Source: Torpedo marmorata
Taxonomy: Eukaryota
Reading direction: 5' to 3'
Assembly (NCBI GenBank): GCA_977017645.1
Contig: OZ360219.1
Location: 161,944,001-162,008,000 of the forward strand
DNA: 64,000 nt
Both the position numbers and the translations under genes were made by a program. Below the pieces are notes generated by a model. The model was not told where the DNA came from, did no database searches, and saw only the letters and a program-made list of their open reading frames with translations. Numbering within the stretch: position 1 is the stretch's first letter; the number at the start of each line of letters is the position of its first letter. Positions 1-64,000 of this stretch are shown piece by piece.

Positions 1-14
1 GCCAGCCGTCGCTG

Positions 15-3000
15 ATGGCTACAGCGGCTGGCCACCATGATAGCCTCCTGTACGTTTGGGACAGACACTCCGGGCGCAGATTCCTGGTAGACACGGGAGT
101 GGGAATCAGCGTCCTTCCCCACTCGGGCCACGATACCAGAAACAGAGGGACCGGACCGGAGCTCACAGCGGCCAACGGCAGCACCATCCGCACCTACGGC
201 ACGCGGACTACCCCCTTGCAATTCCGTTCCAGCCGATTCACATGGACTTTTACGCTGGCCACGGTGTCACAGCCATTGCTGGGTGCAGATTTCCTTCGCG
301 CGCATTGTTTGCTCATGGATTTGAAGGGACTTCGGCTGGTCGATGCAAAGACATTCCAAACCTTTCCCCTCGGTGAGGACAAATTGCCGGCTCCGCACCT
401 AGACTCCGACACTTGTTCGGACAACGAGTTTGCCAGGTTTTCCATCCATCATCACACCGCAGTTTTCCACAGCAGCCCCCAAACACGGCGTGATGCACCA
501 CATTCCCACACAGGGACACTCCCTGCACGCCCGGGCCCACAGGCTACCACCAGACAAGCTCCGACTCGCGAGGGAGGAGTTTAACAAGATGGAGGAGATG
601 GGGATCAAGCGGCGTTCGAACAGCCCTTGGGCCTCCCCGCTCCATATGGTGCCCAAGTCCGCGGGAGGATGGAGGCCGTGTGGTGATGACAGGAGGTTGA
701 ATGACGCAACCATCTCCGATAGATATCCAGTCCTGCACATCAAAGACTTCACGGCCAACCTGCATGGGGCATGCATCTTTTCAAAAATTGACCTGGTTCG
801 AGGGTATCACCAAGTCCCAGTCCACCCAGATGATATCCCAAAGATGGCCATCATTACCCCGTTCAAATTCCTCAGGATGCTATTCGGCCTCAAAAACACA
901 GCACAGACCTTCCAGCACCTCATGGACACAGTAGGGAGGGAACTGGACTTTCTGTTCATCTATCTAGATAACATCCTGGTAGCCAGCCACTCCCGCCGGG
1001 AACACCTGGCACATCTGCGCCTGCTCTGCCGCCGCCTCAGTGACTACAGCCTGGTGATCAACCTCGCCAAGTGCCAGTTCGGCCCACCCACCATCGACTT
1101 CTTGGGATACTGGATCGACCGTCACGGAGTCGTCGCCCTGCCGGCAAAAGTGGAAGCCATTCGTCAATTCGTCAAAGGATTGCAAGAATTTGTCAGGATG
1201 GTTAACTTTTACCACCAGTTCATTCCTTCAGTGGCCCGGATCATGCGCCCCCTTTTCGGTTTGATGTCCGGCAAAGCCAAAGCAGTCGCCTGGACGGAAG
1301 AGGCGACGGCAGCTTTCGACCAAGCCAAGAACGCTCGAGCCAACACCACACTCTTGGTCCACCCCTGAGTAGACGTGCCCACGGCCCTCACTGTGGACGC
1401 CTCCGAGGCAGCTGTCGGTGGCGTCCTTGAACAGTTAATCAAAGGCTAATGGAAACCGCTTGCTTTCTTCAGCCGGCACCTGCGACCCCCAGAAATCAAG
1501 TACAGCGCGTTCGACAGAGAACTGTTGGCCCTGTACCTGGCCATTCGGTACTTCAGGTACTTCCTGGAAGGGAGGAAGTTCACAAACTTCACAGATCACA
1601 AGCCCCTCACCTTCATATTTGCCAAAGTGTCTGACCCGTGGTCAGCCCGCCAACAGCGCCACCTGTCGTACGTATCCGATTTCACCACCACAATCAAACA
1701 TATCGCCGGGAAGAACAACATGGTGGCTGACGCGCTGTCGCGGACATCCATCCAGTCGGTGCACGCTCTGTCTCCAGGGGTGGATTACGCAGCACTAGCA
1801 GAGGCGCAACAGGTGGACAGCGAAATACCAGCATACCGAACTGCAGTCACCGGACTCCGCCTCGAGGACGTACCCATTGGGCCCAGAGGTAGCAAGCTAC
1901 TTTGTGACGTGTCCACTGAGCAATTCGGCCCATCGTACCGACCACTTGGAGGCACCGAGTTTTCGACGCCTTACACGGGCTGGCCCACCCTTCCATCAGT
2001 GTGACCATCCAGCTGATCGCGGATCGGGTCATGTGGCACTGCCTACGCAAACAGGTCGGGCACTGGGCCAGGACGTGCACACACTGCTAAACCTCCAAGG
2101 TTCAGAGGCACGTAAGAGCACCACTGCAAACTTTCCAGCCAATGCATAGGAGGTTCGAGCATGTGCACGTGGACATCTTCGGCCCACTGCCCGTATCGAG
2201 AGGAGCAAGGTACCTATTTACAATGGTGGACAGGTTCACGAGGTGGCCGGAAGCTGTTCCAATCGCCGATACGATGGCGGAGACATGCGCCAGGACTTTG
2301 ATCGCAACCTGGGTGGTGAGGTTTCGGCTCCCTGCCCACATCACTTCAGAGGGGTACAGTTCACCTCTAATCTATGGTCCGCACTGGCGCAGCTCCTCGG
2401 AACCCAGCTCCACCGAACGACTGCGTACCATCCACAATCAAACGGCCTGGTGGAACCTTTCCACAGGCACCTGAAACCAGCCCTGATGGCACGCCTCCAA
2501 GGGCCAGACTGGGTAGACGAGATCCCCTGGGTGCGACTGGGCATCCGCACAGCACCCAAAGAAGACCTGGCAGTGTCATCAACCGAGCTGGTTTACGGCT
2601 CCCCGCTCACAGTGCCCGGCGAATTTGTGCCCGCACCCTGTGGCCAAGAGGACACACCGAGGGAGGTCCTAACGAAGCTCTGGGAGGAACTTGGGACACT
2701 GGCTCCGGTACCGACGTCCCACCACGGAGCAGTGCCCTCCTTCGTGCCCAAGGACCTGCAGCAGAGTGAGTACGTTTTCATTCGCCGAGGAGTGCACAGA
2801 CCACCCCTGCAGCGGCCGTACGTAGGACCCTTCAAGGTGGAGCGCCATAATGGGACAACCTGTGTTTTGGACATTGGTGGCCGGGATGAGATGTTTACCA
2901 TAGACCGTCTCAAACCGGCACACCTGGACATTGAACGACCAGTCGTGATGCTACCTGCTAGGAAACGAGGCCGACCACGAAAAATAGACAGTGTACAGGT

Positions 3001-3040
3001 TACAGTTTCCGCGTCTCCTATCGTTGGCTCTGAGGGGGTG
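15..3040 (+). pseudogene. Gypsy pol (PR-RT-RH-IN), broken by frameshifts and stops
   Basis: ORFs 15-584, 430-1368, 1525-2004, 2142-2474 and 2243-3199 carry successive pol domains in different frames. Confidence 0.93.
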
Positions 3041-3043
3041 TCA

Positions 3044-3306
3044 TGTGGCGGCTCACCCACGCGGCAGGCGAACCGGCTCCAGCAGTCGCCGACAAGCCCG
3101 CAGTCAGCAGCATTCGCGGGGACACTCGGTGCGGTGCAAGCCGCGGCCCGGAAGTTGACGTCACTTCCGCCCCGCCGGGCGCTAAGGTCGCTGGGATAGG
3201 CACGGGGTTTTTAAGTGCGTGATTTCAAATCAGTAAAGCAGTTACTCTGAAATTCTCTTCTCGACTCAGTGTGTTTTCTTCAGCTCGCTGTGGCATAGCA
3301 GCCACA
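3044..3306 (+). repeat. 3' LTR of Gypsy A
   Basis: Starts TGTGGC after the PPT and ends GCCACA (terminal inverted repeat). GC content drops right after 3306. AGTAAA polyA-like signal at ~3232. Confidence 0.8.
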
Positions 3307-4975
3307 CCTTCTTGAAATCAATATTTTAAGATTCTTGACATTATTTCATAAAGAATTTGACGACAATAAAAAGGTAGTATTCTTTTCAAAATATATTGGG
3401 GCAAATATGAACATATATAATACACTTTATTGAACAACCATGTTAAGATTCCACATTTGTGCACTCACAGTTTTGCATTGCAGGAAATTGTCAAAAGACT
3501 GCCAGTGCTTTTTTCTCCATTAATTTTAATGGGCCAATAGCCATGAGTTGTTTATAAATGATCAGATTGTTCTCTCCTCATGAACAGAAGTTTGAGATTT
3601 AAAAGTTGTATTCAAAATTATGAGGGTTTAACAGTAGATTTAGAGAAACTTTTATCCATTATTGAGCAATATGATAGCCAGCAGACTCAAATTTACGATA
3701 ACCAAGAAAAAGACGAGGGATGCTGAGGAGACATTGTTTAATAGTAGGAAGCCTTTATGATTTTATTGCCTGAAGGAATGATGAAGGCCAATACAAAAAT
3801 AAATTTAGAGATTATTATAAATACATTTGAAATAGTAAAATCTGTGGAACTACAGTAAAAGTGCAAGTGAGCGGGACTATTGTACAATAGAAACAGAACA
3901 ACAAATGCCTTCTTCAGTGTCATCCAGCTCTACCATCTCCTGCAATGTCCTGCATCCAAGCACCAATATTCGCATGTAAGAGAGTAAGTATTGCTCTCTA
4001 ATCAATTTTGTATAATAATGTCATGACTGTGTAAGATAAATTAAGTGAAGGCATGCAATCGAGGCACAAACTTTTTAAAAATATCAGATACATTAGTCAT
4101 CACATCCAATTACAAGAGCCTGGGAAATTGGAAGCACTAGAATGGAGATAACAATGATCTATAAATACAATTCTCAACTCTTGCCATTCATTTAATTTGT
4201 GAAAATAGCTGGTCATGGGAACAAACTGAATACTTCAAATTATAATTGGAGTAGGCAGTAAACTGAAATTGGAACAATAAATCACAAGAGTAAACTTATG
4301 AAGCATCTTTGCAGAATACTTTAAATGATAAACACACAATGTAATGTAAAGATCATTTTTGCACATTTATAATGTACAAGTTTGGGAATGAAGGCCATTT
4401 GCTCTACCACCCATTCAAGTATGAGAATGTTGATTTTAGCAGGAAAAATAAGATCACCTATTCAATGAAAGTTGAGGTAGAGAACTAAACAGAGGCAGAG
4501 AGGGTGAGCAAATTTAAGTTCTTTGGAGTCACTATCTCAGAGGATCATTCCTGAACCCAGAACACTAATGGCATCGTGAAGAAAGCACGTCAGCGCCTCT
4601 ACTTCCTCAGGAGTTTGCGGAGGTTTGGTATGACACCAGAAACCCTGGCAAATTTCTACAGATGTATGGCGGAAAGTGTGCTGATCGGCTGCATCACAGT
4701 CTGGTATTGGGACACCAATATCCCTGAGCGTAAAGCCCTCCAAAAGATAGCGGACACAACCCAGGACATCACAGGCAAAACCTTCCCCACCATCGAGAAC
4801 ATTTACAGGGAAGTCTGCTGTCAGAGAGCAGCAGCAATCATCAAAGCTCCAAACCACTCAGAACATGCTCTGTTCTCGCTGCTGCCATCAGGAAAGAGGT
4901 ATAGGTGCCACAAGATTCATACCATCAGGTTCAAGAACAGCTGCTACCCCTCCACCATCAGACTCCTCAATAACA

Positions 4976-5130
4976 AACCAACTCCCACAATATACTACAA
5001 AACCTCCAACTCCCACAATATACTACAAAACCTCAAACTCCCACAATATACTACAAACCCTCCAACTCCCACAATATACTACAAACCCTCCAACTCCCAC
5101 AATATACTACAAATCCTCCAACTCTCACAA
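4976..5130 (+). repeat. 28-bp tandem repeat (~5.5 copies) at the Penelope 5' junction
   Basis: Unit AATATACTACAAACCCTCCAACTCCCAC with 1-2 variant positions per copy. Confidence 0.95.
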
Positions 5131-6149
5131 CTACCTGGATTACACTTCCTCACACCCTGTCCCCTGCAAGGATTCCATCCCCTTCTCTCAATTTCTCCGT
5201 CTCTGCCGCATCTGTTCCCAAGATGAGGTCTTCCAGTCCAGAAATGTCTGCCTTCTTCCACACGTGGCTTCCTCTCCACCACCATCAACTCAGCCCTCAC
5301 CTGCATCTCCTCCATTTCCCACTCATCTGCCCTGACCCACTCTGCCCCCAGACGCAACAAACATAGAATCCCCCTCATCCTCACCTACCACCCCACCAGC
5401 CTCCGCATCCAACACATTATCTGCCGGAATTTCCGGCACTTACTACAGGATCCCACCACCAGACACATTTTTCCTTCTCCTCCCCTCTCGGCCTTCTGCA
5501 GGGACCGCTCCCTCCGCAATTCCCTCGTGCACTTATCCCTCCCAACCCATCGCACCCCCGGCACCTTCCCCTGTGCCCGCAGGAGGTGCAACACTTGGGC
5601 CCACACCCCCTCCCTCACCACGGTCCAGGGCCCCAAACAGGCCTTTCAAGTGAAGCAACACTTCACTTGTACATCCAGAGAACTTATTTACTGCATCCGG
5701 TGCTCCCTTTGTGGCATTCTCTACATTGGAGAGACCGGTCGTAGATTGGGAGATCGCTTCGCTGAGCACCTCCTCTCCATCCGCAACAACAGCGTCCTCC
5801 CAGTAGCCAACCATTTCAATTCCGAGTCACACTCCCACACTCACATGTCTGTCCATGGCCTAATGTACTATCCCACCCAGACCACCCGCAAATTGGAGGA
5901 ACAACACCTTATTTTCCGTCTGGGCACTCTCCAGCCAGATGGCATTAACATTGACTTTTCTGCTTCCACTAAACTTGCTCACCTTTTCCTTCCCCTCCCT
6001 GTCCTTCCAGTTCTTCCACCCACCCATCCCTCCTCTCCCTCATTGCTGCTGTCCCCTCCCTCCTTTCTCCACCTATCATCTCCTGCCTTTGCCACCCCCC
6101 CCCCCTTCCTCCCCTCACTCTTTTGTTCAGACACCTGCCGGCATTTTCT

Positions 6150-6190
6150 CATACTTTGATGAAGGGCTCAAGCCGGAAACGTCGGTTATG
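6150..6190 (+). ncRNA. Minimal hammerhead-ribozyme-like motif in Penelope pseudo-LTR
   Basis: CATAC-T-TTGATGA-AGGGCTCAAGCCG-GAAA-CGTC-GGTTATG: core (C3U)UGANGA, stem II, GAAA, GUC. PLEs are known to carry minimal hammerheads. Confidence 0.6.
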
Positions 6191-6662
6191 TATTTCTACC
6201 TTTGCTACATAAAAGACACTGTTTGACCTGCTGAGTTTCTCCAGCATTTGTGTTTTTACTTCAACCATAGTGTCTACAGATTTTTGTGATTTACGACTCA
6301 TTTAAGGACTCTTACTTTTGCATTTTATTGATTTTTTTATCTCTGTATTGCATAGTCAGTTTGTTTACATTTCTTTCTTTATTTACATGTGTACGTTGAG
6401 TAGTTGTTTTTTTTGCATGACCAATAAGTGGTAATTCTGTCTCACCCACAGGAAAAAGAATCTCAGGGATGTATGTGATGTCATGTATGTACTCTGACAA
6501 CAAATCTGAAATCTGAAACTCTTGGCAATAAAAACGCATTACTTGTTAAAAGCAGCAAAACTAGTTGAGAATTCAAAGTATGGGATTAATTTTTGAGGAA
6601 CAGAGTATAAAAGCCTAAAAGACTATCTTACAATGAATACAAAATATTGATAAAACTAAACT

Positions 6663-6917
6663 TCAAGTCAAGTGAAGTCAAGTTTATTGTCATCTGATTG
6701 CACAAGTACAACCTGACGAAACAGCGTTCTCCGGTCCTCGGTGCAAAACACGCAGACACACCACCAGACATGACACACTCACACACAAACAATACATATG
6801 CAGGACAAGTATTCATCTGTACAAATAAATAAATAATTTTTGTTTCTTAAATATGAGAGCCTCAGATAGTTAGTGTGAGCAGTTTGTTTGGTCGTTCAGC
6901 ATTCTCACTGCCCGTGG
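6663..6917 (-). mobile_element. Rex1/Babar-like LINE 3' end
   Basis: (CTTGA)n-type tail on the minus strand. Shares the GGACCGGAGAAC...GTACAA...AATAAACTTGA motif with 18040-18350. Confidence 0.65.
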
Positions 6918-9569
6918 GAGGAGGAAGAGGAAGAAAAAGTGGGAGGAAGAAGAAAAAGGAGAAGGAGAAGAAGAGAAAAAAAACTCAAGTACTATATACA
7001 GTACATTTCTGTTGCAAACTCAAAAAGGATACTTTAGGACTTGAGATATTGCAAATAAGATTTACAAATTGGCCATAAAATATTCCATTTACAAACACTG
7101 ATATTCTTTCCTTACCCATACAAGTCAGCATCTTTCAGACGAAAGCAAAAATTGTACAGAAACATCATCAACAACCACCAATCATTCTAGCTCCTGTAAT
7201 CAAAATATAACATCCATGTACCACATTCAAGCATGTTTGATGTCACACATCACCAGATTTAAAACTGGCATATCATATCTTTGTAAAAGTATAATTATAA
7301 TTTGTTATGAAAATTATTGCAAACAATAACTCTGTAAATATGTGATGTTTTAAGTGATTTTGTACAGATGAATCCTGATGTGATTTTATACTTCCAACAA
7401 TCATTGTTGTAATCTGCTTTCTCTTGGCTCTTTCTCGCTAAAACATCATATCCAGCTGTGGAACTGGGCTGGCAACCAGGAAAAAGCCTGTGCCAATGCT
7501 GATTTGTAATCAGACATTAGGAAATGCACAAAGGATTTGGATTATCTCTCACTCCAAATTTATGTTCACTAAGTGATCTTCATTCAATATGTTCTCTGGA
7601 AGTCTTGGTCATATAACATTACCCTACAACTCTATGGCACAACATAGCCACCAAAAATGCCACCTGCCTCAGTATATTTTAATGACTTGACAGGCTGTCT
7701 GTACAAATTGATAATTATTACACATAGACAATAAAAACCACATTTAATAAATTAAGACAAGGGTATTCAAAAGAAGCTTACTTTCTGTGCATAAAAATAA
7801 TAGATTAGAAGTCTTGAATTAATCTTAAAATATATTGTCACAGAATGATTTAATAACAAACCATTTATATTATAATTTGATAGCAAAATATTTATATGAT
7901 ATTTAAATAAATATAATACTAGGAATTTAGTGTAGATAGAATCCCTTTTAAAATAATTTTACAACACCAATAAAATAGCTAAAAAATCAAAATCTCACAT
8001 CGGAATTAAATGCAAGTACTGTACTATTCGTTATGGTTTAAGTAAAATATTATAGTTGCAATGTTCACTTGGTAAGAATATAAATATCTTTAATTTATAT
8101 GGTTCGTTTCATGGCCTTAGGATGCCCCAACAATAAAAACTTTAATTTATACAATATCAAGCTTACTCTAATTAACATCAAGCTACAATAAGAATTTTTA
8201 TGGCCCATTACCAAATACTTGGTCAAGGAAATAGGATCATCTTAAAAAAATGAAAGGTAGAGAGGTGGAGGGATGAAGAGTTTTTGCAAGGAAATTCTGG
8301 AACAAAGAAGATGCGAGTGCCAATGGTGGAGATAATAAATTTAAGGATGTGCCTTGCTCTATAAATTAAGGAGCACAAATATCTCAGAAGCAATATAAAT
8401 TAGAAGAGATATAACAATTTGAGAGGGGCAAAACCAATGAAGGATCAGCAAGCAAAGATAAAAACCTTCAAGTTAAGCCAGTCCTTAACTGGGAATTAGT
8501 ATGTGCATGCAAGCAGATAAAGGATAAGTAAATGAGACTTAAAATAAAAGTGAATTAGGGCATGGATGACTTCAGGCTTTGTTGAGAGCAAATTAAGAAA
8601 AGCCAACTAGGAAGTGTATTAGAACAAACATACCTGGAGGTGGCTAAGGCATGAATGAGAGTTCTAGCTGAAGCATGGCAACATTATTAAGGAATAATTC
8701 AAAAGGGAATGAATAGAAGGACCAAAATACAACTTGGGGCCAAGTATAATAGGCAGTGGATTATCTGATCTAGTTTCAAATATTTTCCAGAAAAAGGTAT
8801 ACAGTGAGTAGTGAGGGGCCAAAGTTCCTGGATTGTAGACTGAAAATATTAGTTGCAAAAGGTGCATGTGAAATTGAAGCCATGCTTTTGAGTGATATTA
8901 CAAAGGAGCACCACAAAAATAGAAAATCAGATGGGACCAAGGATAGATCTTTTTGCAATGCCAAAGACGATGGTATGGGAAGAGATGGCATTTGTTGAGG
9001 GTTGGCTTGATATAATCAGGCAGACAGGAGAGAATTGATAACAATATTAAGCTGATATAGGTGCCAGATAGGGAAATCCATAACTAGTAAAATACGTCTG
9101 AAATGCAGTCTCTGTTATACTTACAGAATAGATTCACAGAGAGCTGATAGCATGGAAGGAAGCCATTGATCCATTAAATCCATGCTGGATGCATAAAGAG
9201 CAATCTAGCCACTTCTCCAGTCCAAGCCAACTTCCCTGCCATCTCTCCTTTGCCTTGGAAATAGTTTCCATCCAGGTATTTATCAAATTTCCTATTGAAT
9301 GCCACATGTAACATGATAAAGGAATAAAAATGACAGGAGCAAGAGCAAGTTTTATTGTATCTGTACATTGTACTTATATATAAGACAATAAACTCTCATT
9401 CATTCATTCAAGTCATGCGTGGCATTCCAATAGCCAATTTGTACTCATCTAATTTGAGGCATAATGTTGTTTAGAACCTAAAGAAATGTTACACCTCAGT
9501 TCAACAAATTTGTCCCCAGCAACGCAGTACTCATTCAGTACTGCACTGGAATGTCATCCACAGGTAGAC

Positions 9570-9930
9570 AATGGCACTGCTCTACTAGCACTGCTCATAG
9601 AGCCGCTGCCTCACTCTGCCAGATACTGATGTTCAAAATTGATTTTGATGCTGTCTGTGTGGAGTTTGCACATTCTCTCTGTGGCTCCATTGGTTTCATC
9701 TGGGCATCAGTTTTATCCCACATCCCAAAGACACACAGATCAGTAGGTTAATTGGCCACTGCTAATTGACCCCAGTGTGTGGATAAGTAAAATAATCTTG
9801 AGGGGGAGGGGGGAAACAGGAGATACAAAGTACAAGAATATTGGGATTAATTCAAATCAGTGGTTGATGGTCGGTGCAGACAGTGAGCCAAAGGAGCTGT
9901 TTCTGTGCTGTATCTCTCAGTGACTCTAAT
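9570..9930 (+). mobile_element. tRNA-derived SINE (HE1-like), decayed
   Basis: GCTGCCTCAC...GCTGTCTGTGTGGAGTTTGCACATTCTC...CCCACATCCCAAAGAC...GGTTAATTGGCC core, followed by a CR1-type tail (GGCCAAAGG..CTGTTTCTGTGCTGTATCTCT-like). Confidence 0.65.
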
Positions 9931-12420
9931 TTATGTTTCAGTCCTGGAAGGCAGCTTGAATTAAAACATTCTAATAGAAGCGTACTGTATCAATACCCCA
10001 TGAATGAAGAATGTGTGTGAAACACACTTAGTTCATTAAACTTGGAAGGCACAGAGAAACATGATTGCAAAATAGAAGAAAGGTGTGAAGTAAACTTACG
10101 TGTATTCTATGAATGAGACCCAACAGTTTTACAGTGAATAGCTGTAGACTCTGATATAGCATTGCAAAGAATGGGCTATAAAGCTATTATAAAGAGATGG
10201 GTTACTGAACATGCCAGATAGCTATCGACAGTGCTTTTGGAAAACATCAAGCACAGACTTAGACATTTCCAAAAAAACAGACGTATTTATCACTTCACCC
10301 ACAATCATTCTAGTCGTTTAATTATATTTTTAAACAGACAAACAAGGCTTAAGAGTCATAGCACGTAAAATATTACCCCCAGAATGAGCACAATATATTT
10401 TAAAGTATTATTTGTTAGAACTGTGCGTATTCTAGGGAGGACGAAGAGATAATCTGTTTGTTAATAAATTAGTCAAGATGGACATATCCTTGGGATATTT
10501 TATTTTCTGGATACTGAAATGTATTGAATCTTCTAACCTGACAATACAAGCAGATCTCCATCATTGTGCGATCAGGCCCGAGAGTGATCACCAGTCCTGT
10601 TACAATATTATGGCAGTTTATATATTTAAAAAAACAAATTTTCGATGTCACTACTATCATTACGTTGATGCTATAATGATCAGCTTTTCATTCAGTGTCT
10701 GGCCTGCAGTATCAGCAGAGTCAGTTCTCCATCTGCTGTTTTACAGTAAGAAAAAATTCAAACTCCTCAACCTTTGTTGGACTTCAGCTAAAGGTTTTTA
10801 GTTCAAATTTACACCCTGCCACCTTCTGTAAATTACATCGTCTTTTTTCTGCATCTAAGTGCTTTCAATAACACTTGACATTTCACGTTCCTACACGCCG
10901 CGTTCTCTCCCACAGACGCGGTGTACGCCAATCAAATATTGAAACAATTTAATTTCAACTCGACTGAAACCACGTTTGATCGCTATCATGAAGCGTGAAA
11001 TGTATTAGATGACTAAGCCCTTCAGGCTAAAGTGTTAGCCTTGGTGGTTGAGTTTATCAAAGTTATCGCTTGATTGACAGTGTTAGAGAAGTCTATCTCT
11101 TAATTACAGCGCTATCCACTACCGATGAGATCCAAAATTAACAACATCCGAACGGTTTCTGATAAAGCGTGCGTGTGCGTAAAATACTCTAATAGTTCCA
11201 AAATATTAAGCGGTTAAGAGTGAAAGTGCTTTTATTTCACTTCCGACGCGACTGAGCGACAGCAATGCCCTAAATTTTAACCTAAATTATCCACCAGTGC
11301 CTTTCAATTCCCCATCTCCACATTCCCAATCAACCAGCTCCTTTCTGTGTCAATGCTTGGAAATTCCCCAGGTTTATCCCTACATTACATCCCTTAGCGG
11401 TATGTAATTAGAACAATGACCGTCCACAGGGACAACGTTTCCTGGTTACATCAGGCAGTGGTTTGCCCGAGTGTGAAATGATCAGATGCTTAAAGCCCCG
11501 CCTCTCCTTTCGACAGCAACACACTAAGTAACGTGGTTGGCTGGGAACTTTACATTATTGTTTCAACCTTTGGTTAAAGCACCAAATAATGAGGGTTTTT
11601 TTTCCTGGTCTCGTGATATTTTAATGTACAGACAGCAAGGCAGACCAAATGGATTATTAGCCCTGTTGGAGTGTTCCTCTCTCGTTTTGCAGAGATGTCT
11701 GCTGCTTGAAATATACGATAATTGAGTTAGAACCGAATATTTGTCCGAGTCGGGACGTTATTTTGCCCCACAGATCCTGGCGCCTCTATTCCTTGTGTAA
11801 AATGCATGAATGTTTTATTAACCTGCCCTGTTTCTCGATCGGTTGCTAATCAGTAACATTACACTGGCAACGGGAAGTTTCGTCTCGAGTCTCCTGGAGA
11901 CGGTGACTCTCTGCTTTTCCATGAGATCAGCAGCACTTTGGCCACACGGGGAATCTGCACCGATCATACTGTTGAGTTGTTAACCCAGCCACCTCTGGAA
12001 AAGCCTTCCCACGTTTCCAGGTTTTTGACTATGAAATCACTCCAAACTGAAGCTAGCCCAATTATTGCCAGCGTCCGCGATGCACTTTCCACAGTTCTCG
12101 GTTATGTAGTTACTGTGACATAAACTGGCCATGCATTATTCACATAAATAACATTCCACTTCCGACACGTTGCCAATGTTGTTTGGACAAAATATCCATG
12201 GTAATGCACACATGATGAGCATTTAAACTGACAAGTTAATTTTCCTCACAGGATGTATGTGAACTAGGGACGAGGGTGCACTCATCCTTTTTGCAATGTG
12301 GCAATTTCTCATTTTCGGTCCCTGTGAAAAAAAGAATTAACCCAACAGGCAGCAGCGGCACGTTAAGTGGATAAAGCGAGCTCACCGAGCACTCCATTCG
12401 CCCGCTTTATTTTCCCTTAC

Positions 12421-12504
12421 CTGCTGGGTGAACGGGCTCTCCTTGATGTAGCTGAAGAGAAACGAGGAGAAGAGGAGGTCTTCGTTTAGTCCACAGCCCG
12501 CCAT
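12421..12504 (-). CDS. ppargc1b: First coding exon, PGC-1beta (PPARG coactivator 1 beta)-like
   Basis: Strong Kozak AGGATGG at 12504 and 28 codons MAGCGLNEDLLFSSFLFSYIKESPFTQQ, followed by a CAG|GTAAGG phase-0 donor. Resembles the recalled PPARGC1B exon 1 (human [26 protein letters not shown], also phase 0). Exon 2 is not in the window. Confidence 0.72.
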
Positions 12505-12584
12505 CCTCAGTGGTCGATGGGATGGGGAGGAGGGAGATCGGGGATGAGCGCGGGAGCGAGCGCTCAGTCGTTGTCCGAGCCGCA

Positions 12585-13003
12585 GTCACGTGAACGAGCG
12601 CCTGCTCCCGGTCCAGAGTCCAGTCCGCGCGCCTTGATCCACGCAGCTGAACCGCGCCAAGCCGAGCCTCAGGCCACCTGTTGCACGCCCCCAGGGCGAA
12701 TCGTGGCGCGCTGTGCACCGCAGGCACACAGGCTCGGCTGCTGATTGGCTTTGCTGAGCGAAGCCCACCGGGCTCTTGGAACCCGCAGTCACGCACAGGC
12801 AGCAAGCGTGACACAAGTCCCGGGAGCGAGAGACTGCTCCGAGGGAGAGGGTTCAAATGTCGTCAAGTCAGACTCAGAGGTCGGTGATAAGAGGATTCAA
12901 ACCGTGCTCCGAAGCGCTAATGCAGCAAAATGACAATAGTGAGACTTTCTTTTCTCTCTCCCGTAATTTCTCCTCCGGGGAAATAAGGCAAAAGTGTCAC
13001 GTG
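12585..13003 (-). promoter_or_regulatory. Proximal promoter motifs: two GTCACGTG E-boxes and a CCAAT box
   Basis: CACGTG at 12587-12592 and 12998-13003. ATTGG at 12744-12748 (AGCCAATCAG on the minus strand, NF-Y consensus). Confidence 0.6.
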
Positions 13004-14339
13004 CGTGCGCGGTCCCGGCTTCCTGACAAGTCCAGCAGAGGGGGCTGGGAATTACAGGTAGACCTTGTTTCAATTGGGCACCTATTCCTGTCACAGACAC
13101 TGGAGATTCCTGGGTGGGAAAGCGTGAGGAGTGTAACCGTACGGATTTATTTCCTTGATGTATTTCCCTTGCCAGGTTTACGAGTGTGTCGTCTTCGCAC
13201 TGGTCACGAATCCAGCCGGTGCAATGATCATAGGTGGGATTAAATCCCCGGTTAAGTGCGGTCAGCTCCTGAGATCTCAGTTGTCCTTTTAACTTTCACT
13301 TTTAGTCCCGGGAGAATGTGTCCACACTTCCAACGATTCAGATCTACAGGACCGATGGTAATATGATTAAATGAATCAATTCCCGCCAGGGGCCATGTTT
13401 ATACAGTGTATCAAAGATGATCACTTAATTCTCTGCGGAACTGCTTTCACAGTCTTTGCACGAGTCCAAACGGAGAGAGCCCGTGATGGAGACGAAGCCG
13501 GTTATTTAAAACGTGCCGAGCTCGCACTAAAATCGACACTTTGACCCCAGCCGGTTGCAGGAAGTTTTCCAGATGAAGAACATCAGTGCCTTTAGCCTGA
13601 AACCAATCTCTGCCGACGGTATTTGATATCCCGAATGTACATTAAACTTGCGATGGGCTGGCTGTACACTTTTAACCTCGGTCTTTTCCTTTATGCCAAA
13701 TAACGTCCCTTCCTCTGATTCGCCACTTTAACCCGAGATGGGGCTCCAGGTCATTGCCCAGTTACCCGGACGAGTTAGGGATCTGCCATACGGTTTTAGT
13801 CCAAGGAATATCACAATCCCGATTCTCTCATCGAGCTCCCGAGAAAGAGAGTTCTTCCGACCAACACTTTCGCTCAGACCAGAGCTGGAGATTGTTTATA
13901 AAACGCTGAAAGTCCACTCCCCTTTCTCTTTATCGACAACCTTGTTTCCGAGATCGGAGATCAAGCCGGCAGACAGCTGAAAATGTTCTGTCTGCAAGAT
14001 TATTTTTTAACGTCTAGCTCTCATCTAACATCTTCCAAAAGATTTCCTCCTGGCTGCACAGGTTGATATAAAAAGCGTGTTTCCAGGTCATGTGAGGATG
14101 ATGAGCTGAGTGTCAATGCAGGTGCTGAATACGTAATGGAAACGTCTGAAACCTTGGAGAGTTCCGTTGCTATCGACCTATACTACAACACCATAGTGCA
14201 GCCTACTAATGCGCGCACATATTCAGCAGCGGTCTCACTCAAAAGGTTCGAACAGCAGGAAAGCCATCTGAGGATCCGGTGAAACCAAGACGATTTCTTT
14301 ATAATTCCGAGTAATCCCACTTCGCAGAGTTCATCTTTT

Positions 14340-14365
14340 GAGAGAGAGAGAGAGAGAGAGAGAGA
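14340..14365. repeat. (GA)13 microsatellite
   Basis: Read directly from the sequence. Confidence 0.95.
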
Positions 14366-15814
14366 ATCAGATGCGTAAACTAGATGAATTCGCTTGCTTA
14401 GCAGGAAGCAAAAGTTTAGGTTCGCAATCACTACCCGGGCAATGCAAACGCACAGTATTCTGTGGGATGGCCTCCACTTAACACAACCCAGCGAGCCTAT
14501 CGTGGGAAAAGGCAGCGCTGCCTTGACTGCTTTCTGGAGTTAACCGCAGACGGCACTGCGTCCCTGCAAAGTCTGCTGGCAGCGGTTTAAACTCGCGCAC
14601 GAAATAAGCAACACTTGCAGAAGTATTCTGATACATGCAGGGTCGGCGACAAAAACGTGATATTGACAAAATACATATCTACAGTAAGTCGTACTTGAAG
14701 TTTGCTCCATGTTTGCGGTGCTTAGATTTTGCAGCGGCGACATTTGTACCTTGTGTATTTTGGCTTCAGTTCAATATAGAGGCTTCGAAAAGTTTTTGGA
14801 AGCCAGATATGTGAGTGGAAAATCACTTCCATTACAAACGTATTACCGCATAATGGAATATTCAAACACTTTGATAACATGGAACCATGTGAGAATTCGG
14901 TTGTGTTTAAAAGTGCTTGTGCGCATGTGGGTGTCAGGTTGCGTCCCGAACTGCACTGCTTGTCTACTTGACATTTGCTTTTGGTAATAATTAGATACGC
15001 TGTGGGAACTCGTTGTCATGTGATTGATGCCGTTCTCTCCGCACCGTGCTGCATCGACGATAACACTGCAAATTGGAACTATTGAAAGCGACAGTGTGCT
15101 GGATTTGAATGTGAAATTCACTCGGATTCATTGATGCGTTTGCACGGGCATTACCCGAGTCAAGCGAGACGCAGACGTGTTCCTTTCTAAATTGCTTGTG
15201 ATCCTGCAAATTGTGGGATTAACTCATGAATGATGTTCTTGAAAGTCAGACAAGAAGCGGTTAGATTTGAGAGATTTCGTCTGTGATTACAGTCGTACTT
15301 TCTAATTTGCTAGACTAGCAAGCACTGAAACGGATGGTGTAGCTATTATGTAATTTTCAAATAAAAGCTAAGTACAACAGATGCAGTCGCGTAACACATT
15401 ATTCAATCACTCTCATTTCTAAAATGTTTTTTAAGAGATTGATTAATCTTGTTTAGTGTTAGACTCTACGACGCTCTTATGTCATCATGGTTTGGGCATC
15501 TAAAATATTGCGTCCCAGCAAGACTAATTTAGCAACGGAAAATGCATTGGAGAATATCTGAGTTAATCTAACTAATCCTCGATAGCATGTACTTCAGGGT
15601 GTCCTGGGTGTCTGGAGAACCACACCTCAGCGAAGACAGACATCAATGATGAAATACACCTCCAGTGGGCCTGCACAGTCTGACTGAGAAAAAGAATGTT
15701 TGAAGATTAAAATCTTCAAATTGAGAGTACACAGACAGACTCGGGAAATTTTTAAAAAACTCCAGTTGCTGGAAGGCTGATGAAGGGTTTATTGAAAGAT
15801 ATATGGATTTGGAC

Positions 15815-16385
15815 ACACTGTTAAGAATCCTGCAATTAACCATATACTCCACCTTCAAATTCGACCTTCCAAAATGCATCACTTCACTTCTCTGACCAAC
15901 GCTGCATCCTGTCTCTATCCTTTGTAACCTAAGACAACCTTCTACACTATCCACAATACCTCCAACCTCCCTATCATCTGCAAACTTACTGACCCGTCTT
16001 TATAATTCTTCATCCAGGTCACTTACAAAAATCACAGAGAGCAGGGGTCCCAGAACAGATCCCTGCAAAACTCCACTTATCAATATCCTCCAGGCAGAAA
16101 ATGTTCCATCTACTTGGAATACCCTCTGCTTTCTACAGTCAAGCCAATTCTGAATCCACAAAGTCAAGGTTCCATGGATCCCATGCCTCATGACTTCCTG
16201 AATGAGTCTACCATGGGGGACCTTGTCAAATACCTTATTAAAATCCATATACACCACATCTACCACTCTACCTTCATCAATTTCTTTTGTTACTTCCTCA
16301 AAAAACTCAATTAGGCTCGTGAGGCACAACCTGCCCTTCACAAAGCCATGTTGACTATTCCTGAACAGACTATGCTTCTCTTGAA
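15815..16385 (-). mobile_element. CR1 LINE RT fragment
   Basis: SQHGFVKGRLCLTSLIEFFEEVT...DVVYMDFNKVFDKVPH...[13 protein letters not shown]. Confidence 0.9.
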
Positions 16386-16519
16386 ATTCTACAGAATTTT
16401 GGTGAAGGAACTCCCACAATTTTAAATTAACTTTAGACATACAGCACGGTAACAGGCCCTTTCGGCCCACGAGCCAGTGCTGCCCAATTACACCCAATCG
16501 ACCTTCAAACCACAGTAAG

Positions 16520-17310
16520 TTATGAAATTTAAGGCAGACAAGTGTGAGGTGCTGCATTTTGGAAGGACAAACAAGAAAGGACACAGTAAATGGTAGGGCA
16601 CTGAGGAGTGCGATAGAACAGAGGGATCTGGGAATACAGGTACATAATTCCTTGAAAGTGGTGTCACAGGTGGATAGGGTTGTAAAGAGAGCTTTTGGCA
16701 TATTGGCCTTCATAAATCAAAGTATAGGAGTTGGGATGTTATGGTAAAGTTGTATAAGACATTGGTGAGGCCAAATTTGGAGTATTGTGTGTAGTTTAGG
16801 TCACCTAACTACAGGAAAGATGTCAATAAGGTAGAAAGAGTGCAGACAAGATTTACTAGGATGTTGCCCAGACTTCAGGAACTGAGTTACAAGGAAAGGT
16901 TAAACAGATTAGGACTTTATTCCCTGGAATGTAGAAGAATGAAGGGAGATTTGATAGATGTATTTAAAATTATGAGGGGTATAGACAGAGTAAATGTAGA
17001 TAGGCTTTTTCCACTGAAGGTAGATGAGATACAAACCAGAGGACATGGGTTAAGAGTGAAAGGGGAAAGAGTTTAGGGGGAACATTTTCACACAGAGAAT
17101 GGTGGGAGTGTGGAACGAGCTGCCAGCTGAAGTGGTGAATGCAGGCTAAATTTTAACATTTAAGAAGAATTTGAACACGTACATGATGGAAGAGGTATGG
17201 AGGGCTATGGACTGGGTGCAGGTTAGTGGGACTAGGCAGAAAAAAAAGGTTTGGCACAGACTAGAAGGGCCAAAGGGGCCTGTTTCTGCGCTGTAATGTT
17301 ATATGGTTCT
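16520..17310 (+). mobile_element. CR1 LINE 3' fragment
   Basis: KCEVLHFG...RDLGIQVH...RFTRMLP...RGDLI..FKIM-like motifs, then a CR1 3' UTR with a short TATGGTTCTA tail. A short SINE tail on the minus strand precedes it at ~16430-16515. Confidence 0.88.
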
Positions 17311-18039
17311 AATTTTGATGGGTAAAAGGTTCTAAGATAAGATCCAGTGATAACAACAGAATTGTTATGAAGTTCCATATTCAGATGATGATATATGAGT
17401 TGGAGAGGAACTCACGGGTTGTGGTATCCCATGGTCCTACTCCCCTTGTCCTTCATGTGAGGTCAGGAGTTTGAGAAGTGCTGTTATAGTAACCTTGGTG
17501 GGTAATTGCAGTATATTTTGTCATTTGTACACATGACAGGTATCAGTGCCAGTCAAAGGACTTACTTTCTACTAGATTATATCAACCTTCCAGGGTGATG
17601 TTGAAACTGCACTCACCCGAATTAGCAAAAAGCATTCTGTCACAATCTTACCTTGTGCATTTCAGATGGCAAGGTTTTTGGGTATTAGAGGTTCTCTTTC
17701 TGCAATATACCTTCGAACCTGTTCTTACAATATTTACATTCCATTTGAGTTTCTGGTCAATATACACTGCTCTCACCCCCACACCTGTACCATATCCCAC
17801 CAGCCTCCATCCCTGATGTAGGAAATGTAACCATTTGTGCACAGCGATATCCCATCAACAACATTAAGGTAATTATTTTGGTTGAAGAATAAACATTGGC
17901 CAGACTGAAAAAAAATGGTGGTGCATGAGGTTGCAGCAGCCACTTCGGTTCCATACAACTTTGAAATCCCCAACCCATTACGTGTTGTGTATGATCATAT
18001 AACCCTAGAGAATCTAAGAAATACAAACTGGACTTACGA

Positions 18040-18350
18040 ACTAGAGGCCGCTACTCCCGTCGGGAAAGAGATACAGGAGTATCAGAGCCAGAACCACCAG
18101 GCTGAGAAACAGCTTCTTCCCACAGGCAGTGAAACTGCTGAATGATTGATGAACTGTTCATACCAACCCTCCATGACTCAACTATTTATTTATTTTAATA
18201 TTTGTATACAAATACTGTGTGTATGTATCGTTTATCTAGACTTGTGCTATGTCTGTACGTGTGTTTGCAGTGTGTTGCACCAAGGACCGGAGAACACTGT
18301 TTTGTCGGGTTGTGCTTGTACAATTGGATGATAAATAAACTTGAACTTGT
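18040..18350 (+). mobile_element. Rex1/Babar-like LINE 3' end
   Basis: LLPSGKRYRSIRARTTRLRNSFFPQAV-like coding end, then the 3' UTR and a (CTTGAA)n tail. Confidence 0.7.
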
Positions 18351-18849
18351 TTTGAAAGAACTCCCAAAAGGCAAGAATTGCTTGATTTGAGAGCTCGGGT
18401 AATAAGCGAAACCAATGCTTCAGTAGATCAGTGAGGAAATACTGAATTACCTACTTTAAAAAAATCATGATATTAAATGAAAGGACAAGGAGACAATATC
18501 CATTTTAATAATCTTAGCAACCATAAAAAAAATATGACTTTTTTTTCTGATTGCTGTTTTGGTGGCCTTTGTGTTTTGTAAATTGTTTTGTAAATTCCTA
18601 TTTGCCTACAAGTAGTGGTGCATTGAAAGACACCAAAAATCATTGACATCCTGGCACAAGAGAGGTGCAAATAATTTATTTTTACTCTCAGAGTGAGGCA
18701 GGTAGGTTTCATATTTGTTGGTGTGTGGGCTTTTTAAAATTAAGTATTTAGCTAATTTTTGATATTGACATGTAAAATTTAACACTCTTCAGCGTTATGT
18801 GTTTAATTTCTTGCAAATACATTATTTTGCTTCAAGTAATTGTCATAGT

Positions 18850-19145
18850 CAAACAACCCCTTCGGCCCACTGAGTCCACACCAGCCATCAAGCACCCATC
18901 TACATTAATCCTCCATCAATCACAATTTGTACTCTCCCCCCACCATTACCATCCTTCCCTCTCCACTCATATTCTATCACATACTTATACACTAGGAACA
19001 ATTTGAATGGCCAATCGCCCTACTAACTTGCACATCTTTGGGATGTGGGAGGAAACTCATCCAGTCAGAGCGAAACTACATTGCAGCAGGTTTCTGATTC
19101 AAACATGGGTCCCTGAAGCTGTGAGGCAATAGGTCCAGGAGCTGT
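18850..19145 (-). mobile_element. tRNA-SINE remnant
   Basis: Reverse complement of the CCCACATCCCAAAGA core and CR1-like tail (CCCTTCGGCCCACTGAGTCC). Confidence 0.55.
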
Positions 19146-19309
19146 GATAGAAACCTAACTGTAAAGCAGCACACTCTTTCATCATTTTAAAAAAAATTAA
19201 GTTTAAACAACAGTCTGAAACAGGAAGTACAGTATTTTAAACTCAGTATTAACCTAGGCACAGAATAAAAAAGAAAAACTCAGAGTAAAAAAGAGAAAGG
19301 AGACAGAGT

Positions 19310-19805
19310 TAAACAGTAAAGTTTGCAGATGCTGTGATTGTAGTGCAAAATACGAAAGTGCTGGACAAACTCAGCAGGACATGCAGCATCTATAGGAACC
19401 AACGTTTCGGGCTGAGCCCTTTGTCAAGGTATGAGCAAAAAAGCAGGCAAGCACCTGAAAATAAGGTGGGGGAAGGAGAGGAGGGAATAATGGGCAGGGG
19501 GAGGTGCACAGGCAAGAGGAGAATATGGGTGGGGGTTTGAAGAGAAAAAAGCTGAGGTGATAGGAGGAGGGGGTAGCTCTATGAATTGGAGAGAGAAGTG
19601 GGGAGCTGAAAGAAAGGAGAGAGAGAGAGAGAGAGGAGCCCAACAGAAACTGGAGAAGTCGATGTTAATGCAATCTGTTTGGAGAGTGCCCAGACGGAAT
19701 ATTAGGTGTTGTTCCTCCAATTTGCAGATAGCCTCGGTTTGGCAGTGCATGAGGTCATGAACAGACATGTCGGTGTGGGAATGGAGTGTGGAATTAAAAT
19801 GGTTG
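19310..19805 (-). mobile_element. Penelope 3' fragment with pseudo-LTR
   Basis: KLEEQHLIFRLGTLQTDCINIDFS. Hammerhead-like TTGACAAAGGGCTCAGCCCGAAACGTTGG on the minus strand at ~19398-19430. Confidence 0.85.
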
Positions 19806-21739
19806 TAATTTGTAAGCTTTTTAAATAATAGCAACTGATAAATGAAAATTGAAGGAGTGAACCTCATAATTACAATAATTACGATTGTTCACACAGTTTA
19901 AAAATATTTACAAGTGAAATACAGAAGCTCTGACTTTCCATGGGCACTTCAGTTCATATCTACTCTTCAACTATAGAATCATAAACACCATTCAGTGCAT
20001 TTGACTGGCAAATCAGAGAGCAACTGGGAAGTTTTATACAGCATCCAGGTGTCATCTTGGACATTTGTATCTGTTATGGAATATAACTAGACATTTTACA
20101 CAAACATTGGTGACTGTTAATAGCCTCACCACTAGTTTCATAGTAAATTCCCATTACTTCTGCATCATACCTTCATCATAAAAAAGCATATCCTCAATCA
20201 ATCATTTCAAGTGAATGTCTGAGTTGATGAGTATAGAAGAAAAGTAATATGAAAACTTGATTAGCAATGAATATAATTAGAGGGATCATTTTCCTTATTA
20301 TCAGCCTTTCCATCAAAATCCTCCTTCTTCCTTTAGCCTTAAATGATCTGCAGGAGAAATTATTTGATAATTGAACACCCTGAGATTGGCATGTTAAAAA
20401 TGTCTGCGGATGCAACTGGTGGCTGTTTTTTTTCTACTGTTCTGCTTCAGATGGAAGCATTACTTTTGTATTTATTCACTAGTACCAGTCCCACATCACT
20501 CATACTCAAAGTGCCTCCCCACAAGCCCTATGCCTCAGTCTTGCATGGGTTTAGGGTTGAACTTATCCAGATTACCATGCTCAATCACCTGTCTCCTCCA
20601 AAATTATGAGCCGATGTTTCCTCGACCAATACAGGTCTTTTAACTGAAAAGAAAACAGAATTAAGAAAGATATTTTACAATAAAATGTTGGCATTGCAAG
20701 AAACTAATGCAATTATGATTTGAAAGGAGTTCTAAATTTGTGTTGCTGGCAAAATGATAGAGAACCATTGAATGGAAATGTACGAGTATTTTGAATTTAA
20801 TTTATGGATATTCTTTGAAGGAGTTCCCAGATGCCCAAGTGAAATGAAGTAATGATAGTTTTCTAATCTTGCCTGCCCTCATCAGGTCACTTAACAAGTT
20901 TTCCAGCAGAGCTCATTCATCTTGCATTTATGAGAGGTGGTTGCGTAATGCAAAATCCTCAGGTCTTTAGCCATTAAGTTGTTCATCTCTGTGGAAACAC
21001 AGCATTTTTTAAATTTGCCCTGTATGGTTCACTTATTCTGACCTGAAATACTGCACCCTTTACTTAAGATTTCTTAATGACATCAGTATTCAGTCCAGTG
21101 TTTCATCTCATGAAAAATCTTCTGCATGATATGAAAGTAGCCTTCAATAAGCTTGGAAATATAAATAATATTTTGTGTAATAAACATAAAACTTGGAGGA
21201 AAAAATACTTGTTGCTAAGCAAAAAATATTCCATCACCTTCTTGATATGTCATGTTGATGGTTACAAAATTATTGCAAGGTGAGTAACTTCCCACAAAGC
21301 CTAATCTGATCTTTTAGCACATTTGATTGCAAACAACTCAATGTTGTTAGAGGATTCAATAATTAGAATGCCAAAGGGCAGGATAAGCCTTTGGACTGCT
21401 TGATGTTGTAAATGGGACATGGAAACAATGAAATATTTTATGCTACATGTGAACAGGGCAAATATCTATGTTTTTACCAAGCTAATAGGTTGAAGGATTT
21501 AGATTCATTATCTCAGGAAATATGAATGACTGAATATGTGTAATCATTGGTAATATCCCCACCTTTGATCTTACAATCCAGGAGTTTGATCAGTGGTTGG
21601 CACAGTGAAGGTCACTGATAAAGCAGCTGAACTGTTTAGGCCCAGGAGACAGACCCAAGTTTGGACTGAGTTGAATAATCATTCCATGGCATACATTTTT
21701 GCATTTGCAGGAATCCAAAGCATTGATCCTAATTATCCC

Positions 21740-22010
21740 AATGCATTTAAGATGAGGAATAGGAAGTTTAAGGGAGATGTACAGGGCCATTTTTTTATAC
21801 GCAGATTGGTGGGTGCCTGAAATGGGCTGCCAGAGGTACTGGTGGAAGAAGTTACTATGGTAGTGCTGAAGAGAGTTCTACACAGACACATGAACATGAA
21901 GGGGATGAAGGGATAGTTATCGTGCAAACAGCTGAGTTTGTTTGATTTGGACATTATCTCTGCACAGACATGGGCTGAAGTGTCTGTTCCAGTGCTGTAC
22001 TGTTCTATAA
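21740..22010 (+). mobile_element. CR1 3' end remnant
   Basis: TTTAAGGGAGATGT..AGGG...GGTGCCTG.AATGGGCTGCCAGAGG...GCTGTACTGTTCTAT tail. Confidence 0.6.
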
Positions 22011-22621
22011 CACTGGACAACAATTTTTTTCAAAAGGTTTTCTTCCTGAAAAAAATGGAGATAATGATAGACAACTTCAAGCTGAACACAAAGATCATTT
22101 CAAATTTGCTGTATCACGTAGGAAGTTGGAGAAAGATTAGATTAACTTCTATTGAATTTGGCATGTTTAATCACATAATAATGCTGACACATTGTGTTAG
22201 TTCAACTGACCTAAAAATGTTTTGCCGCTGATTTTCGTTTGTACTCAGCATCTGATGCCTCTCATGTCAGTGTCCAACAATAGTCAGCCAGCATTGATGG
22301 ATTCCAGTTGCCCGGATACCGCTTTTCCATAGTTGCAATGTCCTGGTGAAACCTTTCACCAGGTTCGTCACTGACTCCACCAAAATCAGCAGGGAAGAAG
22401 TCCAAGTGTGAATGCAGAAAATGAATTTTCAATGACATGTTGCACTTCATGGTTGTATGCTTGAAGTAGACTTAAAATATGACAGGAAATCAGAAAAATA
22501 AGTTATGTCTAAAAAACAGTACATGATAGGAAAATTTTAAGGCGATTTTCGTGATCAGCAGTCCAAAATCCATAAAATTCACCCAAAAGTGTTCAGGAAG
22601 CCAAATTTTCATTGTCCAGTG
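22011..22621 (-). mobile_element. Chapaev3-like (CMC) DNA transposon deletion derivative
   Basis: TIRs CACTGGACAA / TTGTCCAGTG with TAA on both sides (3-bp TWA TSD). Internal transposase C-terminus CNMSLKIHFLHSHLDFFP...SDE.GERFHQDI..MEKRY at 22450-22262. Confidence 0.75.
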
Positions 22622-23136
22622 TAATTAATTTTATTCAGCTGTGCAATTGCTTAAGAACATTAGGAGCAAGAGTAAGGCATCTAGCCTATCAAGCCTGCTC
22701 TGCCATTCAGTAAGATCATGGCTGACCTGACCATGGAAGCATCTCCACTTACCCACCCATTCCCCACAACCTTTAATTCCCCTATTATTCAAAAATCTAT
22801 CTTTGCCTTAAGTTCATTTAATGTGGTAGCCTCTACTGCTTCATTGGGCAGAGAATTCCATAGATTCCCACTCTCTGGGAGAAGCAGCTCCTCCTCATCT
22901 CTATCTTAAATCCACTCCCCTAAATCTTGAGGCTATATCCCCTCATTCTGGTATGTAGTGGAAACAACCTCTTTGCTAACTTCTTAATTTTATGTGTCTC
23001 TATTAGATCCCCCTCATCCTTTTAAACTCCAGTGAGTATAGTTCCAGGCTCTGAAATCTCTCCTCAACTTAATCTAACCACCTCATTTCCAAAATCAAAC
23101 TGCTGAACCTCCTCTACACTGCTTCTAAAGCCAGTT

Positions 23137-23344
23137 TGTAGCGGCGCGCACTCGCGGGTCTCGAACCACCATCGGACACAACGGGGCGTCCGCAACTACG
23201 CGCTCGGGGCGGGACTTCCGGAAAGGGCGCTGACGTCACTTCCGCCCCGGGAATAGTTCAGTGTTTGGAATCCAGTAAAGACTCCATGATTGAACTCCAC
23301 AGTCTCTGCGTCTTTAATCGATAGCGCACCGTAGCGCGACTACA
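23137..23344 (+). repeat. 5' LTR of Gypsy B
   Basis: TGTAGC...GACTACA. By eye it differs from 27131-27335 by ~16 substitutions and a 3-bp indel, many of them CpG transitions. Confidence 0.95.
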
Positions 23345-23345
23345 T

Positions 23346-23359
23346 TGGTCACCCCGACG
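23346..23359 (+). other. Primer binding site, tRNA-Trp type
   Basis: TGGTCACCCCGACG versus the tRNA-Trp PBS TGGTGACCCCGACG known from avian sarcoma-leukosis viruses (1 mismatch). Confidence 0.8.
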
Positions 23360-23398
23360 CTCCAGACGGCATCTGGAGTTAAAGAAGCAGCATCGACC

Positions 23399-24076
23399 AT
23401 GAGTTCCAGCGCAGTCTCACTGAAGCTCCCGACTTTCTGGTCCACACAGCCCCACGTATGGTTCGAGCAGGCCGAGGCCCAGTACAACATCAGGGACATC
23501 ACAGCCGATGCCACGAGGAACTACTACGTGGTCAGTGCACTTGACCAGGAGACGGCAGGCCAGATCATTGACTTCCTCCATCAACCCCCTACAGAGGACA
23601 GGTACATTAAGGTAAAGGCGCTCCTGCTCAAAACTTTCGGCCTCTCCCGCCGCAAACGGGCCGCACGGCTCCTCCAGATGGATGGCCCGGGCAATCGCAC
23701 ACCGTTCGAGCTAATGAACGACATGCTGGCACTCATGGACGGCCATAAGCCATGTTTTCTATTCGAACAGCTGTTCCTCCAGCAGATGCCCAAGGACATT
23801 CGCCTCCTGCTCGCAAGTAAGGATTTCAGCGATCCTCGCAAGGTCGCAGCCAAAGCAGATGTCCGTTGGCAGAGTAGGCAATGGAGAGCCACCTCCCTGG
23901 GCCTTGCTGCAATCGCTCCCCCCAAAACCCCGACCCCAAAACCGCCAAAGTCCACAGGGGACAAAGATGATGGTTCAGACCTATGGTGTTTCTACCACCA
24001 AAGATGGGGCCACGGCGCACGCCACTGCCGTCCACCATGTGCGTTTCCGGGAAAAGCCGGGGCCAGCCGTCGCTAA
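23399..24076 (+). CDS. Gypsy Gag (open frame)
   Basis: MSSSAVSLKLPTFWSTQPHVWFEQAEAQ...; C-terminal CFYHQRWGHGARHCRPPC knuckle. Confidence 0.85.
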   Translation: MSSSAVSLKLPTFWSTQPHVWFEQAEAQYNIRDITADATRNYYVVSALDQETAGQIIDFLHQPPTEDRYIKVKALLLKTFGLSRRKRAARLLQMDGPGNRTPFELMNDMLALMDGHKPCFLFEQLFLQQMPKDIRLLLASKDFSDPRKVAAKADVRWQSRQWRATSLGLAAIAPPKTPTPKPPKSTGDKDDGSDLWCFYHQRWGHGARHCRPPCAFPGKAGASRR

Positions 24077-27000
24077 TGGCCACGACAGCTGGCCACCGAG
24101 ACTGCCTATTGCACATTTGGGACTGGAACTCCAGGCGGCGTTTCCTAGTAGATAACGGAGCTGAAATCAGCGTCCTCCCATCCTCGAACATGGACACACC
24201 TCCAGGCCCGAAGCTGACTGCCGCGAATGGCACAACCATCTGCACTTTTGTCAAACGGACCATTCCACTAGATTTCGGGTCCACTCGTTTCACTTGGACT
24301 TTTACGGTGGCAGCGGGTTCACAGCCATTACTCGGAGCAGATTTTTTACGGGCCAAAGGTTTCCTGGTCGACCTGAAAGGCTGAAGGTTAGTCCACGCGG
24401 AGACGTTCCAAACGCTCCAGCTCGGCGAGGCCAACCTTCCAGCCCGCCATTTGGACACCGTGAAGCTCTCCGGAAACTAATTCACCAGGGCTTTGGCAGA
24501 TTTCCCCTCCATCGTTACCCCGTAGTTCTCCACCACCATCCTTAAACATGGCGTGCAGCACCACATCTCTACAACAGGTCCGCCTCTACACGCCCGAGCT
24601 CGCAGGCTCCCACCCGACAAGCTACCCCTGGCCAAAGAGGAATTCTGCAAGATGGAGGAAATGGGGATCATCCACTGCTCAGTCAGCCCGTGGGCATCCC
24701 CGCTGCACATGGTGCCCACGTCTGCAGGAGGATGGAGGCCCTGCGGTGACTATAGAAGGTTGAACGATGCCACGACCGCCGACAGGTACCCGATACCCCA
24801 CATCCAGGATTTTACAGTGAACCTGCACGGAGCCACCATCTTCTCTAAGGTCGACCTTGTCCGGGGATACCACCAGATCCCAGTGCACTCCGATGACGTT
24901 CCAAAGACGGCCCTCATCACTCCGTTCAGCCTTTGAGTTCCTGAGGATGCCATTCGGCCTGAAAAACGCGGCACAGACTTTCCAAAGGCTCATGGACTCG
25001 GTAGGACGTGGCCTAGATTTCGCTTTCATCTACTTGGATGACATCCTGGTGGCAAGCAGCTTACGCCAGGAGAACGCTGCACACTTGCGCCAACTCTGCC
25101 GACGCCTGAGCGACTTCGGGTTAGCAATTAACCCAGCAAAGTGCCAGTTCGGGCGGACGGAAATTGATTTATTAGGCCATAGAGTTAACCAAGACGGCGC
25201 ATTTCCTCTGCCAGACAAGGTCCAGGCCATTCACCAGTTCCCGAAGCCCACCACAGTGAAAGGCCTGCAGGAATTCGTGGGTATGGTCAACTTCTATCAC
25301 CGTTTCGTTCCGGCGGCAGCACACATAATGAGGCCTTTGTTCACCCTGATGGCAGGCAAGTCCAAAGACATCACTTGGGACACGGCGTCAAACAAAGCTT
25401 TTGAGCAGGCCAAGGAGGCGCTGGCAAATGCTACCCTTTTAGCGCACCCGAGGGCCGAAGCCCCCATGGCACTTACGGTCGTCGTATCTGACACGGCCAT
25501 AGGGGGAGTCCTCAAAGAGCTCGTCAAGGGTCACTGGCGACCACTCGCCTTTTTCAGCCGGCACCTGCGACCGCCAGAGGTAAAATACAGTGCTTTTGAC
25601 AGAGAGCTTCTGGCACTCTACCTGGCCATCCGACATTTCCGGTACTTCCTGGAGGGGAGAGAGTTCACTGCCTACACGGACCACAAGCCCCTCACCTACG
25701 CACTGGCTAAAGTCTCAGACCCATGGTCAGCCCGGCAACAGAGGCACCTGTCGTTCATCTCAGAGTTCACTTCCGACGTCCGCCACATTGCAGGGAAGAA
25801 CAACGTCGTCGCCGACGCACTGTCTCGCCCCACACTCCTCTCGGTGGGCACCTCGTCCTCGGGCATTGACTACACAGCACTAGCGGCGGCACAGCAGGCA
25901 GACACTGAAATGCCGGCCTATCGCACCATCATCTCAGGCCTCCAGGTACAGGACGTCCCTTTCGGCCCAGCAGCAGACTGGCTCCTTTACGACGTTTCCA
26001 CAGACAGGCCCAGACCAGTGGTTCCAGCAGCATGGAGACGCCGGGTGTTCGATACTCTGCACAACCTGTCCCATCCATCCATCCGAGCGTCCATTAAACT
26101 TGTGGCAGACAGATTTGTCTGGCACGGATTGCGCAAGCAAGTGGGACACTGGGCCAGAACCTGCGTTCACTGCCAAGCCTCCAAGGTACAGCGACATGTT
26201 AAGGCCCCGCTCCAGCAGTTCCAGCTGCCAGACAGGAGGTTCCAATACGTCCATGTAGACATTGTCGGTCCACTGCCAGTCTCCCGGGGCTATAGGTACC
26301 TGTTTACCATGGTGGACCGGTTCACCAGGTGGCCAGAAGCAGTCCCGCTCACAGAAGCCTCCATGGAGGCTTGTGCCAGAGCACTGATCGCCAACTGGGT
26401 CGCCAGGTTCGGTCTACCCACGGACATCACTTCGGACAGAGGGGCGCAGTTCACTACGACTTTGTGGACAGCATTGGCACAACTCCTGGGCACACAACTG
26501 CATCACACCACGGCGTACCACCCCCAGTCCAATGGCCTGATAGAACGTATCCACCGCCACCTCAAGTCGGCACTGATGGCTCGCCTGAAAGGCCCCACCT
26601 GGTCAGATGAGCTTCCCTGGGTCCTGCTGGGCATTCGGACCGCCCCTAAAGAGGACTTGAGTTCTTCCTCCGCGGAGTTAGTTTATGGCGCCCCCCGATG
26701 GTACCAGGCAAATTCATTCCAGAGGCCAGCAGTACGGAAGAGACTCCAGCTGCGGTGTTGACGAGACTGCGGGACAAGGTAGGGACCCTTGCACCGGTCC
26801 CAACCTCCAAACATGGTCCAACACCATCTTTCACCCCCAAGGACCTGCAAGACTGTGAGTATGTCTTTATTTGCAGGGGCACACACAGGTCACCTCTGAA
26901 GCGACTGTACGATGGACCGTTCAAGGTGATCCAGAGGAATGGAACCACGTGCATTGTGGAGGTGGGTGACCGGCAAGAGACTTTTACAATAGACCGCCTG

Positions 27001-27120
27001 AAACCGGCACACTTGGACATCGACCAGCTGGTAAGTGTGCCCACACCACGACGGCGAGGCCGGCCACCGAAGCAAGGCACACAGGATGGGGGCTCCAGGT
27101 CCCTGATGGACGTTTCTGGG
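24076..27120 (+). pseudogene. Gypsy pol (PR-RT-RH-IN) with stops and frameshifts
   Basis: FLVDNGAEIS, YLDDILV, RELLALY, HVDIVGP, SDRGAQF, HPQSNGLIER, GPFKV. Stops at ~24382 and ~24478; frameshifts at ~24930 and ~26695. Confidence 0.93.
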
Positions 27121-27130
27121 GGGGGGGTGG

Positions 27131-27335
27131 TGCAGCGGCACGCACTCGCGGGTCTCGAACCTCCATCGGACACAACGGGGCGTCCAGAACGACGCGCTCG
27201 AGGCGGGACTTCTGGAAAGAGTGCTGATGTCACTTCCGCCCCGGGAATAGTTCAGTATTTTGAATCCAGTAAAGACTCCATGATTGAACTCCACAGTCTC
27301 TCCGTCTTTAATCAATAGCGCGCCGTAGCGCGACA
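27131..27335 (+). repeat. 3' LTR of Gypsy B
   Basis: Direct repeat of 23137-23344. Confidence 0.95.
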
Positions 27336-28347
27336 AGTTTACCATTTTCAAGTAGGAAAATTAGAAATGTACCTCCCTGCTCTGAAATGTAATCCCTCTC
27401 ACAACAAAGGCTAACATCTCATTTGCCTGCTGCATCTGCAAACTAGTTTTGTGACTCATGTAAAAACACTCCCAGATTTATCTAATTAACATCACACTGC
27501 AATTTTTTACCATTTAAATAATAGTCTGATTTACTATTTTTCCTTCCAAAGTGGATGACCTCACATTTATGGACTTTGCACTCCATCCGCCCGAACCTTT
27601 CCCACTCACTTAAACCATCTACGTATATGTCTCTGCAGACTCTGTATCCTCCACACAATTTGCTTTACCACTCAATGTAGTGTCATCAGCAAACATAGAT
27701 ACATTGCATTTGATTCCCTCCTCCAACTCATTTATGTATATTAACTCAATCAGTAGCATGCATGCAACTTCATCATTTGGCACTCTTTTCTCAAGTACAT
27801 CTGAAGTTTCTCCAGACATGCTATTCTATACTTCTTATCAAACCAGGTTTAAAAGAGTGAGTTGATATGTCATGCATGGTGTTACAGGTCGTGGTGGAAT
27901 CCAATTCTGCTGCTGTCGATGGCCCACAATTCCTCACAGAGAACTAGTGTTCTACATAGATTTAAAGAGATTCTTATCTACCACAAAATAGTCTCGCATT
28001 TCATGCATTTTTAGATCACCTTACTGGAAGCAGAATGAAAGAAATGAAAATTCCAATTTTTAAAATAAAATATAGTAATATCAGAAGCACTACTGTACAA
28101 TGAGTGGAGACAAATCTTCACAATGCTTGCTATAAGACTCCCCATGAAGTCCAATAATAGGGACCAATATTCCTGAGATCTTGCGATCCAAAATTTATTG
28201 ATTTCAGTTGGATTCTATGTCTTGGAAGATAAAGGAGGAAGGCATTTTCCCTTTTAATGATTTGGATTTAGTTTAATGACTTTAATTCAAAACCATTTTG
28301 GTTATTTTGTTATTTCTTTTTTAACATGTTATTTAGTGCCTTTGAAT

Positions 28348-28807
28348 GAGGGGATGTATTGAGAGTATTCTGAGCAATTGCATCACCGCTTGGTTTGGTA
28401 ACTGTACCACCTCGGACCGAAAGACCCTGCAGAGGATAGTGAGTTCAGCGGAGAAAATTATTGGAGTCTCTCTCCCCACTATGACAGACGTCTGCAACAC
28501 ACGATGCATGAGGAAGGCTAAAAACATTGTGAAGGACTACTCACACCCCTTTGGTAAACTGATTTCCCCTTTGCCATCTGGAGGGAGGTGCCGGGGCACT
28601 CGGGCTCGTACGTCCAGACTGTGCAACAGTTTTTTTCCCCCGGGCCATCGGGCTCCTCAATTCCAAGACATATATGTGTATTAGCATGTTATAGTTTTTT
28701 CTATTGTATTATGATATTTATGTACATCTGCCCATGGTCCTGGAGAAACACTATCTCGTCTTACTGTGTATATGGTAATGAACGACAAATAAAGATGACT
28801 TGACTTG
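28348..28807 (+). mobile_element. Rex1/Babar-like LINE 3' fragment
   Basis: RGCIESILSNCITAWFGNC...LPSGGR...RLCNSFFP and a (TGACT)n tail that abuts the BEL 5' LTR. Same subfamily as 63521-63917. Confidence 0.8.
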
Positions 28808-29348
28808 AAGAGCCATAGGCTTGGTTATTTACCTTCATCGCAGCGTTCCGATGGTCCCAGCGGGTTTCGGAGGAGTCATGGAGATTAGTAGGCCGTGCTA
28901 GGCCTATTGAGTACTCTGCGCATGCGCGGGAGTGCCGATGGGCGCATGCGCAGTGGGGAAGTGGCTGGAGCAGGCGCGGTGGAGTATGCACGGTGAAGCA
29001 TGCGCAGTGGAGCATGCGCGTGAATCAGCAAAAGAAGTATTATAAGAATATGGTGACTTAGAGAAAGGTGAGTGAGATCGCCATAGCTTTCATTGACCGT
29101 TTAAAGGAGCGTTAGAAAGAATTGTTGTAAAGGAACGTTTTAAAGGAATCGTTATTAAGCATCATTATGAAGAATTGTTTATATTTTGTTAAAGAAGATA
29201 TTTCAGTCATTGAAGATTGCTACAAGTCATCGTGTGTAAATAAAGTTTTTGAACCTATTGGACTTGTTAGTAAATTAATTGAAACGCGTCAAGAACAGAT
29301 ATCTCACCTAGCCTCCAAGTGACTATTTGTTGGATTGAAGTCACTATA
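28806..29348 (+). repeat. 5' LTR of BEL element
   Basis: Aligns with 35957-36472 apart from a ~27-bp extra repeat near 28990-29020. Its first bases are obscured by the Rex tail. Confidence 0.92.
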
Positions 29349-30320
29349 TTTTAGTCAATGAAATTTTATTGTTTGGAACAGAAAATTGAAGGAAAGAAGA
29401 TAGAATAATCTCTCTGTGCTTTGGACTGATATTTAAATTAAAATGGTGGCCATCTTGGAGATGCCTTGAGTTAGGGGCAGTTTGTAATCCACATCCATCT
29501 GCCATGAGTAACAGCCAGAGAGGGATTTAGAGCTTCAAATCTTATAGTAAAGTGTCCTATAAATACGTTGGAGAAACTATTTCTTAAAAATCAGTGATAT
29601 TATTGACGGATGCTGCGGTGGAAACTCGTTTGTGAATAGCAGCACATTACAGCCATCTGAAGTGGTAGGCATACATCTGTGGACTCCTTCTGTGTATCTT
29701 TGGCAAGTTTGAACACAGTTTGGATTTGCTGCCGCTAGTCCATTGGGGACTGTTGATTTGGCTAGTGTTGTGCATGCTCGAAGGACGGTGGAACAAGACG
29801 AGTAAAATGGCCGCAGCTGACGCTGCTGTTGAGGAACAACATATTGAAGACATGAAGGTTGTGGATCTCAAAGAAGAATTGAAGTGACTGAAACTAGATA
29901 CAAGTGGAAATAAAAATGTTCTCATTGCAAGACTGAAGCTGGCAATGGAAGAACAGGCAGCTTCGGTTGATGGGAATGAAGAAATTGCAAACTCATTGCT
30001 GTCTTCATGTTCAGTCATTGTCTTTTGCAATGTGGAAATGGCTGAAAATGTGTCACTAAATGATGAAGAGGATGAAGATACAAAGGATGTACAATTAGAA
30101 TTGGAGAAAGAGGTAAGTCAGAAGACAACATCTGATCTTCAGGATGAAATACAAGCATGTGACAGTGTCTCAAATGTTGAAAGCAGGAGAAGCAAACAAA
30201 GTTCTGGTTCAAGCTCCAGAGTTTCTCGTACTTCAAGTCCTGCATCGTCACGTACAAAGGTTGAAGTTGACTTGGCCACTCTTCTTGCGCAACAAAAAAC
30301 GCTTAAGGATAAACATATTT

Positions 30321-32361
30321 CATGTGTAATTCCAGAAAAAGAGAAAACTATATTTAATTGGAGATTTGATTCATCTTTATTGAAAAGGATAGATTCTTGT
30401 GAATATATGAGAAGGGAAATTCAAGAATTTTTGAGGATAAATGATCAATCAATTAATGATAAATTTATAATTTGGGAAACTTTAAAGGCTTATCTTAGAG
30501 GTTTAATAATAAGTTATTCGGCAAAAATTAAAAAAGATTATTTGAAAGAAGCAGAAAAATTAGAGAAAGAGATTGAGATTATGGAAAAAGATTTACAGAG
30601 AAATAAATCAATTCGTAAGAGAAATTGTTTAATGAGGAAAAAGTTACATTATAATTTATTACAAACGTATAAAACGGAAAAATTAATAGAAAGAATGAAA
30701 CAAAGATATTATGAATTAGGAGAAAAGGCTCATAAAGTTAAAGCATGGCAATTGATAAAGGAACAAGTTTCTAAAACTATAAATGCTATAAAGAAAAAAA
30801 ATACTGGTGAAATAACTTATAAACCCCAAGAAATAAATGAATCTTTTAAAGATTATTATCAGAATTTATATAGATCTCAGGTTGTTCAGGATGATTTGAA
30901 AATTAATAGATTCTTATCTAGAATTACTTTACCTAAATTAAATACTCAAAATAAAAATTTTTTAGTTTTACCTTTTACGATGAGAGAAGTTAATGAAATA
31001 TTATCGACGTTAAAAAGTGGTAAATCCCCTGGTGATGATGGATTTCCAGTAGAATTTTATAAAGAATTTAAAGATTTATTGATACGTCTATATATGGAAG
31101 TATTAAATCAGATTACGGAAACTCATTTATTACCAAAAACTTTTTTGAATGCTATTATTACAGTTATACCAAAGAAAGATAGAGATGTATTAAAAACTGA
31201 GTCATATAGACCTATTTCTTTATTAAATGTAGATTATAAGATTATGGCAAAAATTTTGGCTAATAGAATAGCTAAATATTTACCAAATTTGATACATTCA
31301 GATCAAGCGGGTTTTATTAAAAATAGATATTCTAAAGATAATATAGCTAGATTATTAAGTTTAATTAATTTTCATAAAAAGAAACAAGATTTACCATTGG
31401 TGGTAACGTTGGATGCAGAAAAGGCTTTTGATAGATTAGAATGGAATTTTTTATTTAAGGTGTTAGAGAAATTTGGTTTTGGGAATACTTTTATAAATTG
31501 GATTAAAACTATATATAAGGAACCTACAGCTAAAGTAATTACAAATGGACAAATATCGTCAAAATTTTCTTTAACGCGTTCTACAAGACAGGGTTGTCCT
31601 TTATCACCAGCTTTATTTGTTTTGGCAATAGAACCTTTAGCTGAATTGATTATGACAGATCCTAATATAGTAGGGATTAAAGTCGGTATGGAAGAGCATA
31701 AGATTTGTAAGAATGAAGTAGGTTCATTTGTTCATTCTACATGGTTATGTCCAAAGATTCAAGATTTTTGGCTTTAAGTTAAGAATTTTTTAGAGAGAGT
31801 TTTTAATGTTAGGTTTCCAATGGATCCTATGTTATTTCTATTTGGAGATATTAGAAAATTTAGTATTAGGAATAGATTGAATATGTATCAGGTAGAATTT
31901 TTGCGTAATGCTTTAGCTGTTTCAAAAAAATGTATTGCTATTACTTGGAAATCAGATTTAGATTTGAATTTAGATAGATGGCATGCAGAACTTCGTTCGT
32001 GTATTCCTTTGGAAAAAATTACTTATAATTTACGTAATAAATATCATTCTTTTTTAAAAATTTGGAGCCCATATATGAGAGTTATGGGTTTGAGGATTTG
32101 AAATTTTTGGAAATCAGATCTATTGGCGAGTTTAACCTCCAGATTAAAATTGGTTTTCAGATGGTTCTCTCCTCACTATTAATCTCTTTTCTTTTTCTTT
32201 TTTCTTTTTCTATTTTTAGAATAGTGGGGTTAGGGGGGTTAGGGAGGGGTGGGAGGGTGCGGGGGGAGGAAATTTATATCACTGTATTTTGGAAACTATA
32301 TATTTTGAATTATGTATTATGTGATTTAAAAAATTTAAATAAAAGAAAAAAAAGAAAAAAA
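30321..32361 (+). mobile_element. L1 LINE, 5'-truncated with ~1.3 kb internal deletion
   Basis: 16-bp TSD AAGGATAAACATATTT (30305-30320 and 32362-32377), TT|AA target, polyA tail. ORF2 motifs KSPGDDGF, YRPISLLN, DAEKAFD, TRQGCPLSP. Confidence 0.95.
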
Positions 32362-32389
32362 AAGGATAAACATATTTTAGAAGGACAGG

Positions 32390-32597
32390 GGGAGCAGCTA
32401 AGGCAAAAGGAGGAGCAGCTAAAGCGGCAGCTAAGGAAAAGGAGGAGCAGCTAAGGCAAGAGGAGGAGCAGCTAAGGCAAGAGGAGGAGCAGCTAAGGCA
32501 AGAGGAGGAGCAGCTAAGGCAAGAGGAGGAGCATCTAAGGCAGCAGCTAAGGCAGAACCAGGAGCAGCTAAGGCAGAAAAAGGAGCAGCAGGAGCTG
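32390..32597 (+). repeat. 21-bp coding minisatellite (EEQLRQE)n in BEL gag
   Basis: Unit GAGGAGCAGCTAAGGCAAGAG, ~9 perfect or degenerate copies. Confidence 0.92.
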
Positions 32598-34989
32598 GAA
32601 GCAAACATTACTATTGCCAGGGCCAGAAAAAAGGTACTAGAAGGCTCAATGGTATCTGGTGCTCGGAGTAAATTATCTAAAGTGTGCGATGATAAGAAGT
32701 TATATTTTAAAAAAGAGCCACAGGAAAAGAAACCAACCAAAAGGGTAGATATTTTAGTACCAAGGGTATAAGACTTCCAAAGACAAGGGCAAATCCTCCA
32801 AGAGCATGGTGTTATCGCGTCGCATGTACCAGTGGTAACATCCAAAGACAAAGCTGCGGCTTGGGTTCGGTCAAACAATGCAGCTCCCTTGGCATTCGAA
32901 TCAAGCATCAGAAATATGGGAGAAACTACACCAGTGAGGTTTCCAGATACATTACCTGTAATAAGAGGCAGTGAACAGAGCAATGTATTGTCATCCAAGG
33001 GAAGACAAAATGAAATTGCTGCATCATTGATTCAGTTACAGTCTCTGTCTTCTTTGCCCAAGAAAGAGATTCAAACTTTGATGGTGATCCACTTCAGTAC
33101 CAAGCGTTCATGAAATCTTTTAGACGCAATATTGAAAATAAATGCCAAGACCCTGATGAATGTCTTTATTATTTGGAAATGTTCACAAAGGGACAGCCAA
33201 GAGAACTTGTAAAGAGTTGTCAACATATGTCCTCAGAAAGAGGATTAGACAGAGCTAAGTCTTTACTAGAACAACATTTTGGCAACAAGCATCAAATTGC
33301 TTTAGCTTATATGGATAAAGCTCTTAAATGCACATCAATAAAACAGAATGATGTAAAGGCTCTACAAGCATATACTCTCTTTTTAAGAGGATGTTGTAAT
33401 GCCATGGAAGATATCGATAATATTCATGAGCTTGACGTGCCTGGTAATATGCGAATCATCTTAGATAAATTACCTTACAAGTTGTGGGATAGATGGAGAA
33501 ATTTGGCTTGTGATTTACAAGAAAATTATGGTCGAAGAGCTACCTTAAAGGATTTGGTAGATTTCCTTGAACAACAGGTGTACATTGAAACAGATCCAAT
33601 ATATGGAAATACCAGAGACAATTCAATGGGGAACAAAGATGTAAGGAGGTCTAACTCACAGCCTAGTCTGAAATTGAAAAGGAGTACCTTTGCTACTAAT
33701 GTTTCAGTTATAAATAAAGAAAAAGATAAAGTAAATAAGGAAAAGGAAAGTTTGCCTGATGAGAAGAGTTGTTTTTTCTGTAAAGGTGGACATGCTTTGG
33801 AAATGTGTTTACGGTTGGAAAAGAAGGAACATAATGAGAAGATCACTTTCTTAAAGGAAAATGGAGTATATTTTAGCAGCCTGTGTAAAGGGCACATCAG
33901 TAAAAACTGCGAGAAGCGAATTAACTGTAACATATGCAATTTGAAGCATCCTAGAATGCTGCGTATCTATCAAAGAAACAATGAATTGAAAAATGCGCAA
34001 ACAGAAACAAAGGAAACATCAGAAAACAATGTTATAACCTCGGTTCAGACAAGTGGTCTTACCGGGGCCAGTATGGATAACTGCAAACTTTCAATAATGC
34101 CTGTACAAGTCAAGACCAAGAAAGGGGATGCAACAGTAGATACATATGCTTTTCTTGACCCAGGCAGCACTGCATCTTTTTGCACGGTGGGATTAATGAA
34201 CAAATTTAATATTCAAGGAAGAAGGTCAAGAATTATATTGAAAACCATGGGGCAAGAAAAGGATTGTTTCAGGCTGAGAGGTTGCTGGATTGGATGACAA
34301 AGAATTGTGCGATCTTCCAAGTTTATATACTCAGAAGACTATGCCTGTGCACGAAGGAAACATTCCGCATCAAAATGATTTCCATCATTTGTCTTATCTG
34401 TGGAAGGTTTTTTTACCTGAAGTTAACTCTGAGATAGAAATGCTGATTGGTTCAGATGTACCAAAGGTTTTGGAACCACTAGAAGTAATACGGAGTAGAG
34501 GGAATGGACCTTACGCTGTTAGAACCAAGCTTGGTTGGACAATCAATGGACCATTGGAAAGAAATAATGATATTGCACAGGAACAGTTAGCAATAAATGT
34601 TAACAGAATTTTGGTTGTGAAATTTGATGAGTTAAGGGAAGAGCAAAAGATTGTAAATAAGAAAGTCACTTTTGAAGAAAAGAAAACAGATCAATGTGAA
34701 AATAAATCAAAAGCATTTAAAACAACATTGAATGAATTATTTTCATCAGAAATGGATGAAAATGAAGTATTAGAAGATGTTGCAAAGAATACTAGTGATT
34801 ATTCCTGTGTAAGTGAATCTGAGGCAGGAATAAAACAAGTGACTGAGAACAAATTTGAAAGTAGATTTTGTAGTTCAGAGGTTACAGCAGACAAAGTCAA
34901 TGAAGAAATGTTGCAACGTGATGTAAAACTGGAGAACACAGAAAATTGTGCTGTTGGAATAAAGAAGAATGCGAATGATAATTTAATGC

Positions 34990-35530
34990 AATTGAATTCA
35001 GAGAACAAAATGTTGAAAGGGGAATTGGAAATATTGGATAATCATGAAAACAGTAAACAAAGATTTAATTGTAAATAAAATTCGCGAAGTCAGAAAGCGG
35101 AAGAAAAGAATAACTGCTGAAGAAATAAATACAGTTATTGAAGAAAGAGATTCAGCATTATTAAGATGTAAAAGGTTGGAGGAAGAGATTCATATTTTGA
35201 AAGACAACAAGTTATTGGTTAATAACACAAAACAGTTGATTATAGAAAACAATCAAGAATGTAAATTGAAGGTTCAGGTATTAACAATGCAGAAAGAAAG
35301 TGATATTGCATTGCAGCAATATAACAAGCAAGATGAATAAATTCAAAAATTTCAAGTTTACCACAGCAGGTTTGACAATAGAAGTACCAATGTATCACAT
35401 GATATTTTCACTTCAGATCAAGTTATTAATTTCTCGGAAGGAACTGAGACTGAATTGAAAGTTGCAAATTTGGATTTGGAATTGCAGGAAAAGGCAATGG
35501 AGACCAGAGTGGTTAAAGAGACTCGTTTAT
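34990..35530 (+). pseudogene. mipol1: Intronless MIPOL1-like coiled-coil sequence inside the BEL element
   Basis: LIVNKIREVRKRKKRITAEEINTVIEERDSALLRCKRLEEEIH...NNTKQLIIENNQECKLKVQVLTMQKESDIALQQYNKQDE*IQKFQVYHS aligns with recalled human MIPOL1 IIVDRIYKTKECKMRITAEEMSALIEERDAALSKCKRLEQELH...NNMRHLTAENNQERALKAKLLSMQQARETAVQQYKKLEEEIQTLRVYYS. Confidence 0.75.
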
Positions 35531-35956
35531 TAAAATCGAGAGGATCAAATAAATATTCAAATTCTAGTTCTAAGAGTTTCAATTCTTCATATGAGAAGTG
35601 GAATGCTGAAGAAAGGAATAAAGTGAAACAACATGCTGAAGAAGTACCTCGTGTTAAATTCAAAAGAAAAAACTATCTATTTTGTCTGAGGAAGATTTGA
35701 GGTTTACTGGTCGATGTTCTAACTCAAAGATTCTGGAGATAAAAGAACTTTGATAAGCACAAACTGATTGTATTTGTTGTTGTTGTATACTACACAGGTT
35801 ACAGACTTTTATTGATCCAGAGTTATGCTAAACTCTGGTCTTGTGAAGAAAGAAGATTTGTATATTGTTTGAATGTTATATGGTTATTGTTATTTGTAAT
35901 TGATTGTGTAATTATTATTTTAGACATTGCATCTTGTTATAATAATTAGGGGCCGG

Positions 35957-36472
35957 TGTAAGAGCCATAGACTTGGTTAGTTACCTTCATCGCAGCATTC
36001 CGATGGTCCCAGCAGGTTTTGGAGGAGTCATCGAGATTAGTAGGCTGTGCTAGGCCTATTGAGTACTCTGCGCATGAGCGGGAGTGCCGACAGGCGCATG
36101 CGCAGTGGGGAAGTGGTTGGAGCATGCGCGGTGGAGTATGCTCGTGAATCAGGAAAAGAAGTATTTTAAGAATATGATGACTTAGAGGATGGTGAGTGAG
36201 ATCGCCATAGCTTTCATTGAACGTTTAAAGGAGCGTTAGAAAGAATCGTTGTAAAGGAACGTTTTAAAGGAATCGTTATTAAGCATCGTTATCAAGAATT
36301 GTTAATATTTTGTTAAAGAAGATATTTAAGTCATTGAAGATTGCTACAAGTTATCGTGTGTAAATAAAGTTTTTGAACCTATTGGACTTGTTAGTAAATT
36401 AATTGAAACGCGTCAAGAACAGATATCTCACCTAGCCTCCAAGTGATTATTTGTTGGATTGAAGTCACTATA
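35957..36472 (+). repeat. 3' LTR of BEL element
   Basis: TGTAAGAGCC...GAAGTCACTATA, a direct repeat of the 5' LTR. Confidence 0.92.
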
Positions 36473-38809
36473 GCAACGTTTGTTAGAAGGATTTCAGAGG
36501 AGGATTTCTGCCAATGAGCAAGAATGCAGAGAGCTTCAAGATTGGCCCTCAGTATCTACCCAAGTAACCTGGGCATGTTGGGCCAAAGATGCTGATTCCA
36601 GGAAGTGAGCCCAATTCAGATTGATCAAACCCAATAAATCCCACAGCTGTGTACAAGCCCCCATGAACTTCATTCTCCCCTGGCTTTGATGCATTTTTAG
36701 AAGTTACAGTTTACCATCAAATTATTGTACTGTTTAGTACTTCCTCACGACTTGGCATTCATTCAAACTTGATCATTAGTATTTAGGAGTAACATAAGGT
36801 TTTCTGAGCTGCAGTAAATTTTGTAGAATCTTAACCACTGGACAAGGGGATGTCAGAATGATCCTTGAGGTTTCTTTTTGTATTTGACTTGTAGCATATT
36901 ACTTCTGTTGTACCACTAGGTATCTTACGTTTAATGTTTACCTTTGCCCATCTTAAGTAAGGAATTAAAATTTACATGCAAGGAATGTCACATTCACATC
37001 TGATTAAGTGAAATGTCACATTCATGAGACGACCGCAAATTGCAACTAAGAAGGCACAGAACAAACCAAAAAGCAAGTCTGAAGAGGCAGCAAAACCAAT
37101 TATCAATCACAATTTGAAAAACTGTGGAAAAAAAAAATTAACAGCCAGTACACCATTGCCATATGTAAACAGAAAATCTTGCAAATAATTTTGGAAAATT
37201 ATTTGGACCAAAGCAAAAATTGCAAATAAGGTTCTTTCAGTTACAGTATAAATCTCTTAAAGGAATTGCAGGAATTACAAGGAATCAGTTAATCTTACTG
37301 AAAACACCATTTTTAATTTTCATCTCCGTATTTAAAACTAGCTCAAGAAATTATAGTTAGTAAAATTTAATATTTTTTATAAAAATTGGGTTAAGCAAAA
37401 ATGTGAACTTTTACATTTTGCTAAGGTAATATTGCTTTAAAAAGTTTAAATGGTCAGAGAATTTATTGAGCACAAAGTTAATAGGTAACTGATTATTCCT
37501 ACCCATCTCCTTTTCACCTTCAGCTGTACCATTATTGCCATTCCATATCCTTCAAACCAGATTTGCCATTCAATAACATCATCACTCATCTTCACGTTGC
37601 TGCTCTATTCCAATATCTGGATTCCTTTGCTCTTCAAAATCTACTGATCAGTCTTTGAGTACACCAAAAAATTGAGCATACAATACATATAGAGAATTCC
37701 AAAGATTCACAGTTCCAAAGATTTATCATCTTTGAGGCAAATGGACTTACAGTATTCTTATCTAAGCATAAACCGCTTGTTCTAGATTTTCTAGCAGGAG
37801 TGGACAACATCTCAGCATTATCATATCAAATACTCAAGGAAATCATCCCATATTCTTCTAAGATCCAAAGGCAGATATTTCAATGACCTCTCATTCTTCT
37901 GAACTCCAAAGGATATGGTTCCATTCTACACATCCCAGGAATCAATTTTGTCAACATTCATTGCAGTCAATGTAAAGCAATTTTATCTTGCATTTGTTAA
38001 GGAAACCAAATCTCTTCACAATATTCCAAGTGTGCCCTGTATAATAGCTGCAAATTTCCTTACTCCGACAGACCATTCTTCTTGCAATATAGGCTAACGT
38101 ACTATAATGTTCCGATTGCTTGCTTCAGTTGTCTATTAACTTTGTGATTTCTGTTCAGGGTTGCCGAAATCCCCCAGAAAACTTCTCTTACCAAAATGAA
38201 TAATTTTGCATTATATCTCATTTATCACCATTCACTGAAACTGCATTCCTCCCTCTGCAGCTTCTTTGCACATCTCTCTCATAGCTACTTTGAAATGTGG
38301 CACTATAGCATCAGGTAACAAAGAAAATATCGTCAAAGCAGAAACTCCTCAACAGAACCTCCCACAAGCCTCCACATTGAACATTTCCTGCCCTGCCTGT
38401 GATGGAGTCTGCGGATCCTGCGTAGGCCTTAACAACTACCTCAGAACTGGAGTGGAGGTAAGTCATCGTTGATCAATACGCAAAAAGAAAAAAAATTAGA
38501 CCTCATTGGAAATCTGATAATGATACTTACGTTGGAATATAATTATGGAGTTAAACAAGATCCTCTAAGCAAAGTCTTTAATACGTTTTAATTGGTGAGA
38601 TCCAAACACTTTTCTACTGGCACCCGCTATAGCCACCTGCTGACCCATTTATTCATAATTTTCATTTTCTTTCCATCAACCAACCTACAATCCAATCAGG
38701 GCCAACAACCTTTTGAGTGATATCTTGTCAGATATTTCTAATGATCCTTCAAAGATAGGGGGTGTGAGTCTTTTTCCTGAACTATAAAGAAACACAATGA
38801 CAGCAAATT

Positions 38810-39061
38810 TTTAAAAAATTTAGACATACAGCACGGCAACAGGCCATTTTGGCCCACCCGTGCCACCAAATTTACACCCAATTAACCTACACCCTCGGCA
38901 CATTTCGAATGGTGGGAGGAAACCAGAGACCCCGGGGAAAACCAACGCAAACACGGGGAGAACATACAAACTCCTTACAGACAACGTGGGATTCAAAACC
39001 CGGTCCCGATCGCTGGTGCTGTAAAGGTGTTGCGCTAACCGCTACGCCAAACGTGCCGCCC
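38810..39061 (-). mobile_element. tRNA-derived SINE (HE1-like)
   Basis: Minus strand reads GGCGGCACGTTTGGCGTAGCGGTTAGCGCAAC (A box)...GGGTTTTGAATCCC (B box)...GCTGTATGTCTAAA tail. Confidence 0.8.
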
Positions 39062-39496
39062 AAGATGCTGTAATCTTGATCAGCAAGGAATTGATCGAGG
39101 AACTCAGCAGGTCAGACAGCAGCCATTGGTAGAAATGGCAAGTCACCTTTCGCATCTGGACCCATTATTGAGACAAAAGAGAAAAGGTAGTGGTATTATG
39201 TATATAAAGGGGGAAAGAACTGGGGGAGGGACAAATATATGATAGGGTATAGGACAGAATGTATGAGAGATGGAGAGAGAGGTAGAAGGAGAGATCACTG
39301 GGGGGAGGGGGAAAGAAGAAAGAAGGAAAAATTAAAGTAGGTAGAGATGGAAACAGTGGGACTAGATGGGGGTGGGGTTCACATTATTCAACTCAATCTA
39401 CTGCATAGATGTACCAGTGTGGCCTCTTCTGCATCAGTGAGACCAAATGTTTGGGTGACCACTTCCACAAACACCTTAATTCTGTTTATGGGCCTA

Positions 39497-41150
39497 AAGG
39501 TTAGCGTAGCAGTTAGCGCAATGCTGTTACAGCGCCAGCGACCCAAGTTCGAAACCAGTGCTGTCTGTAAATTCTCCACGTGTCTGCATGGGTTTCCTCC
39601 CATCCTTCAAAAAAAAATGTACGGGGGTTGTAGGTCAATTGCATGTAATTGGATGGTCGGAAGTGCCTGTTACCATGCTGTATGTCTTTTTTTTTAAATT
39701 TTTTTAATATTTTATTTAAAATTTTTAAATCACAAAATACATCAGGCAAAATATAAAATTATCAAAATACATGTGATACATTTTCTCCCCCCCAACCACC
39801 CTCCCCACCCTAACCCTCCCGCCCCTACTAATCTATAAAATAAAGGAAAGAAAAAGATAGAATAAGAGAATGTCAATCTACAAAAAAGAACAACTATAAA
39901 CTAAATCTATTGTGGAAATTAGGTTCACCAGTCTGATCTGATCTCTAGAGATCTTCAAATCCTTAAACCAACCGCTTTTATGTATGGGCTCCATGTTTTC
40001 AAAAAGAAATGATATTTATTATGTAAATTATAAGTAATTTTTTCAAGTGGTATACATGAACGAAGTTCTGCATGCCACCTTTCTAAACCTAAATCTACAT
40101 CAGATTTCCAAGTAATAGCAATACATTTCTTAGCAACAGCTAGAGCAATTCTCAAAAACTCTATTTGATACATATTTAATTTCATCATAATACTAATTCT
40201 TTTAATATCTCCAAATAAAAATATCATAGGATCCATTGGGAGTGTAATTCTTAATACTTTGTCCAAAAACTCCTTAACCTTCAACCAAAAATCAGAAATC
40301 TTTGGACAAAACCATGTAGAATGTACAAAAGAACCTTCTTCTCTATTACACCTAAAACATAAATCTGATAATGTCGGGTTAAATTTCTTTAATCTTTTAG
40401 GTGTTAAATATAATTGATGGAAAAAATTATATTGCACTAATCTATATCTAACATTAATGATCTTAGTCATACTTAGTTTACATAATTCTTTCCAATGTTT
40501 TTCTTCTATAGTTACATTCAAATCTGATTCCCATTTTAATCTTGATTTGTGAATAGCTACCTTAGGCATTTTCCTCTGTAATAATTTATACATTTGAGAA
40601 ATAAATTTATTTACACCTCCATTTATAACTAATAATTCAAATTCACTTTGTCGAGGTAAAGTCAAACTATGACCCAACCTTTCAACTAAAAATGCTTTAA
40701 TTTGGAAATAGGCAAAATACGTATTGTTTGATATATTAAATTTATCTTTCATTCTTTGAAAAGTAATAAATTTACCAGCTTCAAAACAGTCATTTATTTT
40801 CTTAATTCCCTTTTGAAACCAAATTTTAAATAGTTGATTATCAAAAGCAAATGAAATAAGTCTATTTTGATGTAAAGGCATTCTTTGCGAAATTAAACCT
40901 TTCGCCCCTATCTCTTTATCCACTCTATTCCATATTTCTAACAAATGTTTAAAAATAGGAGAATTTTTATCTCTTGATAATATTAGTTTAGAATTCCATT
41001 TATAAATAACTTCTTCTTTCAAATCTTCTCCTATATTATTTAATTCTATTCGAATCCAAGCAGAAGATTTTGCTGAGTCAAACATTTCATTAATAAATCT
41101 TAATTGAGCATGCTGTATGTCTAAAGTTAACATTTAAAATTTAAATTTGA
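39497..41150 (+). mobile_element. tRNA-SINE split by L1 (39497-39687 and 41109-41150)
   Basis: GGTTAGCGTAGCAGTTAGCGCAATGCTGTTACAGCGCCAGCGACCCAAGTTCGAA head. Tail GCTGTATGTCTAAA is duplicated as the L1 TSD. Confidence 0.75.
39688..41108 (-). mobile_element. L1 LINE, 5'-truncated
   Basis: 14-bp TSD CATGCTGTATGTCT (39674-39687 and 41109-41122), polyT on the plus strand, and an open ORF2 C-terminus with CFRC...HSTWFC. Confidence 0.95.
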
Positions 41151-42079
41151 GCTTCCTGTCACCAACCATTGCAGCTTCCCCAATTATACCTGTCCTCAGC
41201 CTCATCCATTGTCAGGATGAGTGAAGTCAAATGTAAACTTGAAGAACAACACGTTATAATCCTCCTGGACAGCCTTAAACCTAATGGCATGAACATCGTT
41301 TTTCTCAATTTTAGGTAACCCTTCCAATCTGGTTTCACTGTTTCCATCTGCTCCTTGCTCCTGTACTGTTTTTATTCTTTTTTTATTCTCTAACTTTCCT
41401 TCTCCCCACCCCAGTGGTCTCTCTCTCTATACCCAACTCTCCACCTCTAGCACTTTCTGTCCTACACCCTATCATCTCTTTGCCCCTCTCCCTGGTTCTT
41501 TCACCCTCTATATACATAATATCATCCCCTTTTCTCTTTAGTCTTGCTGAAGTGTCCACATCCAAAACTCTTTGACCATTTCTGCTCATAGATTCTGTTT
41601 GACCTGCTGAGTTCCTCCACAAATTTTTTGTTTGCCTCTTCCTGAACTACGTTAGTATATCTGTTCAAAGTACACACCAGTGCTGTTGTATGGGGAGTTT
41701 TAATATTTAGATTCAGTGACAATGAAGCATGATTATAGTTCCATGTCAGGATAATGTGTTACTTGGAGGAGAAATTGCAGGTGATATGCAAATTGAAGTC
41801 AGAATGCTGCTGTGGTAGAAAGAGTTAAGGTTCAGGACGATGGATTCAATGCCAATCAAGTGGTCTGCTTTGCTGTGCACTGTGTTCATCTTCTAGAATG
41901 TATCTGATTTGCTGTTGTCCAGACAAGTAGAGATTATTGCACCCTATTGATGATGTACCATTGCAGACAATGGAAAGACTTAAAGAATCAGGAAATGAGG
42001 CAATTTCCATGGAATACCCAGATTCTAATTTTGTCCAGTAGATAATTTACTGGTATGCATGGTCCACTTGTTTCTTGTC

Positions 42080-42495
42080 ATAATATCAGAAAATGCTGGA
42101 AATATTCAGAAGGACAGGCAGTATTTGTGGAAAAAAAAGAGTTAAAGTTTCAGATTGAAGAACATTCATTTTCAACTGAGTAAAACACAAAAGTCTGCAG
42201 ACACCATGATTGAAGAATACACAAAGCTTGTTTTACCTTGAGGTTAGCTTGTGTTACCTAGGTTTCTTACCTTGATGAAAGGCTCAAGCCCGAAATATTG
42301 GTTTTGTATCTTTATCTTTGTTACATAAAGTACACTGTTTAACCTGCTGAGTTTCTCCAGCTTTGTGTTTTTAATTCATTTACAAGTAAAGCATTAACTT
42401 TATTTAATTCTGTTTCTCTTACCTGACCTGCTGAGTGATTCCAGGATTCTCTCTTTTTATTTCAGACCCAGCATCTGCAGGTTTTGATTTTCAAG
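42080..42495. mobile_element. Cluster of Penelope pseudo-LTR fragments in both orientations
   Basis: AAATGCTGGAAAT..TCAG (minus), CTTGATGAAAGGCTCAAGCCCGAAA (plus, 42271), and ACCTGCTGAGT..CCAG motifs. Confidence 0.6.
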
Positions 42496-43239
42496 CTTCT
42501 AGTCATTTGAGATCTACAGGATGTAGATGATGGGAGATTTGGCCATTGTGCTATAATTGGAAGTTAACTTTTTGGATATGGTTATTACTTGTTATTTGTG
42601 TGTCATAGATGTTAACTGGCACTATTAGCCATTGAATATTATCCTGGTCATACTGTATTCAAACAATGTCCACTTCATTTTCTAAGTCGTTTCAAGTGAA
42701 ATTAAACCGTGTAGTCTTTAATGGATTTTTCCATGTAACTATTTCATGGAGAGAAGGGATGAAGCAGTTGAAAATAGTTGGATGCAGGAAACTGCCTTCA
42801 GCAATTCCTGCAGTGATTTGCTGGTTAAAATGAATGCTCCCTGATGATCTCAATTATTTTTCTTTCTGCTAGACATATTGAGAGTTTTATCAGGGCTACT
42901 GCTGGCATACTACTGCCTTCGCATTGGGTGAAGTCACTTTCAGCTCACCCCAGCATTCAACTCCTCTGTCCAGATTTGGTCAAGCTCTGTAATGGAGCAG
43001 AGAATTCCTGGTGAAACTCAAACTTAACATTGGTGTGAACATAGCACTCGAGAGCACTGTTGATGACACCTCCTGTATTGTAGTTGATAATAGAGAAGTG
43101 GGGAGAGATGGATGTAATTAGCCATGATAGATTGTTTTGTCTTTGGTGAAAAGAAAAATATAGATAACTTTCAATATTATTACATAGATGCCAGTGTTGT
43201 AACTCTGCTGGAACAGTCTGACCAGAAGTACAACCAGTT

Positions 43240-43820
43240 TGGAGTACAATTTGGGACTTTGTGTACAAAATGTTAGTGAGACTGCACTCAGAGTACTGTA
43301 TGCAATTCTGGTTGTCTCACTCTGGGAACAATGTCATTAAAGATGGAAAGGGTTCAGGAAAGGTTCACAAGGATGTTACTGGAACTAGAGGGCTTGAATT
43401 ATAAGGAGATATTGTATAGGCTGGGGCTTTATTCTCTGGAGCAAAGAAGGTTGTGGATGACTGTATAGAGATTCATTTCATAATGAGAGGCATAGATGAA
43501 ATGAATATTCACTGAGTAGGGGAGTCTAAAATAAAAGGGTGTATATTTAAGGTGAGGGGGGAACAATTTAAAACAATTTAAAAGGGACCTGAGAGCAACC
43601 TTTTCCATACAAAGAGGAATAAGTATGTGGAACAAATTGCCAGATGAAGTGGAGGGGGTGCAATTATGATATTTAAAAGATATTTAGACAAGTACACAGA
43701 TAGTCAAGGTTTAGAGGGATTATGGGCCAAATGCCAGCAACCGGGACAAGCTGAGGGAGACGACTTGGCTGGCAAGGACCAATTGGGTCAAAAGGCCTGT
43801 TTCCCTACTGCATAACTTTA
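43240..43820 (+). mobile_element. CR1 3' fragment, decayed
   Basis: TTAGTGAGACTGCAC..AGAGTACTGTATGCAATTCTGG (LVR.H.EYC.QFW) and a CR1 3' UTR. Confidence 0.7.
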
Positions 43821-44076
43821 TTTCTTGATAACCTTGGAGTGAATTGCTTTGAATGAGAACTGGTTTGTGTAATGAGGAGGATTCTCCTGGCTGAAGATGG
43901 CTGCCCATATTTTGACATTTTCTTTGGGGCTCAGATTCTGGGTTCCGCCATTGTTCACGGAGACTCCCCATCCTCCCCCATTTAAATTACTTACAATCAT
44001 TCATGTCTGTATATGGTAGGACTGCAGAGTTTTTATCTGGTCTGTTGATTGTGGAATTGGATGGCTTCGTTTACAG

Positions 44077-44446
44077 CAGTGGTTTTCAAACTGCCCCCCT
44101 AAACTCACATTCCATCTTAAGCAATCCCTATGCCATAAGTGCTCTCTGATTAGTAAGGGATTACTTAAGGTGGTATGTGAGTGGGAAGGTTGAGAACCAC
44201 TGCTCTAGACCCAATTGTTAATGAAATATTTTGCTTGAGAAAAATTGTCATTGGCCCATATCCTTTGGAGTTATGAAACCGTGCACATAACGAGTTAATT
44301 AGGTACGATTAAGCCAGTGGTTTTTAAACCTTTTTCTTTCGACTCACATACCATCTTAAGCAATCCCTTACTAAACACAGAGCATTATGGAATAGGGATT
44401 GCTTAAGGTGGAATGTGAGTTTAGGGGGGCAGTTTGAAAACCACTG
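44077..44446. mobile_element. Composite hAT (Charlie-like) MITE: two inverted mini-elements around a spacer
   Basis: Outer TIR CAGTGGTTTTCAAACTGCCCCCCTAAACTCACATTCCA and 8-bp TSD GTTTACAG (44069-44076 and 44447-44454). Inner termini at 44202 and 44315. Confidence 0.9.
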
Positions 44447-46401
44447 GTTTACAGCATCCTGCTTTCAATGTTTACCATGCATTTATTCCTGCATTTTATC
44501 ATCACCAGGTTGGCACTTCATCTTTATTTCTGCCTGGTACTTCTCCTGACACGCTCATTTATGCTCCTCTTTGAAAAAGGCTTTATAGGAGTGGCAGAAT
44601 GAGAGAAATACTGATGATGAGTTACGGTCGTAGAATAACATTTTTTATGCTAATTGCCCACAGCAACATATAGAGTTCCAGTTATGAGTTTCTGGATCTG
44701 TTCTAAATATATTGCATTTTGCACAATATAAGGAAGGATTTGTGATGAATTTACAGACAATTGCATCTGCAAGTGGATGGTGGGAACGGCCATGATGAAG
44801 GGAGATAGCTTTAACAACACACATTAGCAATGATAAAATGCTTCATTGAAGTAAAGTCAAATGAAATGTGAATATTAAATCACAGTCGACACAATGAAAA
44901 TATAACTACTTTCAAGAAGAAAGAAAATGAGTGAATGCTGCCAAACTATTTAGAGAAATGAATTACTATTTATGGGTTAATATTGATCCCCTGTAACTAC
45001 ACATTACATTTCAATATGTATAAATAATGGAAAAAAAAAGAAATAGAAACATTATCACCTTTTGAAGGGCCACTTTGCCAATTAATTCACTTGACTGTTC
45101 CAGAAAGATGAATCTTTCTCATTAATTCTAATGACCTCTTCTCAGGACACATTCATTTTCACACCAATAAAATTTATGAATGCAATAGACATTGTCTTTT
45201 TTGAATGGGGAAACTATGATCACAGCAAAACATTTCAGTGTCAGTAGGCCAAATTTGAAATCGATAATGTTCAGTTTGTGTTTGCTTATAGCAAAAAAGT
45301 GTTATGAAATGATTTGAACTTGAAGAAATGGTCATGATGTTCAAGATTTCAACTCCTTCATAAAATATGTTGAGATATTTACTGGATTGCATCTCCTGGA
45401 TGGAAAGTTACATTTTGAAGCAATATGATGACAGGCAAGTTATGCCTGCATAAAGCAAAGCTATGATGGTGCCACACTTTCTTGATACAATACAGCAGTC
45501 TTTTCCAAAATGTTACATAATAATTGCCATGGTTCAGATGCAACTATATTAGTATTCAGCACATCCTTGAAAGCCAGCATTGTAATGTCAGCTGATATGG
45601 TCACTAAGATCATTTTACATTTTTGCACAAGTATCTCAACTTTTCTAACTATACTCCTATCAACTAATTTTAACCATTAACACATTACTGATGTTGTACT
45701 CAAAACCATACAAACTGCACCATTTACACAGTGACTGTAATCATGAAATTACTGGATTGTCGTAAAGCCCAAATGGTTCACTAATGTTATTCTGTAGGGC
45801 TGATAAGTGAACTCCATATCAACCAAATGGCTGCCTCTTAACTGCAAGTAGGGATGAAGAATACATGCCAACTTTGCCAGTGATGTGAACAAATAAAATG
45901 CCATCCCAATTTCTCTTGGACAGCTACTTTGGGCAAATATTGCATCAATTAAAGGGGTGCACTTAAATTGAACGAAGTGGGCAAGCTATTTAAGACAAGC
46001 ACGTACTGGCTCACTCCTTGTGTAAAGCTCAATTATCTCTCATTAAGTACAAAACTATCATGGCCTCTAATTCCTACAGCAGGCATTTCCTGCCTGCTTG
46101 CTGAGCTGGACATCTTCTGGTTTCATTTTAAAATGAATGTGACAGCCTGACTGAATCTTGAATAAATTCCATCTTTAATGTATTTTTTTGACTGAGGTAC
46201 AGCTGAATCTTATCGTCCAATGTGCTGTTCCTAATTCTGGAGCCTCTAACAATTACTCATTGTACTGTATCTGGGGAATTTTCAGCTTTACTATTTTTGT
46301 GTGGTGCATCCAGTAGAGTCATGCAACAAAACTGTCTGTGAATAATCATGTACATTTACAACCATCACAACTTACCTGAGGAACAGATAATTAGGAAACC
46401 T

Positions 46402-46925
46402 TGTAAAGGAATGTAAAAGAATGCCAAACCAGAAGGTCAAATATTAAGGGAAGGGGCCTCTGCTCTATTTGTAGACTTATAAAGATTTGATAGCCTTGCA
46501 GATAAAGATTCACAATTAGACAATAGAGTTAAGCAAAGTTTCATAAGTACAAGGTTGCTTGATTGTCTGAAAACAAAAACAAGATATGGCTCAACTAGAC
46601 AAATATAGAATGACCAAAGTTGAGCAAAATTAACCTTTCTAAAGTTGCATGTCCAGAGAAACTACAAGGACAGATGTTAATGAAAAGCAGGAACAATCAG
46701 CTGCAAGAAACCTGTGCAAATAACTTGTGAAACTACATGACTATATAAGATGTACCTAAATGCTGTATGAATTGAGTGAGGCTCAGTGCAGGGAATGAGC
46801 GACACTGTCTACTCATTCTTTGTACCCCTTACTCCCGCCAGCATTATCAAGGCTGAATAAAGAAATTGTTGTACGCTTAATTGGTTCTGCTGTTTGTCTT
46901 ATTACAGCGCGGGCTGACTTCCACA
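46402..46925 (+). repeat. ERV 5' LTR
   Basis: TGTAAA...TTCCACA with TATATAA (~46742) and AATAAA (~46856). Matches 53171-53678. Confidence 0.9.
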
Positions 46926-46926
46926 T

Positions 46927-46944
46927 TGGCGCAGTCGGCAGGAT
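46927..46944 (+). other. Primer binding site, tRNA-Ser type
   Basis: TGGCGCAGTCGGCAGGAT versus the tRNA-Ser complement TGGCGTAGTCGGCAGGAT (1 mismatch). Confidence 0.85.
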
Positions 46945-47743
46945 CTCACTGGGATGACTGCCGCAGATGAAGTAAGAGGCCACAAGGAAACCGTGACTTT
47001 GGACGGAGTTGACAGCATGCCTCCGGGACCCTTGAGCCTGGACTCCATAGCCGACTCCCGGGAACACTGTGATCCCTTATCCGGAGTTGATCTGGTTCCC
47101 TGCTGAGATCCAATAAAGAACCCGAGAGTAAAGACAAGGTAAGAAAAGTAGAGTTTTGGATTTTGTAGCATAGATCTGTAGCCTGGGTAAATTTTAAGTG
47201 TAAGACTCATTTTGGATAGCAGGCTAGGGAAATGGGACAGACTATGGACAGAAGTGATGGAGTTTTGTCGCATAGGCTTGTAGCCTGGGTAATTTTTTTT
47301 TTAAAGCGCGAATGCAGTCCCCCACTACCACAAATTTTGCAGTCAAGTATCCCGCATTTGGGGACTTCGCAGGCGTCAGCACACCCGAAGTGCAATGGGA
47401 TAGCCTCGTCATGGGAGATTGGCCATCTTGATCACTGATTCTCCCCTGCCAGGTAAGTATGGTAAATTTTAATTGTAGTGCTCGATTCGGAAAGCAGGCT
47501 AGGAAAATGGGACAGGCTATGGACAAAAGTGATAGGGGAATGGCATTTTAACACGTGTTACATAAACCTGGAAAAAGGAATGAGAGTTTATTTGGAATAA
47601 GTTTGTTTGGAAGACTATAGTAGTACTACAGGGTTTGTCTGGGAGATGAACAAAATAAATAAAGCCTGGGATAAAGTATAATTCGATCAACGGCAAGGAA
47701 AGCCCGGATAAATTGTAATTTGGACGGCAGGCGTGTAGTGAAA

Positions 47744-48500
47744 ATGGGACAAGCATTAGATAAAAGCGATGGGGGAACTCCGGTGCAACAAATGTGTTAT
47801 TTGCACCCAGAATATCAAAAGGAATATCAACAATTGTTAGCAGCATTAACAAAAAGGTTAGGTAACGAGGAATGGCCGATCAGTGGTACGTGGTCTGTGA
47901 GGGTGATAGAGAAAGCGGAGCAATTATTATGGGAAAAGGATGCAGCAAAAAAATGGAAGAAGAGGATTATGGAAAGGGGAGGCACAGAAGAAGTGGGAAG
48001 AAGCAAAGAGTAAAAGTTGGAGGGATAATGCAAGTTGTAGAGGGATAGCAGTATGCACTCAGGGTGGAAAACAAAAGACTTGGCTGGTATTGCAGTCAGA
48101 GTGTGACTGGCACGATAAACAACAGGAGAGAAAAGAAAGTGAACAGAAATAGAGGGAGGAACTTAGGATATAGATTCATGCAATCACAGGGACAAATAAA
48201 TGTAGAAAAAATATGTAGCAAAGAAATGGAAAAAAATTAATGAACAAATGGAACGATGAGGCAACTGAGAGGAGAGATAAAACTATGCTGGCCAGCAGGA
48301 GGAATAACACATGTGAGAGATAAAACTATGCTGGCCAGAGGAGAGATAAAACTATGCTGGGCAGCAGGAGGAATAACATGTGAGAGAGAAAAGCACAAAA
48401 AGCTGAAAAAGGGAAAAAGGATTAGAGAAAAATAACGTAATTGCATGTCTGGCATATCGACTTTGTTCGGTAACCATAGTGAAGCTGATAATGATTGGCA
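47744..48500 (+). pseudogene. ERV gag matrix remnant
   Basis: MGQALDKSDGGTPV...EEWPISGTWS (myristoylation-type start, WPxxGT motif), decaying downstream. Confidence 0.65.
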
Positions 48501-50099
48501 GGTCCTGCCCTATCTATTGACCCCTGTGCAGTATTTTTTTTGAAGATTCTGAAATTAAACTTTTCTCCAAGAGTTACAAATACTGTCTATGTAACTATAT
48601 TTTTTTCAACATTCAACAAATGCCTGTTTGAAATTATATTTTGCTCTTTAATTATACCAATAATGTTGATTTAGGAAGTTCAAGGGGACTAATTTAACTA
48701 ATTTAAAAATACCCAGCTAAGTTATTTGGATAAGATGGATATCAAACTAGAAGGTGCTAAGTGGAGCTGAAAGTTTCATGTTAATTATTTGGAGCAGAAC
48801 AATGTTGATATCAGTCGATCTGTGGGAATCATTGGAAATGCAGCATGACAACTTTACAAATTTAGAGTTGGTACTCTTTTTCATTACAAGCTTAACTGCA
48901 TGCTGTAGTTTTGTTTGTGTAAGGGCTTTGCAGGGAAATGCCTTGGATGAAAAATATTTCTCTATTTGGTTGTTTTGACCTAGGCTGCCCCAAATGAGGA
49001 CATTAAGAATGGGTTCGTATTGAGACATACGAAATGTGTCAAGAAAACACCGTTTCAAAATGCTTGCTGCAGTGTAGATTTGTACTGCTGTTTGTTTCAT
49101 CTTAGAATATTCACTTTTAAACCACCCTTGTTTTTGTTAAAAACACCATTTTTCTTTAAGATGATGACCCTTTAAGCTCTAGTCTATTCTCCTTTGAAGC
49201 ATAAACCTATTTTAAATAGAGCTTCAAATATTCAGTCATAACCTGTAGTTCCTGCAAACCTTCAAAGGTAATCCAATCAGTAAGTAGTTAAGTGGAACAT
49301 TCCTGCTACTTTAACAAGGTCATACTATTTCTGACAGGCTGAATATTTGCATATCATTAAAATGCAGCAACACAGCAACTCAGCAACAGGAGACTAGAAA
49401 ACCAAGAGAAAATTATCTGTATAGGTAGAAGTAGCAAACAGCAAGTTTTGTGGACAAATGAGACAATTAAGAGTAAAAACTGAACATTTATATTACTTTG
49501 ACTCCTAGACAGAACATGAGAATGATTTGGGGGATATTGACAAAATGCAGCAGTAGGCAATTGAGTTATGGGATAAATAGTTGCAATAAGAAAGTATGAG
49601 AAAGTGATGAGCTATAGTTTTGTCAGTAAAAAATATTGCTCGTGTTAATAATGTATTATATGGATAAAGCGATCATAATAGTGTATTAGAAAGTTCAATG
49701 TATGTAGAAAATTGGTTAAATTAATAGTAATATGTTTCTTGTTGGCATCAACTTGGGAATCTAGGGACAGTTTCAAGTTCAGAAATGGGAAGCTGGACAA
49801 AGTGATACGGCAAAGTGACCAGTGGGTGAATGACTGTCCAGAGGTGCAAAAGCATTGAGATTTTCAGGGAGTGCACAAGTGTATAATCCTGAGTTTTCCT
49901 ATATTCCCAAAGTTCTGCACAGAGCTTTCTATTTTTCAGTATGTGAATTATTCACTTCATTTAGTCTGCATTCTTTTGCCTGTAAACGGCAGAAAACCCT
50001 GAGTGGGAGATAAACAAGCTGCTTTACGGTTAATCGACAGACCGGATTTGCCAGACATGTAACAAGTGCCCGATCAGCAGAGGGACGCCTCTGCCGCTG

Positions 50100-51145
50100 A
50101 GAAACAACAATGGGAATAGATGGGCTGCGCCCCACATCCCGATACTCAGTTATGGGTTACGCCGGCTGGCCAAACGTGTACCAGATATCTTTTTACCCCT
50201 GTTACTTGATTATGTGCACACTGGTACCCACCTGGACAAGGAGGGAATGATAAATACCTTACTGAAGACATGGTGGCATCCAAATTTTAGTGAAGCAGTC
50301 GTAAAAAGAGCAAAGAACTGCCATTCCAGCAGGGAAGTACCCCTTGCCAGGAGGCCATTTTTCTTGTTTATAATTAGATTTTATTGAATTATTGTGAATG
50401 CATTGCTGTAAATGTTGCTTGATGATAGTGAATGTTTTTAGTCGGTGGATGGAGGCTATCCCAACCAACAATACTGCTTTGACTGTTAGTTAAGATTTTG
50501 TTAAGGGAAATAATTCCCTGCTGTGGACTGCCTGAGGCATTGAGTTCAGATAATGGTCCTCACTTTGTAGCCAGGATAAATGAAGAATTATATAAGGAAT
50601 TGGGAATCCAACAGCGGTTCCACTGCTCCCATCGCCCCCAGACGGCAGGAATAGTGGAATGTGCGAATGGAACATTAAAAACTAAGCTGGCGAAATTGAC
50701 TGAGGAAACAGGGCTGAATTGGCTGAAAGTGCTACCCTAACATTGTTTAATATGCGGGTGACACCGCAGGCTAACTCGGGGCTATCTGCTGTAGAGATGG
50801 TCTACGAACGGCCAATGCGGACACCTTGGGGGGGGCAAAGCCCACACCGCCAGTAGGGATGGATTTATTATCGCTAGGCAAAGACATGAGAAAATATTTG
50901 AGTAATCTAACTAAAACTTTGAGCTGTGCATTCACAGGTACACCAAGCCCTCCAAAAGGAGGGTGACCCAACAAATTGAAGTGGTGAATATCCTAACGTC
51001 GAGCCTGGAAATTATGTCCTCATAAAAAATTGGGATAGGAAGAAATTGGGACCTCGGTGGAAAGGGGCATTCCAGGTCCTGTTAACAACACTGTCCACAG
51101 TAAAGCTTGAAGGACAGCCTCGCTGGATACACCGAACAGACTGAA
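50100..51145 (+). pseudogene. ERV integrase remnant
   Basis: EIIPCCGLPEALSSDNGPHFVA...HRPQTAGIVECANGTLKTKL...WLKVLP; GPRWKGAFQVLLTT...RWIH. Confidence 0.88.
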
Positions 51146-51167
51146 ATAAAAAGGTCCACCTTAAACA

Positions 51168-52258
51168 TGAAAACTTTATTGTTATGCCCTTTTGTCACCT
51201 TGACATTTGAACTGAATGCCAGAGTCGTGAATGAAAAGGGGAATTTTGGGCGGCAGCATAATACCTTTTTACATGTGTCTTATATGCTGATAAGATGAAT
51301 GTTTCTAGCTGTTGAATCTATTCCCATATTCGAACAAACTCAACGGGTGGTATCCCCTCAAGACCCAGCCCCTACCCCATACAGGAAGTGATAGAATGGA
51401 TTTTAAGACAGAACCAATCACAGACAAGTGAAAGTGAGGATATAAACTTGTGGAGGTCAGCAGGGTATAACATAACATCTTTTATTAAATGGTACCTGCC
51501 GTTATATAACCATACCAAGCTGGGAGAAAGTTGATGTAAAACTTTTACTGCATACAATGAAACATTTTATTTGTGGACATAAGGCATATCCATGGCTGAC
51601 TGCTAATTGGATGGGGTCCTGTTATTTGGGATGTGTGGTTCCCTCTATACATCATGTACAGAAGCTACACCAATACCCTGATTGGCCAGATGTAGCCGGG
51701 TTCAGGACAAAGAGAGGTATCTCTAAGATGGAGCAGGTCTTTATGATTCTGTTCCCCTTTTATGGTACAGGAAAGGCATCCAAAGAGCTGATTCGCCCAG
51801 CCTCAGTGTTGGAGCTATTGGTTAATGACACGGCAAAGGAGCTCCAAGAAGCTGGGGAGGCAGTTTCTCAACTATCAGTTGAGATGGTTGCCATCCGTAC
51901 TGTGGCGATCTAGAACTGAATAGTCCTTGACTTTATTTTGGCTGATCGTGGGAAGACCTGTAAAATTATAGGTCAAGACTGCTGTATGTATATTCCTGAT
52001 AGCTCTCAAAACATCACTAATTTGGTGAGCCACATGCAAAAATAGATACAGGACTTACGAGAAATTGGTGCGGATATACATGACTAAAACATCAACCACT
52101 TTGCACAATGGTTTGGCACTGGGTGGATCCAGTGGCTGGGAAAAAGTTTTATCATATTCCTAGCTATCCTTGTAGCTGTACTGTTTTTATGCTGTCTTTG
52201 TAAAAGTGTGTTGCAACAAGTATCCTCCACAGTCTTTTCGTAGTTATCATGAAATGAT
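51168..52258 (+). pseudogene. ERV env remnant (gamma-type TM)
   Basis: FICGHKAYPWL..NWMGSCYLG, furin site RTKR, degenerate ISD (xNx..LDFILA), CKIIGQDCC (CX6CC), hydrophobic TM at ~52145-52200. Confidence 0.85.
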
Positions 52259-52270
52259 AAAAGGAGGGAA

Positions 52271-53678
52271 TGTAAAATGTTATGGACCATGACTGACCAT
52301 TTGGACTGCGGACGGTCAGCAGGAAGGATGAAGTCTTTTGGAGTATACACTGGGGCCAGGTACTGAAAGAGTTAATTTCCCCAGGACTTGGTGTACCCAG
52401 ACAAGATACATTGTTGCACTTTTGGTGTACCCAGACAGAGAGAGACCAGAGAGAGAGAGACAGACTGTGGACAAGATACGTTTGTTGCACTTTTGAAAAA
52501 GCAGGTGCAGATCTCTGCAAGAAGCAGACAGTTGTGAATTGCAAAGGCTAGAGAACACAGCCAAATCCAGGCTTGTGCATAGTCAGAGAAAAGACTGGCG
52601 GAATAGCACATGGCCTCCTGTCTCAGAGAAATTCTGAGGAAAAGCAACTTCTGTGGAGAACAGGCGTGAGATCAGCGAGACTAGCTGTGAGATTCAAGCA
52701 CACGCCTAAATCAGTGGTATACTGATCTGAACTCGCAATCCTTATGAACCCACAAGAAGGGGACATCATCAGAGAAGAAAACAAGTATTTGTAAGCATAA
52801 ACAGTCATTGTCTCTCTCCAACGTTCATTCAGAAGTACTTCTACCAGACACAGAGCTGAATTTGAAGCCTGAACTTAGAGTGAATTTTGTGGACTGTATT
52901 ATTCTATTTTTTGACTGACTTGTTTTTTATGACTGACCTGGGGTTTTTTCGGGAAAGTTTTTCCATTTTTACATAAGGGTTGGGCACAGAATGTAATGGT
53001 CTGGGCTTTACACATACACACACCTTTTAGATAAGAATAGTGTTTATAGATGTTTATAGTGGGGTTAATTGTTGTGAAATTATATGTTTAATTGTCTTTA
53101 ATAAATAGTAATTTCAATTTTACCCCTTTTGCATTGCGTCTTCTGTCGTTGCTGGTTTGATTTTGTAACAAAAAGAATGCCAAACATTAAGGGAAGGGGC
53201 CTCTGCTCTATTTGTAGACATAAAGATTTGCTAGCCTTGCAGATAAAGATTCACAATTAGACAATAGAGTTGAGTAAAGTTTCATAAGTACACGGTTGCT
53301 TGATATGTCTGAAAACAAAAACAAGATATGGCTCAACTAGACAAATAGAGAATGACCAAAAGTTGAGCAAAATTAACCTTTCTAAAGTTGCATGTCTAGA
53401 GAAACTACAAGGACAGATGTTAATGAAAAGCAGGAACAATCAGCTGCAAGAAACCTGTGCAAATAACTTGTGAAACTACATGACTATATAAGATGTACCT
53501 AAATGCTGTATGAATTGAGTGAGGCTCAGTGCAGGGAATGAGTGACACTGTCTACTCATTCTTTGTACCCCTTACTCCCGCTAGCGTTATCAAGGCTGAA
53601 TAAAGAAACTGTTGTATGCTTAATTGGTTCTGCTGTATTCTGCTGTTTGTCTTATTACAGTGCAGGCTGACTTTCACA
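52271..53678 (+). repeat. ERV 3' LTR (52271-52277 plus 53175-53678)
   Basis: Direct repeat of the 5' LTR, ending CTTTCACA. Confidence 0.9.
52278..53170 (+). mobile_element. Solo LTR (probably Gypsy) inserted into the ERV 3' LTR
   Basis: TGTTA...TAACA termini and AAAA 4-bp TSD (52274-52277 and 53171-53174). Removing it restores TGTAAAAGAATGCC. AATAAA at ~53100. Confidence 0.85.
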
Positions 53679-53984
53679 ATCTAGGATCAATTGATTCTAA
53701 ATAAAGCAGATTAAAGAGTTATATTGTGTCTCAAGACAATGTTTAGACAACCTATACCATATTTTAAAGGAAGGGCACAGTCTGTACTTTAAAGTTCCAA
53801 CAGCATTTGATAATTACATTCTGGAAGGAGATGTGACTGTTGAAGCAACCAATGCTAAGTTTCTTCACAGTTGTTGCAGTGGTTCTTGCTGAAGTCAAAG
53901 GATTAATTTTAAAAATTTTAATAATTAACCATGTATTTGTTGCTCTCGTCATCATATATGCTGGACTAACGTATTCTTTTAAGT

Positions 53985-54815
53985 GAAACACGGAAGTCTG
54001 GAGATGCTGTGATTGTAGTAAAAACAGAGATTCTGGAGGAATTCAGCCAGTCTCGCAGCGTCCATAGGAGATGAAGATATATTACCGACGTTTTGTGCCT
54101 GAGCCCTTCCTCAAGGTATGAGTTTAAAAAAACGAGGCAGGCATCTGTATAGAAGGCTGGGGAAAAGGGGAAGAATCGGGTGTGGGTGGGGGGGGGGGAG
54201 AAGTACAGACCAACAGACAAAAGGTGTTGATTGGATATGATAAGAGGACAGGAGAGAGGAAAGGTGAGAATTGATTTTTGGCTCTGTGAAAGGAGACAGA
54301 GGGAAAAGGGAGGGGGGGAAAGAGAGAGAAAATAAAGACATGGGGAAAGATTGGGGGAGGGGTTCTATCGGAAACCAGAGACGTCGATGTTAATGCCATC
54401 TGGTTGGAGGGTGCCCAAACAGGGGGAACCGGTGCTCCTGTTGTGGTCTACATCGGTCTATACATCGGAGAGACTGGACGCTAACTGGGAGATCGCTTCG
54501 TTGAGCACCTCGGCTCTGTTCGTCGCCATAGTGTAGATCTCCCAGTGGCCAACCATTTCAATTCCCTGCCCCATTCCCTTGCTGTTATGTCTGTCTATGG
54601 TCTTATGCACTGCCAGACTGAGACCACCCACAAATTGGAAGAACAACACCTCATATTCTGTCTGGGCACCCTCCAACTGGATGGCATTAACATCAACCTC
54701 CGGTTTCCGTTATAACCCCCCTTGAGGAAGGGCTCAAGCCCAAAATGTCAGTAATATATCTTTACCTCCTATGGACACTGCGAGACTGGCTAAGTTCCTC
54801 CAGCATCTCTGTATT
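53985..54815. mobile_element. Penelope insertion with an inverted pseudo-LTR (53985-54420 minus, 54455-54815 plus)
   Basis: VYIGETGR.LGDRFVEHL...KLEEQHLIFCLGTLQLDGIN on the plus strand and a mirror copy of the 3' end on the minus strand. Both carry CCTTGAGGAAGGGCTCA.GC.CAAAA.GTC. Confidence 0.85.
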
Positions 54816-55204
54816 CTTTTAAGTGTCTAGGTCAGCAGTTACCTATCAATCAATATACAAGTGAAAATAGAAATTATTGGAAATACTCAGCAGATCAGGC
54901 AGCATCAATGAATAGAAAAATACTTGACATTTAAGGAGATTTTTTTTTTTTTTTTTTTTTTCAGAACTAGTATAGACTTTGTCACATTTGCATTCCAGTT
55001 CATTTGGAGTGAAGAATTGTTATATTCATTCTGATGAAAAATCATTGATATAAAATATTGATTCTTGTTCATCTATCTTGAACCGTTAATTAATTCTGAA
55101 GAAAGGAGATTGACCTGAAACATTAACTCCACAAATGTTGTATGACTGCTGTGTATTACAGATTTCCAGCACCTGAACGTTTTTGCTTTTCAATCCCTAA
55201 TGCA

Positions 55205-55365
55205 AATATTATGATAGTTTCATTGCTTTTATGGAACCTTATTGTGCACAAATTGCCTACTGTGATTTCCTACCTCACAACAAAGTGCATTCCAGATGTA
55301 AGCTGCAAAGAGCATTTTGAGACATCCTGAAATTGTGAAAAGTAGGACACAAATGCAAAATTCTT
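55205..55365 (+). mobile_element. Deu-domain SINE (SacSINE1/AmnSINE1-like) 3' remnant
   Basis: TTGTGCACAAATTG...TTTCCTAC...ACAACA...GCATTTTGAGACATCCTGA..TGTGAAA resembles the recalled DeuSINE 3' region. Confidence 0.45.
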
Positions 55366-56064
55366 TGTATGATTTAAGTTGCTCCTGTTTATAATGTGAT
55401 ACATGGTGCTGGCATTGATGACCCATGACTATATTTTCTCAAATCTATAAAATTATGTCCTTGCAGTGGATTTAGATTCTTGTCTTCTCACCTCTTGAAG
55501 TTTAGAATCACACTTGACTGATAGGATGATTGTCTCACTTTGATAATTGAACGAGTTCCTGCTGAAATGGACTTCAACATTGATAACCCAATCCCTAGTG
55601 GACACACAATTCAGCACTAAAGCAGACACTGAATCAGCAGATGCACTCGGATAAGTCTCATTGATGCTAAATAAATTGTTACTTTGAGATGGAATTTAAA
55701 ACACATTGTTGAAGTAATGCAAAGTTAGTCAATATACGTATGTACCATATGTATAACAGCCAACTATTATAATGAATGCACTTATGTCCTTGGGAAGAGC
55801 ATTAAAACAAAATATAAGAAGCTGGACCAATTAAAACCTTTGGCATAACCAAGTTCATTTCCCTCTAAATTAAAATCCACACCCCTACTTTTCACTATCC
55901 CAAGTATTACGTGTTAATTCAAGAACTAACATTTAATTTCCCTTTCCTATGTTGGAAAAGGACAAATAATTCCAATAACATTAAAAATTGACAAGCATGT
56001 TTGAAAAATAATTCAGTGGAAAAACTCCATTGTGCAGGTTATAAAAACACCCCCATATTCTCCC

Positions 56065-56588
56065 ATACAGTGCTGTTGGAGAGCAGCGAAATTATCAAGG
56101 GTCCACAACACCCAGGACATGCTCAGTTCTCATAGCTGCCATCAGGAAGGAGGTATAGGTGCCACAAGACTTGTACCTCCAGGTTCAGGAATAGTTACTA
56201 CCCCTTTACCCCTCCACTATCAGACTCCTGAAAAACAAACTCATTCAGAGACTGAAACATGAAAGTGTGCAGATGCTGTGATTGCAGTCAAAACACAGAA
56301 ATGCTGGAGGAACTCAGCCGGTCTTGCAGCATCCATTGGAGGTAAAGATATACTGTATTACCTTCCTCAAGGTTTGATTCTCATTCAGAGACTCATTTAA
56401 GGACTTTTATTTTGCCCATTATTTATTGCTGTATATTTCTTCTACTTTCTTTGCACAGTTTGTTTACAGTTCTTTCTTTGAGTACAGATTACAGTTACTG
56501 GTAATTAGAAATTCTGCCTGGCCTGCAGAAAAAGAATCTTAGGATGGTATGTTGAATGTCATGTATGTACTCAGAAAATAAATTTGAA
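56065..56588 (+). mobile_element. Rex1/Babar-like 3' fragment containing a Penelope pLTR piece; tail split by L1
   Basis: Homologous to 4820-4972 plus 6295-6518. Minus-strand pLTR at 56254-56379 is flanked by a CTCATTCAGAGACT direct repeat. The tail resumes at 60503-60527. Confidence 0.75.
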
Positions 56589-59500
56589 TCAGAATTAATG
56601 TGTAAAAATTCTTGAATTTCTCTTCTTATATAATTACAAAAATCCGTTCTTTTCAATAAAGAGGAATTAAATCTCCATCTATATATAATTTTTTATTTTT
56701 CTGGAATTATACATGACATTAATAGAGGTGAATTATCAGAAATTATTCTTGCCTTATATTGTGCTTGAGTCACCCTATCTTCTAATTGTGATGACAGTAA
56801 AAACATGTCTATTCTAGAATAAGAATCATGTCTAAAAGAATAAAAGGAATAATCTTTTTCTCTCGGATTCAACTTCCTCCAAATATCAATTAAATTCAAA
56901 GCTTTCATCAAAGTAAGAATTCTTTTAGCAGTTTTAGTTCTAATAGTTGATTTCGATGTTTTATCCATTATTGGATCTAAACAACAATTAAAATCTCCAC
57001 CAATTAAAATATTATCATTTGCTTCTGACAAATGCATAAAGGAATCTTGAATAAATTGTTCATCTTGCATATTTGGCACATATATATTCATGAGTGTCCA
57101 CATTTCTGAATATATCTGACAGTTTATTAAGACGTATCTTCCTGACACATCTGTAACCACCGATTGTATTTTAAAGGGTAACTTTTTATTAATTAATATA
57201 GCACCTCCTTTTGCTTTAGATTTAAATGAAGGCGCTACCACTTGACCAACCCATTCTCTTTTCAACTTCTGATGTTCTATATCTGTCAAATGTGTCTCTT
57301 GTAAAAAAGCTATATCAATATTTAACTTTTTAATGTATGCTAAAGTTTTCTTCCTTTTAATCGGATTATTATTTGGGAGGCTTTGAAAGCTTATTTAAGA
57401 TGTCAAATAATAAGTTATTCAGCAAAAATTAAGAAGGAATATATTCAGGAATTGGATAATTTGGAGAAGGAGATTAAGTTTTTGGAGAAGGATTTGCAAA
57501 AAAAAGATCAGAAGAAAATTTAACTGAGAAAAAATTATATTATAATACGTTGCAAACATATAAAATGGAAAAATTAATTGAAAAACTAAGCAAAGATATT
57601 ATGAATTGGGAGAAAGAGTTCAAAGTCTTAGCCTGGCAATTAAAGAAAGAACAAACTTCTAGAACTATAACGGCTATAAAAAGGAATTGTAAGAAAATAA
57701 CATACAAACCGCAAGAAATAAATGATTCTTTCAAGGATTTTTATTCAAATTTATATAAATCTCAAACTGATAAAGATGATTCTAAAATTAATGAATTTTT
57801 ATCTAAAATTAAGATGCCTAGGTTAAATATTCAAAGTAAAGAATTTTTAGATTCATCGTTTACGATGAGAGAAGTTAATGAGGTTCTTAGTTCTTTAACA
57901 AGTGGAAAGTCTCTGGGGGAGGATGGTTTCCCATCAGAATTTTATAAGGAATTTAAGGATTTATTGATACCTCCTTATTTGGAGGCATTAAAACAAATAA
58001 CAGAAACTCATTCTCTACCGGAAACTTTTTCAAATGCAATAATAACAGTTATACCTAAAAAAGATAGATGTATTGAAAACAGAATCACATAGACCAATTT
58101 CATTGTTAAATGTGGATTATAAGATAATGGCGAAAATTTTAGCAAATAGAGTGGCTAAATATTTACCAGATTTAATTCATGTAGATCAAGCAGGTTTTAT
58201 TAAGAATAGATATTCAAAAGATAATATAGCCAGATTAATTAGTTTAACAAATGTGGCAGAAAAGAGAGAGGAATTAGCATTAGTATTAACATTAGATGCC
58301 GAAAAGGCTTTTGACAGATTAGAGTGGAATTATTTATTTAAAGTACTGGAAAAATTTGGTTTTGGAACTACATTTATTAATTGGATTAAAACTATATATA
58401 AAGAACCTTCTGCCAGAGTGGTGACAAATGGACAAATTTCTTCAAAATTTTCTTTGACTAGGTCAACCAGACAAGGATGCCCTTTGTCGCCAGCATTGTT
58501 TATTTTAGCAATAGAACCTTTAGCAGAATTAATTAGACAAGATATTAAGATTGTAGGTATTGAAGTTGGAAATGAAGAGCATAAAATTAGTTTATTTGCA
58601 GATGACGTATTGATTTATATGACAAAACCTATTACTTCTTGAATACAATTGAATGGTATATTGAGAGAATATGGGGAAATTTCTGGTTATAAGATTAATT
58701 CTGATAAAAGTGAAATTATGGCATTGACACAAGGGGATTATAATAAATGTAAAGAAATTACACAATTTAAATGGTCAAATGGAGGAATTAAATATTTGGG
58801 AATAAAGATAGATACAAAATTAGCCAATTTATATAAATTATTTACCATTTTTTATGAATATCAGAAAAGATTTAGAAAGTTGGAAGGATTTACCTATAAC
58901 TTTAATAGGAAGGGTAAATTGTATTAAATGAATGTTTTTCCAAGAATTCAATATCTTTTTCAATCAATTCCTTATGAAATTCCTCAAAAATTCTTTAAAG
59001 ATTTAAATTTAATTATTAGGAAATTTTTGTGGAAAGGAAAGTTGGCTAGAGTAGGTATGGAGAAATTAACCTGGAATTACGAAATGGGTGGTTTACAACT
59101 TCCCAATTTTCAAAATTATTATAAAGCAGCTCAATTAAAATTTATTAATGAAATGTTTGATTTAGGAAAATCTTCTGCTTGGATTAGAATAGAATTAAAT
59201 AATAGAGGAGAAGATTTGAAAGAAGATGTTTTTTATAAATGGAATTCTAAATTATTATTAACAGCAGGGAAAAACTCTCCTATTTTTAAATATTTGTTAG
59301 AAATATGAAGATAGGAGGTAAAGGGTTAATTTCTCAAAAAATGCCTCTATCAATATAAACTTATTCCATTTACTGTTGATAATCAATTATTTAAAATTTG
59401 GTTCCAAAAGGGAATTAAGAAAATAAATGATTGTTTTGAAGCTAGTAAATTTATTACTTTTCAAAGAATGAAAGATAAGTTTAATGTATCAAATAATACA

Positions 59501-60502
59501 CTTTTTGCTTATTATCAAATTAGAGCATTTTTAGTTGAAAGTTTGGGATATAGTTTGACTTTACCAAGACAAAATGAACTGGAATTATTAGTTACTAATG
59601 GAGGTGTAAACAAATTTATTTCTCAAATGTATAGATTGTTACAGAGAAAAATGCCTAAACTATGAATTCATAAATCAAGATTAAATTGGGAATCCGATCT
59701 GAATGTAACAATAGACGAAGAACATTGAAAATAATTATGTAAACAAAGTATGACAAAGATTATTAATGTTAGATATAGATTTGTGCAAAATATAATTTTT
59801 TAATCAATTATATTTAACACCTAAAAAATTAAAGAAATTTAATCCCACATTATCTGGTTTATGTTTTAGATGTAATAGAGAGGAAAGTTCTTTTGTACAT
59901 TCTACATTGCTTTGTCCAAAGATATATGATTTTTGGTTGAAAGTTAAAAAGTTTTTAGATAAAGTATTAAGAATTACACTCCCAATGGATCCTATGATAT
60001 TTTTGTTTGGAGATATTAAAAGAATTAGTATTAAGATGAAATTAAATATGTATCAAATAGAATTTTTGCGAATTGCTCTAGCTGTTTCTAAGAAATGCAT
60101 TGCTATTACATGGAAATCTGATGTAGATTTAGGGTTAGAAAGATGGCATGCAGAACTTCGTTCATGCATACCACTTGAAAAAAATACTTATAATTTACGT
60201 AATAAACATAATTTCTTTTTGAAAATATGGAGCCCATATATAAAAACTGTCGGTTTAAGGATTTGAATATCTCTGGATATCAGATCTGACTGGCGAACCT
60301 GTGTTCCACAATAAAATTAGCTAAATGTTGTTCTTTTTTAGATTGACATTCTCCTTACTCTATCTTTTTCTTTCTTTCTTTCTTTCTTTCCAGGAGGGAG
60401 GGAGGGGGGGGTGAAAATGTATCACATGTATTTTGATAATTTTGCATTTTATACTATGTACTGTGTGATTTAAAAATTTTAAATAAAATATTTTTTTTAA
60501 AA
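56589..60502 (+). mobile_element. L1 LINE with 5' inversion (twin priming)
   Basis: 16-bp TSD AGAAAATAAATTTGAA (56573-56588 and 60503-60518). Endonuclease domain (LQETH, GGDFN, YSRID) is on the minus strand at 56589-57370. The rest of ORF2 (RT FADD, Cys knuckle) is on the plus strand at 57371-60266. Confidence 0.95.
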
Positions 60503-61105
60503 AGAAAATAAATTTGAACTTTGAACACATGCACACCCACCTAGGTTTCTTCTCCCTTGTTCACCTTTCCCACCTGATTCTATCAACCGCTTATCCCCCC
60601 CCCCCCCAACAAAATCTAGTTCCACCTAACAGCCTCTGTCCATCTCCTTGTGCTTTTTGCACAGGCAATCTTTACTCTTCCTTGTAGTTCTGATGAATGT
60701 CAAAAACCTCTTGCCTTAATGGATACTGCTTTACCCACTGAGTGGTTACACCATTTTGTTTTTTGTTCCAGGTTCCAGCATGTATGATATCTTTTGTCTT
60801 CATCAAGAACTATCATAATGAGTTGAATCATTTGGACCTGCTGGGTGGACTGGCCTTCCAGGGTGTCCATGCCACTGCACTTGTCCAGGTTCATGTGGCC
60901 AAATAAGCTGATCCTTTGATTCAGTAAGGCAAAGCAGACTCTGAGCAACAAGTGGAGCTCTGAGACTGTATCGCAAGCGTAACATTGGAATTCTCTGATT
61001 TCTCAGCTTGATGACTGCAAAGGACGTAAAAAGACTTTACATCTGTTTACAGTCAGAATCAGAATTTATTGTCATGAACAAGTCATGAAATTCAGTGGAA
61101 ATAAT

Positions 61106-61381
61106 TGCAAATAAAGTAGAAGAAATATACAGCAATAAAGAATGTGCAAAATAAGAGTCCTTAAATGAGTCTCTGAATGAGACTCAAACCTTGAGGAAGG
61201 TAATACAGTATATCTTTACCTCCAATGGATGCTGCAAGACCGGCTGAGTTCCTCCAGCATTTCTGTGTTTTGACTGCAATCACATTTCATGTTTCAGTCT
61301 CTGAATGAATCTGTTTTTCAGGAGTCTGATAGTGGAGGGGTAAAGGGGTAGCAACTATTCCTGAACCTGGAGGTACAAGTC
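61106..61381 (-). repeat. Inverted near-identical copy of 56168-56455
   Basis: The reverse complement aligns with few mismatches and one ~12-bp deletion, including the nested Penelope piece. Confidence 0.9.
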
Positions 61382-62154
61382 AGATGAATTTAAAAACAAT
61401 TCAATACATTTAAATTATATTGGAAAAAACTGATCCAATAAGTACAAACAGTAAGATATTAACAAATAAAATCATTAAAGTGAAGTGTCTTTTCGCAGAG
61501 AATTAGATGACAACTGAGCCCTCTCTTGAGGGAATCACCATCCTACCATTGAACTCAACAGTGAGACAGCTGACAGCCTGATGGACTGGAATTTGGCCTT
61601 CGGAAAATCTTGTAATTGTGTGTTTGACCTCACAAACACAAGGGTCAAGGACTTCCTCAGGCGCAAGTTGGTGTTACCTTAGGTATCACTGACGTATCTG
61701 GCAGTATGATTTGGCCCATTGCTCTTGAACTGTTGCACATCAGACACTATAAAGCTGCAGAGTGAGCAATGAATATCCTGCTGTATGGCCATTGAAGGTA
61801 TTGAGTGACTATTATAAAATATTTTAGCTTAGCCACTGATGCACACAATAAAAGGCAGAAACTATGTCACCATTCAAACTTGGACTGGATATGCATGTAT
61901 ATTAAAATATAATTTTCTTTTACTCAAAAAGAATGGGAATTGAGTGGGTGCATGTGATTACTTCTATTTGCTCAAATGCTGGCAACATCTGATTCAGACA
62001 AATTACCTGTTTCTGTGCTGTCATTTTCATGCATCCTACTGCTTCTTGGATAATTGCCACCAACATGGTTCTGAAGTCAAGCACCACCATAGTAATTATT
62101 AAGTGCAAATCCACATTTTCTTAAGGCTATAATGTTGATGTGAAGATTCTTCCT

Positions 62155-64000
62155 CAGAAAATAGAACACTGCAGCACAGTACAGGCCCTTCAGCCCTCGA
62201 TGTTGCGCCGACCCATATATTCCTAATAAAAAAGTACTAAATCCACCCTACCCCGTAACCCTCTATTTTTCTTTCATCCATGTGCCTGCCCAAGAGTCTC
62301 TTAAATGCCCCTCATGTTTCAGCCTCCACCACCATCTCTGGCAAGGCATTCCAGGCACCCACAACTCTCTGCATAAAAAACGTACCCCTGATGTCTCCCC
62401 TAAACTTCCCTCCCTTCACTTTGTACATATGTCCTCTGGTGTTTGCTATTCCTGCCCTGGGAAACAGGCGCTGGTTGTCCACCCTATCTATGTCTCTCAT
62501 AATCTTGTAGACCTCTATTAAGTCTCCTCTCATCCTTCTACGCTCCAAAGAGAAAAGTCCCAGCTCTGTTAACCCTGCCTCATAAAACTTGTTTTCTAAT
62601 CAAGGTAACATCCTTATAAATCTCCTCTGCACCCTCTCCATAGCTTACACATCCTTCCTATAATGAGGTGACCAGAACTGAACACAATACTCTAACTGTG
62701 GTCTTACCAGAGATTTGTAGAGTTGCAACATGACCTCTCTACTCCTGAACTCAATCCCCTTATTAATGAAGCCCAGCATCCCATAGGCCTTCCTAATTAT
62801 CCTACCAACCTGTGTGGCGACCTTGAGAGATGTTTGGATTTGAACCCCAAGGTCCCTCTGTTCATCCACACTCTTAAGTAACCAACCATTAACCCTGTAC
62901 TCAGCCTTCTGGTTTGTCCTTCCAAAATGCATCACCTCACACTTATCCAGATTGAACTCCATCTGTCACTTTTCTGCCAAACTCTGCATCCTGTCTATAT
63001 CCTCTTGTAACCTTCGACAACCTTCAGCTCCATCCACAACTCCTCCAACCTTCGTATCATCCGCAAACTTACTGACCCATCCTTCCGCCTCTTCATCCAG
63101 GTCATTTATAAAAATCACAAAGAGCAGGGGTCCCAGAACAGATCCTTGCGGAACTCCACTAGTCACCGATCTCCAGGCAGATTACTTTCCTTCCACTACT
63201 ACTCTCTGCTTTCTTCCTACAAGCCCATTTTTTATCCACGCAGCCAAGGTTCCACTGATTCCATGCCTCATGGCTTTCTGGATGAGTCTCTCATGGGGGA
63301 CCTTGTCAAAAGCCGTACGAAAATCCATATAGACCACATCTACCGTCCTACCCTCATCAATTTCTTTTGTTACCTCCTCAAAAAACTCAATTAGGCTCGT
63401 GAAGCACGACCTTCCCTTCACAAAGCCATGCTGACTATCGTTGAGTAGACTGTACTTCTCCAAATGCTCATAGATCCTATCCTTAAGAATCCTCTCTAAT
63501 AGTTTTCACACCTCTGACGTCAAGTCAAGTCACCTTTATTTGTCGTTCATTACCATATACACAGTAAGACGAGATAGCGTTTCTCCAGGACCATGAGCAA
63601 ATGTACATAAATATCATAATACAATAAAAAACACGATCACATGCTAATACACATATATATCTAAAAATTGAGGAGCCTGATGGCTTGGGGGAAAAAACTG
63701 TTGCACAATCTGGACGTACGAGCCCGAATGCTTCGGTACCTCCTTCCAGATTGCAAAAGGGAAAAAAGTTGACAAAAGGGGTGTGAGAAGTCCTTCACAA
63801 TGTTATTAGCCTTCCTCATGCATCGTGTGTTGTAGATGTCCGTCATGGTGGGAAGAGAGACACCAATAATTTTCTCCGCTGACCCCACTATCCTCTGCAG
63901 GGTCTTTCAGTCCGACTCACGTAAGACTCACCGGTCTATAATTCCCAGGATTCTCCCTATTACTTTTTTTCAACAAGGGGACTACATTTGTCATTCTCCA
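62155..64000 (-). mobile_element. CR1 LINE (continues beyond the window)
   Basis: [56 protein letters not shown]; 3' tail near 62160. Confidence 0.95.
63521..63917 (-). mobile_element. Rex1/Babar-like fragment inserted in CR1
   Basis: GSAEKIIGVSLP...SGRRYRSIRARTSRLCNSFFPQAIRLLN and a (TGACT)n tail. ACGT occurs at both junctions. Confidence 0.85.

Follow-up and report, generated by a model that had tools for sequence, protein, structure and literature searches.

A BEL/Pao retrotransposon family of Torpedo marmorata with pol replaced by spliced brca1, mipol1 and Elongin A sequence, including a back-spliced joint likely taken from a circular RNA

The BEL/Pao element described here raises the question of what a retrotransposon has put in the place of its polymerase, and by what route the substitute was acquired. 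The element lies in a 64,000-nucleotide stretch of Torpedo marmorata DNA (contig OZ360219.1, positions 161,944,001 to 162,008,000, forward strand), which we call the window and in whose coordinates positions are given. An earlier note on this DNA had proposed that reverse transcriptase, RNase H and integrase were exchanged for a captured MIPOL1-like host sequence. We propose, with a probability of about 0.7, that the element belongs to a non-autonomous BEL/Pao family in which pol was replaced by spliced brca1, mipol1 and Elongin A sequence, and that a back-spliced joint in the mipol1 part was likely acquired from a packaged circular RNA through template switching. The element is built as follows:

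28808..29348, + strand: 5' LTR, first three bases unseen; a LINE 3' tail abuts
29807..34646, + strand: BEL gag-protease frame (SAP, DUF1759, Cys-His knuckles, protease), decayed in the window copy
30321..32361, + strand: L1-like LINE, a later insertion outside the BEL family, with poly(A) and a 16-bp target duplication (30305-30320, 32362-32377)
35734..35956, + strand: BEL pol tail, with stop 35751-35753, 3' untranslated part and polypurine tract
35957..36472, + strand: 3' LTR, TG...TA ends

Comparison with autonomous copies bears out the replacement. The element is 84-88% identical to them until 34646 and again from 35734; about 3.35 kb of pol is absent in between and 1,087 bases of other sequence (34647-35733, here called the cargo) stand in its place, after which the frame re-enters the last pol codons. 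Reverse transcriptase, RNase H and integrase, which related intact copies possess, are absent from this interval, and because none of them follows the protease the element is classed as a non-autonomous BEL/Pao derivative. The gag-protease region has 86% DNA identity to autonomous copies, its product is 61% identical to a 2,007-residue BEL polyprotein (P0101) of a kind that bears PF05380, and DUF1759 is recognized with an E value of 2.9e-8. Intact BEL elements also occur in the 6.2-Gb genome, their frames running to about 2,020-2,130 codons and their LTRs being near-identical. Among 20 stretches around PF05380 matches, 15 are 84-90% identical to the window until about 34646, most of them resuming at 35734; the remaining five, at 66-77%, are BEL copies of more distant kinship.

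The window copy is a decayed member of a cargo-bearing family. Its gag is broken, among others by the inserted LINE (RVT_1, E 2.6e-30), and its cargo frame is broken in three places: near 35058, and not near 35045 as first read; at 35338, where the in-frame stop already noted lies within mipol1 exon H; and near 35670, a second break that the earlier note had missed in reading a single frameshift and that causes the stop at 35700. Many other copies are unbroken at these places, and the family frame mostly continues to the old pol stop at 35751-35753. The paired LTRs, described from the start as present and similar, differ at 26 of 513 aligned bases and by one 28-nt gap, and the polypurine tract is in place. 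A target duplication was looked for at the 5' end of the window copy and not found; the duplication and the first bases of the 5' LTR are hidden because a LINE 3' end with a short repeated tail (28340-28807) directly abuts the LTR. The LTRs of BEL/Pao elements usually have TG...CA ends. Those of this lineage begin with TG and end mostly in TA (29343-29362 and 36467-36472 in the window), sometimes in CA, alike in cargo and intact copies. TGG is expected at the usual tRNA primer site after the 5' LTR, and the bases found there do not start with it. Within gag, a 21-nt repeat coding EEEQLRQ (32387-32606) varies in copy number among elements. Between the cargo and the 3' LTR there is no room for env.

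The cargo, between the BEL protease and the last pol codons, consists of spliced exons of three host genes in frame (the mipol1 exon letters A-I are labels of the present analysis):

34642..34755, + strand: brca1 148-nt exon, nt 11-148 less a 24-nt deletion; 104/114 bases match the host exon
34756..35060, + strand: first part of the brca1 large exon (ending at about nt 306), spliced to the preceding exon; ~83% to host
35061..35166, + strand: mipol1 exon F, nt 66-171; 89% to host
35167..35271, + strand: mipol1 exon G; 90/105 bases match host
35272..35366, + strand: mipol1 exon H up to the splice donor; 79/92 match; in-frame stop at 35338 in the window copy
35366..35367, + strand: back-splice-type junction, where the last base of exon H is followed by the first of exon B, which lies upstream in the gene
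35367..35511, + strand: mipol1 exon B (nt 1-74) fused to exon C (nt 18-90) through an in-frame deletion
35511..35665, + strand: Elongin A large exon, nt 895-1052; 129/155 match host
35676..35731, + strand: Elongin A later exon, nt 6-61; 50/56 match host

The identification of the cargo as MIPOL1 thus stands in kind and not in extent, the mipol1 part being confined to 35061-35511 and the remainder belonging to brca1 and Elongin A. A 107-residue frame (35017-35337) matches 99 proteins among 185 candidates, the best being a shark MIPOL1 (63% identity, E 2e-23), beyond generic coiled-coil scoring, and the named matches are all MIPOL1 bar one otherwise-labelled entry with the same two Pfam domains. 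The brca1 part, in the longer version present in copy L172, finds 2 matches among 1.84 billion representative proteins, these being a skate and a shark BRCA1 homologue (E 1.6e-34 and 3.6e-17). The Elongin A part of the same copy is recognized by Pfam (E 6.7e-16), and the closest named proteins are from rays, the host Elongin A exon being 90% identical to one of them. Pfam gave no match to the three cargo frames of the window or to young cargo, the set used being one without MIPOL1 families. All three host genes were mapped with their introns in the source genome, mipol1 on C40, Elongin A on C41 and brca1 on C61. In older copies the spliced brca1 exons number up to four and those of Elongin A up to five, all in normal order and mostly 88-98% identical to the host, as against 80-91% in the window copy. 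The proposal of a captured spliced host mRNA is therefore right as to splicing, with the amendment that three genes contributed and that the mipol1 part is back-spliced rather than a piece of linear mRNA.

The joints between the parts show microhomology of 6 nt at the two BEL-cargo borders and about 2 nt at brca1/mipol1, with filler at mipol1/Elongin A. In L195 (6990-7008) about 19 nt lie between mipol1 exon D and Elongin A, perhaps a remnant of another captured RNA; a search allowing 2 mismatches found nothing like this filler in the three host gene regions or in L118. Three near-identical Elongin A-bearing stretches on small contigs (L219, L220 and L221), possibly duplicated contigs, lack brca1 and mipol1 in the part fetched. 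Four cargo-bearing copies are situated in introns of the host mipol1 gene itself (C40, 64340113-64341366, 64407835-64409083, 64486954-64488201 and 64494695-64495937).

That the cargo travels as part of a non-autonomous family, as the earlier note supposed, is evident from the number of its copies. Four mutually exclusive junction motifs have 239, 3,951, 6,212 and 2,718 exact matches, at 13,120 places together, and the reversed-motif controls have 0 matches for each; the total is a floor, to which tandem arrays and duplicated contigs add some. For one motif, which marks sister subfamilies, all 8 sampled matches proved to be gag-protease-cargo elements. That motif had been designed for the young subfamily, of which it fits only 1 of 20 loci, and the young motif was counted separately. 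Divergence between paired LTRs is highest in the oldest type (median 7.4%, 8 pairs found among 27 stretches), followed by the window type (6.3%, 15 pairs among 21 stretches), the autonomous BEL elements (1.4%, 13/13) and the young type (0.16%, 15 pairs among 16), some copies having identical LTRs. Exact 5-bp target duplications are present at L139, L142, L145, L147 and L151 among 15 rows, and most young copies have them as well. Over exons F, G and H the median identity to the host is 94-97% for the oldest copies, 83-87% for window-type copies and 80-86% for young ones.

A gag-protease tree built on all 56 rows joins the window type to the autonomous family and sets the oldest types apart as a clade of their own. 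The synonymous distance of gag-protease to the intact copy L118 is 0.22 for the window type and 0.66 for the oldest type, while the synonymous distance of the cargo to the host is 0.21 and 0.04 respectively. From the tree and these distances we infer that the cargo moved between BEL backbones by recombination, apparently passing from an old backbone to the one that the living autonomous elements carry. A sister subfamily (L201:7620-8500, L202:7580-8460, L226:7580-8440) has an Elongin A 5' piece or exons before brca1 and fragments of IARS1 and then NDC80 after Elongin A (E 4.8e-77 and 3.2e-8), these last two being identified by protein match and not by host exons. Because this subfamily adds IARS1 and NDC80, capture is habitual in this lineage.

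The fusion of the cargo to Gag-protease in one frame, also proposed earlier, is seen directly in the young copies with LTR pairs, 11 of 15 of which have open Gag-protease-cargo frames of 1,240-1,356 codons. Spacing was compared in 30 window-type copies over 9 intervals from the protease to the pol stop, and its mode is divisible by three in 9/9, the in-frame counts being 26/29, 23/30, 24/30, 30/30 four times, 14/29 near the 3' end, and 26/28; some out-of-frame rows (brD>miF40, BEL4600>brA) are alignment artefacts and were recomputed with anchors. Private indels, by comparison, are multiples of three in 2 of 34. Not one stop is fixed over the 318 cargo codons, which differ from the host by 140 changes, about 4 stops being expected for the 98 changes assigned to the lineage, and stops make up 29 of 668 private changes. 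Against a kept frame stand the 14/29 interval and the oldest subfamily, which mostly ends in a frame other than that of pol (1/17 in the pol frame). The frame of the cargo and its stop-free state are kept, and amino-acid constraint is mixed.

On balance we lean, by a small margin of belief, towards a tail that is mainly an in-frame stuffer and not a working BRCA1, MIPOL1 or Elongin A protein. The tail may also, with the same origin as proposed below, now be a working protein part whose mipol1 coil aids particle assembly or co-assembly with a helper polyprotein and which spread the cargo for that reason, a reading that is the chief alternative and that we hold possible but rather doubtful. The shared cargo variants of 20 young copies include 23 synonymous changes where 13.5 are expected from mutation types (p 0.003) and 0 stops where 3.9 are expected, and the synonymous excess in the mipol1 part (14 vs 6.5, p 0.0009; brca1 part 8 vs 6.1, p 0.24) argues against a pure stuffer, these tests being among 18 rows tested and open to synonymous differences imported by recombination between subfamilies. 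Singletons of old copies are neutral (59 vs 66.3 expected), and the mipol1 F-G-H block has survived every deletion and backbone change. However, the fixed cargo differences between the window and young types are unconstrained (18 synonymous vs 20.1 expected, p 0.76), unlike those of the protease (17 vs 9.8, p 0.009); the cargo dN/dS to the host, at 0.73, is not distinguishable from that of private changes (p 0.08); and deletions have removed the Elongin A domain along with half of the B and C exons. The predicted two-copy fold of the mipol1-derived part scores 0.09, too low to bear on either reading.

Alignment of the cargo to the host mipol1 exons, which the earlier note had recommended, reveals exact splice joints in the order F-G-H and then B-C; F is represented by its 3' part, and C is followed by about 18 nt of D. 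In copy L042 exon H runs exactly to its last base before the GT donor, and directly behind it exon B starts exactly at its first base after the AG acceptor; F/G, G/H, B/C and C/D are exact colinear splice joints. The H/B joint is shared by the element copies, while the host gene has 206 kb between exons B and H. By threshold 62 of 67 copies keep it in register (64 by eye), a count that leaves out L219-L221 as stretches without mipol1; it comprises 30/30 window-like copies, 18/19 picked by MIPOL1 score and 14/18 picked by Elongin A score. Of the five others, two from this last set prove exact on inspection by eye, and the remaining three have respectively a 4-nt duplication, an insertion and no exon H. 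No mipol1 exons outside B-H were found in the copies, queries with the C-terminal part and exon A matching only the host gene.

A putative parent circle of exons B-H, 780 nt or 260 codons in length and flanked by introns of 49.6 and 61.8 kb, is likely the simplest source of this joint. Circular MIPOL1 RNA, of whatever exons, is listed in human (PMC8783515), as is circular Mipol1 RNA in mouse (PMC9888537). A linear spliced RNA with a repeated exon block, arising by trans-splicing of two pre-mRNAs or from a since-lost tandem duplication, predicts the same exact joint and to that degree weakens the explanation by a circle, and it accords with a captured mipol1 piece (about 600 of 780 nt) that never exceeds one round. 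We nevertheless consider this improbable, as each exon is single in the present locus, nothing outside B-H has been captured, the flanking introns are long and circular Mipol1 RNAs are known in the two mammals above. A present-day tandem duplication of mipol1 was rejected, every exon being single in the 320 kb between host exons A and I.

It is very unlikely that reverse transcriptase jumped between two ordinary mipol1 mRNAs and struck both exon borders by chance. A 3-nt microhomology at the H/I and A/B joints of the linear mRNA, which would span the H/B joint, favours such a jump and counts against the circle, and the family does make internal jumps; the probability that a random backward jump hits both borders is nevertheless only about 1e-4 with four registers allowed, a value that shared AG ends raise somewhat. 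An actual internal duplication, in L173 (6336-7437), consists of tandem repeats of an F-G-H-B unit that are 100% identical and joined from B nt 102 to F nt 68, away from exon borders, in contrast to the splice-exact H/B joint. Later insertion of a processed pseudogene into a single BEL copy, for which the earlier note had named a single occurrence with its own target duplication and poly(A) as the marks, is refuted by the copy counts: the cargo replaces part of the internal frame with spliced host sequence instead of interrupting it, has neither poly(A) nor a target duplication of its own, as in LTR-mediated retrocopies, and recurs in thousands of elements whose LTR ends are flanked by 5-bp duplications.

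Returning to the circular RNA, we suggest that the copying took place inside the particle, because the back-spliced joint sits at a template-switch position within an LTR element. Following the template-switch model (PMC5131818), and in line with the 6-nt microhomologies at the two BEL-cargo borders, host RNAs, the mipol1 circle among them, would have been packaged and copied inside a BEL particle. Reverse transcriptase would have joined the 780-nt circle close to where exon D begins; from there it would have copied backwards through C and then B, passed over the H/B joint, continued through H, G and F, and finally switched to a brca1 RNA; Elongin A, and in the sister line IARS1 and NDC80, would have been acquired by further switches, and frame-keeping deletions would have trimmed the chimera. 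The weak microhomology at brca1/mipol1 and the filler of about 19 nt between mipol1 and Elongin A speak against this route. The resulting element would make Gag and protease with a tail of about 350 residues instead of Pol, borrowing reverse transcriptase and integrase from the autonomous BEL family, and the in-frame stuffer may let translation proceed almost to the 3' LTR, so that no early stop intervenes and the element's own RNA is packaged in cis. A fuller version is that the lineage built a new tail from a circular RNA and two mRNAs, that the mipol1 coil was selected for co-assembly with the helper and that the family records the packaging of circular RNAs by LTR particles; this we offer as speculation that is more probably wrong than right.

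In acute transforming retroviruses pol is replaced by host coding RNA fused to gag, and replication depends on a helper. The BEL family resembles them in its gag-fused host coding RNA in place of pol and in a presumed helper dependence, so that the analogy with oncogene capture made in the earlier note applies to the capture step; it goes no further, as there is no env and no sign of a transforming function, the cargo is without the known catalytic domains of the parent proteins, and the spread is in the germline and not by tumour selection. Closer are the LTR-mediated retrocopies of Tan et al. 2016 (PMC5131818), which include mosquito BEL18_AG, five zebrafish cases and the mouse four-gene 'Super' retrocopy. 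In these, too, spliced mRNA takes the place of a stretch of the internal frame, several parent genes contribute and the product retroposes further as a non-autonomous unit; they also show microhomology at the switches, a feature that the BEL family may share. The cases seen there are young with few insertion sites, and the word 'circular' is absent from that text, whereas the BEL family has back-spliced cargo, five host genes over its subfamilies, transfer between backbones and a long-kept frame. Maize Bs1, as cited there, similarly carries pieces of three unlinked genes as a chimera inside a non-autonomous LTR element; it is a plant case, and the passage does not mention a back-spliced part.

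The nearest precedent for the joint is the 33 high-confidence mouse pseudogenes derived from one circle, circRFWD2 (Dong et al. 2016, PMC4897178), which share the reversed exon-exon joint, the restriction to exons of the circle, the lack of poly(A) and LTR sequence around them. The LTR link there, in the main text of that paper, is an enrichment in the flanks, the mechanism is called mysterious and the route of circRNA retrotransposition is left open; the BEL joint, unlike these, lies within the element's own frame between protease and pol tail and recurs at >13,000 places. In the open-access literature we found neither a report of the present family nor one of any amplifying LTR family whose frame contains a back-spliced host RNA. 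LTR elements that capture mRNA and pseudogenes made from circRNAs have thus been described separately, and a back-spliced RNA within the frame of a spreading LTR family appears to be new.

Such a joint inside an LTR element makes the circRNA retrotransposition route testable and, if the circle origin is true, old copies preserve an ancient circRNA joint. With five host genes sampled, the family is a large-scale case of a selfish element shuffling exons in one capture after another, and it would make up about 1% of the genome if copies average 5 kb. The thousands of sense brca1, mipol1 and Elongin A fragments may draw piRNA silencing onto the host genes. Three sequencing runs, none on record as RNA, contain the cargo family, and the greater depth over the 3' end in X1 carries no weight as a sign of expression. 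In L198 (4923-10000) a young cargo element is nested within an old-type one, and at C1:1498499-1518377 five junction motifs at 4,964-base spacing form a tandem array of the element.
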